Source: a virus. Taken from it: 64,000 nt of DNA. Under the pieces are notes generated by a model. It made no database searches, was not told where the DNA came from, and saw only the letters and a list, made by a program, of their open reading frames with translations. Made by a program: the position numbers and the translations under genes. The stretch lies in IMG/VR virus record IMGVR_UViG_3300007735_000801; one strand, written 5' to 3'. Below, piece after piece: positions 1-64,000 of the stretch (within the stretch, counting starts at the first letter, position 1; the number at the start of each line of letters is the position of its first letter).

Positions 1-62
1 AAGATTTTGGTAATAAGTGGACTGATTGGAATCCAGATCCAAAGTCTAATGATTATCAGTAA
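1..62 (+). CDS. 3' end of an upstream hypothetical gene (…DFGNKWTDWNPDPKSNDYQ*), truncated by window edge
   Basis: Open frame from position 3 to TAA at 60-62; protein-like sequence. Confidence 0.5.
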   Translation, partial: DFGNKWTDWNPDPKSNDYQ

Positions 63-133
63 TATCAATTATTGTTTGATTCTCTATTTTCTCATTCATA
101 CCAGACACACAAGTATACACGAAAATTTTAATT

Positions 134-721
134 ATGTCAAGTGAAAAATCTAAAAAATCTAAAAATATTGTAGACCCCCCGATTGTAGCCCAAAAACGGC
201 TCACCAAGGACAGCGACCACTATGTGGATAACAAGAAGTTCCTTGCTGAGATGGTTATTTGGAAACGCCAAATACGAGAAGCAGAAGAAGTAGAAGATGA
301 CAAGCCGCCAGTATCTACCTATATTGGCGAATGCTTTATGAAGATTGCGGAACGCCTTTCCTCCAAGCATAACTTTGCGAATTATCCGTATCGAGAAGAG
401 ATGGTGGGAGATGCTATTGAGAACTGTCTCATGTATGCACACAACTTTAATCCTAAGAAATCCAAGAATCCGTTCTCGTATTTCACTCAAATAATCTATT
501 ACGCCTTCCTCAGACGCATAGAAAAAGAAAAAAAGCAAAATTATATCAAGTTTAAGTTGACTGAGCACCTAGATGATGGTACAATGCATAAGTGGTGTAA
601 AACTAATTACTTTGAAAAGGATGATCCACGAGAAGCATTAAGTGAACATTTCTCTATTACAGAAAAGGATATAGAGAAGTATGAACCTAAGTTACGAAAA
701 AAGCGCAAACATAAATCATGA
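134..721 (+). CDS. gp55: T4-like late-transcription sigma factor gp55
   Basis: HYVDNKKF, YIGECFMKIAERLS, NFANYPYREEM.GDAIENCL.Y.HNFNP.KS.NPFSYFTQI.YYAFLRRI.KEKKQ motifs; upstream of gp47/gp46. Confidence 0.96.
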   Translation: MSSEKSKKSKNIVDPPIVAQKRLTKDSDHYVDNKKFLAEMVIWKRQIREAEEVEDDKPPVSTYIGECFMKIAERLSSKHNFANYPYREEMVGDAIENCLMYAHNFNPKKSKNPFSYFTQIIYYAFLRRIEKEKKQNYIKFKLTEHLDDGTMHKWCKTNYFEKDDPREALSEHFSITEKDIEKYEPKLRKKRKHKS

Positions 722-1761
722 AAATATGCATTATTGGTGACTCGCATTTCGGAGCAAGATCCGATTCGCCGTTATTTTTAAATTATTTCTTTAAGTTTTT
801 TGATAATGAATTGTTTCCTTATCTAAAAGCAAACGATATCAATACAGTCATTCATTTAGGTGATCTGTTTGATCGTCGTAAGTTTGTAAATTTTCATACA
901 CTAAAGCATGTAAGAGAACGATTCATGAATTGGTTTGAAACCAACAATGTGGATCTTCACTGTATTCTCGGAAACCATGATGTGTTCTACAAGAATACCA
1001 ATCATCTAAATTCCCCAAAGGAATTGTTTGTTGATTGTTATTCAAAATTCCATCTGTATGAACAGACTACAGAACTAGTAGTAGCAGATGGTACCAAGTT
1101 CTTGATGGTTCCTTGGATTAATGACGAGAATAAATCAGCCGTAATCAAGGCTATTGAAGCCAGCACAGCACCAGTAGTATGTGGTCATTTTGAACTGAAT
1201 GGTTATGAAATGATATCTAGTATCAAATGCTCTAGTGGAATGGAAGATAAATTCCTACAAAAGTTTGAATTAGTTCTTTCTGGTCACTTCCACACAAAGA
1301 GTTCTAAAGGAAACATTCATTATCTTGGAACTCAATACGAAATGACTACTGCTGACCTTCACCAAGATAAAGGCTTCCATGTGTACGATACAGAAACTCG
1401 TGAACTAACATTTATCAAGAATCCACATAAAATGTACTATAGTATTGAATGGACAGATAAACGAGATTTTAGTGACTTGGATCCTACGGTATACAAAAAC
1501 ACTTATGTTCGAGTACTAGTATTAAACAAAAAAAATGAAAGAAAATTTGACGAGTTCATAGATCTGTTGTATACTGGAGAGCCAGCAAGCATCACAATCA
1601 TTGAAGACATAGTAACCAAGGACGACGAAAATAGTCCAGAGTTTGATATTGCTGAAGATACTTTGAGTCTGATTAATCGAGAAATTGAATTTTTAGAATC
1701 TGATAACACAGAACAATTAAAAGAAATTATGCGTCAAGTCTATATGGAAACTCTTTCATGA
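718..1761 (+). CDS. gp47: Recombination endonuclease subunit gp47 (Mre11/SbcD-like metallophosphoesterase)
   Basis: GDSHFG, HLGDLFD, GNHD, GHF, SGHFH motifs; T4 synteny. Confidence 0.95.
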   Translation: MKICIIGDSHFGARSDSPLFLNYFFKFFDNELFPYLKANDINTVIHLGDLFDRRKFVNFHTLKHVRERFMNWFETNNVDLHCILGNHDVFYKNTNHLNSPKELFVDCYSKFHLYEQTTELVVADGTKFLMVPWINDENKSAVIKAIEASTAPVVCGHFELNGYEMISSIKCSSGMEDKFLQKFELVLSGHFHTKSSKGNIHYLGTQYEMTTADLHQDKGFHVYDTETRELTFIKNPHKMYYSIEWTDKRDFSDLDPTVYKNTYVRVLVLNKKNERKFDEFIDLLYTGEPASITIIEDIVTKDDENSPEFDIAEDTLSLINREIEFLESDNTEQLKEIMRQVYMETLS

Positions 1762-3473
1762 TCGTATTCAAGACTGTTCGATTTAAAAATTTTGGTTCAT
1801 TTGGAAACAGCTTTACCGAAGTTAAGTTAGGAGAGAAATCCACCACTCTAGTATGTGGTAGTAATGGTAACGGCAAATCCTTTGCTTTATTGGATTCTAT
1901 TGCCTTTGCATTATATGGAAGACCATTTCGTAACATCAATATCCCGCAACTAGTTAATTCCGTAAACAAAAAGAATTGCGTGGTAGAGATCAATTTCAGT
2001 ATTGGAAAGAATGAATTTAAGGTAGTTCGTGGTCTAGCCCCAAAATTATTTGAAATCTATAAAGACGGTAATCTACTAAATCAAGATGCAAAGATTAAAG
2101 ATTATCAGGAAGTATTAGAATCTCAGATATTAGGAATGAACTTTAAGACGTTCTCTCAGGTTGTTGTATTAGGAAGTTCATCGTTTGTTCCGTTCATGCA
2201 ATTAACTCCTACTGATCGCCGTCAGGTTATAGAGAACATATTAGATATTAGCATATTCTCTCAAATGAATGTTGTAGTTAAAGATAAGGTTAATGGGGTT
2301 AAGTCTGAACTAGACGCAACCAATACTCAAATAGAAGTAACTAAAGCACAAATTGCAGACACCAAAGAAACTATTCAGTCTCTAGTAAAGAACACACAAC
2401 AGATTATAGAAGAACGTAAAGCAGCACAGGCGCAACTAAAAGCCGAAATGGTTGTCATACAGACTGATATAGATGAGTTGTCAGAGCCATTAAAGATTTC
2501 TGGTACCTCAATACAGAACGAATTAAAGGAAGTTCAAAAGAAACGAACAGATGCTCAAAAGATTCTTGGCAAAATTGAACAGGCTAAAGAGAGTATTAAC
2601 GAAGATATTGAATTCTTTAATAATAATGAAACCTGCTCTTTATGTAAACAGGGAATTGCCCATGACCACAAAGATGCCCTACTAACACAAAGAAAAACAA
2701 AGTTGGATGAGTACCAGCAAGGTACTCAGGATATAAACACACAAATTGCAAAGACCGAGAAACAAATAGAAGAGATTCAGGGTCGATTAAACGAACACCA
2801 AACTAATGTTATTCGTTTGGCTAATAAACGAGAAACCTTAAAGAGTCTTAATACTAGTCACGCAAATCTTGAATTGAACAATGCCAAGACATACTCCCAA
2901 GAAGAGATTGCCAAGTTTGAGAGTAAACTCGTAGAATTAGAAAATAAAGAAGTTGATCTGATTGATAAAAAGTATAAAGTCCTAAAGACTCTGAAATGCT
3001 ACGATCAACTTATAAATTTATTTAAAGATAGTGGCATTAAATCAAAAATTATTAAGTATTATATCCCTTTAATCAACAAACATGTAAACAAGTACTTGAC
3101 AAGCATGGATTTCTATGCTATATTTAATCTGGACGAAGAGTTCAAAGAAATCATCAAGAGTCGCCACCGAGACATATTCACATATGAATCATTTAGTGAA
3201 GGCGAAAAAATGCGTATAGATTTGGCACTGCTTCTTACTTGGCGAGAAATTGCTCGATTAAAGAATAGTGTTTCCACCAACCTTCTGATTCTAGATGAAG
3301 TTTTTGATTCTAGTTTAGACGGTACTGGAACTGATGAGTTTATGAAATTGATATCTTCGTTTGGATCTAAGGTTAATGTATTTGTCATCAGTCATAAAAC
3401 TGATCAATTACTAGATAGATTTGGTTCAATAATTCAATTCGAAAAGAAACGAAACTTTAGCAGATTAGTATGA
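1758..3473 (+). CDS. gp46: Recombination endonuclease ATPase subunit gp46 (Rad50/SbcC-like)
   Basis: Walker A GSNGNGKS, coiled coil with CSLC zinc hook, signature FSEGEK, Walker B LILDEVFD, ISH. Confidence 0.96.
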   Translation: MIVFKTVRFKNFGSFGNSFTEVKLGEKSTTLVCGSNGNGKSFALLDSIAFALYGRPFRNINIPQLVNSVNKKNCVVEINFSIGKNEFKVVRGLAPKLFEIYKDGNLLNQDAKIKDYQEVLESQILGMNFKTFSQVVVLGSSSFVPFMQLTPTDRRQVIENILDISIFSQMNVVVKDKVNGVKSELDATNTQIEVTKAQIADTKETIQSLVKNTQQIIEERKAAQAQLKAEMVVIQTDIDELSEPLKISGTSIQNELKEVQKKRTDAQKILGKIEQAKESINEDIEFFNNNETCSLCKQGIAHDHKDALLTQRKTKLDEYQQGTQDINTQIAKTEKQIEEIQGRLNEHQTNVIRLANKRETLKSLNTSHANLELNNAKTYSQEEIAKFESKLVELENKEVDLIDKKYKVLKTLKCYDQLINLFKDSGIKSKIIKYYIPLINKHVNKYLTSMDFYAIFNLDEEFKEIIKSRHRDIFTYESFSEGEKMRIDLALLLTWREIARLKNSVSTNLLILDEVFDSSLDGTGTDEFMKLISSFGSKVNVFVISHKTDQLLDRFGSIIQFEKKRNFSRLV

Positions 3474-4198
3474 AACGAAAACAAACAAAACACAAACGTA
3501 TCAAGCGTGGCGATTCTGTAGACTCTCTACTGATCAAGAATGAACCTTCTTGGGAGGATGTGGCTACTCTAACTCCAGAGCAAATTGATGCCAGAATTCT
3601 CAAGGCAACCAGTTGGTATAGTTACAGTTGCAAAAATGAGGTGTATAAGCCTTGGGTGATTGATTGGATGCAAAGAAACAAATACTCCAAATCAGATGTT
3701 CGTGACGCAATCAAGGTATCAGATACACACCCATCCATAATGAGTATAGGTAAATACTGCAGAATCATGAATCTTGGCGGAAAGTTTGTTGATAAAGTTC
3801 TAGACAATATTAAATCAGAAATACAACATATTATCAAACTTGGTCAAGTAGTTAAACCAAAGGTAGTAAAAGAACAAGTCTCAATCCAAGAGCATATCCG
3901 AAAGAAAACCGAAGGATATCTGTGCACAATGAACGAAAGAATTGATGAATTATATCTTGCAGTATGTGAAGACGAAGCTACTAAATTTGACCACGAAGGC
4001 TGGTTGGAAGTTGAAGACATAAATCATATTCATTGGAAAAAGATGTCTAAGATACTTGATCCGTTCATTAATGAATTGAAACTAGCATATTCTGGAAAAG
4101 ATCAAGAGTTAAAAGAAGCCTATGAATACCTTGGTAAGAAAAAGATTAAAGTTATGATAAATACCCTAGAGGATTTTAAAGAAATATTAAATGGCTAA
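3470..4198 (+). CDS. Conserved T4-like hypothetical protein
   Basis: 242 aa, coupled to gp46 (ATGA overlap); EP.W, WY.Y and DQELKEAY.YL motifs resemble conserved T4-like unknowns. Confidence 0.65.
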   Translation: MKRKQTKHKRIKRGDSVDSLLIKNEPSWEDVATLTPEQIDARILKATSWYSYSCKNEVYKPWVIDWMQRNKYSKSDVRDAIKVSDTHPSIMSIGKYCRIMNLGGKFVDKVLDNIKSEIQHIIKLGQVVKPKVVKEQVSIQEHIRKKTEGYLCTMNERIDELYLAVCEDEATKFDHEGWLEVEDINHIHWKKMSKILDPFINELKLAYSGKDQELKEAYEYLGKKKIKVMINTLEDFKEILNG

Positions 4199-4511
4199 TT
4201 TCAAAGGAATATTTCGAGTTAGTGGTGCAGACGGTCAATGCATTCAATATGCACAAGGGGACATTGTATATAAAAAGGGAGAAGCGTACATTGCTGAACG
4301 TACTCCAGATCTTTGCACATCCCCAGAGCATAAGTTATCAGGATGGCAACCCCTAGCATCAGAACGAGCAGGAACCACAGTAACATTCTTTAGTTCTGTT
4401 ACTCCACCAAGTCGAGTTTCTCAAGGAGACGAATGGTGGGATCCTAGCACCGCCAAATTGTACAAATATATAATTGATACAAATAGTGAACAATGGGTAC
4501 AAATTTATTGA
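4191..4511 (+). CDS. Small probable virion/fibre adaptor protein
   Basis: Y.QGDIV...G.AY motif and C-terminal P…GDEWWDPSTAKLY…WVQI motif shared with the collagen protein at 20666; TAAATA at 4158-4163 and GAGG RBS. Confidence 0.6.
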   Translation: MANFKGIFRVSGADGQCIQYAQGDIVYKKGEAYIAERTPDLCTSPEHKLSGWQPLASERAGTTVTFFSSVTPPSRVSQGDEWWDPSTAKLYKYIIDTNSEQWVQIY

Positions 4512-4535
4512 CTTTTGTTTTTTACGTGATATAAT
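4508..4535 (+). promoter_or_regulatory. Sigma70-type early promoter for rnh (leaderless)
   Basis: TTGACT-16 bp-TATAAT, then 6 nt to ATG at 4542. Confidence 0.8.
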
Positions 4536-4541
4536 TACATT

Positions 4542-5378
4542 ATGCTTCTTATCGACAATAATCAAATAATTTTAGCAAACATCTTTCAGGCTGCTAAAGA
4601 CACAGATAACTTTAACGAAGACTATATTCGTCATACTGTGCTTAATTCTTATCGTAAATACCGAATGATGTTTCGTGAATACGGCGAGTTAGTTGTGTGT
4701 AACGATAGTTGTAATTATTGGAGAAAACAATGGTTTCCCCATTACAAGCAGAATCGTAAGAAGACACAAGATGCAGCAGCAGACCAATGGAAAGAAGTCT
4801 ATTCTATTCTAGACGTTATTCGAGACGAAATCAAAGAGATCTTCCCGTATCCTAATATTCGTATTCAGGGAGCAGAAGCAGACGACATTATCTTTGCCCT
4901 AACCAAGCGATTTGCTCAACAAGAAAAGATTATGATCTTGTCTAACGATAAAGACTTTCAACAACTTCAGATTTTTCCTAACGTAAAGCAATACAGCACA
5001 AACAAAAAAGAATTTATGGAGTGTGCTGATCCTCGTGGATATTTACTAGAACATATTATCAAAGGCGATTCCTCTGACGGTGTTCCTAATATGCTGTCTG
5101 ATGATGACACCTTTATGACTGACGGAAAGCGTCAAACAGTAATGACAGCCAAACGATTAGAGGCACTAAAGAAACAATCAGAAGAATCTTCTTTTTACAA
5201 TATGCCCAACTATATAAGGAATAAGACGATGATTGATTTGTCTTCTATTCCAAAAGCACTAGAAGAGAGTATTTTAGATTCATACCAAGAACAACAAGGA
5301 AAAGGTCGAGAAAAATTGTTTAATTATTTTATTGATCACAAGTTAAAGGAGCTACTTCCAAGTATTGAGGAATTTTGA
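4542..5378 (+). CDS. rnh: RNase H / 5'-3' flap exonuclease (T4 rnh-like)
   Basis: LLID, YWRK..FPHYK.NRK, EADDII, ILSNDKDFQQL, IIKGDSSDGVPN motifs. Confidence 0.94.
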   Translation: MLLIDNNQIILANIFQAAKDTDNFNEDYIRHTVLNSYRKYRMMFREYGELVVCNDSCNYWRKQWFPHYKQNRKKTQDAAADQWKEVYSILDVIRDEIKEIFPYPNIRIQGAEADDIIFALTKRFAQQEKIMILSNDKDFQQLQIFPNVKQYSTNKKEFMECADPRGYLLEHIIKGDSSDGVPNMLSDDDTFMTDGKRQTVMTAKRLEALKKQSEESSFYNMPNYIRNKTMIDLSSIPKALEESILDSYQEQQGKGREKLFNYFIDHKLKELLPSIEEF

Positions 5379-5558
5379 ATGGCAAACGAACAAGAACCAG
5401 AATCGGAGTATGAACAATTCAAACGCTTACAGAAGGAACGAAAGAAAGCGAAGAAAACTAAACATCGTCCAGACGCAAGAAAGTGGCTGAATGATTTACG
5501 ACACGGACACAATAGTGATGATGAAGATTACCAAAGTTTTGAAAGATTTAACAAGTAA
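5379..5558 (+). CDS. Small hypothetical protein, 59 aa (MANEQEPESEYEQFKRLQKERKK…), not in ORF track
   Basis: ATG immediately after rnh stop, GAGG RBS, fills the gap to gp45. Confidence 0.7.
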   Translation: MANEQEPESEYEQFKRLQKERKKAKKTKHRPDARKWLNDLRHGHNSDDEDYQSFERFNK

Positions 5559-5572
5559 AGGATGACTATATT

Positions 5573-6259
5573 ATGACAAGTACAACAACCAGTATCTCTA
5601 AGCAGACGTTTAACATTTTAAAGAATTTCAGCAGCATTAACTCTAACTTGTTTGTGAAGGCGGGAAATAAAATTACCACCATTTCACCAAGCAAGAACGT
5701 GATGGCAGAAGCCATCGTAGAGGAAACATTTGATTCCGAGTTTGGACTTTGGGATCTGAACAAGTTTCTTGGTATTGTTTCTCTTCTCGAAGATCCTGAG
5801 TTTATGTTTGAAGAGAAGTGTGTGGTAGTGACAGGAGTTAATGGTTCCTCGGTAAAGTATTACTTTGCTGATCCAGCACTTCTGACGTATCCAACCAAGC
5901 AAGTGAAGACTCCAGCGGTTGCTATTACTTTTGACCTGATGGCAGATCAGTTCCGTGAACTTCAACGATCAGGTGCTGCTCTTCAACTTTCCGATCTCTG
6001 CATCATCTCCAAGGGCAGTGAAGTATTAGCAGTAGTCAAGGATCTAAAGGATCCTACCACTAATGTCTTTACCTTACCAGTAGGCAGCAATCCAGAAGAA
6101 GCAACATTCTCGTTCAACTTTAAGTTGGATAACCTGAAGTTGTTTGAAGGTGACTATAGTGTGGAAATTAGCAAGACCGTGATCTCGCAATTCACACACA
6201 AGAATCTGGATCTAAAGTATTGGATTGCCATGGAAAACACCAGCACATACAGCGAATAA
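5573..6259 (+). CDS. gp45: Sliding clamp gp45
   Basis: ISKQT..ILKNFSSIN, FG.WDLN.FL, KYYFADP, L.YWIA.E; synteny. Confidence 0.95.
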   Translation: MTSTTTSISKQTFNILKNFSSINSNLFVKAGNKITTISPSKNVMAEAIVEETFDSEFGLWDLNKFLGIVSLLEDPEFMFEEKCVVVTGVNGSSVKYYFADPALLTYPTKQVKTPAVAITFDLMADQFRELQRSGAALQLSDLCIISKGSEVLAVVKDLKDPTTNVFTLPVGSNPEEATFSFNFKLDNLKLFEGDYSVEISKTVISQFTHKNLDLKYWIAMENTSTYSE

Positions 6260-6262
6260 TCC

Positions 6263-7225
6263 ATGATAATAACCGCAAATAATGCGATTGGTTTGTTGGT
6301 CGAGAAGTATAGACCACAAACCATTCAAGATTGTGTACTTCCTGCAAATATCAAAAAGATTTTTCAGGATATAGTAAACTCAAAGGATTGTCCTAATCTT
6401 ATGCTATCGGGCAAGCCAGGTCTAGGTAAAACTAGCGTGGCTAAAGCCCTTTGCAATGAACTAGGAGCAGACTTTATTATTATCAATTGTTCTGAAGACG
6501 GAAATATCGATACTTTGCGAACAAAGATTCGCCAGTTTGCAAGTACGGTATCTCTGTCAGAAGACGCAAATCAGAAGATTGTTATTCTGGATGAGTTTGA
6601 TTATTCTAATGTGAATAGTATTCAGCCTGCCCTTCGTGGAGCCATTGAAGAGTTCTCTAAGACTTGTCGGTTTATTATTACGTGCAACTACAAGAATCGT
6701 ATCATCGAGCCTATTCATTCTCGTTGTACGGGTATTGACTTTAACTTTGCACACAAAGACCGACCAGAACTAGCCAAGCAGTTTCTAGAACGATGTCAGG
6801 GTATTCTGGAAGCAGAAGAGATTACCTACGACGTAAAGATTCTGTCTAAAGTCATTGTGAAATTCTTTCCAGATTTTCGTCGTGTTCTGAACGAACTTCA
6901 ACGATACTCTGCGGCAGGAACCATTGATGTAGGTATTCTGAGCACAGCAGGGGAACTGGATGTGAAGCAACTGATGGGGTTTATGAAAGAGAAGAACTTC
7001 AACGAGGTCAGAAAATGGGTGGCAAACAACACCAACCATGTTCCACAGGATCTCTTCAGGAAGGTCTACGATAGCCTATACGACTTCCTAGAGCCTTCTA
7101 CCATACCACAGGCGGTTTTGATCATTGCAGAGTATCAATACAAGGCTAGTTTTGTGAGTGATCAGGAGATCAATATGTGTGCTTTCATGGTGGAAGTCAT
7201 GATGACTTGCGGGTTCAAGAAGTAA
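6263..7225 (+). CDS. gp44: Clamp loader large subunit gp44
   Basis: VEKYRP, Walker A GKPGLGKTS, ILDEFD, IIEPIHSRC, FPDFRR. Confidence 0.96.
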   Translation: MIITANNAIGLLVEKYRPQTIQDCVLPANIKKIFQDIVNSKDCPNLMLSGKPGLGKTSVAKALCNELGADFIIINCSEDGNIDTLRTKIRQFASTVSLSEDANQKIVILDEFDYSNVNSIQPALRGAIEEFSKTCRFIITCNYKNRIIEPIHSRCTGIDFNFAHKDRPELAKQFLERCQGILEAEEITYDVKILSKVIVKFFPDFRRVLNELQRYSAAGTIDVGILSTAGELDVKQLMGFMKEKNFNEVRKWVANNTNHVPQDLFRKVYDSLYDFLEPSTIPQAVLIIAEYQYKASFVSDQEINMCAFMVEVMMTCGFKK

Positions 7226-7608
7226 TGGATCCATTTATTTTCCTTAATTCTATAAACCAATCCAAGGTTCCCTTGATGGACGAAGATCATCTATGCGAAA
7301 AAGAGTATGTTCCGTACATGACTAATCGTGGATTATCCTACTTTTCAGACACAATCTTCTACGCAAATACGATGAACCGTCACGGTAATATTGACAAGAA
7401 GCTTCAGTTTGATTATCTTCGTATTTCGGTTCGTCCACGAAAGCGGTTTAGTAAGTGGCTGAAGCCTGAACAAGATGATCGTATTGATGCCTTGAAAGCA
7501 TTGTACGGGTATTCCAATACCAGAGCCAGAGAAGTGGTAGATTTGCTGTCCGAAGACGACTGGAAACAAATTCGCAGCCTTTTAGATCAGGGTGGAGCCA
7601 AACTTTAA
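7225..7608 (+). CDS. gp62: Clamp loader small subunit gp62
   Basis: FLNSIN, Y.PYM.NR.LS, RPRKRFSKW.K, YGYS; start taken at ATG overlapping the gp44 stop. Confidence 0.92.
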   Translation: MDPFIFLNSINQSKVPLMDEDHLCEKEYVPYMTNRGLSYFSDTIFYANTMNRHGNIDKKLQFDYLRISVRPRKRFSKWLKPEQDDRIDALKALYGYSNTRAREVVDLLSEDDWKQIRSLLDQGGAKL

Positions 7609-7612
7609 TTTA

Positions 7613-7620
7613 TATAAATA
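7613..7620 (+). promoter_or_regulatory. T4-type late promoter TATAAATA upstream of regA and the glycosylation island
   Basis: Exact TATAAATA in the gp62-regA gap. Confidence 0.65.
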
Positions 7621-7664
7621 CTTATGTTATTGTATGAATTAATTTAACATAAAGCGAATTTGAT

Positions 7665-8075
7665 ATGGAAACTGATGATAATGATATATTTGATGGGCTA
7701 GGTGTAGAAATTACACTCAAAAGCAAAGACGATTTTCTTAAGGTTCGAGAAACTCTAACTCGCATGGGAGTCTCGTCTAAAAAAGAAAAGAAATTATTTC
7801 AAAGTTGCCATATTCTGCATAAGCGTGGCAGGTATGCTATTATGCACTTTAAAGAATTATTGGATTTGGATGGTCTGGAAACAGACATATCAGATTCTGA
7901 TATTGGTCGTAGAAATGTTATAGTTAAACTTTTAGTGGAATGGGGTTTAGTAACGGCAGTAGATCCTGAGGAATACAAAGAACCTCAACTTTCTCTTGCT
8001 CAGCTAAAAATCATTCCACATAAAGAAAAGAAAGATTGGGTTCTGGTTCCGAAATACCATATAGGAAATTCTTAA
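7665..8075 (+). CDS. regA: Translational repressor RegA
   Basis: DDFLKVRETLTR.G.S, L.QSCHILHK.GRY.I.HFKEL, W.LVPKY.IG. Confidence 0.96.
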   Translation: METDDNDIFDGLGVEITLKSKDDFLKVRETLTRMGVSSKKEKKLFQSCHILHKRGRYAIMHFKELLDLDGLETDISDSDIGRRNVIVKLLVEWGLVTAVDPEEYKEPQLSLAQLKIIPHKEKKDWVLVPKYHIGNS

Positions 8076-8077
8076 TT

Positions 8078-8716
8078 ATGCAAACTGAAGTGATTAGTTT
8101 TTATAGTGATTTAGATGGATCGACATATTACAGTGATCACGCAAAACGATTAAAAAACCAATTAGATCGTTTAGGTTTAAAGTCGGATATTCGTGAAAAG
8201 AAATCACTAGGATCTTACCAAAAGAATTGTTTAAGTAAACCACAATTCATCTATTATATGTTAGTACAAAAACAACAACCAATTTTGTGGTTGGATGTAG
8301 ATTCTGACGTAAGACAATCATTAAATGTATTTGATTTGTTTCAAGACAATACTGATCTTGCGTTTTCTTGTTCTTTACCTAAATTATATGCAGCAAAAGC
8401 ATCACCAATATATTTGGCGTTTAACAGTAAAGTGTTAGAGTTTTTACAACACTGGATACATGTTGCTAGAAATTTTGAAGAAACTGGTAAATGGTTTGAT
8501 CATGAAGCCCTATTAGGAATCATTAATAAGTTCTATACTCAAGAAGGATTTAGAATGAAGTTTGTTGGTCCTGAATATTGCGTTTGGCCTGGAGAAGAAG
8601 CAGCTAATTCTGTTATTGTTATGGGATTAGCTGATGTGGAATCTAAAAAACAATCTTTGCGTGAATTAGGTATTAATGAGGAAGCAATTGCATGGCAGAG
8701 TCCAGGAACAAAGTAA
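8078..8716 (+). CDS. Putative GT-A glycosyltransferase (nucleotide-diphospho-sugar transferase-like)
   Basis: KP.FI…ILWLDVDS (DxD), W…DHE motif; first gene of the sugar cluster. Confidence 0.65.
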   Translation: MQTEVISFYSDLDGSTYYSDHAKRLKNQLDRLGLKSDIREKKSLGSYQKNCLSKPQFIYYMLVQKQQPILWLDVDSDVRQSLNVFDLFQDNTDLAFSCSLPKLYAAKASPIYLAFNSKVLEFLQHWIHVARNFEETGKWFDHEALLGIINKFYTQEGFRMKFVGPEYCVWPGEEAANSVIVMGLADVESKKQSLRELGINEEAIAWQSPGTK

Positions 8717-9558
8717 GAGGAATTGGATTACCGTTTGACCCACAATACTCATCTTGCTCTAATATAAAACCAAAAGATTTTGATTGGGTTACTACAGCAG
8801 GCGATTGGGTTGTGCATATAGACGAATGTCTATTAATGCAACCAGATAGTACTCCAAAAGAAAAACGTTTTGGGTGGGTATGCGAATCCAAGTATATCGT
8901 CCCTAATGTATATACATTTTTGACGCACAAACATAAAGAGATGTTTGAAGAATATTATACTAACATATTCACCTGTGATCAAGAATTATTAAATCTAGAT
9001 GAACGATTTGTTTATTGTCCTAACGGAAGCAATTATCCTTGGGTGCCTAAAGAGAAATGGGAAGTATATAATAAAACTAAATTATGTTCAATGTTTTGTT
9101 CTCCCAAATTAATGACAGAAGGACATGTTCACAGGCATCAAATAGCAAGACTGGCACTGGATGCTAACATTAGTGTGTTTGGTGGAGTTCACGGAACCCA
9201 AAGAACAGTAACGGATCCTCGTAATCCATGGAATACTAAAATTGATGGTTTAAAAGACTATATGTTTAGTATTATTATGGAGAATGGAGTGTACGATTCA
9301 TACTGGACGGAAAAGGTTACAGATTGTTTTGCTACAGGAACTATACCAATTTACTGGGGATCCAAGAAATTACTTGACTTCTTCGAATCTGATGGTATAA
9401 TTATGTTAGAGTCTGGGAAAGAACAAGAAATCATGGAATCATTAACCCCAGAACTTTACGAAAAAATGAAACCAAGTGTTGAGAATAATTTTCTTAAAGT
9501 TAAAGGGATGCAAATGGCAGATGATGTATTGTTTGAAAGAATCCAATGTTCACACTAG
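8692..9558 (+). CDS. Glycosyltransferase family 10 (fucosyltransferase-like)
   Basis: YMFSIIMEN…YWTEKVTDCF..GTIPIYWG is the GT10 alpha-1,3-FucT motif. Confidence 0.85.
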   Translation: MAESRNKVRGIGLPFDPQYSSCSNIKPKDFDWVTTAGDWVVHIDECLLMQPDSTPKEKRFGWVCESKYIVPNVYTFLTHKHKEMFEEYYTNIFTCDQELLNLDERFVYCPNGSNYPWVPKEKWEVYNKTKLCSMFCSPKLMTEGHVHRHQIARLALDANISVFGGVHGTQRTVTDPRNPWNTKIDGLKDYMFSIIMENGVYDSYWTEKVTDCFATGTIPIYWGSKKLLDFFESDGIIMLESGKEQEIMESLTPELYEKMKPSVENNFLKVKGMQMADDVLFERIQCSH

Positions 9559-10322
9559 AAACCAGAGTAATAAGTAGAATTAAATCATCACGAAGACCTA
9601 CAATACAGAAGCATCTTGAATCCAAAGATGTTTCTTTTTCGTTTTTTGATGCAGCAGATAAATTTAGCATTACAAGAAACGATTTAACCTTTAGTTATAA
9701 ATGGCATAATATTTCTGTTAATACGGATAATAATTACGGAGATTCTTTTAATGGTAGAAAATGGGTAAATATTGGTGAGATCGGTTGTCTATTCAGTCAT
9801 TATTCTTTATGGAAAGAATTGGCAGAAAGCGAATACGATGCTACTTTGATTCTAGAAGATGATGCTAAATTGTTATTCACTGGAGAGCAATTAACAGAAT
9901 TTACAAAAACTCAAAATCTTGATGGAATAGATTTGATATTTTGCCAAAGAAATTCACCAAACTTTGTTACAGGTAAACGAGCATTTGAACACCTAACTAA
10001 TAAAATCGAAATATTGGCTACTACACAAGCATCCTTTTGGGAAATTTGTGAAGGAACTGCTGGTTATATCTTAACTAAAGCAGGAGCCAAGAAATTAATA
10101 GCACCAATCGAACAATTTGGTTTTTTGTTTCCAGCGGATAATCATATTCTTAGGTGTACACAAAAACCACCAATCGGTCTTGCTATTTTTGGAGGAATGA
10201 ATGCATTCCTAACCACGAAAGAACTCCAAATAGAATTAAGTGAATATGCTAAGACAAGCGAAATTCATGATAAAAAAGAAGAAACTATAACCATGGTTGG
10301 TAATATAAAATTTAAAGATTGA
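9546..10322 (+). CDS. Glycosyltransferase family 25 (LgtB/Lex2-like)
   Basis: RR, FFDA.D, GEIGC..SH..LW, LILEDD, GTAGYILT..GAKKL, PAD. Confidence 0.88.
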   Translation: MFTLETRVISRIKSSRRPTIQKHLESKDVSFSFFDAADKFSITRNDLTFSYKWHNISVNTDNNYGDSFNGRKWVNIGEIGCLFSHYSLWKELAESEYDATLILEDDAKLLFTGEQLTEFTKTQNLDGIDLIFCQRNSPNFVTGKRAFEHLTNKIEILATTQASFWEICEGTAGYILTKAGAKKLIAPIEQFGFLFPADNHILRCTQKPPIGLAIFGGMNAFLTTKELQIELSEYAKTSEIHDKKEETITMVGNIKFKD

Positions 10323-10354
10323 ATTGTCGTATAGATAATAAGAGTGAATTTTTT

Positions 10355-11254
10355 ATGAATAAGCAAGTTTTATTATTGGGTGGTAACGGTTATATTGGTA
10401 GTAGATTATACGACCATTTATGTGATTTGAATTATGATGTAACTAATGTAGATCTTTGTTGGTTTGGAAAAATCCACAAGAATACTCACGAAGAGAATTA
10501 TAATAATTTATCTAAAGAATTTATCAATAAATTTTCTCATATTATTTTGTTAGCAGCACATTCTTCTGTTTCCATGTGCAGCCATTCTTTAATTCCTTGC
10601 TTTCAAAATAATGTTGTAAATTTTATTAAACTTATAGAAAAACTTAATGACGATCAGACACTATTGTATAGTAGCACTGCTGCAGTATACGGCAACAATA
10701 ATAACTTAGTTGACGAGACGTATCCATTAGCCAGTGGTATAAATTATTACGACTATACCAAAATTTGTAATGAAAATATTATAAACCTATACCCAAACAA
10801 GAATGTAATTGGGCTACGGTTTGGTTCTCTTGGTGGATTTTCTAAAAACTTCAGAGGAGAAAATCTATTAAATTCATTATCATTATCTTCGCTTAGAACC
10901 AAAAAGATCACTGTTTCTAATCCTGATAAATTTAGGTCAGTTCTTGGCATGAATGATTTGTGCAGGGTATTTTCTAATATCTTGAATAGCGACAATATCA
11001 AAAACAAAGTATACAATATCACATCAATCAATTCAAAGATTATCCAATTTGCAGAAACAATTCAGAATTTGAGTAAATGTGAGTTAGTCGTGAATGATTC
11101 TTTTCCAACAAATTATAGTTTTAATTGTGATAATTCTTTATTTGAAAAGGATTATAACTTTAAATTTCAAGACACTGTAGAAACCATTTACAACGACATA
11201 ATAAATAATGCTGATAATATAATCAGTAATGTCAAAAGAGAAAGCAGAGAATAA
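10355..11254 (+). CDS. NAD-dependent nucleotide-sugar epimerase/dehydratase (extended SDR)
   Basis: GGNGYIG Rossmann motif, SSTAAVYG, YxxxK (YDYTK), LRF. Confidence 0.88.
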   Translation: MNKQVLLLGGNGYIGSRLYDHLCDLNYDVTNVDLCWFGKIHKNTHEENYNNLSKEFINKFSHIILLAAHSSVSMCSHSLIPCFQNNVVNFIKLIEKLNDDQTLLYSSTAAVYGNNNNLVDETYPLASGINYYDYTKICNENIINLYPNKNVIGLRFGSLGGFSKNFRGENLLNSLSLSSLRTKKITVSNPDKFRSVLGMNDLCRVFSNILNSDNIKNKVYNITSINSKIIQFAETIQNLSKCELVVNDSFPTNYSFNCDNSLFEKDYNFKFQDTVETIYNDIINNADNIISNVKRESRE

Positions 11255-11255
11255 A

Positions 11256-12479
11256 ATGTTAAAAAGTGATTGCAGAAGTTGTGGTAATATTAATCTAAAA
11301 TCTATAGTTTCTTTAGGTCTTTCCCCTTTAGCAAACAATCTATTAAACGATATTAATGATACTGATAATCTATATCCATTGGATGTAGTGTATTGCGATA
11401 AGTGTCATAATTCTCAGCTTTCGTATGTGATTCCTCCAGAACAACTATTTGATACTTATTTGTATGTGTCTTCTACAACCAAGACATTTAGGGATCATTT
11501 TAGAAATGCAGCAGAAACGTATATTAAAGAATTTAATCTGAATTCAGATTCAGTTGTTGTTGATATTGGCAGCAATGATGGTGTTGGATTGGTCGGATTT
11601 AAAGAAGCAAATGTAAAGGTAGTTGGAGTAGACCCTGCAGTAAATCTTGCCAAACTTGCCAACGATAATGGTATTGAAACCATCAATTCTTATTTTGATA
11701 CAGATACTGCTGAAAAAATTATTAACAAGTTTGGGAAGGTAGATCTAGTTACCGCATCTAATGTTTTTGCACATTCAGATGTAGTTAAAGAGATTACCAG
11801 AAATGTATTCAGTATGCTCAAGGACGATGGTTGCTTTATCATTGAAGTTCAGTATCTATTGGACACTATTAAAGATGTTACTTTTGATAACATATACCAC
11901 GAACATGTTAGTTATTGGTCGGTAACTTCTCTCAGTAATTTCTTTAATAGTTTTGGTTATTCTGTTGTAAAGGCACAACACATCGACACCCATGGTGGAT
12001 CTATTAGAGTATACGTAAAACGACAAAATTCAAACGTAGATGCTAGCGTTGATAAGTTCTTAACGGAAGAAAAGAATTTTGGTATACTGAATGGTGAAGT
12101 ATATAATCAATTCTTTGAAAATATTAAAACTATAAAGAAAAATATCAATATCAATCTTCATGCGTTAAAGGAAAAGGGATTAAAGATTATTGGTTACGGA
12201 TCTCCAGCAAAGGCAACAACAGCATTAAACTATTTTGGAGTTGGCACAAACTATATTGATTATATTGTTGAAGACAATAAACTAAAGCATAATAAAATTT
12301 TGCCTGGTGTAAAGATTCCTATTTTTCCAAAAGATAAAATAAAGGAAGATAAACCAGATGTTATTGTGATTATGGCTTGGAATTTTGCAGAAGAAATCAA
12401 ACGAAACAACAAAGAGTTGATTGATTCTGGAATTAGATTCATTAGTATCAAAGATCTTCAGAGCGAGAATTTCCAATAA
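11256..12479 (+). CDS. NDP-sugar C-methyltransferase (TylC3/NovU/TcaB9-like, Zn- and SAM-binding)
   Basis: CRSCG…LG..PLAN…YPL…C..C..QL, DIGSNDG, NVFAH, FDNIYHEH, HGGSIR, GYGSPAK, AWNF. Confidence 0.9.
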   Translation: MLKSDCRSCGNINLKSIVSLGLSPLANNLLNDINDTDNLYPLDVVYCDKCHNSQLSYVIPPEQLFDTYLYVSSTTKTFRDHFRNAAETYIKEFNLNSDSVVVDIGSNDGVGLVGFKEANVKVVGVDPAVNLAKLANDNGIETINSYFDTDTAEKIINKFGKVDLVTASNVFAHSDVVKEITRNVFSMLKDDGCFIIEVQYLLDTIKDVTFDNIYHEHVSYWSVTSLSNFFNSFGYSVVKAQHIDTHGGSIRVYVKRQNSNVDASVDKFLTEEKNFGILNGEVYNQFFENIKTIKKNININLHALKEKGLKIIGYGSPAKATTALNYFGVGTNYIDYIVEDNKLKHNKILPGVKIPIFPKDKIKEDKPDVIVIMAWNFAEEIKRNNKELIDSGIRFISIKDLQSENFQ

Positions 12480-13163
12480 ATGAAAATCTCTATTGCGGTT
12501 CCAACATACGAATGCCACGGAATGGGTTGGTTATTCATTTCAGAATTATTGAATAGTATCAAGAAACAAGATTATTCAGATTACGAAGTAGTAATAAGTG
12601 ATCAGAGTACTGATGATATAACCAAGAATTTAGTAGAAATGTATTCAAAACACATGAATATACTATACGTAGATTCTACACATTTAACCAGAAAAATAGG
12701 ATCTAATCTTAATAATGCAATCAAGCATTGTACTGGCGATCTAATAAAACCAATGTGTGCTGATGATTTTTTTATAGACAATAATGCTCTTACCAAGATT
12801 GTAAAAAAGTTCTATGAAAATACAGACAAGACTTGGTTGGTTAGTGGATGTGTTCATTGCCAATCAATTCATTTTCTTTATCAAAAAATGATACCTTATT
12901 ATCAACATAAAATTCATCATGGGGCTAATACTATTAGTTCACCAAGCGTATTAACGATGAAAACTAAAGAATATTTTGATGAAAAATTATCACTATTAAT
13001 TGATTGTGAAATGTACAAGAGGTTATACACAAAATATAATCTTCCAATGATCATCGAGGAACCTTTAATTTGTAATCGTATGCACGATAAACAAATGCAA
13101 AACAAAGATTCAGATCTTTTACAACCAGAAAAAGCATACTGTATTGGTATTTACGGAGAATAA
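12480..13163 (+). CDS. Glycosyltransferase family 2
   Basis: ISIAVPTY, VVISDQSTDD, N.N.AI, ADD, SPS, DCE. Confidence 0.85.
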   Translation: MKISIAVPTYECHGMGWLFISELLNSIKKQDYSDYEVVISDQSTDDITKNLVEMYSKHMNILYVDSTHLTRKIGSNLNNAIKHCTGDLIKPMCADDFFIDNNALTKIVKKFYENTDKTWLVSGCVHCQSIHFLYQKMIPYYQHKIHHGANTISSPSVLTMKTKEYFDEKLSLLIDCEMYKRLYTKYNLPMIIEEPLICNRMHDKQMQNKDSDLLQPEKAYCIGIYGE

Positions 13164-13164
13164 T

Positions 13165-13989
13165 ATGAGTAGAGTATGCGTATTAGTTGTGAGTCATAAT
13201 TATCCAGAATTAACCGATTCTTTATGTGAATCCATTATTCAACGAACCAAAGGTGTTGATTATGATCTGCACGTAATTGAGACTGGTTCACAGATAAACA
13301 ATTGTTCCAAGTATGCTACATTGTGGGTATCTGACGGTTGCAGAATGACCAGAGGTTTTAATTTATTAAAATCGTATGCAGACTCTGTTCTTAAATATAA
13401 AACTGGTGAAAAGTATGATGCCTATATGTTGTTTGTGAATGATGCTAAATTCATAGACGATAAAGATCTAGTAACTATACTATACAACGAAATGGCATCT
13501 TTGCCTGATTGTGGTCAAATTAGTCCATACCAATCTAACATCTATGCACCACATAAACGATTAGGTAAAATGACAGATTCAGAAACAAGAAAAGAAAGTT
13601 TTTCAGAAATTATCTGTCCCATGATTTCCGCAAAGGCATGGGATGCTTGTGGAGATAATTTTTTAGATAACATATTCTTTTATGGATGGGGTCTTGATTA
13701 TGATATGCCATACCAATTACACAATGCTGGATACAGGACATATATAACAGATAAGATTGGCATTTTTCATGATCCGTTTACATCATACAAGAACAAAGAA
13801 AAAACAAAGCAAACTATGGACGGCAGTCAGTTTATTCAATTAGCAAGAGTGAATATGCACGAAGGATTTAATAAAAAATATGGAGCAGGTTGGATGCAGC
13901 AATTGATGAATGCGATTCCTGCAGATGTTTCTAAAGAAGCCTTATATCTTTGGTTGTCTATGAATGATGGATTTAGAGGTACTCTGTGA
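13165..13989 (+). CDS. GT2-like glycosyltransferase
   Basis: VLVVSHN, VIETGS, VNDA, GWGLDYD. Confidence 0.7.
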   Translation: MSRVCVLVVSHNYPELTDSLCESIIQRTKGVDYDLHVIETGSQINNCSKYATLWVSDGCRMTRGFNLLKSYADSVLKYKTGEKYDAYMLFVNDAKFIDDKDLVTILYNEMASLPDCGQISPYQSNIYAPHKRLGKMTDSETRKESFSEIICPMISAKAWDACGDNFLDNIFFYGWGLDYDMPYQLHNAGYRTYITDKIGIFHDPFTSYKNKEKTKQTMDGSQFIQLARVNMHEGFNKKYGAGWMQQLMNAIPADVSKEALYLWLSMNDGFRGTL

Positions 13990-14597
13990 TTAATACTATA
14001 TTATTTGATCTTGATGGAGTATTGGTAGATGCATGTGATTGGCATTATCATTCCTTAAATCATGCTCTTTCTTCGTTTGGGCATTCCCCAATCAATAAAG
14101 AAGACCACATGTCCACATATAACGGTCTTCCTACTCATGTAAAATTAGGTATGCTTGGTATTGCAGAAGATCAGGCAAAGAAAATTAATGCGGCAAAACA
14201 AGACTTTACCTTGGATGTGATTAGGAAAACTGCAAAAATAATGTCAGAGAAAATAGAATTACACAAATATTTAAAATCTAATAATATTCGAATTGGCTGT
14301 GTTACTAATTCTATTCGCAAAACTGCAGAAGAGATGTTATCCAAAACAGGTCAATTAGAATTTATGGACATACTCATAACAAATGAAGATGTATCAAGAA
14401 ATAAGCCTTACCCAGATTGTTATAATTTAGCAATAGATAAATTAGATGCAATTGGTTCTGAGGTATTATGTGTCGAAGATTCTGAAAAAGGAATCAAAGC
14501 TGCCAAAGCTTCCGCAGCTAAACATTTACTAATCGTTGAAGACTCTAGCAAAGTCAATCTACATACACTAGTTACTTTTTTAAAGGATTCAATATAA
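13986..14597 (+). CDS. HAD-superfamily phosphatase / phosphomutase
   Basis: FDLDGVLVD motif I, VTNS, KPYPD, VEDS..GI.AA. Confidence 0.9.
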   Translation: MINTILFDLDGVLVDACDWHYHSLNHALSSFGHSPINKEDHMSTYNGLPTHVKLGMLGIAEDQAKKINAAKQDFTLDVIRKTAKIMSEKIELHKYLKSNNIRIGCVTNSIRKTAEEMLSKTGQLEFMDILITNEDVSRNKPYPDCYNLAIDKLDAIGSEVLCVEDSEKGIKAAKASAAKHLLIVEDSSKVNLHTLVTFLKDSI

Positions 14598-15157
14598 TGC
14601 AAAACCTAGATTCGTATATTTCACATTTAAATTTTAAAGCACAGATTGGACAGGACAAAATCGTATTAGACATTTTGGGTCCAAAATACAATGGCACCTT
14701 TGTTGATATTGGTTGTTCTGAACCACTAAGCATAAGTAATACTTTTCTTTTTGAAGCAACATTCAATTGGACTGGTATTGGAGTTGATATTCAAGATTAT
14801 GTGGGAGATGGAGGAGAAACTTGGAAATCTCACAGACCACAAACCAAGCATGTCTTGGCTGATGCTTTGGCTATTGATTATGCCAAGTTGTTCGAAGAAA
14901 ATAATATGCCAGAAACTATTGATTATTTGTCTTTAGATTTGGAACCGCCTGATTTGACTCTGGAATGCTTGATGAAGATTCCTTTCGATAAGTATAAATT
15001 CAATGTTATAACATTTGAAACTGATGAGTATCGAGAGGGTGGTCAACGAAGAGTTGATGTAAGTAGATCTCATATGGAAAAATATGATTATAAATTGCTT
15101 GGTTGCGTAAATCGCCAAGATGATGTTTACGTACATAATAGTTTTAAAAAGGCTTAA
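14597..15157 (+). CDS. FkbM-family SAM methyltransferase
   Basis: QIGQD, GTFVDIG…SNT..FE..F.W.GI.VD, IDYLSLD.E, F..ITFE. Confidence 0.82.
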   Translation: MQNLDSYISHLNFKAQIGQDKIVLDILGPKYNGTFVDIGCSEPLSISNTFLFEATFNWTGIGVDIQDYVGDGGETWKSHRPQTKHVLADALAIDYAKLFEENNMPETIDYLSLDLEPPDLTLECLMKIPFDKYKFNVITFETDEYREGGQRRVDVSRSHMEKYDYKLLGCVNRQDDVYVHNSFKKA

Positions 15158-15158
15158 A

Positions 15159-15872
15159 ATGAAAATATTGATTCCCATGGCTGGGGAAGGAAGCAGATTT
15201 GCCAAAGAGGGCTACACTTTTCCTAAGCCTTTAATTGATGTTGACGGCAAACCGATGATTCAGGTTGTTGTGGAAAATTTAGATTTTGATGCCACATATA
15301 TTTTCTTGGTTCGTAAAGAACATTTAGAAAAATATAGTGGTCTCAGAACTACATTAGACCGAATCACTAACGGCAAATTTCAGATTGTGGAAGTAGATGG
15401 TTTAACTGAAGGTGCAGCCTGTACTGCACTATTAGCTAAACATTTAATAAACGACGACGAAGAATTGTTAATTGCTAATTCTGATCAGGTATTAGAATAT
15501 TCTATAGAGAATTTTAAATTACTAAAATCATTAACCCCAGCCGAAGGTATCGTATTTACATTTAATGCCGTTCATCCTAAATGGTCTTTTGTTAGAGTTA
15601 ATTCTCGTGGTATTATTACGGAACTACAAGAAAAGAATCCAATCTCAAATATTGCAACTTGCGGTATTTATTGGTATAAAAAGGGATCAGAGTTTGTTAA
15701 ATATGCAGAACAAATGATCGATAAAAATATTAGAGTAAACAATGAGTTTTATATTGCTCCTGTATACAATGAATATGTTGCTGATAGGAAAATGCTTATT
15801 CCCTTTTATGTAGACAAGATGCACGGAATTGGTACTCCCGAAGACCTTAATACCTACCTTAAACAAAAATGA
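15159..15872 (+). CDS. Sugar-phosphate nucleotidyltransferase (NTP_transferase)
   Basis: ILIPMAGEGSRF, PKPLI, TEGAACT, NSDQ, EK, GIY, NEFY.AP.YN, GTPEDL. Confidence 0.9.
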   Translation: MKILIPMAGEGSRFAKEGYTFPKPLIDVDGKPMIQVVVENLDFDATYIFLVRKEHLEKYSGLRTTLDRITNGKFQIVEVDGLTEGAACTALLAKHLINDDEELLIANSDQVLEYSIENFKLLKSLTPAEGIVFTFNAVHPKWSFVRVNSRGIITELQEKNPISNIATCGIYWYKKGSEFVKYAEQMIDKNIRVNNEFYIAPVYNEYVADRKMLIPFYVDKMHGIGTPEDLNTYLKQK

Positions 15873-16180
15873 ATATTAAAGATTTTACTAAAGGTTGGTT
15901 GGTTGGTGATTTTTCTCCATGTTTATTTAATAATAAAGATATAGAGATTGGTGTTAAGTATTATAAAAAGGGTGATAAAGATGAAAATCATTATCATAAA
16001 ATAGCCACAGAATATACCGTTGTAATTTCTGGAGAAGTAAAAATGCAAAATAAAACATTTTCTTCTGGAGATATTATAATAATTGAACCAAATTTAGAGA
16101 ATCAATTTGACTGTTTGGAAGATGCGTGTATACTTGTTATTAAGACACCATCTGTAGTCGGAGATAAATATATTAACTGA
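15869..16180 (+). CDS. Cupin-fold protein (possible sugar isomerase)
   Basis: GWLVGDF.P, H.H…E…ISG, VIKTPS..GDKY. Confidence 0.75.
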   Translation: MNIKDFTKGWLVGDFSPCLFNNKDIEIGVKYYKKGDKDENHYHKIATEYTVVISGEVKMQNKTFSSGDIIIIEPNLENQFDCLEDACILVIKTPSVVGDKYIN

Positions 16181-16191
16181 GAGAATTTTTT

Positions 16192-16950
16192 ATGATGCCA
16201 AAAACTGGAATTGCACTTTTAAATTATAATTTACCAAATGAGACTGATTTTGTTTATGAAAATTTAGTAAAGAATTTAACTAAAACTAATTACGAAATTT
16301 GTGTGGTAGATAATGCTTCAGACAAAGCTCCTCCCTCTAAGTATACAACAATCAAAAGTATTGTCAATACCAGAACAATGGGAGCCATATTGCTTGGAGC
16401 ACATTATTTTAATCGAAAACCTGACGTAAAGTATGTTTTCTATATGCACAACGATATGACATTCCGAGAATCGCCAGACATTTTATATGACATGGTGATG
16501 CATATGGAAGCAAATCCTCAAATTGCAGTAATCCACCCAGCACTAAATCAAGACGCAACTCCTGTATACATTGGTGATCGATTTACTGTATATAATCCAA
16601 ATAATAAAGAATTATTCAGAAGAGTAATGCCTAATCATGCTAATGTGATTAATATGGACGACACATCCCCTATTCTTGTTCGTAAAGATGATTGGAATAG
16701 TGTTGGTGGTCAAGATCCAAGATTAACTCGTTGTTATGGTGCTGGTAAAGATTTTTATACTAATCTGCATCGTCTAGGAAAAGAAATTTACATGTATGAT
16801 GGTGTAGTTATAGATCATCACGGTCAATACACATACAAAAAGCAAATGGGAGACGAAACTTATAATAACCTAGACCGAGAAGCTTACTTAGAAATGAATC
16901 CTGTTATGAGTGAAAAATATGGAAATAATTGGAAAGAAGTATTTCGATGA
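16192..16950 (+). CDS. GT2-like glycosyltransferase
   Basis: LLNYN, VVDNAS, HND, GG.D; resembles the 13165 gene. Confidence 0.7.
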   Translation: MMPKTGIALLNYNLPNETDFVYENLVKNLTKTNYEICVVDNASDKAPPSKYTTIKSIVNTRTMGAILLGAHYFNRKPDVKYVFYMHNDMTFRESPDILYDMVMHMEANPQIAVIHPALNQDATPVYIGDRFTVYNPNNKELFRRVMPNHANVINMDDTSPILVRKDDWNSVGGQDPRLTRCYGAGKDFYTNLHRLGKEIYMYDGVVIDHHGQYTYKKQMGDETYNNLDREAYLEMNPVMSEKYGNNWKEVFR

Positions 16951-17726
16951 ATGATTTAACTATAGTTGTTCCTTTAGGGATTTCCACTCCAGGAACTCCC
17001 GTTATTCAATTTTTGCAATGGTGTATAGAATCTCTTCAAAAGCAAGAAACCAGCCGCAAGTATGAGATCGTGTTTGCCTGTGATGATAATGTATCCCAAG
17101 AAGTTAAAGATTTATTAAATTCTACTGGCTGTTCTATTAGTTGGCATGATCCGTATTCATTTTTCCGAAAAGGTTCTATATGGAAAAAGATCATTACTGA
17201 ATGGCAGAAGGTAGATTCAAAATTTGTTTCATTTTGCCACTATGATGATCTTTGGTCTTCAAACAAAGTAGACAGTCAATTAAATATGATGAATATGGAA
17301 GGATTAGATTTAAGTTGGAGTAATGTTCAGGTTGTGGATGAAAATAATAAAATTCTTACTATTACAAATAGTAGAGGATTTTTAAATGAAACCACAATAA
17401 GAAAAGGACCATCGTATGCGTTTTCTCATTCCACTATTGTTTCTAAAGACAAGTTTTTAGAAAGTGGTATTATGGAATATCTGGATCGGTCTGCTCCAAT
17501 ATATGAAGGTTTGCATTATTTGTTTTGTCATAAATTAAAGGGTAATAGAGATCATAATTCTACATTCTATCACAGAGTCCACGGCTCTTCTGTGTCAAAC
17601 AATCTTCATACCGAAACACCTGAAATATCTAAAATTAGAGAAATTGCAGAGTATTCTTTGGATGAAGTTTTTCAGGACGAAAAGTCAATAAACATAGACG
17701 AGATTATTAGACAAATATATCCATGA
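16947..17726 (+). CDS. GT2-like glycosyltransferase
   Basis: LTIVVP, CIESL.KQ, DDLW..NK…Q, HRVH..SVS. Confidence 0.75.
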   Translation: MNDLTIVVPLGISTPGTPVIQFLQWCIESLQKQETSRKYEIVFACDDNVSQEVKDLLNSTGCSISWHDPYSFFRKGSIWKKIITEWQKVDSKFVSFCHYDDLWSSNKVDSQLNMMNMEGLDLSWSNVQVVDENNKILTITNSRGFLNETTIRKGPSYAFSHSTIVSKDKFLESGIMEYLDRSAPIYEGLHYLFCHKLKGNRDHNSTFYHRVHGSSVSNNLHTETPEISKIREIAEYSLDEVFQDEKSINIDEIIRQIYP

Positions 17727-18409
17727 AATGGTCTTTCGTTATATCGTATTTGGATGGAATCTATCTGGAACAGATTATTAATTCTATTAGGAATCAAAAT
17801 AATCTAACCAAGGATAAGTTTGAAATAATATTAATTGGACCAGATAACGAAGCTCTACATAAAGTTAAACCACTAATTAATAATAATATTATATTCAACG
17901 AAACATTAGTTCCTGGTTGGATTACTATGAAGAAAAATCTAGCAGTTCAGAATGCAAATTTTGAAAATGTTTGTATTATGCATGACTATGTTGGGTTGTG
18001 TGAGAACTGGTATAATGGTTATTTAAATTTTGAAAATGATTGGGATGTTTGCTCGAATCCTATTCGTACATCAAAAGGCTCTCGGTATTGGGATTGGATT
18101 ACTCTGAAGAGACCAATAGAATTTATTTCATATGATGACTTGTCGCAAACCAAAACTAACATGTATGTTGGCGGAACCTATTGGTGTGCTAAAAGAAAAT
18201 TTATGTTAGAAAACCCGTTAGATGTTCGACGAGTCTGGGGACAAGGAGAAGATGTTGAGTGGGCTATGCGTTGTAAAGATAAGTGGAATTATACATTTAA
18301 TCCATTTTCTGTGGTACGACTATTGAGGGATAAAGAAATAACAATTCCAGATCCAGCATCAGACCCAAATCCATCTAGAGTTTACAGCACTATGAGAATT
18401 CAAAAATAA
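17723..18409 (+). CDS. GT2-like glycosyltransferase
   Basis: II.SI..Q, GWIT.KKN, HDY, WGQGEDVEW. Confidence 0.75.
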   Translation: MKWSFVISYLDGIYLEQIINSIRNQNNLTKDKFEIILIGPDNEALHKVKPLINNNIIFNETLVPGWITMKKNLAVQNANFENVCIMHDYVGLCENWYNGYLNFENDWDVCSNPIRTSKGSRYWDWITLKRPIEFISYDDLSQTKTNMYVGGTYWCAKRKFMLENPLDVRRVWGQGEDVEWAMRCKDKWNYTFNPFSVVRLLRDKEITIPDPASDPNPSRVYSTMRIQK

Positions 18410-18834
18410 TGATTAAGATTATATCACATCGAGGCAATTTGTTGGGAAAGACTCCAGACGAAAATAAACCAGCATATATTGACACCGCAATATCAGAAGG
18501 ATTTGATGTTGAAGTAGATGTATGGCTGGTAGACCACAAATGGTATTTGGGTCATGATGAACCTCAATACGAAACCGATATAAAATTTTTATCAAATTAC
18601 AGATTATGGTGTCACGCAAAAAACACAGAAGCCCTAGATGTTCTGTTGAAAAATGATGTTCATTGTTTCTGGCACGAAACAGATAAATTTACCATTACCA
18701 GTAAAGGAGTTCCTTGGGGATATCCTGGAAATTATATGGAATACGGAATTACTGTTGAATTGGGTTCTAAAATTAAAATACCAAACGTATTTGGTGTATG
18801 CACAGATTATCCGTTAGATTGGATTAAAAAATAA
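18409..18834 (+). CDS. Truncated GDPD/PLC-like phosphodiesterase
   Basis: ISHRGN, EN, DVEVDV, LGHD.P, W.HAKN, FWH..D, GVCTD. Confidence 0.75.
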   Translation: MIKIISHRGNLLGKTPDENKPAYIDTAISEGFDVEVDVWLVDHKWYLGHDEPQYETDIKFLSNYRLWCHAKNTEALDVLLKNDVHCFWHETDKFTITSKGVPWGYPGNYMEYGITVELGSKIKIPNVFGVCTDYPLDWIKK

Positions 18835-18870
18835 TGAAATGTCACATATATAACCATGGAGATTTAAATT

Positions 18871-20109
18871 ATGCCTAAAATATGCTTATCAATGATTGTT
18901 AAGAATGAAACTCACATTATCAAAGAATGCCTTGATTCCATCTACAAGTACGTAGACTACTGGGTCATTGTGGATACTGGTTCCACTGACGGAACTCAAG
19001 AATTAATTAAAACATATTTTGCAGAGAAGGGTATTCCTGGAGAACTTCATGAACGCCCATGGGTAAGCTTTGGTGATAATCGCACAGAAGCTCTGCAACT
19101 CTGTGACGGCAAAGCAGACTGGGCATGGATGATTGATGCTGACGACTATGTTGAAGGTGATTTTAAGTTTCCGTTCTCTGCAGGTGACGCAGAAGGATTT
19201 GCTCTTGCGTTTGGTCGTGGGGAATTTAGCTGGTGGAGAACACAAATTTTTCGTACAGGTATTGGCTGGAAGTATCAAGGCATTCTTCACGAGTATCCTA
19301 CCAAGGACGGAGATGCTCCGCCACGCATTGCAAAGCTTGAAGGAACCTATAAGATTGTTGCTCGTACTGTCGGTGCTCGTAACGTAGGTATTGATCCTAT
19401 TGAAAAGTATAAGCGAGATGCTGTCATGTTGGAAGAGGCTTTGGCAAAGGAGCCAACCAATCTTCGATACCAATTCTATCTGGCTCAAAGTTACTTTGAT
19501 TCGCAACAATGGGAAAAGGCGGAAGCGGCGTATATTAAACGTGTAGAAATGGGTGGATGGGAAGAAGAACAATACTATTCTCAGTTCCGTGTTGGTATGT
19601 GTCGTGGTCTTGCGAATAAACCTTGGTTAGAAATTCAACAAGCATTCTTAGAGGCTTGGGAACTTCGTCCAACACGTGCAGAACCCCTCTACCAAATTGC
19701 TCGTGTCTATCGACTCATGAATCATCCACGGTTATCGTTTTTGTACGCTAAAATGGCTTTAGATATTCCTTTCCCGAAGGATGACATTTTGTTTATTAGC
19801 GAAGATGTGTACAAGTATGGTGTTTTAGATGAAATTGCGTCTACGGCATTCTATGCAGGAAAGGCTCATATGGGATACGCTGCCTGTAAGAAGCTTTTGA
19901 CGGAATCCAGATTGCCAGCAGAACACAAGGAACGAGTTGAAACCAATCTTCAACAATATTTAAAATTCTTTGAACACACCAACCAAATGGAGTCCATTCG
20001 TCAAATGGATGAACAGGCTGCAAAACAGAGCCAAAAAAAGGATCATAAACCTGCTCTTTTTCCAGCACAAAAAAAGAAGTTCAAAAGCAGAAAAACCGTA
20101 CATCGATAA
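18871..20109 (+). CDS. GT2 glycosyltransferase with TPR repeats (protein glycosyltransferase-like)
   Basis: LSMIVKNE, VDTGSTDGT, IDADD, LHE, then TPR helices (RY.FYLAQSY, P.RAEPLY). Confidence 0.88.
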   Translation: MPKICLSMIVKNETHIIKECLDSIYKYVDYWVIVDTGSTDGTQELIKTYFAEKGIPGELHERPWVSFGDNRTEALQLCDGKADWAWMIDADDYVEGDFKFPFSAGDAEGFALAFGRGEFSWWRTQIFRTGIGWKYQGILHEYPTKDGDAPPRIAKLEGTYKIVARTVGARNVGIDPIEKYKRDAVMLEEALAKEPTNLRYQFYLAQSYFDSQQWEKAEAAYIKRVEMGGWEEEQYYSQFRVGMCRGLANKPWLEIQQAFLEAWELRPTRAEPLYQIARVYRLMNHPRLSFLYAKMALDIPFPKDDILFISEDVYKYGVLDEIASTAFYAGKAHMGYAACKKLLTESRLPAEHKERVETNLQQYLKFFEHTNQMESIRQMDEQAAKQSQKKDHKPALFPAQKKKFKSRKTVHR

Positions 20110-20111
20110 AG

Positions 20112-20119
20112 CCTAAATA
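20112..20119 (+). promoter_or_regulatory. Late promoter (CCTAAATA), 4 nt before ATG
   Basis: TAAATA core recurring before virion genes. Confidence 0.6.
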
Positions 20120-20123
20120 ACGT

Positions 20124-20543
20124 ATGACCGCAAAATACGACTTATCAATCAATCAAGGTGCAAATTTTAATATATTTGTACAGTATTTGGACTCTTCTGA
20201 TAATCCAGTAAACCTGGCTTCCTATACGGCAGCACTACAGATTCGTCGTGCCAAGGAAACATCGTATCCTATACTGTATGCCACCACTAATGGAGTTACT
20301 GTGGGATTCACTGGAGGCAGCGGAATCACTGGCGGTGTTAGCGGTATTGGTGGCATTAGTCTGAATACCAACTATGATGGTACTGCCCTGACAGGAGGCA
20401 TCTATATCAAAGTAGGTCCTTCTAGCACTGCTTATTTTCCAGTAGGTCGTCATCTGTATGATCTGGATTTGATTATAGGAACAACTTACACCAATCGTTT
20501 ACTAGAAGGTCGTGCAGACGTTACTGGAGAAACAACCAGATGA
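20124..20543 (+). CDS. Virion structural protein (BppU/baseplate-upper-like Ig fold)
   Basis: YDL.I.QGA.F, P.NL..YTA.LQIR, YDL…RLLEG…V.GE.TR; late promoter. Confidence 0.65.
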   Translation: MTAKYDLSINQGANFNIFVQYLDSSDNPVNLASYTAALQIRRAKETSYPILYATTNGVTVGFTGGSGITGGVSGIGGISLNTNYDGTALTGGIYIKVGPSSTAYFPVGRHLYDLDLIIGTTYTNRLLEGRADVTGETTR

Positions 20544-20662
20544 AGTTGAAAATCCGAGAAACATATCAATTGCTGACTGCTTTATTTGTGTATGTAAATA
20601 ACAATCAAATTCTGAAAATTAAAATTTCAGAACGAGCAAAGTTTAATACTCTATATTTGTAA
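20540..20662 (+). CDS. Small hypothetical protein, 40 aa, not in ORF track
   Basis: ATGA-coupled to upstream gene, GGAG RBS, fills gap. Confidence 0.45.
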   Translation: MKLKIRETYQLLTALFVYVNNNQILKIKISERAKFNTLYL

Positions 20663-20665
20663 TGT

Positions 20666-21913
20666 ATGAAACGTTTCCAAAAATATTTTCATGTTGAAGA
20701 GACCATTCCAGGATATGTGGAAGGTCAATATTCGTATGGTTCTAAATTTGTTTTAACAGAATCTTGGAACGATTATCTGCAAGGTTCTGAATTCACACTA
20801 ACCGACAACGAAATTCCAGACAAGGTTTATCGACACGGAGTCGGAATAGCTTCAGGTCAATTTCGTGATAAAAATGGAAATATAATTTCCATAACAGGAA
20901 ATCACCATAATCTTCAAAATTTATTTCAATATCGTCCTCAACCAGAAATTGCTTATCCAGAAACACAAACCAGAATAGAACGAGAGGTTGTTCGAGAAAC
21001 TGGTATTCCTGGACCTAAGGGAGAAAAGGGAGAAGACGGATGGGCTGGTCCTCAAGGAGAACGAGGTCCTCGTGGAGAACAAGGCGTTCAGGGTATTCAG
21101 GGGTTACGAGGAGTTGCTGGAGAGAAGGGCGAAAAGGGAGACAAGGGAGTTACTGGAGATAGAGGAGAAACTGGATGGACTGGGTATCCAGGAGACAAGG
21201 GTCTACAGGGAGTAGACGGTCCTACTGGTCCAAAGGGAGAAAAGGGCGATCAAGGCATTCAGGGTGTTCGGGGCGAGCAGGGCGTACAGGGAGAACAGGG
21301 TATTCCAGGCATTCAGGGCAAGGACGGCTCACAGGGCATCCAAGGGCTTCCTGGAGCCTCTGGCAAGGATGGTAAAGACGGCAAAACAGGCAAATCTGGA
21401 CCTCGTGGAGCCCAAGGAACACAGGGCAAAGCGGGTCCGAAGGGTGATCAGGGCGCAAAGGGAGATCAGGGTCCGATTGGTCCAGAAGGTGCTCAAGGTC
21501 CTACTGGAGAATCTCCAGTATTGACTGCCCAGTATCCTCTGATATTGGAGGACAATGAATTAACCTTTGATCCTAAGAAAATACAAGAATTTTTATCCAG
21601 TTTAATTAAAAGCAAAAGTGATGCTGATCGAGTCTCCCATAACATGGGAATGATGGCTAGTTCTGGTGGTGGTGCGGTTGGCATCTATAAAGACCGAGCC
21701 AGAATTATTAAATCAGTAAACGATATTAATTTTATTGGCGATAATATTGTGGTGACTCGCAAAGGCAAACAAGTTGATGTGAGTGTTACTGCTGTTGGAG
21801 CATTCTACGAATCCGCTACTAGTCCTGTAGCCACTTTAATAGACGGAGATCGTTGGTGGAATACTGATACAGGTAGACTATATACTTGGATCGGAATTTG
21901 GGCTGAAATTTAA
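20666..21913 (+). CDS. Collagen-like (Gly-X-Y) virion fibre protein
   Basis: Long uninterrupted Gly-X-Y run (~21002-21510), SGGGAV linker, C-terminal GDRWWNTDTGRLY motif. Confidence 0.85.
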   Translation: MKRFQKYFHVEETIPGYVEGQYSYGSKFVLTESWNDYLQGSEFTLTDNEIPDKVYRHGVGIASGQFRDKNGNIISITGNHHNLQNLFQYRPQPEIAYPETQTRIEREVVRETGIPGPKGEKGEDGWAGPQGERGPRGEQGVQGIQGLRGVAGEKGEKGDKGVTGDRGETGWTGYPGDKGLQGVDGPTGPKGEKGDQGIQGVRGEQGVQGEQGIPGIQGKDGSQGIQGLPGASGKDGKDGKTGKSGPRGAQGTQGKAGPKGDQGAKGDQGPIGPEGAQGPTGESPVLTAQYPLILEDNELTFDPKKIQEFLSSLIKSKSDADRVSHNMGMMASSGGGAVGIYKDRARIIKSVNDINFIGDNIVVTRKGKQVDVSVTAVGAFYESATSPVATLIDGDRWWNTDTGRLYTWIGIWAEI

Positions 21914-21915
21914 CG

Positions 21916-21923
21916 TATAAATA
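21916..21923 (+). promoter_or_regulatory. Late promoter TATAAATA, 5 nt before ATG
   Basis: Exact T4 late consensus. Confidence 0.75.
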
Positions 21924-21928
21924 CTGTA

Positions 21929-24763
21929 ATGGCAATAAATTTTCCTAATAGTCCTAGTTCTGGTAATACCTACGCATATAATGGCATAATATGGTCGTGG
22001 AATGGTGCAGCATGGGATAAACAGAGTACTGCAGGTGGCGGTGTAACAGGAGCAACTGGTGCTACAGGATCACAAGGAGTAACAGGCGCAACAGGTACTA
22101 ATGGAACAAATGGCGCAACAGGCGCAACTGGTGCAACAGGTGCAAACTTTACTGGCTATGACTACGAAATTCATGTTAGTCAAGTAGATGGAAATGACAC
22201 TACAGGTAATGGTGATTTACTAACACCCGTTGCTTCTATTACTAAGGCACTGACTTTAGTAGATTCACAGCGTAAAACCATCATTGTTCACCCAGGAACT
22301 TACACCGAAAGCCCTTCAATAACTGTTCAGTACACGACCATAACTGGTCCTGGTCTTATTGGTGGAAACATCGTAATTTCTGGAACTATAAGCACAAACA
22401 CAGGTTGCACTATTTCAGGTATAAAGATGACCAACCTGACTGTGACTACACCTAGCGGTACAGGAAATGTAAACATCCTTAACTGTGAAGTTTCTGGAAT
22501 TTTCACAAAAAGCAGTAGTGCTGACTACACCGTTCTTCGTTTGTGTGACCTCACCTCTGCAAGTATTACTGGAGCAGGTTTAGTAGCCATCTTCGGTGGT
22601 AATCCAAACTTTATAACAGTTAATAATGCTAGTGCAAATGTAATCCTTAAAAGTGCGGTTACTGTTTCACCAGTTCTAACTGCTGGAACACTAAGTATTG
22701 TAGATTCCGTTGTGGCTGCTGCAGTAACCAACGCTGTTACATCGGCTGCCTCAAGTGTGATTACCTTAGCAAACTCTCAACTACTAACCTCAGCACTAAA
22801 CAATGTCGCACCAATTGTCCTAAATGGCTTCTACTCAATCTTGAACTGTGTGTACAACAAACCAACCTCAACTCTGGCTGCTTTATCTGCAACTGGCGGT
22901 TCATATAACTCTATTGATTACTTCCAATACATCAACGCCGATAAGTTTATTACTCAAGGCGGAACATCCTCTCAGTTCGTAAAGGGTGATGGCTCTCTTG
23001 ATTCCAATGTGGTGATCTCGTTCAACGGACTCACAGGTGCTGTGACAGGCGTTACGGCAGGTGGTGCAAATACATTCACTGGACTCAATAGTTTCAGTGC
23101 AGGTATTAGTGCCGCAGGCGGTGTAACATTCAGCGGAGCCTTCTCTGGCACAACAGGCTCATTCTCAAAACTGTTGACTGCGAGTGGTGGACTGAGTGCA
23201 TCGGGTGCAACCTTTTCTGGTACAATCTCGGCAGCACAATTTTCAGGAGTATTAACATCTTGCACAGGATTGCCTGTAAGCACAGGCATCACTGGTTTTG
23301 GTAGTGGAATAGCAACATTTCTTGCAACACCAACTTCGGCAAACTTAAAGACCGCACTCACAGACGAAACTGGAACTGGAAAAGTTATGTTTTCTACAGA
23401 TCCAATAGTTACGGAATCACTTAGTGTTACAGATCCAGTTGGAAATATTGGAGCACTTTTAAAATTTAGTTCAAATAATGCACTTGATTCGATATATTAT
23501 GGTGTTAATTTTGGATCAATAGGAACAACAAGTCTCTCATTTATTATGGATGATTTTACTGATCCAACATATCGCTACATGCAGATTGATGCTGACAAAA
23601 TCATTACAATAGGTGATGTTAATGGTGTTTGTGGTGGCACTAATTTATCAATAAATAATACGACTCAAACTATCGCCGTTACTGGTAGACTGACTGCATC
23701 GGGTGCAACATTCTCAGGAAATATCTCTGCACCAAACATTGTAAACTCATGGAATGGTGCAACAGGTGCAGTGACATTCACCAACTATGTGACATCATTC
23801 AACGGCAAGACAGGTGCGGTTCAAGGAGTGTCTGCTGCTGTGGCAGGAACAGGTATTTCCGTATCAGGTGCAACAGGATCGGTTACCATTACGAACACAG
23901 GTGTTCAATCATTCAACGGTGTCACAGGTGCACTTCAGGGAGTGTCGTCATTTAATGGTGCAACAGGCGCAGTCACTTTTACTAATTATGTGGCATCATT
24001 CAACGGTGTCACAGGTGCTGTTACTGGAGTAACAACTTCAACAGCAAATACATTCACTGCACTTCAAACATTTAATTCAGGTATCTCTGCCGCAGGTGGT
24101 GTAACATTCAGTGGAACTTTCTCTGGCTCAACAGGCTCATTCTCTAAACTACTGACTGCGAGTGCGGGTCTGTCTGCCACAACTGGAACATTCTCAACTA
24201 GTATTAACACTCCTATTATTTTTACTCCTACAATTTATTACAACTCTAGCAATTACATTGATCTTTCTGATACCACAGTAAGAATAGGCGACCCACTAGG
24301 AGAGGATACTGGTCAGTACATATATTATGAACAAGGCGAGGGTACACTATACGGAAATGAAAGTGCTCTTACAAATTTTAGCACATTAACTCTTACATCC
24401 GCAGCAACTATCGGAGATCACGCCACCATAGGCGCAGGTGGTGGTCTAGTAGATTCCGCATCCACTGCTCTTGGCACAACAGCAGCAAATCAAATAATTT
24501 CACAGACAGTACTTTATACAAATTATAGATCAGTGGAATTTTTCGTTCAGGCTTCCACGGCAGGAGGCGCATACGAAGCACTCAAGATCATGGTGGTGCA
24601 CGACGGAACAACCACATACAACACTCAATACGGTGTTGTTCGTAGTGGTGCAACCCTTGGCACATATACCACAATTCTTGTCTCAAGTAAACTCAGATTA
24701 CGAGTCACTCCAACCACAGTGAACACCACATACAAAGTTATGATCACGGCATTGCCTGTATAA
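21929..24763 (+). CDS. Tail/head fibre protein (Gly/Ser/Thr-rich, beta-helix-like segment, internal repeats)
   Basis: MAINFP.SP…W.WNG.AW N-terminus, GATG collagen-like run, G.D..GNG…P..SI..A…V.PGTY.E motif, V.SFNG.TGAV repeats. Confidence 0.8.
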   Translation: MAINFPNSPSSGNTYAYNGIIWSWNGAAWDKQSTAGGGVTGATGATGSQGVTGATGTNGTNGATGATGATGANFTGYDYEIHVSQVDGNDTTGNGDLLTPVASITKALTLVDSQRKTIIVHPGTYTESPSITVQYTTITGPGLIGGNIVISGTISTNTGCTISGIKMTNLTVTTPSGTGNVNILNCEVSGIFTKSSSADYTVLRLCDLTSASITGAGLVAIFGGNPNFITVNNASANVILKSAVTVSPVLTAGTLSIVDSVVAAAVTNAVTSAASSVITLANSQLLTSALNNVAPIVLNGFYSILNCVYNKPTSTLAALSATGGSYNSIDYFQYINADKFITQGGTSSQFVKGDGSLDSNVVISFNGLTGAVTGVTAGGANTFTGLNSFSAGISAAGGVTFSGAFSGTTGSFSKLLTASGGLSASGATFSGTISAAQFSGVLTSCTGLPVSTGITGFGSGIATFLATPTSANLKTALTDETGTGKVMFSTDPIVTESLSVTDPVGNIGALLKFSSNNALDSIYYGVNFGSIGTTSLSFIMDDFTDPTYRYMQIDADKIITIGDVNGVCGGTNLSINNTTQTIAVTGRLTASGATFSGNISAPNIVNSWNGATGAVTFTNYVTSFNGKTGAVQGVSAAVAGTGISVSGATGSVTITNTGVQSFNGVTGALQGVSSFNGATGAVTFTNYVASFNGVTGAVTGVTTSTANTFTALQTFNSGISAAGGVTFSGTFSGSTGSFSKLLTASAGLSATTGTFSTSINTPIIFTPTIYYNSSNYIDLSDTTVRIGDPLGEDTGQYIYYEQGEGTLYGNESALTNFSTLTLTSAATIGDHATIGAGGGLVDSASTALGTTAANQIISQTVLYTNYRSVEFFVQASTAGGAYEALKIMVVHDGTTTYNTQYGVVRSGATLGTYTTILVSSKLRLRVTPTTVNTTYKVMITALPV
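23018..24195 (+). repeat. Internal duplication of a ~66-codon module in the fibre gene (~23018-23220 and ~23996-24195) plus short V.SFNG.TGAV repeats
   Basis: SFNG.TGAVTGVT…ANTFT.L..F..GISAAGGVTFSG.FSG.TGSFSKLLTAS.GLSA occurs twice. Confidence 0.85.
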
Positions 24764-24766
24764 ATA
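24759..24766 (+). promoter_or_regulatory. Late promoter TATAAATA
   Basis: Exact consensus overlapping the fibre stop, followed by AGGAG RBS. Confidence 0.65.
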
Positions 24767-24778
24767 TAGGAGAACAAC

Positions 24779-24961
24779 ATGGCAGACACAATACTTCCAT
24801 TCAATGTTTCTACAGGTATTGTACAGAATATTATTATATGGGACGGAAACGGTGTGCTTTCGCCGTATTCAAACGATCAGTTAATTCAAATAGGGGAAAA
24901 TGAATTATGTGATATTGGATACACATTTACTGCAAATAATGATCCAAAATTTTCTGCATGA
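24779..24961 (+). CDS. Small fibre-associated hypothetical protein
   Basis: G.V.NII.WDG…DIGY.F motif typical of small genes after fibres; AGGAG RBS. Confidence 0.55.
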   Translation: MADTILPFNVSTGIVQNIIIWDGNGVLSPYSNDQLIQIGENELCDIGYTFTANNDPKFSA

Positions 24962-25161
24962 TACACGAATTTCAACAGCCTGTTCCCGTATTAACTCCAC
25001 TGGGAGCAGGTTATATTCTATATGTTAAAACAAGTGGCATGTGGGAAAATGACATATTCACTGTGGCAATGGAGTCTGATGGTCAATTGCTGCATTTTCA
25101 AACTTCACAACTAAAAGTTTGGAGAAATGAAACTTTTGGTATTTGTAAAAAATTTGAATAA
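24958..25161 (+). CDS. Hypothetical phage protein
   Basis: 67 aa; P.PV.TPLG.G…END.F.V motif; coupled start. Confidence 0.6.
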   Translation: MIHEFQQPVPVLTPLGAGYILYVKTSGMWENDIFTVAMESDGQLLHFQTSQLKVWRNETFGICKKFE

Positions 25162-25168
25162 TTTTGAC

Positions 25169-25196
25169 TTGACTTTGCCTTTTCCTAGGGTATATT
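25169..25196 (+). promoter_or_regulatory. Sigma70-type promoter for the DUF1599-gp43 operon
   Basis: TTGACT-16 bp-TATATT. Confidence 0.7.
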
Positions 25197-25241
25197 TGAT
25201 TTAATGTTTGCTAGACATTAAACCAACCAAAGGAAAATACT

Positions 25242-25724
25242 ATGAATCGTGAAGATCTGCTCAATATCCATGAAACCCTTACTCTCCGTGCTCGTGAACT
25301 GATGGACAAGAAAAATCGTGACTATGCTGGTCGTGGAGGCACAGAACCCTTCGCAAACTTTACTCGTGTCGAGTCTATGGGTATCTGCTCAACAGAACTT
25401 GGAATGTTGGTGCGAATCACAGATAAATTGAGTCGTCTTTCTTCGTTTGCAGAAAGCGGTAAACTTGCAGTGGAAAATGAATCATTTGAAGACACAATTA
25501 TTGATGTGATCAATTACATGGTTCTGTTCTATGCTTACCTGCAAGACAAGACGGATAAGAGAAATATTTCAGATTATAAGCCTACGCAACTAGTTCCTCA
25601 ACAACTATTAAACGAAGCAGTAAAGAAATTTAATCGAGAATATCAAATGGAAATTGAAAAAAGTATTAACGATAATGCCACTATGTTCGGAGATGTACGC
25701 CTTCCAACCACCAATTATAAATGA
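25242..25724 (+). CDS. DUF1599 / nucleotide-modification-associated domain protein (all-alpha NTP pyrophosphohydrolase-like)
   Basis: KKN.DYA, PF.NF, G.LVR..DKLSRL, ES.EDT..D..NY. Confidence 0.75.
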   Translation: MNREDLLNIHETLTLRARELMDKKNRDYAGRGGTEPFANFTRVESMGICSTELGMLVRITDKLSRLSSFAESGKLAVENESFEDTIIDVINYMVLFYAYLQDKTDKRNISDYKPTQLVPQQLLNEAVKKFNREYQMEIEKSINDNATMFGDVRLPTTNYK

Positions 25725-28294
25725 GTGAATTCTATACATCGGTTCATCTTGTCGGAAACGACATTAAAGAAATCTATTACTGTAACGGAAAGCGAAGCAC
25801 AAGAACTGTTCGTTTCCAGCCTACACTATTCACACCTTCCCTGAAGCGTGACGTAGAGTGGCATACACTAGAAGGAATTCCCCTTGAAGCGTATAAACCT
25901 GGAGATGTGGCTGACTGTAGAGAAGTATTTACCACATACGAAAATGTTGAAAACTTTCAGATATACGGCAACGAAGATTATGTTGCCCAGTATATTGCGG
26001 AACGATACTCTGGAGAAATTCCTTATAATTATGCAGACCTGCGTGTTGCATTTCTAGACATTGAAACCGAGTGCGAAGACGGATTTCCTTCTCTGACCGA
26101 ATACAATGAGCGAGTGAGTGCCATCACCGTGGAGATGGACGGTGTTCGCCATTCGTTTGCCATTCACGACTTCAGTATTCCTGATGTGGAATGTCATGTG
26201 TTTGGGGACGAACAAGACATGCTTGAAAGTTTTGTGGAGTACTGGGAACAGAATTATCCTGATATTGTGACTGGCTGGAACATCAGATTCTTTGATATTC
26301 CGTATCTCTATGGTCGTATTGCCAAGATCATAGACCAAAAGACTGCGAAGCGATTGTCTCCGTTTCGTCAAGTGCGTGATCGAGTAATTAATCGCAAGGG
26401 CAAGGATCATAATGTGTACGACTTGGTTGGTGTTGCCACCATGGATTACTATGAGTTGTACATTAAATTCACGTACACGAATCAAGAGTCGTACAGCCTG
26501 AATAATATTGCCAGCGTGGAACTGGGAGAAGCCAAGACCAATTACGAAGAGTATGACGGCATCAAGGACTTCTACACCAAGGATTGGCAGAAGTTCATGG
26601 AGTACAATAATCAAGACGTTGTGTTGGTGCAGCGACTGGACAAGAAGTTGAAACTAATGGAACTGGTTGTGGCAATGGCATACAACGCCAAGGTTAATTT
26701 CATGGACATCTTTTCTCAGGTTAAGACTTGGGACTCTATTATCTACCACCACCTGAACGATAAAAAGATTGCAATTCCCCTAAAGGTTTCAGGAGAAGAA
26801 CAAGACACCCAGTTTCAGGGAGCGTATGTTAAAGAACCTATAGTGGGCTTGCACGAATGGGTAGTGGCATTCGATTTAGATAGTTTATATCCTCACTTAA
26901 TTATTAATTATAATATGTCTCCAGAGACCAAGCATAAGATGGGTAAACGAAATACCCTGAAGCCTGAAGACATTCTACACCCAGAATCGTATGATGCACA
27001 AACAAATTTTATTCGCCTAGAGGATCATCAGAAGTTTGCCAAAGAAAATAACATTGCCATCACTTCTAACGGCATCTACTTCAAAAGAGAGAAGCAAGGC
27101 TTTCTTCCTGAACTGATGGAAACCATGTATTCAGAGCGAAAGATGTACAAGGAAAAGATGTTGGACTGCAAGGCAGAACTTAAAAGTCTGCCAAGCACGG
27201 CAACCAAGAAGGAACGAGAACTTCTAGAGTACAAGATCTCCAAGTATAATAATTTTCAGTTGTGCCGCAAGATTCAACTTAACTCGGCTTACGGTGCCAT
27301 TGGAAATCGATGGTTCCGCTATTACGATCTAGATATTGCAGAAGCAATTACCATTTCTGGGCAGTTAAGTATTCGTTGGATCGAGAAAGCACTGAATGAG
27401 TTTGTCAACAAGATGGTTGGTACCACAGGAAAAGACTATGTGGCAGCATCAGACACCGATTCCATCTACCTGTGTCTGGACAAAGTGGTCCAGAAAGTGT
27501 TTGGTGGCAAGATGCCGTCTCAAGAACGAATTGCCGAAGTAATACAAAAGATTTGCGAAGATAAGATTGAACCTTATATCGAAGCCAAATATCAAGAACT
27601 TGCCAATACCATGAATGCCTACAAGCAAAAGATGCACATGAAGCGAGAGTCTATTTCCACCAAGGGTATTTGGACTGCCAAGAAACGATACATGCTGAAT
27701 AACATCATGGGCGAAGACGGAGTATTATTAAAGATTCCTGAACTGAAGATTGTTGGTATCGAGACGGCAAGGAGTTCTACACCACTAATGGTGCGTACAG
27801 CACTGAAGACTGCTATTAGTATTGTTATGAATAAGACGGAATTAGACGTTCAGGAATTTGCCAAAGATTTCAGGAATAAATTTAACAAGGCTTCCATACA
27901 GGACATTGCGTTTCCTCGCAGCGTGTCTGGTCTGGATCGATACGAATGTACTACGGCAGTGTATAAGAAGGGAACTCCTATTGCGGTGAAGGCATCCCTG
28001 TTATTCAATGATTATTTGGAAAAGAATAATCTAGAAAAGAAATACAGAAAAATTGCTGAGGCAGATAAAATTAAATTTATTTACTTGACGGAACCTAATC
28101 CGTTCTCTATAGTGAGCGGAAAAGAACAAGTAATTGCATTTATGCAGCATATTCCTAAAGAACTCCACCTAGATAAGTATGTGAATCGAGACCTACAATT
28201 CGAAAAATCTTTCAAAGATCCCTTGACAAGGATCTTAGAGGTGATACAATGGAGTGTAGAGAAAATTAGTACCTTGGAGAGTTGCTTCGAATGA
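25721..28294 (+). CDS. gp43: Family B DNA polymerase gp43
   Basis: Exo motifs DIET, GWN..FFD, YN..DV; pol motifs DLDSLYP, K..LNSAYG, DTDS, KKRY. Confidence 0.97.
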   Translation: MSEFYTSVHLVGNDIKEIYYCNGKRSTRTVRFQPTLFTPSLKRDVEWHTLEGIPLEAYKPGDVADCREVFTTYENVENFQIYGNEDYVAQYIAERYSGEIPYNYADLRVAFLDIETECEDGFPSLTEYNERVSAITVEMDGVRHSFAIHDFSIPDVECHVFGDEQDMLESFVEYWEQNYPDIVTGWNIRFFDIPYLYGRIAKIIDQKTAKRLSPFRQVRDRVINRKGKDHNVYDLVGVATMDYYELYIKFTYTNQESYSLNNIASVELGEAKTNYEEYDGIKDFYTKDWQKFMEYNNQDVVLVQRLDKKLKLMELVVAMAYNAKVNFMDIFSQVKTWDSIIYHHLNDKKIAIPLKVSGEEQDTQFQGAYVKEPIVGLHEWVVAFDLDSLYPHLIINYNMSPETKHKMGKRNTLKPEDILHPESYDAQTNFIRLEDHQKFAKENNIAITSNGIYFKREKQGFLPELMETMYSERKMYKEKMLDCKAELKSLPSTATKKERELLEYKISKYNNFQLCRKIQLNSAYGAIGNRWFRYYDLDIAEAITISGQLSIRWIEKALNEFVNKMVGTTGKDYVAASDTDSIYLCLDKVVQKVFGGKMPSQERIAEVIQKICEDKIEPYIEAKYQELANTMNAYKQKMHMKRESISTKGIWTAKKRYMLNNIMGEDGVLLKIPELKIVGIETARSSTPLMVRTALKTAISIVMNKTELDVQEFAKDFRNKFNKASIQDIAFPRSVSGLDRYECTTAVYKKGTPIAVKASLLFNDYLEKNNLEKKYRKIAEADKIKFIYLTEPNPFSIVSGKEQVIAFMQHIPKELHLDKYVNRDLQFEKSFKDPLTRILEVIQWSVEKISTLESCFE
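28223..28250 (+). promoter_or_regulatory. Sigma70-type promoter inside the 3' end of gp43, facing uvsX
   Basis: TTGACA-16 bp-TACAAT, same geometry as the other early promoters. Confidence 0.65.
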
Positions 28295-28410
28295 TAACAA
28301 TGGAATTTATTTGTGTAACAATTCTTTTTGTATTATTTGTTTGTTTGGCTTTGGTTGGATTGTGTGAAACAGTTGAGATACTTAAGAACGAAAGAAAAGG
28401 AAAAAAATGA
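28291..28410 (+). CDS. Small single-TM protein, 39 aa, not in ORF track
   Basis: ATGA overlaps at both ends (gp43 and uvsX); hydrophobic [20 protein letters not shown] then basic tail. Confidence 0.5.
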
Positions 28411-29423
28411 GCTTTTTGAATGATATTATTAAAAATTCAGGTAACGAATACGCTTGCACAGTGGAAGACGGTATTGACGGCAGTGATGTTAAGGGTTTTA
28501 TTGATACAGGCAGTTACGCATTTAATGCATTGGTGAGCGGTTCTCTCTACGGAGGAATCCCGAACAACAAGATTATTGCTTTGGCTGGCGAGTCTGCCAC
28601 AGGCAAAACCTACTTTGCTATTGGTATGGTGAAGCGATTCCTGGAAAATAATAAAGATGCTGTGGTTCTTTACTTTGACACAGAACAAGCCGTTACCTCA
28701 GACATGTTTATCAGTCGTGGCATTGACTCTAAGCGTGTGGCTATCTTCCCTGTAGCAACTGTGGAAGAATTTCGCAAGCAACTTATCACCATTGCCGACA
28801 AGTACCTAGAGCAAGATATCGCCAAGCGAAAGCCTATGATGGTTGTGCTTGACTCTCTGGGAATGTTGTCTACAAGCAAGGAAATCAACGACACAACAGA
28901 AGGCAAGGAAGTCCGAGACATGACTCGTGCTCAAGTTATTAAGAGTACGTTCCGTGTGCTTACCCTGAAGTTGGGTAAGGCTGGAATTCCTCTAATCATG
29001 ACCAACCACACATATGATGTTATTGGATCCTATGTTCCAACCAAGGAAATGGGCGGAGGTTCAGGTCTCAAGTACGCTGCATCCACCATTGTATTCTTGT
29101 CAAAGAAGAAGGACAAGGATTCGGAAGGTCAGGTTATTGGCAACATTATTCACTGCAAGTTATACAAGAGTCGCCTAACTAAAGAGAATCAAATGATTGA
29201 TGTTCGACTCAATTACGACAGCGGCTTAAATCTTTATTACGGATTACTTGACTTAGCTCTAAAGCATGGTATATTTAAGAAGGTCTCAACTCGCATTGAA
29301 CTTCCTAACGGAGACAAGGCTTTTGAGAAGACAATTAATGAAGATCCTGAGAAGTTTTTTACCCCAGACGTAATGGCACAACTAGAACTTGCAGCAGCAA
29401 AAGAATTTAAATACGGTCAATAA
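28407..29423 (+). CDS. uvsX: RecA-like recombinase UvsX
   Basis: [40 protein letters not shown]. Confidence 0.95.
29248..29275 (+). promoter_or_regulatory. Possible sigma70-type promoter inside uvsX, facing gp41
   Basis: TTGACT-16 bp-TATATT. Confidence 0.5.
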
Positions 29424-29426
29424 AAT

Positions 29427-30830
29427 ATGAAAGATTTTGAGCATGTCCTTTTAGAAGGACTTCTCTTTCGAGAAGACTTCTACAAGAAAGTTATTCCATT
29501 CATTAGTTTGGAATACTTTCATCGAAACCCAGTGCAGATGTTGTACACCTGCATTCACGACTTTGTTATTCAGTATAACAGTTGTCCTTCAAAAGAGGCA
29601 ATCAGTATCTGTCTAGAAAAGCATAAGGGTATCAGTCAGGCAGACTATGATATCTGCATCGAAATGCTAGAGTCGTTTCAGAAAGAAGAAGCAGATAAGC
29701 ACAACATTGATTGGTTGGTGGAAGAAACCGAGAAGTTTTGTAAAGAGAAGGCTCTATACAACGGCATCATGGAATCTATTCACATCATTGACGGCAAGAG
29801 CAAGGACAAGACCAAGACGGCTATTCCTGACATCTTGAGCAAGGCTTTGTCTGTGTCTTTCGATACTCATATCGGACACGATTACCTAGAGGATACGGAA
29901 CTTCGATACGATTTCTATCACAAGGTAGAGCAACGAGTTCCGTTTGATCTAGAGTATCTGAACACAATTACAGCAGGCGGTACACCAAACAAGACGCTCA
30001 ATATTGTTATGGCTGGAACTGGAGTCGGCAAGTCTTTATTCTTGTGTCATCATGCGGCTAACTGTATCTCGCAGGGCAAGAATGTTCTCTACATTACTTG
30101 TGAAATGGCAGAAGAAAGAATTGCAGAGCGCATCGACGCAAATCTGTTGGATACCACACTTGATTCCTTGCGTGATCTTAGCAAAGAAATCTACGACAAA
30201 AGAATCAACAACATGAAGCAAACAGTCAAGGGTAAACTTATTATTAAAGAGTATCCTACTGCAAGTTCCAGTGTGAATCATTTTCGTGTGCTGTTGGACG
30301 AGTTGTGGCTCAAGAAGAAGTTCAAGCCTGATGTAATTTTTATAGATTATTTAAATATCTGTGCATCTTCTAGAATGAAGCAGGGTACGAATGTAAACTC
30401 ATACACCTACATCAAAGCCATTGCAGAAGAACTACGAGGATTGGCAACAGAACGAAATGTTCCTATCTGGTCAGCCACACAAGTTAATCGTGTTGGATTT
30501 GGTAATTCAGATTTTGGTTTGGAAGATACGAGTGAATCGTTTGGTCTTCCTGCTACTGCTGATTTCATGATTGCCCTGATTGCCACAGAACGCCTAGACG
30601 AAATCAATCAGATCATGGTTAAGCAGTTAAAGAATCGATACAACGACACCGTTGCTAATCGTAAGTTTGTTCTTGGTATCAATCGAGCCAAGATGAAATT
30701 GTACGACATTCCCAAATCAGAACAGCCTCAGTTATCAGACAGCAATCCACAAGATCCTCCTGATAATGATGAAGATCGATTTAATAACAAGTTCAAGAAG
30801 TCAAGTAAATTTACAGGATGGAAAGTATGA
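29427..30830 (+). CDS. gp41: Replicative DNA helicase gp41 (DnaB-like)
   Basis: AGTGVGKS, YITCEM.EE.IAERIDAN, IDYLNI, SATQ.NR, SESFGLPATAD, KQLKNRY. Confidence 0.96.
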   Translation: MKDFEHVLLEGLLFREDFYKKVIPFISLEYFHRNPVQMLYTCIHDFVIQYNSCPSKEAISICLEKHKGISQADYDICIEMLESFQKEEADKHNIDWLVEETEKFCKEKALYNGIMESIHIIDGKSKDKTKTAIPDILSKALSVSFDTHIGHDYLEDTELRYDFYHKVEQRVPFDLEYLNTITAGGTPNKTLNIVMAGTGVGKSLFLCHHAANCISQGKNVLYITCEMAEERIAERIDANLLDTTLDSLRDLSKEIYDKRINNMKQTVKGKLIIKEYPTASSSVNHFRVLLDELWLKKKFKPDVIFIDYLNICASSRMKQGTNVNSYTYIKAIAEELRGLATERNVPIWSATQVNRVGFGNSDFGLEDTSESFGLPATADFMIALIATERLDEINQIMVKQLKNRYNDTVANRKFVLGINRAKMKLYDIPKSEQPQLSDSNPQDPPDNDEDRFNNKFKKSSKFTGWKV

Positions 30831-31891
30831 GTATATACATCGACAAAAAGTTTGTTAATTTTGTAGGAGCAAGTCTAGAGAAGTTTGCTTGGAAGAAGGA
30901 TACTCTTGCTTGTTGTCGCTGTCCTATCTGCGGAGACTCCTCTAAAAATAAAAACAAGACTAGAGGATTCTTCTTTGTTAACAAGAATAAGTACTTCTAC
31001 AAGTGTCACAACTGCGGAGTTTCTTGCAACTTGTACGGATTCCTAGAGAAAGTTTCTCCTTCGCTGTGTAAGGAATATTCTTTGGAAGTCTGGAAGGATG
31101 GGGATGGTATGAAGACGAAAAAGAAAATAGAGCCAGCAGTAACGGTCAAGAAGGTAAAGAAAAAGTATACAATAGAATTGCCTTTGGTATCAGAACTCCC
31201 ACCAAATCATCCGTGCAGAACGTTTGTAGAACTCAGGAAGATTCCTAGAACTGCATGGAAGTATCTGTATTATGCAGAAGACTTTATAACGTGGGTAGGA
31301 ACAATTAATCCTAAAGCCCATTTGGTGTTGGATAAATGTACACAACATTTTAATACTCCTTTAGGCTCTCGTCTAGTTATTCCTATTGTAAACGAAAACG
31401 GAGAATTAGTTGGAGCAACAGGCAGAGTTATTACTGTTCCTAGTGATCCTAAACTGGTAAATCTGCAACGATATATTATTGTTAAAACGGAAGAATATGA
31501 AAACGACCACAAAGGTTGGTTTGGTCTAGATCGTGTAGATACAGGAACAGTTTATGTGGTAGAAGGTCCTTTGGATTCTTTATTCGTTCCTAATTGTGTT
31601 GCCATGCTTGGACTTAGTGATGTTTTAAATGTTCCCAGTCATTTGAAATCTAGGTCACTAGTATATGTTATAGATAATGAACCAAGGAGCAAAACAGTAG
31701 TGTCAACAATAGAAAAATTATTAGAACAAGATAAGAAGGTTTGTATTTGGCCCGACCATATTAAGCAGAAGGATCTGAACGACATGATTTTGGCTGGTAT
31801 GTCTGAAAAAGAATTACTACAAACCATTAAAGAAAATACAGTGTCTGGTCTATCAGGAAAAATCAAATTTAACAACTGGAAAAAAATATGA
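30827..31891 (+). CDS. gp61: DNA primase gp61
   Basis: CPICGDS…K.RG, YKCHNCG zinc finger; TOPRIM VEGPLDS, DNEPR, KDLNDM. Confidence 0.94.
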   Translation: MSIYIDKKFVNFVGASLEKFAWKKDTLACCRCPICGDSSKNKNKTRGFFFVNKNKYFYKCHNCGVSCNLYGFLEKVSPSLCKEYSLEVWKDGDGMKTKKKIEPAVTVKKVKKKYTIELPLVSELPPNHPCRTFVELRKIPRTAWKYLYYAEDFITWVGTINPKAHLVLDKCTQHFNTPLGSRLVIPIVNENGELVGATGRVITVPSDPKLVNLQRYIIVKTEEYENDHKGWFGLDRVDTGTVYVVEGPLDSLFVPNCVAMLGLSDVLNVPSHLKSRSLVYVIDNEPRSKTVVSTIEKLLEQDKKVCIWPDHIKQKDLNDMILAGMSEKELLQTIKENTVSGLSGKIKFNNWKKI

Positions 31892-32124
31892 AAGAAATGG
31901 ATTTTGAATCTGAAGATGCTGCTTTAATTTTTTGTTTTCTTTTAATTGAATATGTAAAAGGAACCGATCCAGAATTATTTAAAAAGGCTCATGCCTATGC
32001 TAAAGATAATACTGGTATTGATATAACAAATTTTGAAATTGATCTAGATGATATTGGTGACGAAGACAACAACGATGATGATGATGAAGAAGATTTCGAG
32101 GACGACGATGAAGAAGAAGATTAA
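31888..32124 (+). CDS. Small hypothetical protein with very acidic C-terminus
   Basis: 78 aa, coupled start, D/E tail. Confidence 0.65.
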   Translation: MKEMDFESEDAALIFCFLLIEYVKGTDPELFKKAHAYAKDNTGIDITNFEIDLDDIGDEDNNDDDDEEDFEDDDEEED

Positions 32125-32788
32125 AGTTTTAGATCATGGACATGTAGAGTATGTCGAACATATGGGAAGCGACTTGACTGTGGTCAATGCTGCTCGTGTA
32201 TCATTCAATAAAGAGAGCGAATGGTCTGATGAAGAAGATACTCTTGCAGATAAAGATATAAAATTAATCAATTATCTAGCAAAGCATCATCACTGGACAC
32301 CATTTGCCCATCCTCAAATTACACTAAGAGTCAAGGCACCTATCTTTATAAGAACACAATTGTTTAAGCATAAGGTAGGAATGGTGGAGAATGAAATGTC
32401 ACGACGATACGTTACGGATACACCAGAGTTCTATTCTCCTACTTGGAGAAATGCTCCAATCAATGGAGCAAAACAAGGAAGTTATGATTTTGTTGATCCA
32501 GTTCTGAGTATGGAATTGGATCACATGAATGAACGTATCATTGAAAGCGCACTACAGACATATCAATATTTACTGGAGAATGGTGTGGCACCAGAACAAG
32601 CACGTGCCATTCTTCCACAAAGCACATACACCGAATGGTGGTGGACTGGATCACTCTCTGCATTTGCTCGTATATTTAAACAACGCTCAGATGCTCACGC
32701 ACAATGGGAAGTTCAACAATACGCTTCTGCTATTGGAGAAATAATTGAACCATTGTTTACCAACTCTTGGAATGTTCTTACTAAATAA
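32108..32788 (+). CDS. thyX: Flavin-dependent thymidylate synthase ThyX
   Basis: MGSDL.VVNAARVSF, H.TPF.H, KH…NE.SRRY, APEQARA.LP, R…HAQWE. Confidence 0.93.
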   Translation: MKKKIKVLDHGHVEYVEHMGSDLTVVNAARVSFNKESEWSDEEDTLADKDIKLINYLAKHHHWTPFAHPQITLRVKAPIFIRTQLFKHKVGMVENEMSRRYVTDTPEFYSPTWRNAPINGAKQGSYDFVDPVLSMELDHMNERIIESALQTYQYLLENGVAPEQARAILPQSTYTEWWWTGSLSAFARIFKQRSDAHAQWEVQQYASAIGEIIEPLFTNSWNVLTK

Positions 32789-32813
32789 TTTATAAATTAA
32801 AAGGAAACTTATC

Positions 32814-34739
32814 ATGCATTTACCAACACAATTTCAACAATTCATCCACCTTTCTCGCTACAGCCGCTGGCTAGAAGAGGAGAATCGTCGTGAGACCTGG
32901 GAAGAAACTGTTAATCGTTACTTCCGTTTCTTTGATGGTCATCTAAAAGAAAATACTAAATGTAAGTTAGACAAAGCAGTAAGAGAAGAGTTACGCCAAG
33001 CAATTCTTAATCTAGAGGTCATGCCTTCCATGCGCTCCCTGATGACTGCAGGAGAAGCACTAGAGCGAGACCATACAGCAGGATACAACTGTTCGTATGT
33101 GGCAGTTAATCGAGTACGAGCATTTGACGAAATTTTATATATTTTAATGTGTGGCACAGGAGTTGGATTCTCCGTAGAAAGGCAATACGTTGAAAAATTA
33201 CCAACAATTGCAGAGCAGTTTACTGATTCGGACACTACAATTATTGTACAGGATTCAAAGGCTGGTTGGGCTAAGGCTTACAAGGAATTGGTGTCCTTAC
33301 TTATTGGAGGTCAAGTTCCAAAATGGGATGTCTCTAAAGTACGGGCTCATGGGGCGAGGCTTAAAACTTTTGGAGGTAGAGCCAGTGGACCTCAACCATT
33401 GGTTGATCTCTTTAGGTTCACTGTGGATACTTTTAAACGTGCCGCTGGACGCAAACTCACAAGTATCGAATGCCATGATATTGTCTGTAAGGTTGCGGAG
33501 GTTGTGGTGGTGGGAGGAGTCCGTCGATCTGCTCTTATCAGTCTATCAAACCTCACCGATGAACGTATGCGTGATGCAAAAACTGGAGCATGGTGGGAAG
33601 CCAATCCACAACGGGCACTTGCGAATAATAGCGTAGTGTATAATGAACGACCAGAGATTGGTACCTTCATGGAGGAATGGGTTTCCCTGTATAAGAGCAA
33701 GAGTGGTGAGCGAGGTATTTTTAATCGTGCCGCTGCTCAGAAGCAAACAGAGGGATTGGGTGATCGTCGTGATGCCACCTACGAGTTTGGAACAAATCCG
33801 TGCAGTGAAATCATTCTTCGTGACCGACAATTCTGTAATCTTACCGAGGTGGTTGTTCGTGCAGATGATACGATTGAGTCATTGACACGTAAGTGTCGTC
33901 TCGCCGCTATTCTTGGTACATGGCAAGCGTCCCTGACTCACTTCCCATACCTGTCTAGCGAATTTACAAAAAATTGTGAAGAAGAAGCCCTATTGGGAGT
34001 GTCTCTTACAGGTATTTTAGATAATCATATTATGCGTGGTGAATCCCAAGACGATATTGCTGTGTTGCTTGCCGACCTGAAGAAGGTAGCAATAACAACA
34101 AATGCGGAATGGGCAAAGAAGTTAGGTATCAATGCAGCGGCTGCTATTACCTGCGTGAAGCCAAGCGGAACAGTGTCACAACTTGTTGACGCAGCCAGCG
34201 GTATTCATGCTCGTCACAACGAATACTATGTTCGTACTGTTCGTGCAGATCGCAAAGATCCTCTGTGTCAAATGATGACAGATAAGGGATTTCCTGCAGA
34301 GCCTGATGTAACCAAGCCTGATCATGTTATGGTATTTTCGTTTCCTATGAAAGCGGTAGGATCAGTGACACGTAATGATATGTCTGCTCTGGATCACCTA
34401 GAGTTGTGGTTGACGTATCAAAAGTATTGGTGTGAACATAAGCCGTCCATTACCGTAACAGTTCGTGAAGAAGAATGGATGGAAGTTGGTGCCTGGGTAT
34501 ATAAGCACTTTGATGAAGTTAGTGGTATCAGTTTCTTGCCACACAGCGACCATTCGTATCGTCAGGCACCATACCAAGACTGTACCAAGGAAGAATACGA
34601 AGCTCTATTGCTAAAGATTCCTACAAATGTAGACTGGTCAGAACTCAAGAACTACGAAAAGGTAGATACAACTAGTGGCACACAAACATTTGCGTGTACT
34701 GGTGATAAGTGTGAACTAGTAGATCTAACTAGTAATTAA
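32814..34739 (+). CDS. nrdJ: Class II (adenosylcobalamin-dependent) ribonucleotide reductase
   Basis: RRETWEETV.RY, YNC, GTGVGFS, VVVGGVRRSA, GTNPCSEI, CNL, TCVKPSGTVS, C-terminal CTGDKC; monomeric RTPR type. Confidence 0.93.
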   Translation: MHLPTQFQQFIHLSRYSRWLEEENRRETWEETVNRYFRFFDGHLKENTKCKLDKAVREELRQAILNLEVMPSMRSLMTAGEALERDHTAGYNCSYVAVNRVRAFDEILYILMCGTGVGFSVERQYVEKLPTIAEQFTDSDTTIIVQDSKAGWAKAYKELVSLLIGGQVPKWDVSKVRAHGARLKTFGGRASGPQPLVDLFRFTVDTFKRAAGRKLTSIECHDIVCKVAEVVVVGGVRRSALISLSNLTDERMRDAKTGAWWEANPQRALANNSVVYNERPEIGTFMEEWVSLYKSKSGERGIFNRAAAQKQTEGLGDRRDATYEFGTNPCSEIILRDRQFCNLTEVVVRADDTIESLTRKCRLAAILGTWQASLTHFPYLSSEFTKNCEEEALLGVSLTGILDNHIMRGESQDDIAVLLADLKKVAITTNAEWAKKLGINAAAAITCVKPSGTVSQLVDAASGIHARHNEYYVRTVRADRKDPLCQMMTDKGFPAEPDVTKPDHVMVFSFPMKAVGSVTRNDMSALDHLELWLTYQKYWCEHKPSITVTVREEEWMEVGAWVYKHFDEVSGISFLPHSDHSYRQAPYQDCTKEEYEALLLKIPTNVDWSELKNYEKVDTTSGTQTFACTGDKCELVDLTSN

Positions 34740-36871
34740 AAAGAAGAATCTCTTGAAGTATCTGATCTCTGATGTTGGGATTTTCTGAGAATCAGAGTAT
34801 GAGCAATTGTTGACGGATCTAATTGATTCAACGGACCATGAGTTTTTGGATCATGAGGAACCACTCCTGCAAGAGCAGGATGGAACTTTTCACCATCTTT
34901 GTTGAGTTTTTGTGAACCGTGAATCTTACCCATGCTTGACATAATGGCTTGAAGGCTTGCTTGTGCCGCAGGATTATCTGGAAATATTTGTTGTCCAACA
35001 GGCATAATCATTTGTGTCCCTTGCTCTTTGCTGCGCCTATTTCTTTGATCAAGAGATACATCAGCTTCTTGACCGCCACCTTTGTCTTGACTTTCAGGTT
35101 CACTTATTGTTCCGCCTTCAAGTGCGGAATGTATATGTTCCATGCCTTTTCTGTCTGTGCGATATGATTCAGGATTAATCAAACCCGATTGTATTGCACG
35201 TCTAACTTTATCCATGCCCCAGTGTTCTTGTTCCATTAATTTTTGTGCCAACACTTGGCGATAGTGTTCAACAATTTGCTGCTTTTCTGGAGTAAAAGAT
35301 TCCCATTGATGTTCGGTATGATATTTACCACCTGGCATTTTATCAAATCCTTGAGCAGCATCATTATCTTCAACAAACTTCTTTTCATCTGGAGACAATT
35401 GATGATAAGAAGCAGAATTCCAGCGAACTCTCTTCAAGTCTTCTTGATTAGTTGCTGGTCGTTGAACATGGCGTTGATTCAGTTGACCAGCAGGAATACC
35501 TGGCTCAGTTATTTGAACTGGTGTTACTCCACGAGCTGGAGGAGATGCCGCAACCTTTTCTGCACCAGATCTATCTGTAATCTGTTTTGCTGTTGAAATC
35601 AATTGTTGATCAACAGTTTGCTTCTTTGGAGATGCAGACGTTTCTGTTCCAATTTCTCGTCCAACAAAAGTGTCTGGATAATAATATTTCTTTCCTGCTG
35701 CGCCAGCTGATCCAGCTCCACCTGCCGAGCCAGCTCCACCTGCTGAGCCAACTCCACCTGCCGAGCCAACTCCACCAGATGTTCTAGAATTATTAGAATT
35801 ATTATCGTCTTGTGATGGAACATAAGGAATACCTGGTGTTCCCTTTGGATAACCAAGAACTTTTGCTGCACCAGCTGCTAGTACACCAATTTCAGCAGCT
35901 GTTCTCAATAAATTGCCGTTTGGTTTTGGTGTAGTGGAACCAGGCATTTTAGTTCCTTCGATACCCTTAATAACAGGATTAGGTACAGGATCTGGCATTG
36001 GGGGCGGATACTTTGGACCACCGTCTCCTCTTTCTTTCCATTGTGTGTCTCCTGGAGTTGGGCGAGGAACTTCAAAGCGTTCACTACCACCTGTACTAGT
36101 TCCCTCTTTTCCTGTAGCTAGAGTATTATGAGAATTAATAGGTTCTTGAGTCTTTATAACAGGAACAGCCCTTCCTTGACCTGGTCCTACTGCTAGAGGA
36201 TAATTAACCTCTCCAGTCTTAGGAAATAATGGCTGAGATCTTCCTAAATTTAATAAATTATTTTTCCAATTAGGATCAAACTTATACATTGTGCCAGGAT
36301 AAGAAATAGGAGACATTCGATCACCTCCAACAGTAACCTTTACTCCTGACTTGTCCACACCACCAGCAATTTCAGCAGCGGTGCGTAAATCTCTTGGGGT
36401 ATTGTTAATTGTAGAAATAGGTTCCGCTGATGCATTAGGATCAAATGGATCTGATGCCATTCGTTGTTTTGGATCTAAAGGTATACTTTGCTTGGCGACT
36501 CTAGTTCCTTTTTTGGTTAATCTTAAACCAGCTGCATCACGCATAATTTCAGTAGTTGTCTTGGGTGGTTTAGGAGAATATATCTTTCCTGTTGCAGTTG
36601 TTAGAGTAGGAGTCGCAATTCCAGAAAATAGATCAGGTTCTACAGCCTTTGCTGCTGCTGCTGCTTCCATTTCTGCTGCTTTTGTTGCTGCTGCTGCTTC
36701 TTTTTCTATTGCCTTCTCTCCTGCCTTTAATAGATCTTTTCCTAGAAATTCCTCTCCAGCCTTTATGGCTGCTTTTATTCCTGCCTTAATTGCTCCTGCT
36801 TGTTCATTAAGATTGGTACGATTCCAAATGGCTTTAATTAGATCGGTTTCACTGTTTACTGGTTTTTGCAT
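34736..36871 (-). CDS. Large low-complexity late protein, probable capsid-internal cargo
   Basis: 711 aa; late promoter at 36894-36901; LNE/LME putative cleavage sites; A/K-, P- and G-rich segments. Confidence 0.6.
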   Translation of the reverse strand: MQKPVNSETDLIKAIWNRTNLNEQAGAIKAGIKAAIKAGEEFLGKDLLKAGEKAIEKEAAAATKAAEMEAAAAAKAVEPDLFSGIATPTLTTATGKIYSPKPPKTTTEIMRDAAGLRLTKKGTRVAKQSIPLDPKQRMASDPFDPNASAEPISTINNTPRDLRTAAEIAGGVDKSGVKVTVGGDRMSPISYPGTMYKFDPNWKNNLLNLGRSQPLFPKTGEVNYPLAVGPGQGRAVPVIKTQEPINSHNTLATGKEGTSTGGSERFEVPRPTPGDTQWKERGDGGPKYPPPMPDPVPNPVIKGIEGTKMPGSTTPKPNGNLLRTAAEIGVLAAGAAKVLGYPKGTPGIPYVPSQDDNNSNNSRTSGGVGSAGGVGSAGGAGSAGGAGSAGAAGKKYYYPDTFVGREIGTETSASPKKQTVDQQLISTAKQITDRSGAEKVAASPPARGVTPVQITEPGIPAGQLNQRHVQRPATNQEDLKRVRWNSASYHQLSPDEKKFVEDNDAAQGFDKMPGGKYHTEHQWESFTPEKQQIVEHYRQVLAQKLMEQEHWGMDKVRRAIQSGLINPESYRTDRKGMEHIHSALEGGTISEPESQDKGGGQEADVSLDQRNRRSKEQGTQMIMPVGQQIFPDNPAAQASLQAIMSSMGKIHGSQKLNKDGEKFHPALAGVVPHDPKTHGPLNQLDPSTIAHTLILRKSQHQRSDTSRDSSF
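35698..35778. repeat. 18-bp tandem repeat encoding GG(V/A)GSA x4-5
   Basis: ccagctccacctgc(c/t)gag units. Confidence 0.8.
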
Positions 36872-36893
36872 AAAGGGTTCCTTTTTTCTACTT

Positions 36894-36927
36894 TATTTAG
36901 GCTTTTTATACTTTGTCCGTATACATA
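36894..36927. promoter_or_regulatory. Divergent late promoters: CCTAAATA (- strand, 36894-36901) and TATACATA (+ strand, 36920-36927)
   Basis: Late-promoter-like motifs in the gap between divergent genes. Confidence 0.55.
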
Positions 36928-36934
36928 CTATTGT

Positions 36935-37699
36935 ATGAAATACCTCAGGCTTGCTGCAATAAGTTTCGCAGTAGTCTTCGTGGTGCTCCTCTTGAGGCAC
37001 AAAGAAGCAAAGCCTGTACTACCTAAAATCAATCTTCCTAGTCCAGCAACCATAGTTGATGATATCCTAGAGATAGACAGTTATCCAGGTTTCACTGTGG
37101 TAACTGATGACTGTGCAGATACCTATAAATGTGTGGGAGAAATCTTGGTTACTGGTGGTCGCTTCATTGGCAGTGGAACATTGATTGCTCCTAAAGTAGT
37201 GGTTACTGCGGCACACGTAATTAAAGATTCTGAACTAGAGTATTTTCGAACAAACAACCAGTGCTACAAGATTAGAAAATCTGTGGCACACCCAGATTAT
37301 ACAGAGGAAGGAAGTGGTAAAAATGATATCGGTTTACTTTTCTTGGAGGAAGCGTGTCTAGAAACTCCTGCAGAGTTACAGACAGATCCCCAAGACCTAA
37401 AGCGAGGAGAACTGTTAACAACAGTTGGATTCTCTCATAAAATTAAAAAAATTAGTAATGAACACACTTTCTGGTATTATGGAACAATTGTGGAGCAACC
37501 AACCTATATTCGTTTTCTTGCCTACAAAGGAAACATCTGGCTTGGTGATTCTGGTGGTGCCGTATTCGAAGACGGCGGCAAGCTGACAGGAGTAATATCT
37601 GCACTTATGATTATGGAGTACTCTGTGGTGGATCAGATTGCTGCACGAGTAGACCTGTACGTTCCTTGGATCAGACAGATGGAGAAGATCAATGAGTAG
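36935..37699 (+). CDS. Trypsin-like (S1) serine protease with N-terminal membrane anchor/signal
   Basis: Triad motifs TAAHV, NDIGLL, GDSGG; GSGTLI; hydrophobic LAAISFAVVFVVLLL; start taken at MKYL (36935). Confidence 0.88.
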   Translation: MKYLRLAAISFAVVFVVLLLRHKEAKPVLPKINLPSPATIVDDILEIDSYPGFTVVTDDCADTYKCVGEILVTGGRFIGSGTLIAPKVVVTAAHVIKDSELEYFRTNNQCYKIRKSVAHPDYTEEGSGKNDIGLLFLEEACLETPAELQTDPQDLKRGELLTTVGFSHKIKKISNEHTFWYYGTIVEQPTYIRFLAYKGNIWLGDSGGAVFEDGGKLTGVISALMIMEYSVVDQIAARVDLYVPWIRQMEKINE

Positions 37700-37772
37700 G
37701 GTTCAACGAGGTTTAGTTGCAGTCTGTAGCTTTCTAGTCGGAGTTATTCTGGCTAGAGTGCTGGGATTTTAG
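37692..37772 (+). CDS. 26-aa membrane peptide (MSRVQRGLVAVCSFLVGVILARVLGF), not in ORF track
   Basis: GGAG RBS, overlaps protease stop, fills gap exactly. Confidence 0.45.
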   Translation: MSRVQRGLVAVCSFLVGVILARVLGF

Positions 37773-38252
37773 TTAGTGTGTATGTCTTTCGTAATCTTCT
37801 CTGGCAATGTTTAGTGGCTTATCGTATCTGAATGGTTTAGTAGGAATTATTAATGTTGGATCGAATATAGGATTTCTACGTGCCTCTGAGGCAACTCTAG
37901 GATCTGGGTGTTCTCCTGCTACACGAACAGTCCATAAATCATTTATTCCTCTAGGATGACGAAGACCTGCCAAAGCAACTTCAGCATCTGGATTTTTTAC
38001 TGCATTACGAGTTGTCTGCCAATATGCAAAACGATGGTTTAGTGCTGCCATAACAGCTGCTGGATCTGAATGTTTTGATGCAAATGCAGTTGTTTCGTAA
38101 TTTGATTCTGGATCACTTAATGCGGCTATTACAACTGCAGGATCTGAATGTTGTGCTTGAATATTTAGTTGTTCTGTGGTGGTAGAGCGACTTGGGCGAT
38201 GTTCTTTTGGAGACTCTTCTGCTTCGTTTAAATATTCTAGAAAGTTTTTCAT
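37773..38252 (-). CDS. Putative internal head protein with capsid-targeting sequence and HEAT/LRV-like repeats
   Basis: N-term MKNFLEYLNE; four ~26-aa (H/N)(S/P)D..V..A helical repeats; TATAAATA 6 nt upstream. Confidence 0.7.
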   Translation of the reverse strand: MKNFLEYLNEAEESPKEHRPSRSTTTEQLNIQAQHSDPAVVIAALSDPESNYETTAFASKHSDPAAVMAALNHRFAYWQTTRNAVKNPDAEVALAGLRHPRGINDLWTVRVAGEHPDPRVASEARRNPIFDPTLIIPTKPFRYDKPLNIAREDYERHTH

Positions 38253-38258
38253 ATACCC

Positions 38259-38266
38259 TATTTATA
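38259..38266 (-). promoter_or_regulatory. Late promoter TATAAATA, 6 nt before ATG
   Basis: Exact consensus on - strand. Confidence 0.75.
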
Positions 38267-38876
38267 CTTCACTAGTAGGAAGCATTCCCCTTGAAGATCT
38301 TTGATTATTTATTTTTCTTAATCTTTGGTCTTCATCTGATTTAATTTTATTTGTTTCTGCTTGTTGTGCAATATTTTTATTTGATTGTTGTTGCTGTTTA
38401 GTGTAATCATCTGGAGCAATTACATTTTTAATGGAATTATAAATAACTCCTGGAGTTTCTTTTACTGCATTTATTATATTATTTCGATACTCACTCACTT
38501 TTTCAGTAGAATTAAGAGGAGTATATACCGAAGGAAAATTAACTCCCTTAGCAGTTCTGTCAGAAGCAGCTTTAAATCCTGCTTGGTTTCCTACTAATCC
38601 GCCAGATTCTTCTCTATTATGATCAAATCTTAAACCTAAATCTGAATTTAATCTTTTTTCTGTACTCATTCTAGAATCATCTTCTCCTGGTTTTGCCATA
38701 AATCCTAGTTTACTATTAGCTAATGTCCAATAATTTGTTGTATGATCTCCACCATATAGATCTGCCATAAATCCAACATTACGGTTACCTTCTCCCCATT
38801 CAGCATCATCGGGAGTAACAAAAAATGGACTTTTTGGTTTAGATTCTTCTCTTAAAAATTCGATAAAGCTTTTCAT
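38262..38876 (-). CDS. Putative internal head protein with capsid-targeting sequence
   Basis: N-term MKSFIEFLRE; TATAAATA 6 nt upstream. Confidence 0.7.
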   Translation of the reverse strand: MKSFIEFLREESKPKSPFFVTPDDAEWGEGNRNVGFMADLYGGDHTTNYWTLANSKLGFMAKPGEDDSRMSTEKRLNSDLGLRFDHNREESGGLVGNQAGFKAASDRTAKGVNFPSVYTPLNSTEKVSEYRNNIINAVKETPGVIYNSIKNVIAPDDYTKQQQQSNKNIAQQAETNKIKSDEDQRLRKINNQRSSRGMLPTSEV

Positions 38877-38882
38877 ATACTA

Positions 38883-38900
38883 TATTTATACTCCTAAATA
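38883..38900. promoter_or_regulatory. Back-to-back late promoters: TATAAATA (- strand, 38883-38890) and CCTAAATA (+ strand, 38893-38900)
   Basis: Both lie in a 29-bp gap, 6 and 5 nt from their start codons. Confidence 0.7.
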
Positions 38901-38905
38901 CCTAT

Positions 38906-39463
38906 GTGATTATCGCAGGTATAGATTATTCCATGACAAGTCCAAGCATCTGTGTGTTCAACTCCACAGAGCCTTTCAAGTTTCAGAGATGTTCCTTCTA
39001 CTTTCTGAGCGATGTAAAGAAAAATCAAAAATTATTCCTGACCAATATTCGTGGAGATCCGTTTGATGACTGGAACTCTGATTTTGCTCGATTTGAAAGC
39101 ATATCAGACTGGGCACTACAGATGTGCATAGGATGCGACCAGATAGCCCTAGAAGGGTATGCATACGGTGCAAAGGGTAAAGTGTTTCATATTGCAGAGA
39201 ACACTGGCGTTCTCAAATATCGTCTGCATCAACTAAGTATTCCAGTAGAAGTGATTCCTCCGAGTGCCGTAAAGAAGCAGGCTGCTGGCAAGGGCAACGC
39301 AAACAAAGAAGAGATGTATCAGGCATTTCTAATGGAGACTGGAATAGATCTGAAGGGAACTATTAGTCCAGACAAGAAAGATGTCGGAAACCCCGTTTCC
39401 GACATCGTGGATTCTTATTATATCTGTAAGAGTCTCTACACCAAACTTAAGAGTTTGGGTTGA
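38906..39463 (+). CDS. RuvC-like Holliday junction resolvase / RNase H-fold nuclease
   Basis: AGIDYS.TSP, ALEGYAYG, IAEN.G.LK, P..VKK.A.GKGNA.KE.M, DIVDSY. Confidence 0.82.
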   Translation: MIIAGIDYSMTSPSICVFNSTEPFKFQRCSFYFLSDVKKNQKLFLTNIRGDPFDDWNSDFARFESISDWALQMCIGCDQIALEGYAYGAKGKVFHIAENTGVLKYRLHQLSIPVEVIPPSAVKKQAAGKGNANKEEMYQAFLMETGIDLKGTISPDKKDVGNPVSDIVDSYYICKSLYTKLKSLG

Positions 39464-39483
39464 TCTTAAAGACTTTCAGAGTA

Positions 39484-40872
39484 TTAATTATCCAAGCCGT
39501 AACGCTTAATATGAGTGTCTAAATCAGTATCGTCTGGATGGTTAGCAGACGGATCGCCGTCACGCAAATCCACAGGAATCAATTCTTTTTCTGCTTTAGA
39601 AACTAAACCATCACCATTTAGATCTTGAGCACCTGCTGGTCTACCTTTACCAAGTTTTACTCTGAAAGGATTTGCTGCACGAGCCTTGGCAAATTCTTCT
39701 GGAGAAGCACCTGCTGGTGTACCTCCACCTGGTGTATTTTCGTGCATCGGCATACGATTGCCGTTCACCCAGAGTCCTGGATTTTGTGCGTCTTGGCTTT
39801 TGGTTTGCATACTCTGGAGATGTGTCAAGAACATAGATCTGTTTGTGTTTTCTTGCATTGGAGCAGACTTTGATTTAGGTTTATCTGCCTTTGATTTATT
39901 TCTGTTGTTCCATGCTTTCATCATATCATCAACCATTTTACCTCGTTCTTCAACACTAGCATTGGGAAAACCTTTTTTTATTTGATTTGTAAAAGTAATA
40001 AGAGGTAAACCTATAGGATGATTTTCGTTTTCTTCTTGAAGACCAGCAACAACAGCTTTTGCTGCGTTTTGATCTTGTTCGTAAGCCGAGTCTGGTGAAT
40101 AGACTGGTAGACCCTGAGCCCTTCGTCGTTTTATTGCTGCTGCTCTTTGGTCTAGTTCGTCGTATGTTGAATCTTTAGCGTATTCAAGTGGATTTCTTGT
40201 GTTGGTAACAACCTTGTCTTGGTCTTGTAACTGTGCTCGTACTCTATCAGCCTTTACTGATGCATCAATTTCAGCAGAAAGTGCAGCACTTCTAGCTGCT
40301 TCTTCTGGTGTAACTTCTCTGTTGCCGTCTGCGTCAACTGGAGGAACAACAAGCTGAAGGTAATTATTTCGACCAGATTTTGGTTTAAAAAATGAACTAG
40401 TAGATGGATCTAATTTTCTGGCAAGTTCTTCTTGCATCGGTTCAGGTTGCATTGCTCCAGGAGCTCTACCACCACTAAGATTACCTCTTGCAATTTGCTT
40501 AGCCATAAGTTCTATTTCTGCATCTGCTACATTAGTTAATGGATTATAAATATCAGGATTACCATTTGGATTCATTCTAGCATCTTCTCTGTATAAGTTT
40601 TCAACATTTACTCTAGCTGGATTTCTATTACCAGAATTAGCATTCCAAACTTGCCGTGTTGTTGGGCTCATTGATCTGGCTGCTGCTCCTGTAGTGGATG
40701 CAGGTAAACCATCCAATCCATTACCCATTGGATCTATTACTTTTTCCTTATCCATATTACCTTTTCCTTCTTGGATAGGCATGCGATTGCCATTCACCCA
40801 GAGTCCTGGGTTCTGTGAGTTCTGGCTATTGGTTTGCATACTCTTTAAAAAAGATAGAAACATTGGGTTCAT
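39484..40872 (-). CDS. Late protein with duplicated 32-aa leader module, probable capsid cargo polyprotein
   Basis: MFL..L.SMQT.SQ..QNPGLWVNGNRMP..E occurs twice; EF-hand-like DLNGDGLVSKAE; late promoter at 40894-40899. Confidence 0.6.
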   Translation of the reverse strand: MNPMFLSFLKSMQTNSQNSQNPGLWVNGNRMPIQEGKGNMDKEKVIDPMGNGLDGLPASTTGAAARSMSPTTRQVWNANSGNRNPARVNVENLYREDARMNPNGNPDIYNPLTNVADAEIELMAKQIARGNLSGGRAPGAMQPEPMQEELARKLDPSTSSFFKPKSGRNNYLQLVVPPVDADGNREVTPEEAARSAALSAEIDASVKADRVRAQLQDQDKVVTNTRNPLEYAKDSTYDELDQRAAAIKRRRAQGLPVYSPDSAYEQDQNAAKAVVAGLQEENENHPIGLPLITFTNQIKKGFPNASVEERGKMVDDMMKAWNNRNKSKADKPKSKSAPMQENTNRSMFLTHLQSMQTKSQDAQNPGLWVNGNRMPMHENTPGGGTPAGASPEEFAKARAANPFRVKLGKGRPAGAQDLNGDGLVSKAEKELIPVDLRDGDPSANHPDDTDLDTHIKRYGLDN

Positions 40873-40904
40873 TTTATTCCTTTGGTTATACTGTATTTAG
40901 TGTT

Positions 40905-41198
40905 TTAACAATTCCACTTGCGAAGAGCCAGTGCTTTACGAGTAGGCTCTCCATTTGGTTTTTTCATGGCTCCAGGCATTCCGCCCATTCTGGCACAAAA
41001 AGATTTTCTTCTTTTTGCTGCTTTAGAGCCCTTTTTTAGTTTAGAAGGAGGTGTTGTTACTGCCGTCTGTAATTTACTTCCAGGATGTTCCCTTCGGTAA
41101 GAACGAATACCTTCAGGATTCAAACCACCCTCAGGATTCTTTCCTTCTTTGCGTGTCCATGCCGCAGTTTCGTTTAGGTATTCTTGAAACGATTTCAT
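40905..41198 (-). CDS. Putative internal head protein, small basic (DUF6321-like)
   Basis: MKSFQEYLNE followed by AAWTRKEGKNP.GGLN…RRKSFCARM.G…ALRKWNC. Confidence 0.72.
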   Translation of the reverse strand: MKSFQEYLNETAAWTRKEGKNPEGGLNPEGIRSYRREHPGSKLQTAVTTPPSKLKKGSKAAKRRKSFCARMGGMPGAMKKPNGEPTRKALALRKWNC

Positions 41199-41893
41199 GC
41201 TGGTGTTACTTTCTTTCCAAATGCTCCGTGCATTCCTACTCTAGACTTTTCTGCCTTCTTCTTTTTTAGCTCTTCGGAAGACATCTCTCCTGTTGTCTTT
41301 GGTGTACTTTTATTTATTCTTTTGGTTGGTCTGCAGTATTCGTTTTTTCCACCTGCACCACAAGCTTTACCGCTCTTCGTGTCTTTCCACTTCTCTGCTC
41401 CCCATCGTTTAAGGTTTGCTCCACTTTTAGTTTTGCGAACATCACCCTTTGATTTACGACATTTAGCAGTTGCTTGTGCTGCTCTGGCACTCCACTTGCC
41501 GTAACTTGCCATTACCTTTCGATAACAAGCATCCCGTTCTTCGGTTAGTTTTGGTGGAATTTTTTGACCATTAAAAAATGTACTAATAATACCAGTTGGG
41601 TGTGGTTCATCTGAAACAAAATGTCTTCCTGTTATTGGGTGTTTAATAACATATTGAACTTTATTCTCACTAGATAATGTTGCATCTTTTTCTGCTGTAG
41701 CTAAATCATCTGTGGAATTTGTTACAGGTTTATCTGTTGAAGTCTTTGTATACCCAGGCAAAGAAGTTAAATTATATCTTCTTGCTGTTGCATTACCAGA
41801 ATCAGAAAGTTGCCATGCTCTGCTACCTCTTTGTAGTGCAAAACTTCTAGCAAATGATTTTTCTTCGGTTAGATATTCTTTAAAAGATTTCAT
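41195..41893 (-). CDS. Putative internal head protein with basic C-terminal domain
   Basis: MKSFKEYLTE; second LTE site precedes DACY.KV…WSA.A…KCRK / LKRW..EKW.D domain. Confidence 0.7.
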   Translation of the reverse strand: MKSFKEYLTEEKSFARSFALQRGSRAWQLSDSGNATARRYNLTSLPGYTKTSTDKPVTNSTDDLATAEKDATLSSENKVQYVIKHPITGRHFVSDEPHPTGIISTFFNGQKIPPKLTEERDACYRKVMASYGKWSARAAQATAKCRKSKGDVRKTKSGANLKRWGAEKWKDTKSGKACGAGGKNEYCRPTKRINKSTPKTTGEMSSEELKKKKAEKSRVGMHGAFGKKVTPA

Positions 41894-42132
41894 GAATCTG
41901 CATTAATCTTTTTTCGTTTAACCAACACAGTCCATCCCCAGGCTACTGCCAAGAAGAGAACAGGAAGATACCACAAAATCCATCCCCAACCATTTCGTTG
42001 AGAAATGGTGTCTGCGTGTTGTGCCGCATTGGTGGAAATATCAGGAATGATTACAGGAGTTGTGTTGCAGGCAGTAAAAAAACAAAAAATTGTCAACGCC
42101 AATACCAAACGAGCCTTTGTGATAAGTTTCAT
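41890..42132 (-). CDS. Lipoprotein with C-terminal TM helix (spanin-like topology)
   Basis: Signal + lipobox FTAC; second hydrophobic segment WILWYLPVLFLAVAWGWTVLV then KRKK. Confidence 0.5.
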   Translation of the reverse strand: MKLITKARLVLALTIFCFFTACNTTPVIIPDISTNAAQHADTISQRNGWGWILWYLPVLFLAVAWGWTVLVKRKKINADS

Positions 42133-42141
42133 ATAATCTCC

Positions 42142-42579
42142 TTAAGATTTATTGCTGGCTGCAGCTGATCCAAAATAAAATCCTACAATTGAAAGTAAGA
42201 TCTGTCGATTTTCACTAGTGAACAAATACCCATTTATTTCCACAAAGAATTTTCGTGTAGAAGAAGGAATCAAACCAAACAGTCCCTCTGGTGTGGTTGC
42301 ATCAACTTCCACAAATGTTGGTGTGCCAAAGAACGGCAATATGAATGGAGCAAGTAGTGTGGCAAACAGAACTCCCAAGACAATAACTTGGCGCACAACA
42401 CGTCCAGCATCCACTGAGACACGCTGCACGGCTTTATCTTGATTCTCAGTTGTCTGCTTGTTCGCAGCCATGAGTTGATTAAACATCTCTTTTTGGTCTT
42501 GACTCTTCTGAGCCATGTAACGAAAAAGGAATCCAGTGAATCCGCCACCAATGAGTGAAATTAGTTCAGTTGGTATCAT
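42142..42579 (-). CDS. Membrane protein, holin-like
   Basis: Three hydrophobic segments, C-terminal I.GFYFG motif; late promoter at 42595-42600 and AGGAG RBS. Confidence 0.55.
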   Translation of the reverse strand: MIPTELISLIGGGFTGFLFRYMAQKSQDQKEMFNQLMAANKQTTENQDKAVQRVSVDAGRVVRQVIVLGVLFATLLAPFILPFFGTPTFVEVDATTPEGLFGLIPSSTRKFFVEINGYLFTSENRQILLSIVGFYFGSAAASNKS

Positions 42580-43126
42580 TTGATTCTCCTGTAGTATTTA
42601 GGCTATTCTTCTTTCTACGTCCCATATATCGTCCTGCACTTTGTTGTATTCGTTTTTGAACGGAAACAGGGATTCCAAGGTCATCAGGTTTCATTCCAGC
42701 TACGCCACCTGCGGCTACGCTATTAGCAATAGGTGCAGCTGCTCCTTCTCCGTCTTCCTGTAAAAGACCGCAAGCTCGTAATTCACGCATTGCTCCTTCC
42801 AAGAACATGGCACCATTGCCGCCAGCTTTTTCACACTCTTCTGTGAACAGAGCAAGAGCTGCAGGAACATTAGTAAGATGAGCACGAACATAAGGATCAG
42901 GAACTTTGACTAGTAGACGTTTTAAAGAGACAATTAGTTGTTCGAATGGAGTGAACTGTTGCAGTTCTCTCTGAGACAATTCCTCAACAGATTTTAATTG
43001 TTTTCCGTTAGCGTCAATGATACCCATACTGTAAGCTGGCATTCTGGTGAATGGAGTTGTCAGGGCATCAATGAATTTATACAGAGTAAAATTAGTAATA
43101 ATTTCAGTTAATTTACTAGGCTTCAT
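42566..43126 (-). CDS. Conserved T4-like hypothetical protein (late region)
   Basis: YKFI..LTTPF….AY..GIIDANG…LKRL motif; C-terminal LQE-DG…AP.NSV. Confidence 0.7.
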   Translation of the reverse strand: MKPSKLTEIITNFTLYKFIDALTTPFTRMPAYSMGIIDANGKQLKSVEELSQRELQQFTPFEQLIVSLKRLLVKVPDPYVRAHLTNVPAALALFTEECEKAGGNGAMFLEGAMRELRACGLLQEDGEGAAAPIANSVAAGGVAGMKPDDLGIPVSVQKRIQQSAGRYMGRRKKNSLNTTGESNDTN

Positions 43127-43503
43127 ACAATTTCCTTTAAAACTTTCATTATTCGATGATCTAACGGAATATCATCTATTTTAACTTCTGGTACCCTTTT
43201 AGGTAGGATTTGTAGAAAGTACAGAAATGTTTTTAGGTATGAATGATATCTGGGTTCAGTTTTAAAGAACAGAATTCGTGAACAAGCTTCAACCCCAAAC
43301 ACATTATTAAGTATCAGTATATGATTGAGCAGCAAACGATCTTTGAGTGTTTTCTTTAAATCATACTTATTAAATAACCGTTTAATGTATTTAATTCTAT
43401 TTAAATCATCATAGAATTCTGAAATCCCTATACAGTTGGGATTGTCATACATTTTAATGGCATAAAGAAGAAAAGTGTCTTCACTCAAAGGTTCATAAAG
43501 CAT
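43123..43503 (-). CDS. Conserved T4-like hypothetical protein
   Basis: L.E..F.LYAIK.YDNP.C…EF..DL.R.KYIKRL…LLLNH…NVFG motif. Confidence 0.75.
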   Translation of the reverse strand: MLYEPLSEDTFLLYAIKMYDNPNCIGISEFYDDLNRIKYIKRLFNKYDLKKTLKDRLLLNHILILNNVFGVEACSRILFFKTEPRYHSYLKTFLYFLQILPKRVPEVKIDDIPLDHRIMKVLKEIV

Positions 43504-43506
43504 ATT

Positions 43507-44079
43507 TTAATTTTGTCTTTGTTTAATAAATCCGTGTGTATCCAATGGAGGAGTAATTGCGCCCATAGTTTTTTGACCTTGTTCTGGGTTATCGCCACTA
43601 TAGCGTACAACATCAGCAGACATCTTGTATAGACCAGATGGTGCCTCTTGAATTCCCAAAGCAATGGCTAGATGATCTCCGTCAAGAGTATCCTCAACGC
43701 CATCAGTTGTCTTGAATCCATCCTTCATCAGGTTGTGTTCTGGTGTGGTACCAAACGTGCCACCAAAGCGACTAAGCTTCAGGTATTGTGTTTGACCAAC
43801 ATTCAATTCAGTCTTGCCATTAAACTCAAAATCTAAACCAGCCAAGTTGATCTTGACTCGCATCAAAGACAAAGCTGCACGAGGTTCCAGATATTCACGT
43901 CCTGTGAATGCGTTCAAGAATGCTTGAATTCTCTGAACTTGTTGGTTGTCTTCGATACGGTGAATGCCGAAGTCGCTTTGAGCAGACTGCACACTTTGTG
44001 CTGGGTATCCCCCAAGAGCTCCGCCTTCGGTATTTTCACCTTCGTTTAATTGTAATCGTAAATCTTTGTATTTTTTCAT
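43507..44079 (-). CDS. Late hypothetical protein with CTS-like N-terminus
   Basis: MKKYKDLRLQLNE; TATAAATA at 44094-44101 and AGGAG RBS. Confidence 0.65.
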   Translation of the reverse strand: MKKYKDLRLQLNEGENTEGGALGGYPAQSVQSAQSDFGIHRIEDNQQVQRIQAFLNAFTGREYLEPRAALSLMRVKINLAGLDFEFNGKTELNVGQTQYLKLSRFGGTFGTTPEHNLMKDGFKTTDGVEDTLDGDHLAIALGIQEAPSGLYKMSADVVRYSGDNPEQGQKTMGAITPPLDTHGFIKQRQN

Positions 44080-44128
44080 TTTTGTCTCCTTTGTATTTAT
44101 ACGGAATTAATCTAATCTTTATGTGCTA

Positions 44129-45265
44129 TTACTGAAATAGTCCTGGATTGGTTGCAGCATAGGCTGTTCTTGCGTCGCCTCTTTCACGTGCAGCCTTACC
44201 TTGTGCGTTTGTAGCACCTTGAGTGCCTGGAATATTTGCAACAGTTCTACGACTAGTAACAAACTTCTTTTGTCTGGTTTGCTTATCCGCTTCTTCTCTA
44301 TTTCTGGCTACGGTTTTGCGGTTTCCACCAGTTCTAGATCTCTTTGTTATTTCTTTTTCTCGCTTTTCGTGTTCAGGACCAGCATGTCGTTGTCTTTGCA
44401 TACCTTTTCTCTTTTTTCTACTAAGACTTGAATAATTCTCCTGAGAGGTAAATAAATCTTTACCCTTATGTCCGTTACCACTTCTAGCGTCTATTACTTG
44501 AGCGGTAGCAATTCGATGTGCTGCTTCTTCTTTTGTGTCTCCATTTTTTAATTGAGGATTAAAGCTTTTGCTGCGCAACATAGCGTCTGCACGACGATCA
44601 CGATCACTAATTTCTGCCTTTGTCATAGAAAATTCGTTATCTTTGTTAACAACTTCTTCAGTAATATTGCCAAAGAATCTAGTCTTTAGGCGATCACACA
44701 ACAACAAACTAATGTCTTCATTCACAGTGCGTTTACTAATTTCAACAGCAGCTAATTGTTTTAACGCCTTTTCTTTGGTTGGATGACTGCCTAATACTCG
44801 TCCACCGCCCTCTGTTGTTACAACGTATTTATCTCCACGCTTATGAATTTCTTCCTGAATCAATTCACCATCACTATTGTCCACAATAGTATGGGCATGT
44901 TTTCTCTTTTTCTCAGGCTTATCAATAATAATTTTAACATTTTCACAAATAATTTTAACTATATTTTGCGAGTAAACGACTTTCTTTAGAAATTCTCCTT
45001 CGTAAAGAGCACAATTACCCTTGAATTGACCAAAAGTTCCAAAAAAAGTACCTTCATCCGACTCTAATAATGCCTTTTTTCCAATTAATTTATTTAAATT
45101 TAAATCAGAAATACTATTTACGTGCTCGGTAATGTATAGGTCTGGTTTGCCTTGCGGAGTAGTGTTTCCAAGATACTTAGCCTTTATCTTATCTTTAAGC
45201 TTGTTTGTCTTGTCTTGTTGATTGCAACCACAACCTTCGCATAGATTTGATAATTTTGTATTCAT
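44129..45265 (-). CDS. Modular late protein, probable capsid cargo polyprotein
   Basis: Many (I/L/V)xE sites; module IHKRGDKYVV…LGSHPTKEKALKQLAAVE; basic tail; TAAATA 5 nt upstream. Confidence 0.6.
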   Translation of the reverse strand: MNTKLSNLCEGCGCNQQDKTNKLKDKIKAKYLGNTTPQGKPDLYITEHVNSISDLNLNKLIGKKALLESDEGTFFGTFGQFKGNCALYEGEFLKKVVYSQNIVKIICENVKIIIDKPEKKRKHAHTIVDNSDGELIQEEIHKRGDKYVVTTEGGGRVLGSHPTKEKALKQLAAVEISKRTVNEDISLLLCDRLKTRFFGNITEEVVNKDNEFSMTKAEISDRDRRADAMLRSKSFNPQLKNGDTKEEAAHRIATAQVIDARSGNGHKGKDLFTSQENYSSLSRKKRKGMQRQRHAGPEHEKREKEITKRSRTGGNRKTVARNREEADKQTRQKKFVTSRRTVANIPGTQGATNAQGKAARERGDARTAYAATNPGLFQ

Positions 45266-45273
45266 AAAGGTAT

Positions 45274-45900
45274 TTAGTGTTTCTGTAAACCTAGTTGTAT
45301 GGCTATTAGATTACGAATTTTTCCGATTTCTTTGACTACAAGCTCTTTGTCTATTTCTTCTGCCTTTATAGAACTACACCATTGTACCAATACAAAGCCA
45401 GTTACTTGGTTTTTAACACTTATTGGTAGCACCATAAACGCTTCTATGTTTCGGCTTTCGAAAAATTGTTTGAAATATGAATCTTTCAGGTCCGTAGTAT
45501 AGGTAATAATTGGGGTATTATCCAGAACCAAGCTTAATAGGGGAACAAACAGGGAGCAAAGACTGCCAGTCATTTGTCCAACACAGGACCCTATACCACG
45601 AATCAGAGATTCGTGAGTAACCGAGAACTTTCTCATGGAAATACCGTCCATAAAGTACTCTCCGTTATGAAACTGTAGTATTTGTGTTCTTGCAGAATCT
45701 GTTAGGATTCTAAGTTCTGTGAGAAGTTCGTGTATTTCGCTATGAACCACAAAAAAATTATCACTCCTAAACTGGGTTTTTATCTTGGACCAGCTCTTCC
45801 TAAAACCAATCAAAACACCAATAGCAATTGCTGTGTAAACTGCCCAATCCTCGAAAACTCGCACAAAATCTTGAGAAATATTAAAATAACCATTTAACAT
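45274..45900 (-). CDS. Single-TM protein with GAF-like domain (T4 holin T-like architecture)
   Basis: N-terminal TM, then L.EL…R..I.QFHNG…S..HE…LPI…GF..V.W GAF-like pattern; 208 aa. Confidence 0.5.
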   Translation of the reverse strand: MLNGYFNISQDFVRVFEDWAVYTAIAIGVLIGFRKSWSKIKTQFRSDNFFVVHSEIHELLTELRILTDSARTQILQFHNGEYFMDGISMRKFSVTHESLIRGIGSCVGQMTGSLCSLFVPLLSLVLDNTPIITYTTDLKDSYFKQFFESRNIEAFMVLPISVKNQVTGFVLVQWCSSIKAEEIDKELVVKEIGKIRNLIAIQLGLQKH

Positions 45901-45905
45901 ACAAA

Positions 45906-48179
45906 TTACTTCTTTCTTAACTTCTTTTTGAATTCAGAATATGGACTGTTACAAGTCCCAACTGGATCAGTTGCTCCAGGAGTATCCTTAATAAATTTTT
46001 CTCGTAAAGCGTCTGTGCCTTCAAAACCAGCACCATGATCTTCGTGCATGGCACGATTCTTACTGGCAGACATTGGTTCTAAGTTGTTCATGCTATTATT
46101 CTGAGGATTACCGTCTTTATGGTTTACATCTTTACCGTCACCTTTATGAACTTTGCCCTTTTTAACCATTTTACGACGTGCAAGAACTCGTTTACTTCGA
46201 TTAGCACGTTGTTTAGCAGTACCCTGATAATTGTCGTATTCACGACGATAGTTTCTTTTCTTGGCTTCGGCTAAGACAAACTGCTCACTAATAATACTTA
46301 GAGCAGATGTTACGTCTAAAACACCAAGATTAACTTGTTCCACCAAATAATCATTAGTTAATAGGTATGATTCCATGAGAGAATCTGCACCACGCTCAAT
46401 GATATCTTCCACATCTCCCTCTTGATCAAAATTATATTTTACTGGAATAGAAATTTGTTTTTCGCTGGCAGTACCAGAATCAATGGTAATTGTATTACTG
46501 GTATCTGAATCACCAGTGTAGTAGTTTGCGTATACTAACGGTCTTCGAAATACTGCGTCAACCAATTCAATTTCAAATGCTTGCATAAATGCTTGCGGAT
46601 TAGATATTTGATCTTTCATCTTTTCAATATCAATCACAACATCCAGAGCAGATTCGTTTATCTGATTTATTTTCTGCATGAGAGATTGCAGGAATCCTCC
46701 ACTAGAATCTGGCTTTGCCTGAAACTTTAAACGCATTTCTGAATCATCAGACTCAGCAAAACCATTAATAAATTCTGGATTTAATGGAATTATTTTTGCA
46801 TCTGTACCATCTTTATTTGCAGACAACATTACTTGAGCAGATCCAGCTTGTCCTTCGAATTTACTGTTTCCTGTAATAGCTTCTTGAAGAAATGCAGTTT
46901 TTAAAGCAAAATTTTGATTAAGATAATCTTCAATTAAATCACCAGCTTTACTGATTAAAGATTGTTGTCTGTTAGAAATAAATTCTTGTTGGCTTCTTTG
47001 TTTGGACAGTAACAATGCACCTTGTTGTGTCATTGTAGATTGATTTGATTGAATATTATTTTTTGAAAAATCTTGTCTAAGATCTTGAACAAAATCTGTT
47101 AGCATTAAACCAAAAGATTGCGTTAATTCTGCAGGATCAATAGCAGAAAGAGCAGAAATTAAAATCATTCCTGCTTCTCCCTTTAATCCAGGACGAATCT
47201 GTTCGCCAATTTTAACAGAAACTCCCATAGAACTATTTTCAGAAATACCAATCAATTCTACATTTGGCATTGATTCTGGTATTCCCATACTAGCCCATAA
47301 TTGTCCAGTAGGATATTGTGGTTCTGCTGGACTGAATGTCATGCTGGCAGCTTCAGGAAAAGTTTTTGAAATTTCCTTAACAATGCGATTAATAGAATCG
47401 CCAAGTGTTCTGCTATTATCCATAGCCTGTTGAAATTCTAGAGAAGGTTGTTGACCAGATAAACTATTCAAAGCATCGGGTAGCACTGAACTAATCTGAG
47501 CCACGTTGTGATCCCAATCAGGATAAGTGGAAAACTCATCAGTAATTTCTTTACCATTCTTTGGTGCTCTTATTTGTGGTGGCGGTGGGGCTTGATTTTT
47601 GCCAGAAGATTCTTCTTTTTCGTTGCCAGCTTTTTCAATTTTACCTATTAATTTAATTGAAGTTTTAGTGTTGATAAAATTATCTTGACCAGAGTAATAA
47701 GTTAAATCACGACGACTAACATTACCCTTATCATTTTTAGGAAGTTTACCCTTAACTAGAGTGTGAATATTTTTATCAAAATCACTACGTAAAATAATTT
47801 CTACTTTATTACTGTTATTATTCTTAACAATAATAATTTGACTCATGATATCTGTCTGACCATCCTGACGACGACTTTCTCTTTTACGATCTCGTTCACG
47901 ATTGGCGGGATTAACTTCTGGTCGCATCTTTTGCTTGTCACGCTTTAGGGGAGTTCTTTTGGATTCTGCTTCAAATAGTGATTGTATGAAATTTTCTTGT
48001 AGTTCGTTAGTTTTGTGTTTAAACATGGATGGACTCGATTCTTCTGTATTTTTTACATGAAATGGTTGTTGACGAAGCCATTCAAGCTCGTATTCTTTCG
48101 TAAAAAGAATGGCAGATTCTGTTAAAAAATCTGTATATTCTGCACGTTTAAACCAAGATGGGGTGTTATTAATAGGCAC
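45906..48179 (-). CDS. Large modular late protein with C-terminal HNH-like domain
   Basis: RNYRREY…R..R..ARR.M…GDGKDVNHKDGNP.NN…NL…S.NRA; GTG start 5 nt after TAAATA. Confidence 0.7.
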   Translation of the reverse strand: MPINNTPSWFKRAEYTDFLTESAILFTKEYELEWLRQQPFHVKNTEESSPSMFKHKTNELQENFIQSLFEAESKRTPLKRDKQKMRPEVNPANRERDRKRESRRQDGQTDIMSQIIIVKNNNSNKVEIILRSDFDKNIHTLVKGKLPKNDKGNVSRRDLTYYSGQDNFINTKTSIKLIGKIEKAGNEKEESSGKNQAPPPPQIRAPKNGKEITDEFSTYPDWDHNVAQISSVLPDALNSLSGQQPSLEFQQAMDNSRTLGDSINRIVKEISKTFPEAASMTFSPAEPQYPTGQLWASMGIPESMPNVELIGISENSSMGVSVKIGEQIRPGLKGEAGMILISALSAIDPAELTQSFGLMLTDFVQDLRQDFSKNNIQSNQSTMTQQGALLLSKQRSQQEFISNRQQSLISKAGDLIEDYLNQNFALKTAFLQEAITGNSKFEGQAGSAQVMLSANKDGTDAKIIPLNPEFINGFAESDDSEMRLKFQAKPDSSGGFLQSLMQKINQINESALDVVIDIEKMKDQISNPQAFMQAFEIELVDAVFRRPLVYANYYTGDSDTSNTITIDSGTASEKQISIPVKYNFDQEGDVEDIIERGADSLMESYLLTNDYLVEQVNLGVLDVTSALSIISEQFVLAEAKKRNYRREYDNYQGTAKQRANRSKRVLARRKMVKKGKVHKGDGKDVNHKDGNPQNNSMNNLEPMSASKNRAMHEDHGAGFEGTDALREKFIKDTPGATDPVGTCNSPYSEFKKKLRKK

Positions 48180-48187
48180 TAAGTTAT

Positions 48188-48571
48188 TTAGGGATTTTCT
48201 GGTTTATCATTTAATGACTCAATGGTAAACCCCTTAAATTGCTTTCGTTTGCCCGAAGAAACTTCCCACATAGCAGAACTATTTAAATTGTGTGTTTTAC
48301 AGAAATTTTCAAAATTATCGGTAATGTATCGAATACCTTCTTTGTCAACAAAGACGTATATCTTTCTAGGCTTCTTCTTTTCCCCATCTTGACGATGAAA
48401 GAATTGAATATCAGTTTTGACCATGGAGTTCCAGAACCAATGTCTGCCTTGACGTTCCCAGCGTCCACCGTGCTCGGCAAGAAGCTTGGCTCGGTTTTGA
48501 GCACCTTTGGAGTTCCCATTAAACATGGACCACTCTTTGGTATTAAGCTTGTTTATTCTGTCCAAATTCAT
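48188..48571 (-). CDS. Hypothetical protein, possible DNA-binding (NUMOD1-like) C-terminus
   Basis: FC..HNL…M..V..GKRKQ.KG. motif. Confidence 0.55.
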   Translation of the reverse strand: MNLDRINKLNTKEWSMFNGNSKGAQNRAKLLAEHGGRWERQGRHWFWNSMVKTDIQFFHRQDGEKKKPRKIYVFVDKEGIRYITDNFENFCKTHNLNSSAMWEVSSGKRKQFKGFTIESLNDKPENP

Positions 48572-49196
48572 AGTGTTCCTTCCATTCCGCAATAGCAGTC
48601 TTTAACGTGTCTTTATACTGGTTGATATCCTTTTTGAATACCTGAACTTCGCCTTCATCACAAGAGATAAGAATGACAAGCTGATCAATCTTTTGACCAG
48701 TCATTTCTTGCCACATCATTGCGTATGCTGTTCCCTGAAGAAAATAATTCTCAATATCTTTTTCCTGTTTTGGTCTGGTGCTGCCCTTGAAGTCTATAAT
48801 GCTTAACACTCCATCATACTCTGCCACACAGTCTGTGCGACCAGCCAGACCTAGTGTCTTGCTCCAAAGAAACGACTCTACGCCACGAATATTATCAATC
48901 TTATCCACTTCTGATTGAATCTGGTAGAACAGGTCGAGTGTGTACGGATCAACAGACTTGGTACAGTCAGGAGTATTCAGCACATAAGACTCTAACAGAG
49001 AATGCAGACGCACACCACGATTAACGGTTCGTCGAGCTTCCTTGGGATTATTCTTTCTCCATTGTGCAAAGAACTGAGTCTTTTTCCAGCCAACCACACT
49101 GGTCACACTGGGAAATGTGCCGTCTGGTGTGTGATAAAAACCGTCTATTCTTTCGCCTGTTGGTAGAGTCACTAAATCATGATTAAAATGTTTCAT
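48543..49196 (-). CDS. PD-(D/E)XK exonuclease (T4-like cyanophage exonuclease family)
   Basis: Y.TPDG..PSVT, RG..LH, LAGRTDC.AEYDG.LSIIDFK.S, YF.Q..AYA. Confidence 0.88.
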   Translation of the reverse strand: MKHFNHDLVTLPTGERIDGFYHTPDGTFPSVTSVVGWKKTQFFAQWRKNNPKEARRTVNRGVRLHSLLESYVLNTPDCTKSVDPYTLDLFYQIQSEVDKIDNIRGVESFLWSKTLGLAGRTDCVAEYDGVLSIIDFKGSTRPKQEKDIENYFLQGTAYAMMWQEMTGQKIDQLVILISCDEGEVQVFKKDINQYKDTLKTAIAEWKEHYEFGQNKQA

Positions 49197-49212
49197 AGTA
49201 TAAAATTAACCT

Positions 49213-49524
49213 TTAAGAAAATACATTAAAATTAGTAATTGAACCTAGATTATCACCAGCTTGTTGTAAATTTTGAATGCTTAATGGAATAAATATGATT
49301 TTTTTCCATTCACCAACGGTTGATGTTGTACGAGATGTTTGTATACTACTAGTTACTCCGTTCAGATTAGTTACAATAATTGGTGCTTGAGTAGCAACAA
49401 TATCTATTGGTTTTGATGTAAATAAAACACCACGCACAGGAACGTTACTCGTATTAGGAGTAGTACCAGTAATCTGACTTAATGTTTTAGAGTTACTATA
49501 CGAAGAAGGAGTAGAAGGTTTCAT
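49213..49524 (-). CDS. Small virion protein, paralog of 49521-49841
   Basis: MKP..P.SYS…RG…TNL.G.T..(I/V)Q…P..I shared pattern. Confidence 0.55.
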   Translation of the reverse strand: MKPSTPSSYSNSKTLSQITGTTPNTSNVPVRGVLFTSKPIDIVATQAPIIVTNLNGVTSSIQTSRTTSTVGEWKKIIFIPLSIQNLQQAGDNLGSITNFNVFS

Positions 49525-49841
49525 AGAAGACCGTTAATATAGAGATTATTTGCACTTAACGCACTAGGTGTTCCGTATCCTCTAATAATAATTGGCAATA
49601 CAATTTCTGTATTAACAGGAAACTGAACTTGAGCAGTGGTGCCGTCTAGATTGGTAAAAACAACGTTAGTAGTTACTGAACCATTGGCAACATACAATCC
49701 TCTGTGTGGAGGCATGAATGATGCCAGGGTGTTTCCGTCACGTGTTGTGTATGTGGCACCAGGAGTAAATCCTGCAGCATGAGTAGTACCTTTAAAAATT
49801 TCAAAAATTTTCGAGTAACTTGGTGGTGAGTTTGGTTTCAT
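49521..49841 (-). CDS. Small virion protein, head spike-base-like
   Basis: RGLYV…V…DG…F…LPI pattern reminiscent of RcGTA rcc01079-type spike bases; late promoter at 49857-49862. Confidence 0.5.
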   Translation of the reverse strand: MKPNSPPSYSKIFEIFKGTTHAAGFTPGATYTTRDGNTLASFMPPHRGLYVANGSVTTNVVFTNLDGTTAQVQFPVNTEIVLPIIIRGYGTPSALSANNLYINGLL

Positions 49842-49859
49842 TGTGGTCCTTTAGTGTAT

Positions 49860-52800
49860 TTAGGCAGATTTGTTACTACTCATTAAACGTTTAAAATAAT
49901 TCGTGATGTCTGCGCCCTTGCTGTCATGTACTCGGAAATTCTTCTTGCCGTAGACTACTCGACGAATGCCTCGAATAGATGTGGCAAATACTTCCAGCTT
50001 TTTGCCGTTTTCTACCACAGTAACTTTATACCTTTGCTTCTTGGCACGAGCCTGTAGTGCAGATTTAGTGTTTAAAGTTCCTGAGCGAGATTCTTGAAGA
50101 CCGACAGTCTGTGCCATATATTTGTAGGATTGAGTACCTTGATCCCAATAAGGCATTGATACTCCTTTTCTTGCACCTAATTCTGTGTTATGAAGACGTG
50201 GAGCTGCATCTTCTGTACCATATTCTTCTGACGCATCCGAATCTCTTCTTACTTGCTTTTTTCGATGATCAGCTGTTGCACCATCTTCGTTAATTTGTAT
50301 AGTTTGTGCCGTATTAATATATTTTCCACTATTTTGATTGAATTGAGGCAAGTATGTGCCCTTTCTTGCGTGTAATCTTTCAGTTCCTGCATCAAAATCA
50401 GAAAGAGAAGGATCTGATAAGACTGAAGTTAAAGCTATAGTATTGTTTCCTGAATCATCGTCTTCAGTTTTATCTGTTGTTGTAATTCCTATTCTTGTTG
50501 GAGGTGGTCGATAAGGATCAGTCTTTGTTTGTGTTTTTGTGCGCCAAAACCGCAACAACCATTTCTGAGCCTTTGTTTTTGTATCAGTATTTGCACCAGT
50601 ATTTGTCCCTGTATCAGTAATTGTACCAGTTTCTGTCCCTGTATTAGTAATTGGATCAGTCTTTACTGCTGGCGTAGTAGGAGTATCAGTCTTTGTTGCT
50701 GGTAGACTAGGAACAGCCTTTGTTGGCGTAGTAGGAATATCAGTCTTTGTTGCTGGTAGACTAGGAACAGCCTTTGTTGGCGTAGTAGGAACATTAACCT
50801 TTGGTATTGGAAAAGTACTAGTACTAGTCTGTATTCCTGTTGGGACAGAAGTATTAGTGGTTGTTATTGTTGGCGGAGCAGCAGTTGGTAGACTAATCGG
50901 ATCTATTGGATCAAATAACATATCTGGACGACTAGGTTTTGCTAAAGTAATAGGATGATTGGTGTATGTTGGTATTTCGAATGGAACTCTTACTGCTTCT
51001 TTTTCAAGCATTTTAGGTACTTCTTTGACTGCTTCACTACTAATTCTTTTTTCAATTGCTTTCCAAATTCCTTTAACTAATGGTTCTACTATTTCCTTTT
51101 CTAATGCCTTTGCTCCTGCTTTTACTAATCCAACTTGTTCATTAACAGGCTGCAATCTACGTTGTTGAGTTATTTCTCTATTAATTTTACGTATATCTGG
51201 ACCATTACCAAGAGGATTTTCTGGTCCAGTAGGTGGAGCTGTTACAGTTTCATTATCAGAATCTAACATTCTTCTTTTTTGTTTTTCGTCTTCAGATTCT
51301 GGTGGTACAGACAAACCAGAAGGAACTATTCCTTGTGCAACATTTTTAACTTGTTTAGGAAGATTAATACTATCTTGTGCAGTTTGATGAAGTTTTTCTC
51401 TATCTTCTGGTGACATATCTCTGTAAGCACTGACTGCATCTATTGCTGCACTGGCAGGAATTCCTACTACAGGAATAGGAGCAACAACGTTAGATGCTAT
51501 ATCTAATCCTCCTCCAACAGGATCGCCTCCGAATGCTTTTCTAGCACCTAAAGCTATACCAGCACCCGCAGCAATCCAACCTAGACCAGGAACATATCTA
51601 TCAAGTTTACCAGCAAGTTTCGCTGTCTTTGGAGCTAATTTAGTTCCTACAGTTTTGGCTGCTGCTGCAACTTTCGGAACAACTTTTTTATCAATGGCAT
51701 TACCAGCCATACTTCCAGCCGCATATGTTCCTATTGGAGTAAGAGTATTTACTACCGCTCCTAAATTTGGATTGTTCTTTTTCCATTCGGCATCATTACT
51801 AAGAGAATTTAACCAACCTCCAAGATAACCACCACCAACAAAACCAGCTGCTCCAAACAATCCTAAATTATGGTCTTTTGCTTTATAACCACCAAATACT
51901 CTAGCAGGAAGCCACCCTTTCTCCGCCGCTTTTTCAATACCCCAATTCAATCCATTTCCAATTCCCATTGCTCCAGCAACTTCTCCTGCAACAAAACCAG
52001 CAGTGGAACCGTCAGTAACATATCTTCCAATGGCACCACCAATGTCTTGCCCAACTATAGAAGGAATCATAGGACCTGCTACTTTTCCTACTTTTCCTAA
52101 AACGTATCCTGTACCACGTCCAACAGTTTTTGTAGCATTTGCTGCTGTTTGAAGACCACTATATATTTTACGTTCAACTCCATTTGCAGTACTATACACT
52201 CTATCAGCAACCGATGTTTTGGCTGATGGTGGTGGTACAGAAGAACTAGCAGGTCTTGCTGCGTATCTTGCTCTAGCTCGTTCTGCATTAGATGCTTCTT
52301 GTTGTCTAATTCGTTCTGCTGGATCACTTGATCGTGTTCTCCAGTCTGTTGCTGTTGCAACTTCCTCTGGTGTTACTCTAACTCGTTCTTGAGCAGGTGC
52401 TGCTGCACTTGGAGGAGCACCAACTTGATCTTTGCGACCTTTAGCTTCTTTTGCTTTTGCTGTTTCTTGAGCACTTCGATCTTTTGCTGTCTTTTCTGCT
52501 TCTGCCTTTGCCGCTGCCGCTGCTGCTGCTTGTGCTGTATTAGGTTTAGTTGGACCAGATGCATTTTCTGCTGCTGTTCGCTCTGCATTTGTTCGTTTAC
52601 CTGCTGCGGCATTAGCATTATCTATTTTTGCTGCCTGTGCTCTAGCATATCGTTCTCGTATTTTGGTTTCCATTCCTGGAGCACTTTTTATTAAATTTTC
52701 AATATCTTGCGGTTTAGCATTAGTAAAATATTCTTCACCAACAGCCTGTTCATTAATAATGGTTTTAGACAACCAAGTAATATCATTACTGGTAATTAAA

Positions 52801-52979
52801 CGATCTTCTACCAATATGTTTGAAGTGTTGAGCGGTGCAACACTATATTCATTAATTAAATTAATAAATTCTTTCACAGTAGGATAACAGCCATACGACT
52901 GTTTCCAGTCGTTGGCTGCTTCGTTCAAAATTGATTTAATTTTCCAGGTTTGTTTTATTTGGTTATACTTATCGCTCAT
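49860..52979 (-). CDS. Very large modular late protein (1039 aa), probable internal/ejected protein
   Basis: TATAAATA 6 nt upstream; repeated (I/L/V)NE sites; Ala/Lys helix, Gly-rich hydrophobic segments, Pro/Thr repeats. Confidence 0.62.
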   Translation of the reverse strand: MSDKYNQIKQTWKIKSILNEAANDWKQSYGCYPTVKEFINLINEYSVAPLNTSNILVEDRLITSNDITWLSKTIINEQAVGEEYFTNAKPQDIENLIKSAPGMETKIRERYARAQAAKIDNANAAAGKRTNAERTAAENASGPTKPNTAQAAAAAAAKAEAEKTAKDRSAQETAKAKEAKGRKDQVGAPPSAAAPAQERVRVTPEEVATATDWRTRSSDPAERIRQQEASNAERARARYAARPASSSVPPPSAKTSVADRVYSTANGVERKIYSGLQTAANATKTVGRGTGYVLGKVGKVAGPMIPSIVGQDIGGAIGRYVTDGSTAGFVAGEVAGAMGIGNGLNWGIEKAAEKGWLPARVFGGYKAKDHNLGLFGAAGFVGGGYLGGWLNSLSNDAEWKKNNPNLGAVVNTLTPIGTYAAGSMAGNAIDKKVVPKVAAAAKTVGTKLAPKTAKLAGKLDRYVPGLGWIAAGAGIALGARKAFGGDPVGGGLDIASNVVAPIPVVGIPASAAIDAVSAYRDMSPEDREKLHQTAQDSINLPKQVKNVAQGIVPSGLSVPPESEDEKQKRRMLDSDNETVTAPPTGPENPLGNGPDIRKINREITQQRRLQPVNEQVGLVKAGAKALEKEIVEPLVKGIWKAIEKRISSEAVKEVPKMLEKEAVRVPFEIPTYTNHPITLAKPSRPDMLFDPIDPISLPTAAPPTITTTNTSVPTGIQTSTSTFPIPKVNVPTTPTKAVPSLPATKTDIPTTPTKAVPSLPATKTDTPTTPAVKTDPITNTGTETGTITDTGTNTGANTDTKTKAQKWLLRFWRTKTQTKTDPYRPPPTRIGITTTDKTEDDDSGNNTIALTSVLSDPSLSDFDAGTERLHARKGTYLPQFNQNSGKYINTAQTIQINEDGATADHRKKQVRRDSDASEEYGTEDAAPRLHNTELGARKGVSMPYWDQGTQSYKYMAQTVGLQESRSGTLNTKSALQARAKKQRYKVTVVENGKKLEVFATSIRGIRRVVYGKKNFRVHDSKGADITNYFKRLMSSNKSA
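50671..50792. repeat. 54-bp tandem repeat (~2.3 copies) encoding PTTPTKAVPSLPATKTD(I/T)
   Basis: Near-identical units 50671-50724 and 50725-50778. Confidence 0.9.
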
Positions 52980-52985
52980 AATAAG

Positions 52986-52993
52986 TATTTATA
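52986..52993 (-). promoter_or_regulatory. Late promoter TATAAATA, 6 nt before ATG
   Basis: Exact consensus; marks the early/late boundary. Confidence 0.75.
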
Positions 52994-52998
52994 AGAGA

Positions 52999-53568
52999 TT
53001 ACTTTGCAGGTAATACGAACCTTACACCCCAATACCACATCGGATTTCCGTTGCCAAACAGCATCCAATCCTCTACCTTTAGCGGGTCGTAACTGCGCCA
53101 AATGCCTGTTCGCATATCCACAGTAAATACCCTGCCTGTGCCACCAAGTTTATGCCAGACAGCCAGACTTTGAGGTGTCTGTTGTGCATCACTCAGTACT
53201 GTAACCCCCTGCTGTGACATCCAGTTATACAGGTTAGGTGCAATGTCGTGACCAATCCAGTCACCATGCACTCGAATCATGTCTACAGTATAGACACGAC
53301 GACTCCAAGGCAATACGATAGGTGCGCTCAGGAACTTGGCGTATGCCACAGTTTTGCCGTTCACCGAGCACTTCACAATCATGCCGTGACCTTGCTCTGT
53401 GGCAATCTTCTTCGTGCTGACCTCTACTGGAAAATTAGTAGCATCAGGCAGACGACTGTTTGTCCAAAACGCTTTCGAGCATTTCCTGTCCCATGTATGC
53501 CCCTTTACGGCATTTTCAAGTTTGTTGTTGTGGTCCGAGTTAATAACGATATGCGGTGTTAAAATCAT
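52999..53568 (-). CDS. GNAT-fold acetyltransferase-like early protein
   Basis: I.V..DW.G.DIA..LY…G.T..SD..QT….AVW.KL. Confidence 0.55.
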   Translation of the reverse strand: MILTPHIVINSDHNNKLENAVKGHTWDRKCSKAFWTNSRLPDATNFPVEVSTKKIATEQGHGMIVKCSVNGKTVAYAKFLSAPIVLPWSRRVYTVDMIRVHGDWIGHDIAPNLYNWMSQQGVTVLSDAQQTPQSLAVWHKLGGTGRVFTVDMRTGIWRSYDPLKVEDWMLFGNGNPMWYWGVRFVLPAK

Positions 53569-53574
53569 ACTGTA

Positions 53575-53602
53575 ATTATACCTTGTAAAATGGAGAAGTC
53601 AA
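53575..53602 (-). promoter_or_regulatory. Early sigma70 promoter (leaderless)
   Basis: TTGACT-16 bp-TATAAT, 6 nt to ATG. Confidence 0.85.
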
Positions 53603-53607
53603 GTAAA

Positions 53608-54237
53608 TTAAGAAAATTTATATTGTAGTGTTGATTGTATTTCAGAAATTATGTTTGTGGATTTATTAATGTAATTTTGTATTGCGTCTATTACTTTAAC
53701 ATCTTTATTCTGAGTTTTTAAATTATCAGCAATCCTAATTCTATGTTCCAAATGCAACATATGTGCTTCTTCTGGAGTAGTCACTAAATGACTATAACCT
53801 AATTTGCCGTAAGATGCTTTATACATTCCTCTTATTTGTACCACACCATTAGGAAGATTTGGATTTTTGTTTGGTATGTTAACAAAAAAATAATTAGTAG
53901 CAGGAGAAACAAAACAACAAGTTTCTGCAGAATAACACTTGTTTCCTGGAACTAAAATATCTTTGTCTAGTTGGTATCCGTCTACGTATTTGTCTACTGC
54001 CCAATCATAGAAGGTCATATAATCATTCAACCAAGATTTAGACACATAACATTCTGCATAGGACGGAAATATGTTTAATCTATATGGAGCATAACATCGT
54101 TCAATCAGACTTGCGTATCGACGATGTATGGGACATCTCCACTGCACCTTCCATTTTCCGTTTATATGAGTTGTGTACCTAGTAGTATAATTTGCATTCA
54201 TATTGGCAATACTAAGTATTCTTGAACTTGATTTCAT
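53608..54237 (-). CDS. HNH-like (homing) endonuclease with AP2-like C-terminus
   Basis: RCY…PSY..C.V…W…F..W, QLDKDIL..GNK.YS.ETCCFV…N, LP.GV, TPEEAH; AT-richer than neighbours. Confidence 0.75.
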   Translation of the reverse strand: MKSSSRILSIANMNANYTTRYTTHINGKWKVQWRCPIHRRYASLIERCYAPYRLNIFPSYAECYVSKSWLNDYMTFYDWAVDKYVDGYQLDKDILVPGNKCYSAETCCFVSPATNYFFVNIPNKNPNLPNGVVQIRGMYKASYGKLGYSHLVTTPEEAHMLHLEHRIRIADNLKTQNKDVKVIDAIQNYINKSTNIISEIQSTLQYKFS

Positions 54238-54254
54238 GTATATCTCCTATTCAT

Positions 54255-54381
54255 TTACGATCATCGTATTGGTTTACGATAATCGTAATATAATCATACC
54301 CTTACGACCATTGTAGCCTGTTACGATCATCGTAACCTGTTAGGGCATTACAACCATCGTAACCTGTTACGATCATCGTAA
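54255..54381. repeat. Array of six 15-bp 7-1-7 palindromes (consensus TTACGATnATCGTAA) in three pairs
   Basis: Copies start at 54255, 54274, 54302, 54321, 54348, 54367. Confidence 0.92.
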
Positions 54382-54385
54382 CTTG

Positions 54386-54685
54386 CTAGTGCCATTTACG
54401 ACCCTTCATACCATTATACCTATCGAACTTATGCTTCAGCCGCTCAGGTACGGTAGCCTTCATACGAGTCATAAGTTCACTCCAGCGACCACCTGTCATC
54501 TTGTCAGGCGTTATGTTATGATCCACCCCTACCTGTGGCGTACAATCAGCCCAAGACTTGTGGACGCATTTCCTAGCCTTACATTTTGGGCAGGGCTTCT
54601 TGGTGGGCAGTTCACAGTCTGCCATACTCTCAAACTGTTCCCAAATATGTTGGCATTTGCGACATTCATAATTATAATTCGGCAT
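54386..54685 (-). CDS. FmdB-family zinc-ribbon protein
   Basis: MP.Y.YEC.KC.H.WE…CPKC. Confidence 0.85.
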   Translation of the reverse strand: MPNYNYECRKCQHIWEQFESMADCELPTKKPCPKCKARKCVHKSWADCTPQVGVDHNITPDKMTGGRWSELMTRMKATVPERLKHKFDRYNGMKGRKWH

Positions 54686-54738
54686 GATGTATATATCTGT
54701 CCTTTGGGTAAATCTTTACAGAACTAAGACCCATAACA

Positions 54739-54766
54739 AATATACATCCGATAACCTAGAAGTCAA
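54739..54766 (-). promoter_or_regulatory. Sigma70 promoter for the FmdB-array-HNH unit
   Basis: TTGACT-16 bp-TATATT; AAAGGA RBS before the FmdB start. Confidence 0.7.
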
Positions 54767-54992
54767 GGGGAACTACCGACGAATTTTATGGGACTATGCG
54801 CCAACTATCAACAACGCCGACCCCAGACCACAGCCGTCTGGACGCAGGGCAAGCCGAACCAAGTTATATTAATATATCCAACAGCACCCCCCTGAAGGCA
54901 AAAAGCCATAGTAAACTCTAATTTTAACGAAGCGGGAACTATATTAATATAATTCAAACCTGTCCGTGAAAGCCACCAGCAAGCCCGTGAAA

Positions 54993-55619
54993 TTATTTCA
55001 CAGGATAATACTTAGACAAGGCTTTGTAGACGGTGCGTGGAATGGTCAGGTCGGCACGGCGGCTGAAGTCTGTGGGCATGATGCGGTAGATGGCTTCAGA
55101 CAGGTAGGGATTTCCCACCGTGTTCCACTTGCCGCTGTCACGCATCAGGTGGTGCGAGTAAATGTATAGGTTTGCATACTTGGCGTACACCTTCGGGTTA
55201 ATTGGCAGATCGTATTGTCTTGCGATCCTGACCGCCCTAATCTCGGCATCCCTCTCATACGCCATGACTCGTCGGAACGCTTTGTGGACGATTGTAGGGC
55301 TTGCCTTTCCTTTGCCGCCCCCATGCAACCAACGGCTGACGATCACATTAGCGTGGCAGTCTGCATTATACACATTTGCAGGGGTTTCTAGCCATTGCTT
55401 GAAGTGGGCGTACTCGTGGACAAGCACCTGTAGCCAGTCTGCCCTGCCCCCTGCCACCTTGATCACACGCTTGTCCTCGTCAAAGAACCCCGATGCTCTC
55501 CACCCTTCACCTGAATTAAGTTGTTGTCCTCTACCAATTAAAAAACGGAATCCATAGGAATGGAGTTCCGCTTTAATAGAGTCTAAGAATTTAATAGTTT
55601 GGGGGTTTCTACGATGCAC
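54993..55619 (-). CDS. Zincin-like metallopeptidase domain protein
   Basis: GFFD, VLVHEYAHF (HExxH), downstream E.DAE. Confidence 0.65.
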   Translation of the reverse strand: MHRRNPQTIKFLDSIKAELHSYGFRFLIGRGQQLNSGEGWRASGFFDEDKRVIKVAGGRADWLQVLVHEYAHFKQWLETPANVYNADCHANVIVSRWLHGGGKGKASPTIVHKAFRRVMAYERDAEIRAVRIARQYDLPINPKVYAKYANLYIYSHHLMRDSGKWNTVGNPYLSEAIYRIMPTDFSRRADLTIPRTVYKALSKYYPVK

Positions 55620-55642
55620 GACACCACCTACCTTCTTACTCC

Positions 55643-57958
55643 TTATATATGAGCCGACATACTTGAAACAAGGCGATTTACCAAAACCCTTGAAACGATC
55701 TTTTTCTGCAAGGATCGAATGAAATTGCTCTTTAACTTGGCGTAAGTGGCATTTCCCATATTAATATCTTCGTAGGTATCAACCGTTTCCTTGCGAGTGC
55801 ATCGAATAACGAACACTTGATTGAAACTTTCCTGTCCCTTGTTATGGGATTGAAGCATACCTTCAGAATTATAATACTGATTCCTACCATCAGAACAGAC
55901 AGCCAGTAGATAATTCTCATTATTCCATTGAGCAGTAAATTCTGTAGTGTCATCATTGTACGAAGCATTATTCAACTCAATAATTTTATTATTATTTCCC
56001 ATCATGGCAACATTGTGGCAAGGAATACGAATGCCCTTGACTGATGTTGAAGCATCCAAGAACAGGAGAATTGCATTGCATCCAGTATTATCACGAAGGT
56101 ATTCCACACAGACATTTGTGGTCAATCTTTCGTGCATCGAGTACGAAGCCTTTGTGCGTTTATTAATAATGCGAGTCGGTCTGCGTACACCAATATCACT
56201 CTCCTCATCATAATAACTCCTTGAGAGTGGACTGCCTGAAGTCGAGCCGTCTGAAATTACCACGCAGTTTAATATCTCGATTTTGTTCTTCTTACGGAAA
56301 TTAATCAAGATTTGGTTTGCCGCAATAATGGCATCATCTAACGGAGTATCTCCAAGACGCAAGCACCACGGCGTGTTGGGGCAATTACCACCAAACTTGT
56401 AGCCGTAGCCGCCAAGCACCGAACCCAACAAGAACAGGTGTCGCATGGCATTCATGTGTTCCGTCTTACGCATCTTGCTAGATGCGAAGTTATAGAGATG
56501 AAATTCTTGGGCTGTGACCACTCCAGTCTGACCGTAATTAGTTTGGACATCCTGAATAGAAAATCTTGTCTTAGACAATTCTTCTGCCGCTTCAGTATAA
56601 TCACTATACGATTTGTTATCATCCTTGTCGAAATTACCAGTCAAGACTGGGGTGTTCGTACTGAACGCATACACTTCGTATGGCACACCGATGCGACGAA
56701 AGAAAGATGTGAGAATATACATTTGCTTCACAACATCTTGGACGAGAGGTTGCATCGAGCCGCTCCAGTCAAGGAACACCACAAAGCCGTGATTCTTGCC
56801 ATTAGGCTTCACGGTGAAGTGCTTGAAGATATCTTCGCTCCACTTGTATTGTGTAAGCAAGTTCATGTCCAATACACCAGTCTTGGCAGTCTGATTACGA
56901 TGATGCTGTTGAGCCGCCTTCTTTGTCAGGAACACCTTGACCATTGCATCGACTGTTGCGTTGGCTTCTTTGGTGAAAGTATTATACGATCCCATAATTT
57001 CCTCTGTTGCCTCTTTCATGCCCTTCGACTTAGAGTTGGATACAGAGTTTTCCATAGCATTCATGATGTCCACATAAGGAACAATAATTCTTTCAAGATC
57101 ATATTCGGGAAGATAGGCAGGGCTGTCTTTGTCGGAATAATAACTGTCTTTAACTTTGCTGTCCAACCACTTCTTTTGTGCATTAGCCGTAAATGATTCA
57201 GGTGCAATGTTGTGTCGGTTTTCAGATTGCTTACCCTGTACTGATTCAGGATCACCATCAGCATCAGTTTCGTATTCGCCATCTTGCCCATCGCCACCCT
57301 TTGTTGGCTTGCCCTGTGGTCGATCACTCGTTTCAGGTTCTTGGTTTGCTTCCTTCTTGGCTTCTTCCCACAAGCGACGAGTCACCGCACACACTTCCTC
57401 GAAAGTCTGTGCTGACTCAACATCATCAATGATGGCTTGCTCGTCGGCACTAAACGGAATATGTGTTCCTAGATGCTTGCCGATCTTAAAGTGCAAGTTG
57501 GTACGATCAATGATTCGCATCTTGGTGTAGTCTGCCTTGCTCAAATCACCAAACATTTGGTTGTCGGCAAGCCACTTGTAGCCCTTGTAGTAATCACTAC
57601 GCAATCCTGCATACTTCTCCTTGATGAGTCGTTCAATGCGAGCATCTTCCACGATGTTAAGATACATGGCGGCACGGCTTTTGTCATCATTGCTTGCTGT
57701 TGCACCAACAATAGAGTCAATGAACTGCTCCATGCCTTCAGGTGGTGTATGGAGTGCGTGGCTGACTTCGTGTGACAGGAACAAGTCATACGCCTCTTGA
57801 GTCATGTCTGACCAGTCAGGCACAGTCAGGACACGACTCTTGACATCCATTGATGCTGTCTTTGCCTTTGTGTCAAAGATCACCGAAAGGTTTTCTGTTG
57901 ACATTAGTTTTGCGAAAGTGCTATGACTGCCGTGTGATTGTTGTGAGATTGATTTCAT
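55643..57958 (-). CDS. CobT-like protein: N-terminal metallopeptidase-like domain, acidic linker, VWA domain
   Basis: TA..D…R.L..P.W, HEVSHALHT, NIVEDARIE, MIDAS DWSGSM, YAF, TPL, ISDG. Confidence 0.85.
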   Translation of the reverse strand: MKSISQQSHGSHSTFAKLMSTENLSVIFDTKAKTASMDVKSRVLTVPDWSDMTQEAYDLFLSHEVSHALHTPPEGMEQFIDSIVGATASNDDKSRAAMYLNIVEDARIERLIKEKYAGLRSDYYKGYKWLADNQMFGDLSKADYTKMRIIDRTNLHFKIGKHLGTHIPFSADEQAIIDDVESAQTFEEVCAVTRRLWEEAKKEANQEPETSDRPQGKPTKGGDGQDGEYETDADGDPESVQGKQSENRHNIAPESFTANAQKKWLDSKVKDSYYSDKDSPAYLPEYDLERIIVPYVDIMNAMENSVSNSKSKGMKEATEEIMGSYNTFTKEANATVDAMVKVFLTKKAAQQHHRNQTAKTGVLDMNLLTQYKWSEDIFKHFTVKPNGKNHGFVVFLDWSGSMQPLVQDVVKQMYILTSFFRRIGVPYEVYAFSTNTPVLTGNFDKDDNKSYSDYTEAAEELSKTRFSIQDVQTNYGQTGVVTAQEFHLYNFASSKMRKTEHMNAMRHLFLLGSVLGGYGYKFGGNCPNTPWCLRLGDTPLDDAIIAANQILINFRKKNKIEILNCVVISDGSTSGSPLSRSYYDEESDIGVRRPTRIINKRTKASYSMHERLTTNVCVEYLRDNTGCNAILLFLDASTSVKGIRIPCHNVAMMGNNNKIIELNNASYNDDTTEFTAQWNNENYLLAVCSDGRNQYYNSEGMLQSHNKGQESFNQVFVIRCTRKETVDTYEDINMGNATYAKLKSNFIRSLQKKIVSRVLVNRLVSSMSAHI

Positions 57959-57964
57959 GTGAGT

Positions 57965-57992
57965 ATTGTATAGACGATTTCTATCGTGTCAA
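57965..57992 (-). promoter_or_regulatory. Early sigma70 promoter (leaderless)
   Basis: TTGACA-16 bp-TACAAT, 6 nt to ATG. Confidence 0.85.
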
Positions 57993-58022
57993 GTGGTTTA
58001 GGAAGATTTTTAGAAGATTTTT

Positions 58023-58061
58023 AAACAAAATTTCCTCGCCTATTTTCATAGGCGAGGAAAT
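58023..58061 (-). terminator. Rho-independent terminator
   Basis: 14-bp stem ATTTCCTCGCCTAT, GAAA loop, followed by TTTGTTT on - strand. Confidence 0.85.
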
Positions 58062-58072
58062 ATGGAAAGATA

Positions 58073-58378
58073 TTAATATACTGGATTTCCTTGTTTTGTA
58101 TTAAGATAATTCGCATACTCAACAATTTCAGGGATTAGATAAACTCCGTACTCAGCAGACTTTCGTGCTTTGTCGTGTACAATCCATGTCGGTGCAGACT
58201 TGAACCCAAACTGGATTCCCATTTCATTCAACTTGTCACGCTTTACTTGCATATAGGCAATTCCTTGATCGACTAGAAACATTACAAATTTCTTTTGTCG
58301 TGTTTTTAACGCAAGATAATTTGGTGCTATTGTTTTAACTAGATCATAATCACTAGGAACATTAATACTAATACTCAT
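58073..58378 (-). CDS. Hypothetical protein similar to the N-terminal domain of the neighbouring AAA+ ATPase
   Basis: R…G….P.W.V…G.Y.IPE pattern; AAGGAG RBS. Confidence 0.65.
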   Translation of the reverse strand: MSISINVPSDYDLVKTIAPNYLALKTRQKKFVMFLVDQGIAYMQVKRDKLNEMGIQFGFKSAPTWIVHDKARKSAEYGVYLIPEIVEYANYLNTKQGNPVY

Positions 58379-58506
58379 TTTACAATCTCCTTTGTTGTCG
58401 GTTTAGAATCAGTCCATTCATCATCGTCGTAGGTTACATCATCTTCATCCGTGTCAGGGGGGTCGGGAAATGACCCCCCTGCCTGTTGCGAGAACGAATT
58501 ACGCAT
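58375..58506 (-). CDS. Small acidic protein, 43 aa (MRNSFSQQAGGSFPDPPDTDEDDVTYDDDEWTDSKPTTKEIVK), not in ORF track
   Basis: Start overlaps cobS stop, stop overlaps next ATG; GAGGA upstream. Confidence 0.55.
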   Translation of the reverse strand: MRNSFSQQAGGSFPDPPDTDEDDVTYDDDEWTDSKPTTKEIVK

Positions 58507-59734
58507 TGTTGGCTTTGTCCTCTTTCATTAGAATCTCATGTTCGGCAAGCGATACTCCACTATTAGGATCAAACATACCCTTTTCCTCAGCAGGAACATC
58601 GCCATTGATTGTCGGATCAATCTTTGTGTAGAAGTTCATGAACGCCGTCTTGGTTTCAGTATCGAAACGGCTCAATGCTCGTTCAATGCTGACCATGCGA
58701 ACTTCCAAGACTGCATACAACTTCGCAATGGCTTCCAGTCGGCGAGTGGAAATAATCTCGCTGACTGCACCTTCATAGAACGCCTTGCGAATGGTTTCCG
58801 ACCATCGTGTCAAAGCATCGGCAAAGTCATTGTCACGCTTGCCAAACGCTTCCATCTTCTTGATGAGAATACGCTTCTCCGTGCCACGAGGAGCATACTC
58901 TTGCTCATAGGTAAAGTCGAAACGATCCAAGAACGCCTCATTCAAGATGTTAGTTCCTACAAAGCGTCCATCGTCGCTACCCTTGCCCTTAGTATTGGCT
59001 GTGGCAAGAATGGTGAAGCCCTCAACAGGACGAATCCACTTGTTGATCTTCTTCAAGAACACACCCTTACCCTCAAGCACAGGCTGTAAGCACATGATCT
59101 TGTGTGATCCCAAGTCCACTTCGTCGAGAAGAAGAACGCCGCCGCACTCCATCGCCTTTACGACTGCACCATCTTGCCAAACAGTATTACCGTTGACCAG
59201 TCGCATACCGCCCAACAAATCATCTTCGTCAGTCAACTCGGTAATGTTCACACGGAACAGTTGACGCTTTTGCTTGGCACAAATCTGCTCGATCATGGTG
59301 GTCTTGCCATTGCCTGACAAGCCAGTCACGAACACAGGTGCAAACTTCTTGGACGAGATAATCTTTGCAATCTCGTCGTAGTGTCCCCACGGAATGTATG
59401 TGGCATTGACATCAGGAATCAACTGCTCATGGGATTGCGAGTTGGTCATAACGGCTTGCATTGTAGTATCATTCATATTGGAATCCAGTAAGTTCTGCTC
59501 GTCTTGAGCGATTGGTGGAAGTGATAATCCGACAATAAATCCATTTTCAGTATCAAGTTCAGGGACATTGAATAGTCCACGACTGACTCGATTTTCAGGA
59601 GTGACTGCCCAAAGTGGTGTGACTCCAAGTCCTACGCCTTTAGCCGCCACAAGAATCTGTTCACGGGTCAACGGATTGGTGTAACCCAGTCGTTGCATCT
59701 CTTTAATTACTAGTGATTTTTTTGAGTGTTTCAT
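58499..59734 (-). CDS. cobS: CobS/MoxR-like AAA+ ATPase
   Basis: TGLSGNGKT, RVNIT..TDEDDLLGG, LLLDEVD, ATANTKGKGSDDGRF.GTN.LNEAFLDRF, ISTRRL. Confidence 0.9.
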   Translation of the reverse strand: MKHSKKSLVIKEMQRLGYTNPLTREQILVAAKGVGLGVTPLWAVTPENRVSRGLFNVPELDTENGFIVGLSLPPIAQDEQNLLDSNMNDTTMQAVMTNSQSHEQLIPDVNATYIPWGHYDEIAKIISSKKFAPVFVTGLSGNGKTTMIEQICAKQKRQLFRVNITELTDEDDLLGGMRLVNGNTVWQDGAVVKAMECGGVLLLDEVDLGSHKIMCLQPVLEGKGVFLKKINKWIRPVEGFTILATANTKGKGSDDGRFVGTNILNEAFLDRFDFTYEQEYAPRGTEKRILIKKMEAFGKRDNDFADALTRWSETIRKAFYEGAVSEIISTRRLEAIAKLYAVLEVRMVSIERALSRFDTETKTAFMNFYTKIDPTINGDVPAEEKGMFDPNSGVSLAEHEILMKEDKANNA

Positions 59735-59742
59735 ATGTGTGC

Positions 59743-59770
59743 ATTCTAATCTCGATTTCTATGGTGTCAA
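59743..59770 (-). promoter_or_regulatory. Early sigma70 promoter
   Basis: TTGACA-16 bp-TAGAAT, 8 nt to ATG; 31 bp identical to 63870-63900. Confidence 0.85.
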
Positions 59771-59794
59771 GTGATAAATCGACTAATTTTAAAA

Positions 59795-60133
59795 TTATTT
59801 TTTATCTCCGTAGATTACAGGTTGTTGGCAAGCGTTCTCGGCTTGCAACTGAATGTTCTCGTCCACTAAGTTATCCAAGATGCGACAAGCACCATGAATG
59901 CGTCCATACAAAGCACCAAGCATTAACATGGAAGTTTCGATAAACTCCTGCACATCTTTGTTATCCTCATTAGACAACTTTAGGGTTTCTCCGCAGTTCA
60001 TCAGGGTAAATACGGCTAGTGTCATCCCGATAGATTCTTCGTGGCTCATTGTTCCTCTGTTTACCATTTGCTTTACATGGTCAGGGGAAACAGCGAGTGA
60101 ATCATCAAATGTTTTCCATTGATCTTTTGTCAT
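59795..60133 (-). CDS. Early hypothetical protein
   Basis: 112 aa ORF in co-directional early array. Confidence 0.6.
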   Translation of the reverse strand: MTKDQWKTFDDSLAVSPDHVKQMVNRGTMSHEESIGMTLAVFTLMNCGETLKLSNEDNKDVQEFIETSMLMLGALYGRIHGACRILDNLVDENIQLQAENACQQPVIYGDKK

Positions 60134-60153
60134 TGTGTTATTTTCTTTCTTGT

Positions 60154-60405
60154 TTAATAATTGTCTGCGTCATTGTATCCATCATACTCTAGTGGAATCG
60201 GTTCAGGGTCATACTGATCTTCATCATCAGCATCTAAACTCTTATCTTCATCCTCTAAGTCAATAATATCCATTTCGTCGGTTTGTGATCCATCGTCTAC
60301 TTGCATATCTTCATCTTCGATATCATCTAAATCAAGATCATCATCCAAGACAAAATCATCAGAATCTCTGTCACATTGTTCACGATAAAATTCTTCGTAG
60401 TTCAT
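60154..60405 (-). CDS. Extremely acidic early protein
   Basis: 83 aa, roughly half Asp/Glu. Confidence 0.65.
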   Translation of the reverse strand: MNYEEFYREQCDRDSDDFVLDDDLDLDDIEDEDMQVDDGSQTDEMDIIDLEDEDKSLDADDEDQYDPEPIPLEYDGYNDADNY

Positions 60406-60734
60406 TATTTTGTACCTTTCTTTTTAGTTGCTTTCTTTTTAATAACTTTCTTTTTAGTCTTTGTTTTCTTATACTGGTCTATAGTCAATGTTGGTTTAAA
60501 GTCATCCACGAATTGTTGTAGACTTTCATTCACAGATTCAAATATGTAATCAATACAATTCATATCACAATACTTTTCCAAGATCATTTCACACTCTGCG
60601 TCAGTCAAAGACTGAGAACCATCACACATTCTTACATCTGAAATATCCCAGTATGTTGCCATTATTTTTGGATCATGACCATCAGCCATGCTTTTCATAA
60701 AGGCGATCTCATCACTCATTTTTCTCAATCTCAT
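60405..60734 (-). CDS. Early hypothetical protein with Lys-rich tail
   Basis: W…DV…LTD.E…IL motif; KKTKTKKKVIKKK tail. Confidence 0.6.
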   Translation of the reverse strand: MRLRKMSDEIAFMKSMADGHDPKIMATYWDISDVRMCDGSQSLTDAECEMILEKYCDMNCIDYIFESVNESLQQFVDDFKPTLTIDQYKKTKTKKKVIKKKATKKKGTK

Positions 60735-60949
60735 TGTGTTTCCTTTTCTTCTTGTTCCTGACCTTCAACAAAGAAGGTATCTTCTATAATCCAACGCATT
60801 GCCGCATTACATTCCATAAGTAAATTCTTGAATACTATTTGCATTGCACGATCATCAGGTAACACATCAATCATTCCTGCCGCCGTCATAGAATTTAATT
60901 CAGTATATAACTTCACAAACTTCTTCGCATTAAATTTATTATTTCTCAT
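60731..60949 (-). CDS. Early hypothetical protein
   Basis: First gene after promoter 60956-60983. Confidence 0.65.
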   Translation of the reverse strand: MRNNKFNAKKFVKLYTELNSMTAAGMIDVLPDDRAMQIVFKNLLMECNAAMRWIIEDTFFVEGQEQEEKETQ

Positions 60950-60955
60950 GTCGGT

Positions 60956-60983
60956 ATTGTACAGTTGTTTTCTGTCGTGTCAA
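60956..60983 (-). promoter_or_regulatory. Early sigma70 promoter (leaderless)
   Basis: TTGACA-16 bp-TACAAT, 6 nt to ATG. Confidence 0.85.
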
Positions 60984-60997
60984 CTAAAAAAATAAAT

Positions 60998-61345
60998 TTA
61001 TTCAACTTCATCCAAGTCGTAACGATCACTCTTGGCATTCTCCATTGCGTATTCATAACACTCATAGAATACATCGGATGCCTCTGTGTTTTCCTCTGTG
61101 GTTGGTACACCATTCGGATAGAGGAAAGTCTTGTGACTGGTCATATCTTCAGAAAACATAACAATCTCGTAAATGAGAACATCTTCGCAGACTAGATCAG
61201 AGCCATCTCGTTCTGTGGTATCTAATTCCCATTGCTCCAATGCCTCGAATGTAAATACTCTTGGAGTTCCAGTATCTACTGGGATATCTCCGTAAGTAAG
61301 TTCCAATCCATCATATTCTGTTGTCTTTTCTAGTTTCTTAATCAT
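60998..61345 (-). CDS. Acidic early hypothetical protein
   Basis: 115 aa, AGGAG RBS. Confidence 0.62.
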   Translation of the reverse strand: MIKKLEKTTEYDGLELTYGDIPVDTGTPRVFTFEALEQWELDTTERDGSDLVCEDVLIYEIVMFSEDMTSHKTFLYPNGVPTTEENTEASDVFYECYEYAMENAKSDRYDLDEVE

Positions 61346-61536
61346 TGCATAATCTCCTGTTGTTCGGGTGAAATTGTAACTGAAATCATATCATGTGTCA
61401 ACGCATCAAATCCATTTTCTTCTAATTTATTTTGAATTACTTGTTGCAGTTCATTTGTAATATACTGAACTATAAGATAATCTGCTTGAACAATAAATTC
61501 TACATTAACCATAAAATTTTTCTTATTATTCGTCAT
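61342..61536 (-). CDS. Early hypothetical protein
   Basis: 64 aa, coupled overlaps. Confidence 0.55.
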   Translation of the reverse strand: MTNNKKNFMVNVEFIVQADYLIVQYITNELQQVIQNKLEENGFDALTHDMISVTISPEQQEIMQ

Positions 61537-61759
61537 ACTGTTTGTTGTCCTCTACATAAATGTCATCAATGTCTATTGTGTAAGGTGGTGAAACAAACCA
61601 CATTTCGTCTAATTCAGTATCATATTTCTCCATTGCTTCCATGTAATGTACTGCTTTCTCTATTGTGATTGGTGATTCGCTTTCAAATTCCACAGTAAAC
61701 GGAGCGCAGTCGTAGAATTTAATCACCGCAGATTGTGAATAAGGTTTACTTTTTCTCAA
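61526..61759 (-). CDS. Acidic early hypothetical protein
   Basis: 77 aa ORF in array. Confidence 0.55.
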   Translation of the reverse strand: MRKSKPYSQSAVIKFYDCAPFTVEFESESPITIEKAVHYMEAMEKYDTELDEMWFVSPPYTIDIDDIYVEDNKQYDE

Positions 61760-62033
61760 CGAAACACCACACCTTCTTGCCTTTGATCTTACGCAATTTG
61801 AAATACTTGGAATAATCCAAAACTGGACAATCGAGTGCTTTCTTGCGATTATTCAATTCTCTACGCAATTCTCCAAGATCATTGCCGTAGAGAGATTGTG
61901 TGTCGTTAATCCACACAATCTTCTTGCCTTCGTAGTGAACTTCGTGAATACCGAATCCATCGCCCAACAGAGCAGGATATTTCAATATCCGAAAGTTGAA
62001 TGTAAATGGGTTTTTATATGTTTTTGTTTTCAT
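61746..62033 (-). CDS. Early hypothetical protein
   Basis: N.RI…GIHEVHY…EL…AL..PVL motif; leaderless promoter. Confidence 0.65.
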   Translation of the reverse strand: MKTKTYKNPFTFNFRILKYPALLGDGFGIHEVHYEGKKIVWINDTQSLYGNDLGELRRELNNRKKALDCPVLDYSKYFKLRKIKGKKVWCFVEKK

Positions 62034-62039
62034 GTGCTG

Positions 62040-62068
62040 ATTGTATAGTGAAAGGTTTATGGTGTCAA
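62040..62068 (-). promoter_or_regulatory. Early sigma70 promoter (leaderless)
   Basis: TTGACA-17 bp-TACAAT, 6 nt to ATG. Confidence 0.85.
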
Positions 62069-62097
62069 GTGTTTTTTGAAATAATTATAAATTTATT

Positions 62098-62319
62098 TCA
62101 TCGTCGGCGTTCATTGATTGCCGTTGCCCTTCGTATGTTTTCCTTGTCTGCTGAATTAATCAATACAAGTTCGGGTGCTGTTTTGTGCGACCAGTCCATG
62201 AAGCCAACATATCCTGTAGCCTTAGAACATTTCACACAAGTGTCTGTGTCAGGCATACACTCCAATCGTAATTCTCCAATATCATTTCCGCATTCTGTAC
62301 AATGTTTCAACAATGCCAT
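62098..62319 (-). CDS. DksA/TraR-type C4 zinc-finger protein
   Basis: CTECGNDIGELRLECMPDTDTCVKC; start taken at MALL after GAAAGG. Confidence 0.78.
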   Translation of the reverse strand: MALLKHCTECGNDIGELRLECMPDTDTCVKCSKATGYVGFMDWSHKTAPELVLINSADKENIRRATAINERRR

Positions 62320-62513
62320 CCTTTCGTGAATGATTGCTTGATTGTTTTGCACTCAACAAACTTGTCAGCCGCATGGTGCATCTTACGCATCTTGATTGTT
62401 CCCCTGCCAACAGCACAAGGTTTTGCCGTATGCAGGACAGGGGAACGCAACGCTACTCCTTCTCTTTCGGCTTCAAGATCGAATCTGTCAAGATGTCGCT
62501 TGGTCATCTTCAC
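62307..62513 (-). CDS. Basic early hypothetical protein
   Basis: 68 aa ORF tiling the array. Confidence 0.5.
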   Translation of the reverse strand: MKMTKRHLDRFDLEAEREGVALRSPVLHTAKPCAVGRGTIKMRKMHHAADKFVECKTIKQSFTKGWHC

Positions 62514-62727
62514 CGTTTCCGAAGATAAATTTATCCATCATGATATCTTCCATTGTAATGTGCTTTGCGATTCTGACTTCTTGTTTAAATTCCATATTAT
62601 TAAATTCGCAGTAATGAATAATATCTGCGATCATGTCGCTTGGATTCTCGTACTCGTAGCCCCACTCTTTCATGGCAAACTTCATGAGAGATTGGATTCT
62701 TCGTGCCGCATTTTGTTCAACGCTCAT
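62488..62727 (-). CDS. Early hypothetical protein
   Basis: D.IAD..H.C….F…A..H motif common in small phage proteins. Confidence 0.6.
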   Translation of the reverse strand: MSVEQNAARRIQSLMKFAMKEWGYEYENPSDMIADIIHYCEFNNMEFKQEVRIAKHITMEDIMMDKFIFGNGEDDQATS

Positions 62728-62849
62728 CTGTGTTGTTGTCCTTATCTAATTCGTTTTCTTCCATGACCAGTCCAATATACCAATACAGGTAATATCCCAA
62801 TACAGGCAATGTAAAGCCTACCATGATACCACTAATCAGTAATATCGTA

Positions 62850-63068
62850 TTAGTCAATGTCTACCGCCTTTGTTGCATACCAAAAGTCGTGGCTGTTATC
62901 TTTAGAAAACTCTTTCAGGAAATCTTCTTCTGATCCATCATAATAATAAAACATTTCATCCTCATCTTCGTGATTCATGTCAAGTGTTCCAATCTTGGCA
63001 TCAAACTCTACATCGTCATCCTTGTAGTGAATCTTCACCACAAAATATGTGTCTTTTTCTTGGTTCAT
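62850..63068 (-). CDS. Acidic early hypothetical protein
   Basis: 72 aa, AAGGA RBS. Confidence 0.6.
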   Translation of the reverse strand: MNQEKDTYFVVKIHYKDDDVEFDAKIGTLDMNHEDEDEMFYYYDGSEEDFLKEFSKDNSHDFWYATKAVDID

Positions 63069-63070
63069 GT

Positions 63071-63364
63071 TTAATCAATTCCTTTTAAGATACGAATTTC
63101 CACAATAGAATTATTACGGAATGAACGCCACTCCTCAATGTCCAAGTCAAAGATTGTCGTAGAAGTAGAATTAGAATAGAATCCACCAGCCTTATGATCA
63201 TAACGACGATCACGCCACTCTTGTGGCATCAATTCAAGATTCATCGTGCCACGCAGTTTACGCAATGATCCGTCTGCCTTTACAAAGGTTACTTGCAGGT
63301 AACCCTTGAATTGCTTTAGAGTGTCAAGTGCTTCCTTGTTCCATTCTTGTGTTAGTGAACTCAT
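63071..63364 (-). CDS. WYL_2 / SH3-like beta-barrel protein
   Basis: VTF.KADGS.R…GT…FDLD..EWRSFR. Confidence 0.75.
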   Translation of the reverse strand: MSSLTQEWNKEALDTLKQFKGYLQVTFVKADGSLRKLRGTMNLELMPQEWRDRRYDHKAGGFYSNSTSTTIFDLDIEEWRSFRNNSIVEIRILKGID

Positions 63365-63744
63365 TGTGTATCTCCTTCGGTTTGGGGTTTAGTATCTGAT
63401 TCTCCACATTGCGCCAATTCAAGTCGTAGCATCATATTCTGATTTTCCGCTTCACGCAACTGCTGATTCAATCCAATGATTCTACCAAGTGTAATGCCAA
63501 GATATTCTGTAGTCTTTTCGCATAGTTTTACAAAATTGCTGACTGGCTCAGGCTCTACATTTTCGGAGATGCTTTCGACAAACTCAAGAGAGTCTGACAT
63601 CTTGTCCACAATATCTTTCACATCACGGCAGAGATCAACAACTTCCCCAATATCCATTGGTTTGTCGTACAAGAATCCCATTGAAACTTCTTCGGGTGCG
63701 TTCTGAACAACATGGTTAATAAATTCATTGTAAGTAGGTTTCAT
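63361..63744 (-). CDS. Early hypothetical protein, coiled-coil C-terminus
   Basis: 127 aa, coupled overlaps. Confidence 0.6.
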   Translation of the reverse strand: MKPTYNEFINHVVQNAPEEVSMGFLYDKPMDIGEVVDLCRDVKDIVDKMSDSLEFVESISENVEPEPVSNFVKLCEKTTEYLGITLGRIIGLNQQLREAENQNMMLRLELAQCGESDTKPQTEGDTQ

Positions 63745-63863
63745 CGGTAGTAATCCTCTCGGTAATCGCTTGTGTCCATTTGGAAGTCATAATCTACATC
63801 ATCAAGTACACACTCTTTGTAGAGTTCATTCATATATTCGTTGTATTCGGGTTCGTCGTTCAT
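63741..63863 (-). CDS. Small acidic/aromatic early protein, 40 aa (MNDEPEYNEYMNELYKECVLDDVDYDFQMDTSDYREDYYR), not in ORF track
   Basis: ATG 6 nt after a consensus -10; stop overlaps next ATG. Confidence 0.65.
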   Translation of the reverse strand: MNDEPEYNEYMNELYKECVLDDVDYDFQMDTSDYREDYYR

Positions 63864-63869
63864 GTGCGT

Positions 63870-63897
63870 ATTCTAATCTCGATTTCTATGGTGTCAA
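63870..63897 (-). promoter_or_regulatory. Early sigma70 promoter (leaderless)
   Basis: TTGACA-16 bp-TAGAAT, 6 nt to ATG. Confidence 0.85.
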
Positions 63898-64000
63898 GTG
63901 GTAAATCAAATAATTATAAAATTTCTTCAACTTCGTCTAGCCAACATTCGTTGTTAAATGACAGATTAGAAGTTAATTGCTTGGTCTGATCTGTTACTTC

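Follow-up and report, generated by a model that had tools for sequence, protein, structure and literature searches.

A probable internal-protein locus with T4-type capsid-targeting leaders in an uncultivated aquatic relative of phage T4

Why should five genes whose products otherwise bear no resemblance to one another begin with nearly the same residues? The question is raised by a locus in the stretch of viral DNA analysed here – 64,000 nucleotides from IMG/VR record IMGVR_UViG_3300007735_000801, hereafter the window. An earlier note on this DNA had pointed to five such starts, and an ORF check found all five where it had placed them, on the minus strand (Table 1). Four of the leaders are near-identical over ten residues and fit MK[S/N]FxE[Y/F]LxE, and that of the fifth gene (44079) is a 13-residue variant; behind them, all-against-all BLASTP at 1e-4 detected no similarity among the payloads, which are, as had been claimed, mutually unrelated. 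The interpretation we favour, at a probability of roughly 0.8, is that of a hyperplastic internal-protein locus in an uncultivated T4-superfamily phage, with leaders that are T4-type capsid-targeting propeptides. The system is not new in kind: the internal-protein locus is a concept known from the T-even phages, met here in a distant aquatic relative.

Table 1. Features of the locus and of the window, with positions counted from the first nucleotide of the window
Feature	Position	Strand	Remarks
gp55-type late sigma factor	134..721	+	phrog_234, E 9.4e-56
Membrane-anchored trypsin-like protease gene	36866-37699		
Tagged putative cargo gene 1, 159 aa	37773..38252	-	leader MKNFLEYLNE at 38223-38252; payload pI 6.5
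T4-type late promoter box TATAAATA	38259..38266	-	6 nt upstream of ATG 38252; overlaps stop codon of upstream gene
Tagged putative cargo gene 2, 204 aa	38262..38876	-	leader MKSFIEFLRE at 38847-38876; payload pI 7.0, without known family
T4-type late promoter box TATAAATA	38883..38890	-	6 nt upstream of ATG 38876
Tagged putative cargo gene 3, 97 aa	40905..41198	-	leader MKSFQEYLNE at 41169-41198; payload DUF6321, pI 11.1, 2 Cys
Tagged putative cargo gene 4, 232 aa	41195..41893	-	leader MKSFKEYLTE at 41864-41893; second site KLTE↓ERD between its modules
Gene 4, DUF5872 part	41198-41539	-	pI 10.3, 4 Cys
Gene 4, 108-aa module	41540-41863	-	without assigned family
Framework genes	41890..43503	-	between promoter-proximal tagged gene and variable slot A; phrog_407 (126 aa), phrog_2086 (186 aa), TM protein (145 aa), 80-aa protein with lipobox and C-terminal TM segment
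Conserved tagged gene, 190 aa	43507..44079	-	leader MKKYKDLRLQLNE at 44041-44079; payload acidic, pI 5.2
T4-type late promoter box TATAAATA	44094..44101	-	14 nt upstream of ATG 44079; followed by AAGGAG ribosome-binding site

The strict motif MK[STN]F.E[YF][LI].E occurs four times in the six-frame translation of the window, against 2.5e-5 occurrences expected from residue frequencies, and not once in 300 codon-block shuffles. All four matches stand at ORF starts, 1–14 codons past an in-frame stop. These statistics rule out chance as the source of the shared leader, just as the lack of mutual similarity among the payloads rules out paralogy. A loosened motif also catches the start of the gp41 helicase (MKDFEHVLLE), and it is therefore the strict form alone that is diagnostic. 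Leaders are more alike within a genome than between genomes (similarity 0.56 versus 0.39; permutation p 2e-4).

The resemblance to phage T4 can be followed position by position. Internal proteins of T4 bearing a capsid targeting sequence (CTS) were reportedly described by Mullaney and Black in 1996. Both the proteins and the CTS are reviewed in PMC9026906 and PMC3012670; mutagenesis has assigned targeting to CTS positions 4 and 7 and processing to positions 8 and 10, and the cleavage motif of the prohead protease gp21 is L/I-x-E (PMC9026906). Compared with T4 IPII and IPIII, the leaders in the window conserve positions 4 and 7 (aromatic), 8 (Leu/Ile) and 10 (Glu), and the predicted cleavage sites of all five – YLNE↓A, FLRE↓E, YLNE↓T, YLTE↓E and QLNE↓G – fit L/I-x-E. 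The T4 sequence quoted in the earlier note, MKTYQEFIAE, is indeed that of IPII and IPIII, but not that of IPI, which has the 19-residue MKTFKEFTSTTTPVSTITE and begins MKTFKEF (NC_000866). By every sequence-level criterion tested the leader is the T4-style CTS that it had been taken for, and it would act as a short amphipathic N-terminal propeptide of 10 residues, or of 13 in the conserved first gene.

A different thought is that the conserved entity is a nucleic-acid element, either a promoter-proximal translation-initiation cassette or a patch of homology used in recombination that moves genes about. The spacing TATAAATA-N6-ATG is constant at 38252 and 38876 (5–7 nt in the tagged genes of two relatives, G001 and G002), and exchange between strains is cassette-like. 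Yet the promoter box is missing from two of the five tagged genes, the amino-acid pattern persists across phages whose DNA no longer aligns, and the leaders draw on different codon families, with Ser3 written AGC, TCG or TCT and Leu8 written TTA or CTA. Because these synonymous codons differ, the leaders appear to be conserved as peptide and not as DNA, and we judge a DNA-level cassette so unlikely as to merit scarcely any credence.

That the tagged genes are late, with TATAAATA directly upstream of three of the five (38252, 38876 and 44079), had likewise been proposed and holds up. The minus strand of the whole window carries just four copies of this box, and it precedes three of five tagged genes versus 3 of 75 others (hypergeometric p ~0.002). 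For the remaining two genes (41893 and 41198) the start codon is part of an ATGA overlap, within a tightly packed operon that runs from the promoter at 44101 and is opened by the 190-aa gene. A gp55 homologue encoded in the window supports the interpretation of TATAAATA as a late promoter here. Promoter boxes, operon coupling and sigma factor together support a predicted late, gp55-dependent expression of all five genes.

A T4-type leader presupposes a T4-type head. The window is T4-like in its content, with UvsX, gp41, gp61, gp46, gp47 and gp55 besides gp43; the last is 47% identical to cyanomyovirus gp43, and no gp43 in the phage collection exceeds that figure. A near-identity DNA search of the same collection with the locus found no match. 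The 64 kb contain no head genes, gp21 and gp22 included. A 153-kb IMG/VR contig, the relative G001, is collinear with the window at ~90% DNA identity and encodes homologues of gp20, gp21, gp22 and gp23 (40, 43, 26 and 38% identity to T4), gp21 ending ~8 kb and gp22 ~5 kb upstream of the position that corresponds to the start of the window. Its gp21 matches Pfam S77 (E 1e-35) and keeps equivalents of the catalytic His85 and Ser140 (as given in PMC12991175), and G001 gp23 carries an I-S-E site close to the position of cleavage in T4. Matches of gp21 type (Peptidase_S77) are also found in G002 and in a further relative, G003. From the collinearity with G001 we infer that the window's own phage has gp21 and gp22.

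The earlier description of the locus as modular, an address tag joined to a payload, is borne out by comparison with related phages, in which the slots vary and the tag stands on many unrelated payloads. Among strains 90–97% related, two slots hold 0–2 tagged genes each while the gene framework is kept, its order being the same in G001, L004, L005, L006 and L008. Inserted modules are flanked by duplicated xE sites, with LTE or VNE doubled at each junction. When the 232-aa protein is aligned with the shorter forms of 124 aa from L004 and L005, its additional module is seen to interrupt the leader, with the LTE site present twice. Turnover of tagged genes at fixed slots makes the locus a compact case of modular arms-race evolution.

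The first payload had been called a HEAT-repeat protein. A helical-repeat solenoid is predicted by a confident AlphaFold model of the 159-aa protein (AF2, pLDDT 81), in which helical hairpins form roughly four to five units over residues 25–135. The HEAT label is not established: neither Pfam (at E up to 0.01) nor PHROG yielded a match, and comparison of the model with the PDB gave nothing significant, designed helical repeats and ankyrin-type DARPins scoring best (TM ~0.5, E >0.04). The search for close homologues of the protein recovered only 12, with identities of 69% or more; MKNFLEYLNEAEE is retained in every one, and one is short of exactly one 26-aa repeat. The 204-aa protein has two homologues among 5.8 billion proteins and is poorly ordered in its ESM Atlas model (pLDDT 0.42); a module of ~60 aa, EK..SD.G..F...G.L.GN.AGFKA, is common to it and two other tagged proteins of G002. 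A back-translated pattern search of IMG/VR for relatives of these two proteins found none. Both are candidate binders of host factors.

Two basic Cys-containing domains, also remarked upon earlier, proved to be Pfam families. The 97-aa protein belongs to DUF6321 (PF19846; 78.9 bits against a cut-off of 28.5, E 4.4e-22, residues 19–95), a family whose homologues make up over 7,900 clusters; among them the domain regularly begins [TSA]AAW right after Glu, behind varied leaders and inserted modules. A model of it (pLDDT 70) found no match in a fold search, nor did a sequence-profile search of the PDB. An identical 97-aa protein is encoded by a 143-kb contig on record. The 232-aa protein contains DUF5872 (PF19197; 46.1 bits against a cut-off of 27.5, residues 137–218). 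Lysines of T4 IPII and IPIII contact DNA (PMC3012670), and the DUF6321 and DUF5872 payloads most likely sit on packaged DNA in the same way.

In the family of the 190-aa protein, 72 of 115 full-length representatives start M[KR]x[FYW], 68 of these 72 with [LIVMF]xE ending at residues 10–18, and orthologues in more distant relatives carry the 10-residue leader MKTFKHYIKE at the same place. The five payloads of the window yielded no recognisable enzyme domain. A Ca-binding-like motif, DGDIDNDGD, occurs in a G001 protein whose gene lies between those for the portal and gp21; a search of the window's proteins for it found none.

Beyond the window, a motif scan of IMG/VR recovered at least 120 contigs with the tag, compared with 13 when the motif was permuted as a control, and matches lay at ORF starts in 110 of 122 cases (90%) versus 1 of 9 for the control. 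They span 28 payload families. Among the tagged proteins of relatives are enzymes: NMNAT/cytidylyltransferase, adenylate kinase and, in one contig, a homologue of the anti-CBASS protein Acb1; an ART-like match in G002 (E 0.002) falls below threshold. In the cultured T4-like cyanophage S-SCSM1 the NMNAT ORF91 starts MKSFLQFLKE and adjoins a phrog_407 homologue, and ORF29 ends in DUF6321; both were detected in virions by mass spectrometry, and the phrog_407 homologue, ORF96, lies beside virion proteins so detected (PMC9602691). ORF30 of the same phage is tagged, yet has no virion-protein annotation in its record. Syn9 gp184 starts with the same kind of tag.

This spread bears on whether the shared N-terminus could serve a process outside the head, be it recognition by the neighbouring trypsin-like protease, degradation or regulation, or export. 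The protease gene does lie inside the locus in all close relatives. But the tag, being hydrophilic and acidic, is no signal peptide, and its last residues form the L-x-E motif of gp21 instead of a trypsin site. Position for position it corresponds to the T4 CTS, and it recurs both in numerous contigs and in cyanophages (Syn9 gp184, S-SCSM1 ORF91). We hold such a function to be very improbable.

On the capsid-targeting interpretation, analogy with T4 suggests a simple course of events. Late in infection the tag would dock each protein onto a gp22-type scaffolding core during prohead assembly. A gp21-type serine protease would then cut after the Glu of L-x-E at tag positions 8–10, and probably also at the duplicated L/V-x-E sites between stacked modules. 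Mature payloads would remain in the head with the DNA and be expelled into the next host. For the window's proteins each of these steps, from docking and packaging through cleavage to injection, is a prediction modelled on T4, and so is any anti-defence or DNA-protection activity.

A more serious challenge concerns what the payloads do. The tag may load the prohead while the payloads work solely inside the particle, with no activity against the host: they could assist the core or scaffold, or serve as counter-ions that condense the DNA, and might even end up as peptides, the fate of gp22, gp67 and gp68. DUF6321 and DUF5872 are extremely basic, like the DNA-contacting IPII and IPIII (PMC3012670); DUF6321 occurs in nearly all cyanomyoviruses (502 phage records), as would befit a housekeeping protein, and the 190-aa protein is conserved and syntenic. 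The neutral 159-aa and 204-aa payloads, in contrast, are strain-specific and come and go between phages 90–97% related, a turnover that fits arms-race cargo better than structural parts. Internal [LI]xE sites are avoided – they are rarer in payloads by a factor of 2.3 relative to the other proteins that these genomes encode, although the depletion is modest against shuffles of the payloads themselves (22 versus 29 expected, p 0.07) – which argues that the payloads are not built for degradation; and elsewhere the same tag stands on NMNAT, adenylate kinase and the Acb1 homologue. A purely intraparticle role strikes us as unlikely, if far from fanciful.

If the tag works as in T4, the genome of a T4-like phage alone suffices to list the proteins that it brings into the cell, even for uncultivated aquatic phages. 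Such payloads would act before any phage gene is expressed, and would therefore be the natural place to seek first-strike counter-defence and host-takeover factors. The tag would also supply a mechanism for the published, unexplained metabolic enzymes in cyanophage virions, and the very large families DUF6321 and DUF5872 are marked as probable head-internal, DNA-associated proteins. More tentatively, and at somewhat less than even odds, we suggest that the tag is kept nearly letter for letter across the aquatic T4 superfamily and that cargo is gained by modules inserted inside it. Were this so, the packaged and probably injected proteome would be readable from sequence alone, the entry of NMNAT-like enzymes and kinases into cyanophage virions would be explained, and pre-loaded counter-defence would be predicted (compare the tagged Acb1 homologue); each module, keeping its own protease site, would belong to a plug-in polyprotein design.

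How does the locus compare with systems already known? T4 Alt is a packaged ADP-ribosyltransferase processed by gp21 at both ends. Relatives of the window's phage resemble it in bearing the tag on enzymes, as Alt is an enzyme-sized cargo loaded by a propeptide and freed by gp21; the five payloads of the window differ in that no enzyme domain was detected. In phiKZ, 201phi2-1 and SPN3US, S/A-x-E is the site at which a gp21-like protease processes inner-body and ejection proteins (PMC9026906, PMC5694885). There too, many head-internal proteins are matured after Glu by a gp21-family protease and propeptide sites are redundant, but the available text describes them by the S/A-x-E motif and not by a shared 10-residue address tag (PMC9026906), and S/A-x-E differs from the L/I-x-E of the T4-type tag.

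Cyanophages S-SCSM1, S-CREM2 and S-CBWM1 carry NMNAT/cytidylyltransferases and kinases as non-structural proteins in purified virions, and the available portions of these reports give no route into the virion and mention no tag (PMC9602691, PMC10665884). The window's payloads are different proteins, but the tag is shared with S-SCSM1 ORF91 and Syn9 gp184, and so is the neighbourhood of a phrog_407 homologue. Set against T4 IPI, IPII and IPIII, the system described here, known from sequence, belongs to a distant aquatic relative (gp43 at most 47% identical); DUF6321, DUF5872, the helical repeat and the two payloads without family have no T4 counterpart, some proteins of this type stack two modules parted by duplicated cleavage sites, and the conserved first gene bears a 13-residue form of the tag. 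What the two systems have in common is an N-terminal propeptide of the form M-K-T/S-Y/F-x-E-F/Y-I/L-x-E ending in a gp21 site, unrelated small payloads of which some are very basic, a locus that differs between close relatives, and, probably, a dependence on a gp21/gp22-type head, whose genes are here seen in the relative G001.

Five minus-strand ORFs of the window, found where the earlier note had placed them (see table), open with a short leader: four with a 10-residue form and the fifth with a longer variant. Six-frame translation of the window gives four matches to MK[STN]F.E[YF][LI].E, all four of which open ORFs; this strict pattern is expected some 0.00003 times from residue frequencies and was absent from 300 codon-block shuffles. 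The leader codons vary (AGC, TCG and TCT for Ser, TTA and CTA for Leu) and conservation is therefore at the level of the peptide, not the DNA. Two further claims of the earlier note were borne out: the payloads behind the leaders show no detectable similarity to one another, and three of the five starts have an upstream box – TATAAATA at 6, 6 and 14 nt before ATG – of which the entire minus strand of the window holds only four copies. The remaining two tagged genes start in ATGA overlaps within a close-packed operon headed by the box at 44101. The box-to-ATG spacing at 38252 and 38876, 6 nt at both and 5-7 nt in relatives (G001 1178; G002 131980; both IMG/VR contigs), would leave late mRNAs nearly leaderless. 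Elsewhere in the window a gp41-type helicase begins MKDFEHVLLE, which is tag-like and fails at positions 6-7: a warning that a loosened motif yields false positives on early genes.

Coordinates of features in the window, its relatives and other phages (L-handles with a colon are fetched sequences)
Sequence	Position	Strand	Feature
Window	start 38252	-	tagged ORF, leader MKNFLEYLNE, 159 aa
Window	start 38876	-	tagged ORF, leader MKSFIEFLRE, 204 aa
Window	start 41198	-	tagged ORF, leader MKSFQEYLNE, 97 aa
Window	start 41893	-	tagged ORF, leader MKSFKEYLTE, 232 aa
Window	start 44079	-	tagged ORF, variant leader MKKYKDLRLQLNE, 190 aa
Window	38259-38266		TATAAATA-N6-ATG; overlaps stop codon of upstream gene
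Window	38883-38890		TATAAATA-N6-ATG
Window	134-721		gp55-type late sigma factor
Window	29427-30830	+	gp41-type helicase
Window	36866-37699	+	trypsin-like serine protease (Pfam Trypsin, E 8.6e-14)
Window	39484-40872	-	462-aa protein
Window	41890-42132	-	80-aa protein, lipobox (…FFTAC) and C-terminal transmembrane segment
Window	42142-42579	-	145-aa protein, N-terminal TM helix
G001	57182-57601 (L054:17182-17601)		small protein between portal and gp21 genes, DPVGEEDGDIDNDGDEDKTDGYLKNRR
G001	117476-118168	opposite	230-aa slot-B gene, in place of the window's tagged pair
IMGVR_UViG_3300050162_000268	L144:2104-2571	+	tagged Acb1 homologue, leader MKTFREYLAE before domain
Syn9	L211:1523-1980		gp185, DPVGEEDGDIDNDGDEDKTDGYLKNRR in N-terminal part
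S-SCSM1	L214:28820-30049		ORF91, NMNAT
S-SCSM1	L215:42662-44215		ORF29, virion protein

The T4 internal proteins IPII and IPIII begin MKTYQEFIAE, and IPI begins MKTFKEFTSTTTPVSTITE (NC_000866). Mutagenesis in T4 traced targeting mainly to residues 4 and 7 and processing to residues 8 and 10, with cleavage by the prohead protease gp21 after Glu in L/I-x-E (PMC9026906). The window leaders are aromatic at 4 and 7, have Leu at 8, and carry Glu at both 6 and 10; the match to T4 therefore falls on the functionally important positions. As to the 13-residue variant, orthologues of the 190-aa protein in more distant contigs carry in the same place a 10-residue leader (MKTFKHYIKE or MKTFKQHIKE). An exhaustive HMMER search returned 131 representatives of this family, of which 115 are full-length; 72 of the 115 start M[KR]x[FYW], and in 68 of these 72 an [LIVMF]xE ends at residues 10-18. 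The variant, which sits on a conserved and syntenic protein, is thus an extended version of the 10-residue leader. Sequence and comparative evidence lends good support – we put the probability at about 0.8 – to the proposal of the earlier note that a T4-type capsid-targeting propeptide heads the genes of a modular cargo locus. We infer that the payloads may be injected and may have an anti-defence function.

No close DNA relative of the window was found among sequenced phages. Its gene set is T4-like, with a family-B polymerase that shares 47% identity with cyanomyovirus gp43, UvsX, gp41 helicase, gp61 primase, the gp46 and gp47 nuclease subunits and a late sigma factor. Head genes are absent from the 64-kb window. 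Its 97-aa tagged protein also occurs, with identical sequence, in a 143-kb contig. In G001 – a 153,850-bp IMG/VR contig collinear with the window at ~90% DNA identity – a T4 head module sits just upstream of position 66,304, which corresponds to window position 1: identity to the T4 proteins is 40% for the portal (gp20), 43% for a Peptidase_S77 protease (gp21; Pfam hit at E 1e-35), 26% for the gp22-like scaffold and 38% for the gp23-like major capsid protein. Retained in the protease are GELNHP and GVSxRG, the motifs that house catalytic His85 and Ser140 of T4 gp21 (residue numbers from PMC12991175), and the capsid protein has an I-S-E/A site (slash, candidate cleavage) near the T4 gp23 cleavage site. 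The motif DPVGEEDGDIDNDGDEDKTDGYLKNRR of the head region recurs in Syn9 gp185 and in several PHROGs, one of which bears the annotation 'cytidyltransferase'; it is absent from the window and may be a second module common to head-internal proteins.

The earlier note had proposed a scan of related phages; here IMG/VR was scanned. A degenerate DNA pattern for M-K-S/T-F-x-E-Y-L/F-x-E matched at least 120 IMG/VR contigs, against 13 for a control permuted to M-E-S/T-Y-x-K-F-L/F-x-E. Among the matches listed, 110 of 122 open an ORF of 40 aa or more and have a stop no further than 25 codons upstream, against one of nine for the control. These 110 tagged ORFs fall into 28 payload families which include, again among the matches listed, a large one that hits a PHROG with the annotation 'virion structural protein', as well as cytidylyltransferases, a HAD phosphatase and a protein with a DnaJ domain; another related contig has a tagged adenylate kinase. 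Also among the 28 families is a tagged homologue of Acb1, an anti-CBASS nuclease (Pfam E 2.8e-23; 30% identity to T4 57B), which suggests a counter-defence enzyme that is pre-packaged in some phage.

Within a genome the tags resemble one another. The window and G001 share MKSFxEYLxE, G002 has MKSFLQ[HY][LI]xE on eight proteins and G004, a further relative contig, has MKKFK..L.[ED]; over positions 3-9 leader identity is 0.56 within versus 0.39 between genomes (permutation p 2e-4). This is the pattern that ligands of one genome-specific receptor would show, and it would equally arise if the tag were copied from gene to gene.

The modular nature of the proteins is evident at their junctions. The 232-aa protein equals a 124-aa protein of the IMG/VR relative L005 (tag plus DUF5872) whose tag is interrupted by an inserted module of 108 residues; it therefore reads MKSFKEY-LTE/...module...KLTE/ERDACYRKV..., and the LTE site is present twice. 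G001 and L004, a second such relative, have 124-aa DUF6321 proteins in which YLKE/ is separated from VPVNE/TAAW by a Cys module of 27 residues. In DUF6321 homologues from a 5.8-billion-protein collection the domain regularly begins [TSA]AAW directly after Glu, preceded by the tag alone or by the tag and one or two extra modules. Junctions aside, the five window proteins hold just one additional [LI]xE in their mature parts. Across four genomes the motif occurs 0.56 times per 100 residues in tagged payloads versus 1.28 in other proteins; compared with own-composition shuffles the depletion in the payloads is only 22 sites versus 29 (p 0.07), which is supportive and not decisive.

As for the payloads, the two basic Cys-containing domains of the earlier note proved to be DUF6321 (pI 11.1) and DUF5872 (pI 10.3), both small and very basic; we read them as putative DNA-associated internal proteins like IPII and IPIII. 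No structural match was found for DUF6321. The supposed HEAT-repeat payload (159 aa) stands as a confidently predicted helical-repeat solenoid (pLDDT 81), but the model found no significant match among solved structures and 'HEAT' therefore describes a style, not a family. Beyond close phage homologues, no known relatives were found for the 204-aa protein or the 108-aa module. The only pointers to a possible anti-defence role are that the two payloads of neutral pI turn over at strain level and that an Acb1 homologue elsewhere is tagged.

That turnover is seen when the window is compared with G001 and with further IMG/VR contigs, chosen for a phrog_407 homologue at 77-97% identity. The framework is conserved: a 378-aa protein, the 190-aa tagged protein, phrog_407, phrog_2086, a TM protein, a small protein with lipobox and C-terminal TM segment, slot A, the 'MNxMFLSFLKSMQT' protein of very variable length, a RuvC-like gene (other strand), slot B, a trypsin-like protease gene (other strand), a long low-complexity protein and ribonucleotide reductase. 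Slot A holds 232-aa and 97-aa tagged genes in the window, a single 124-aa tagged gene in G001, two of 124 aa in L004 and two tagged genes in L005; slot B holds 204-aa and 159-aa tagged genes, an untagged opposite-strand gene, a different tagged gene (323 aa) and nothing, respectively. The locus is hyperplastic. By its N-terminus (…KPVYVGFT), the G001 slot-B protein is a candidate homing endonuclease of the GIY-YIG type.

Several untagged genes accompany the slots. The 80-aa protein has the layout expected of a putative unimolecular spanin; its gene and that of the 145-aa protein upstream lie between tagged genes and are kept in all relatives. The trypsin-like protease has an N-terminal hydrophobic segment; its gene is inside the cargo locus, on the opposite strand, and is likewise kept in relatives. 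In the 462-aa protein a conserved 32-aa N-terminal module (MNxMFLSFLKSMQT..QNPGLWVNGNRMP) recurs near the C-terminus; orthologues in strains 90-97% related measure 79, 196 and 404 aa, so the body of the protein is highly expandable.

Virion data exist for cultured T4-like cyanophages. In S-SCSM1 the NMNAT-like ORF91 was detected by mass spectrometry in CsCl-purified virions, and the authors offered no reason for a metabolic enzyme there (PMC9602691); S-CREM2 poses a similar puzzle (PMC10665884). ORF91 begins MKSFLQFLKE/AAESG and lies in a virion-protein block a few genes from a phrog_407 homologue, which is the window's neighbourhood. ORF29, also detected by mass spectrometry, ends in DUF6321, and the Syn9 cytidyltransferase gp184 begins MKKFSAFLSE. 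ORF29 holds in addition a module, LHKWFKGSKSKDG...C, that marine virus AG-345-E15 has directly behind an MKTFEQFTE leader. In the literature searched we found no published link between cyanophage virion enzymes and the capsid targeting sequence.

The kind of system is that of the known T4 internal proteins, and slots of the window's type mirror the variable internal-protein loci of T-even phages (PMC9026906, PMC3012670). What is new is the lineage in which it is seen, the families of its payloads, the stacking of modules whose sites are duplicated, and a connection with the unexplained virion enzymes of cyanophages.

Follow-up and report, generated by a model that had tools for sequence, protein, structure and literature searches.

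A tandem array of six palindromic sites is located at positions 54255-54381 of a 64,000-nucleotide stretch of viral DNA (IMG/VR record IMGVR_UViG_3300007735_000801), here referred to as the window. Comparison with related loci indicates that the array belongs to the adjacent gene for an FmdB-like zinc-ribbon protein and not to the HNH gene on its other side. Of the functions proposed in the initial annotation, the comparative data best support a cooperative platform to which a dimeric DNA-binding protein would bind. The array would then consist of tiled, two-fold symmetric duplex-DNA sites for a dimeric, phage-encoded and sequence-specific protein, a reading to which we assign a probability of roughly 0.45.

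The sequence TTACGATnATCGTAA was present in six copies with 0-3 mismatches each. The palindrome has a 7-1-7 geometry (TTACGAT-N-ATCGTAA) and three copies in the array are perfect. A check of the sequence reproduced the arrangement described at the outset: copies start at 54255, 54274, 54302, 54321, 54348 and 54367, with spacings of 19, 28, 19, 27 and 19 and 4-nt linkers TGGT, CCTG and CCTG. The second copy of each pair is indeed the perfect one, the mismatches to TTACGATNATCGTAA being 1, 0, 3, 0, 2 and 0, respectively. Copy 1 (54255..54269, TTACGATCATCGTAT) carries one mismatch, copy 2 (54274..54288, TTACGATAATCGTAA) none, copy 3 (54302..54316, TTACGACCATTGTAG) three and copy 5 (54348..54362, TTACAACCATCGTAA) two. 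The degenerate copy 3 is retained in identical form in the relatives L013 and L016. Copies 4 (54320..54336) and 6 (54366..54382) extend to a perfect 8-1-8 palindrome, GTTACGATCATCGTAAC, again as described.

The array nearly fills the non-coding gap, as had been claimed, and occupies 127 of the 148 bases from the FmdB stop (54386) to the HNH-like start (54237). Copy 1 is the last copy on the coding (minus) strand and ends 17 nt ahead of the HNH-like start codon. At the other end, the distance from the FmdB stop codon to the first palindrome copy was 4 nt in all six palindrome-bearing close relatives (L013-L018), and the word GGTCGTAA, which resembles a half-site, lies inside the last FmdB codons (54396-54406). 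Tandem Repeats Finder divided the array into a 46-bp super-unit (1.9 copies, 88% matches) and a 19-bp unit. The rest of the window contained only three further matches, scattered and with 3 mismatches each. In 2000 shuffles of the window, matches with at most 3 mismatches falling inside 130 bp formed clusters of no more than 2, compared with 6 observed, and an exact match was never obtained compared with 3 observed. Because of these shuffles, a chance origin of the six-copy cluster is excluded.

Within the array no sigma-70-like promoter was found on the coding strand; a perfect TATAAT is present in each 28-bp unit, on the antisense strand and without a -35 element. Terminator-like sites were not predicted at the array, and Rfam gave no match at E<=1.

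The window encodes a T4-type DNA polymerase, a ribonucleotide reductase, a gp46-like nuclease subunit, a DnaB-like helicase, CobS and a VWA 'peptidase'. Its late genes follow (T/C)(A/T)TAAATA, and its early genes follow TTGAC(A/T)-N16/17-TAnAAT, mostly with 6 further nt and then the ATG. The phage is T4-like and virulent and belongs to an uncultured freshwater group. A DNA search of cultured phages with positions 53500-54800 yielded only short matches to the HNH gene, and no cultured phage is close to the window.

In IMG/VR a single relative was found, L001, with a size of 153.85 kb. Its flanking genes share 85-95% protein identity with those of the window, and the gene at the HNH position shares only 30%. 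The order in L001 is the zinc-ribbon gene, six palindromes with a 28-bp period, a 67-aa ORF, a seventh palindrome copy and another HNH gene. A search for the 15-mer, which had been proposed as a check, showed that the motif is confined to this locus in the window as well as in L001, where no palindrome occurs elsewhere in the 153.85 kb. Furthermore, a metagenome scan based on an alignment of FmdB homologues yielded 80 loci, the majority of them in metagenomes of lakes and other aquatic habitats. The syntenic order is cobS, a 101-aa gene, the VWA 'peptidase' gene, a gene for a 208-aa HExxH protein, FmdB, a variable slot, a 189-aa gene and a gene for a large protein.

The linkage of the array to FmdB, its conservation, the anatomy of the sites and their position relative to promoters can be read directly from these loci. 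We defined the motif family as WTAVRAWNWTYBTAW, allowing no more than one mismatch and two unpaired positions, corresponding to the half-site GTTAsGAw. At loci whose FmdB was at least 48% identical, 159 family-motif matches were located within -250/+450 bp of the gene (21.3 kb) as opposed to 5 in the other 115 kb. Below 48% identity the family motif was at background, and most of these distant FmdB homologues are found in tight gene clusters without any array.

A tie between the array and the HNH gene, as suggested initially, did not hold up when co-occurrence was checked in the relatives. The array is accompanied by either of two unrelated HNH types or by a Cys-rich HNH ORF, and at other loci it faces a convergent gene. 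In near-identical phages the slot behind it holds one of three genes. HNH type 1 is present in the window and L013; HNH type 2 is present in L014, L016, L018 and L019, and its members share 65-82% identity with one another and 30-35% with type 1; in L015 and L017 the slot is taken by a Cys-rich ORF whose C-terminal part carries a Pfam HNH domain. L016 combines the three-pair array of the window with HNH type 2. Among relatives at a greater distance that carry an array, L022, L023, L025, L027, L029, L034, L039 and L046 have no forward gene downstream, and the array spans from the FmdB stop to the stop of a convergent gene. Finally, L019 carries HNH type 2 and a 189-aa gene of 94% identity, its FmdB is only 64% identical, and its repeats are of another kind. 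Three different slot genes, convergent partners and an HNH-bearing locus with other repeats therefore argue that the array is not tied to HNH.

The region from FmdB to the 189-aa gene (53568-54385 and the corresponding slot of L013-L019) has the look of a hot spot, either for homing or of the hyperplastic kind. The phages with the three differing slot genes are 83-96% identical in the flanks of the slot, and in L001 and L014 an additional basic ORF of 67 aa lies between two palindrome copies. The conserved leader ATGAATAGGAGATATAC (54238..54254, minus strand) holds the ribosome-binding site of the downstream gene and also precedes the unrelated genes that occupy the slot in relatives. The conserved 189-aa gene (52999..53568, minus strand) forms the far boundary of the slot and has its own early promoter at 53575-53602.

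These features raise the question of a local recombination cassette resembling the promoter/stem-loop (PeSL) elements, in which the repeats would provide homology for gene swaps between FmdB and the 189-aa gene. Three slot genes that follow an identical last palindrome and leader in near-identical phages, the two copies that bracket the extra ORF in L001 and L014, the uncoupling of array type and HNH type in L016 and the fast change of copy number, between 4 and 8, would all fit. PeSLs, however, are described as a series of elements within hyperplastic regions (PMC4122927), whereas the present motif is confined to one locus and its unit lacks a convincing coding-strand promoter. Conservation of the motif extends to the upstream side of FmdB and to loci where the slot holds one fixed convergent gene. 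Recombination would then be a by-product and not the reason for the conservation, and we consider a cassette function quite improbable.

The number of copies in the array varies from 2 to 9 among relatives and changes fast. The same 15-mer is retained between lineages whose FmdB proteins are only 58-60% identical and whose spacers are not alignable. Neutral slippage duplication of a chance palindrome without any function had been named as the outcome that would deprive the array of meaning. The perfect tandem units of 28, 38 and 46 bp and the rapid change in copy number do show that slippage or unequal exchange is active, and an unrelated Treponema MAG carries a long tandem array of the same palindrome (see below). 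On the other hand, the palindrome is kept on both sides of the gene across 50-60% FmdB identity while the spacers are lost, and the symmetric variants as well as the fixed promoter geometry are not what slippage would leave. The conservation in relatives thus disfavours an origin by slippage alone, which we regard as very improbable.

The identity of the motif turns over with the FmdB lineage: there is a GAT type and a GAA type, and other repeats are found in L019, L040 and L064. L019 (200-750) carries five 22-bp direct units GATGGGGTCGTGAG(T6)AGT downstream of FmdB and three 31-bp units GGGTCGCAAATATCATATAAAATTATGAATA upstream. L040 has four CGGACAGGACC units with a 22-bp period that are direct and not palindromic, and L064 has yet another repeat set instead of palindromes. 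On the FmdB tree only 2-3 changes of site type are needed, and therefore the agreement between site type and FmdB carries no independent weight, as it would follow from shared descent of linked DNA. A search for FmdB residues that co-vary with the site type had no power, as the label changes only 2-3 times on the tree.

The anatomy of the sites was analyzed in 140 copies (54 distinct 15-mers) from 29 distinct arrays. Positions 2, 3 and 6 and their partners were near-invariant across the 140 copies. Pair 4/12 was CG in 79 copies, CC in 14, and GC and GG in 8 each; the remaining copies had further unpaired combinations. The occurrence of CC and GG indicates that the two halves choose C or G independently. 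The non-Watson-Crick pairs comprised 90 'other' pairs compared with 29 G-T and 18 A-C pairs, and therefore a marked wobble preference on the sense strand is not apparent. Positions 7 and 9 were TA in 46, AT in 76, TG in 13 and mixed in 3 copies. They switch together between lineages (GATnATC vs GAAnTTC) and would be unable to pair in a hairpin because only one base is enclosed between them. Of the distances between neighbouring sites, 56 were 18-19 bp, 16 were 28-29 bp and 15 were 37-39 bp; the 18-19 bp spacing means that sites are tiled edge to edge and are not phased at multiples of 10.5 bp. As a whole, this anatomy is what a two-fold symmetric reader of duplex DNA predicts and not what is expected of a stem-loop. 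On the sense strand the centre base was unevenly distributed, with 64 T against 18 A and 38 G against 20 C.

A word of the form CGGAAC(C/T) / GGAC(A/G)GGAA accompanies the palindromes in L020-L037. It is always in forward orientation, 10-20 nt before palindromes or pairs, on both flanks of FmdB, and it is missing from the array of the window. In the L020-L037 lineages it forms a second element of the repeat unit.

The same data bear on whether the sites act as hairpins, in RNA or single-stranded DNA, on the FmdB transcript. Such hairpins could form a 3'-UTR or 5'-UTR element that stabilises the FmdB message, stops or processes read-through or tunes downstream translation. Folding of the sense-strand RNA gave -57.8 kcal/mol compared with -34.3 kcal/mol for shuffled sequences (z=-6.5), a value that follows trivially from the palindromes. 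Neighbouring copies with a 3-4-nt linker could form stems of 14-15 bp, the centre base is strand-biased and in relatives the array lies between convergent genes. Additionally, relatives of the L020 type show reverse-strand palindromes followed by T-rich runs, which resemble a terminator for the convergent gene, although such T-runs are missing in most lineages including the window. Against hairpins, the stem-breaking combinations CC, GG and CT at pair 4/12 are commoner than the compensated GC, G-T is not much above A-C, and positions 7 and 9 co-vary although they could not pair. The lack of a terminator-like site and of an Rfam match counts in the same direction. In L025 and L033, moreover, the upstream copies extend over a promoter whose end lies 5 nt ahead of the ATG, which places these copies outside that transcript. 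Interchangeable RNA hairpins that control HNH expression, as put forward in the initial annotation, are weakened by the frequent stem-breaking combinations of half-sites and by the independence from HNH; we give little credence to hairpins as the functional form.

In most array-bearing relatives outside the clade of the window (L020-L034, L037 and L045) a late-type element [ACT]TAAATA ends 5 nt before the FmdB ATG (7 nt in L045), and outside the clade of the window most relatives have no Shine-Dalgarno sequence upstream of FmdB. With ATAAATA so close to the ATG, FmdB outside this clade therefore appears to be a late and nearly leaderless gene. The counterpart of the late element in the window is GATATATA, followed by CATC. 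Palindromic sites cover the FmdB promoter region in the relatives L020-27, L033, L039 and L044. The first upstream palindrome lies 12-13 nt past a TTGATA hexamer in L027, L033, L039 and L044, later upstream copies step by 18-19 nt and in L025 and L033 the last copy runs onto the late ATAAATA element. The upstream copies in relatives thus seem to have the geometry of an operator and to lie outside the late transcript. In the clade of the window there are no upstream copies and all copies are downstream of FmdB.

In the window, FmdB is preceded by two sigma-70-like promoters (54739..54811, minus strand; TTGATA-17-TAAAAT and TTGACT-16-TATATT), which sit within a conserved non-coding stretch of about 300 bp. 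This stretch (54686-54992) is well conserved in L014-L018. It contains a GTGAAATAATTTCAC hairpin just past the 208-aa gene, two TATATTAATATA palindromes and a CCAGAC/GTCTGG hairpin. A motif of the GTTGATAGTT type is present once upstream of FmdB in the window and twice in relatives, there in a TTGATAGT-like form, and TTGATAGT-like motifs also precede FmdB in distant relatives. The stretch may have a regulatory role or encode a small RNA; a comparison with Rfam produced no match.

Pairs or triplets of the palindrome (TACGATnATCGTA) were also found in three IMG/VR contigs, in L008 at 3323-3361, in L010 at 10205-10280 and in L011 at 9565-9612. In these unrelated viral contigs the sites adjoin or lie between the -35 and -10 elements of CI/Cro-like switch regions, beside genes for CI-like repressors of the S24 or Xre type; two of the three encode homologous S24-type repressors. 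No homologue of the CI/Xre repressors of these contigs was found in the window. The sites are probably operators of temperate-phage repressors, and their presence in CI/Cro-like regions shows only that the sequence is usable as an operator.

Among 185,579 bacterial and archaeal species genomes, tandem pairs of the exact palindrome with gaps of 2-30 nt gave one match. It is located in a Treponema sp. MAG (JAIRYV010000050.1; L093, 4606-4950) and is a tandem repeat that is not at a promoter. This array consists of AGTTACGACCATCGTAATCAGTCT with a 24-bp period in at least 12 copies and is flanked by genes for an OmpR-type response regulator and a Tex-like protein; the shared palindrome may be a coincidence. 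The single match bears on the idea, considered at first, that the array serves as a decoy or sponge and captures a host regulator, such as a member of the Fur family with its 7-1-7 boxes. The 7-1-7 geometry and the many copies would suit a decoy, and the PerR box matches the half-site of the palindrome at 5 of 7 bases. The only tandem pair among the 185,579 genomes is, however, a tandem repeat and not an operator, and the motif changes with the phage lineage. Beyond the 7-1-7 geometry nothing was found in favour of a Fur-family box or host decoy, and the idea is hardly credible.

Several other candidates were rejected. The spacer units in the array of the window are identical or near-identical and no CRISPR-type genome match was obtained at gaps of 2-30 nt, which speaks against a CRISPR array or repeat-mimic RNA. 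The boxes of NtcA, LacI-family proteins, BlaI, DtxR and LexA did not fit the palindrome. A Dam site (GATC) requires G or C as the centre base, and the GAA-type relatives lack it.

The FmdB-type zinc-ribbon protein of 99 aa (54386..54685, minus strand) matched Pfam Zn_ribbon_8 with E=7.6e-8, just under the curated cut-off, and phrog_385. It contains CxxC...CxxC followed by a basic helical C-terminal half, and the AF2 model (pLDDT 77) shows a zinc ribbon and then three helices. A profile search against PDB sequences returned generic zinc-finger noise only (E>=0.06). Foldseek with the model returned only generic zinc-ribbon pieces (MCM zinc finger, rubredoxin) and no informative fold match. Profile and structure searches thus gave no match to Rep, O or any other solved protein. 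The ESM Atlas contained viral FmdB clusters only, and tblastn against 50,697 phage records gave no match and no cultured phage. The most conserved segment among FmdB homologues, TGGRWSELM, does not vary with the motif. The distant homologues without arrays and this conserved segment therefore indicate that the FmdB protein needs no such sites in general.

The HNH-endonuclease-like protein of 209 aa (53608..54237, minus strand) matched phrog_953 with E=2e-50, and neither a Pfam HNH nor an AP2 domain was found in it at E<0.01. It aligns to the C-terminal halves only of PHROG HNH families (profile positions 206-398 of 420). We regard it as a putative endonuclease; its gene is a mobile occupant of the slot and is not linked to the array.

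The gene directly upstream of FmdB is a conserved neighbour and encodes a HExxH metallopeptidase-like protein of 208 aa (54993..55619, minus strand). HEYAH and ERDAE are invariant among its homologues, and Pfam gave DUF6782 only, with E=6e-4 and below the cut-off. In the structural comparison of its model (pLDDT 85) the best neighbours were PprI/IrrE (Z 6.3, 98 residues aligned, rmsd 3.5) and ArdC (Z 6.1); the HTH-M78 regulator 6cyj reached Z 5.5, and Foldseek E-values were 0.3 or higher. This likeness of the predicted structure to PprI/IrrE and ArdC is weak, under the level of kinship, and is to be taken as a lead and not as a finding.

The array may also be an iteron-type cis site for replication, packaging or another DNA transaction, in which case an origin would lie in the flank of FmdB. 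Regular spacing of four to nine repeats of 15-17 bp, repeats on both sides of a small gene in relatives, a lineage-specific motif at a single locus of the genome (L001) and the adjacent conserved non-coding stretch of about 300 bp with AT palindromes and promoters would agree with this. Cumulative GC skew, which had been suggested as a check, fell steadily through 54 kb, and the sole turn was at about 34.7 kb, where transcription changes strand; the lack of a turn at 54.3 kb is weak evidence in a T4-like genome. Against iterons there is also the FmdB protein itself, which with 99 aa resembles no initiator and is kept by distant relatives without arrays. An origin function is therefore, in our view, rather unlikely, on a par with the hairpins.

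Returning to the dimeric reader as the preferred explanation, we infer protein binding, an FmdB-like reader that possibly acts together with the peptidase, and a transcriptional output. A dimeric phage-encoded protein would read the half-site GTTAsGAw in 7-1-7 or 8-1-8 arrangement. The sites over the FmdB promoter region in relatives would be arranged like an autoregulatory operator. In the downstream cluster, where sites follow each other every 18-19 bp without gaps, dimers would assemble into an unbroken row at the point where the FmdB unit ends. In the window this row would gate read-through into, or expression of, the mobile gene of the slot, which here is HNH-like. By position only, the FmdB-like protein is the leading candidate for the binder, possibly paired with the HExxH peptidase as in repressor/protease modules.

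Several observations stand against the dimeric reader. No copy lies upstream of FmdB in the clade of the window, most distant FmdB homologues lack an array and the FmdB model gave no informative fold match. In many relatives the downstream array lies between convergent stops, where no downstream promoter is left to regulate. The repeats at the equivalent place in L019 and L040 are direct and not palindromic. Furthermore, the bias of the centre base on the sense strand is not predicted by a perfectly symmetric site.

In a more far-reaching version, FmdB-family zinc ribbons would be sequence-specific dimeric DNA binders, with the array as the first natural set of operators or iterons for the family. 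Combined with the IrrE-like peptidase, the array would make up a repressor/protease switch or an initiator/iteron origin of a virulent T4-like phage, and where the hyperplastic late-gene locus begins or ends the row of dimers would be a boundary that holds back read-through or the tracking sliding clamp. We consider this version unlikely as a whole, if somewhat less so than hairpins or an origin.

Small zinc ribbons are annotated as 'FmdB family regulators' in many bacteria and phages. To our knowledge, a defined nucleic-acid target has not been reported for any FmdB-family protein. A conserved cis element with lineage-specific variants that is physically tied to an FmdB-like gene provides a concrete pair of gene and site. 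The element also marks a hot spot at which genes for homing endonucleases and candidate internal proteins are swapped in a large uncultured group of freshwater T4-like phages. If the sites were neutral or purely structural, the locus would be an ordinary variable intergenic region.

The Fur, PerR and Zur boxes are 7-1-7 inverted repeats with an AT-rich T-T-A start and a TA core that are bound by a dimeric reader. The phage palindrome shares the 7-1-7 geometry and the T-T-A start. Unlike these boxes, it has a CG core instead of TA, no Fur-family gene is located nearby, the motif was not found as operator pairs in bacterial genomes and the 19-bp tiling is atypical.

The origin of lambda contains four palindromic iterons of 19 bp bound by O dimers, and in the incC-repA-incA region of P1 sets of iterons flank the gene of a small DNA-binding protein. 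As in both systems, several regular repeats of 15-19 bp adjoin a small gene in the phage described here, and as in the lambda origin each repeat is itself two-fold symmetric. The relatives are similar to P1 in that copies flank the gene and cover its promoter, and that specificity differs between lineages. In contrast to P1 and lambda, the adjacent gene encodes a 99-aa zinc ribbon without similarity to Rep or O, the phage is virulent and T4-like, an AT-rich unwinding element does not directly adjoin the array and the copies in the window are only downstream of the gene.

T4 itself carries the oriE iterons, evenly spaced direct repeats of 12 nt near repEA/repEB, which are conserved in the syntenic regions of relatives and whose role is not established (PMC3016281). 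Both are evenly spaced clusters of short repeats at one T4-type locus with syntenic conservation. The present repeats are palindromes of 15-17 bp that adjoin an FmdB-like gene, in distinction to oriE, and homology is not claimed; the element is a possible counterpart to these unexplained iterons. PeSL cassettes are described as compound elements of early promoter and terminator that occur in series within hyperplastic regions of T4-like genomes (PMC2839356, PMC4122927). Like PeSLs, a short conserved motif capable of forming stem-loops here brackets variable ORFs that are swapped between close relatives, but the phage array is confined to one locus, is in tandem and has no clear promoter or terminator.

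Finally, the locus can be compared with ImmR/ImmA and DdrO/IrrE, modules of a repressor and a metallopeptidase. The putative regulator here is a zinc ribbon and not an Xre-type HTH protein, and the phage is virulent. As in these modules, the gene of a small putative DNA-binding protein is located directly downstream of a HExxH peptidase gene, whose model is nearest to PprI/IrrE, ArdC and HTH-M78 (Z 5.5-6.3, below the level of kinship), and in relatives palindromic sites are found at the promoter of the putative regulator.
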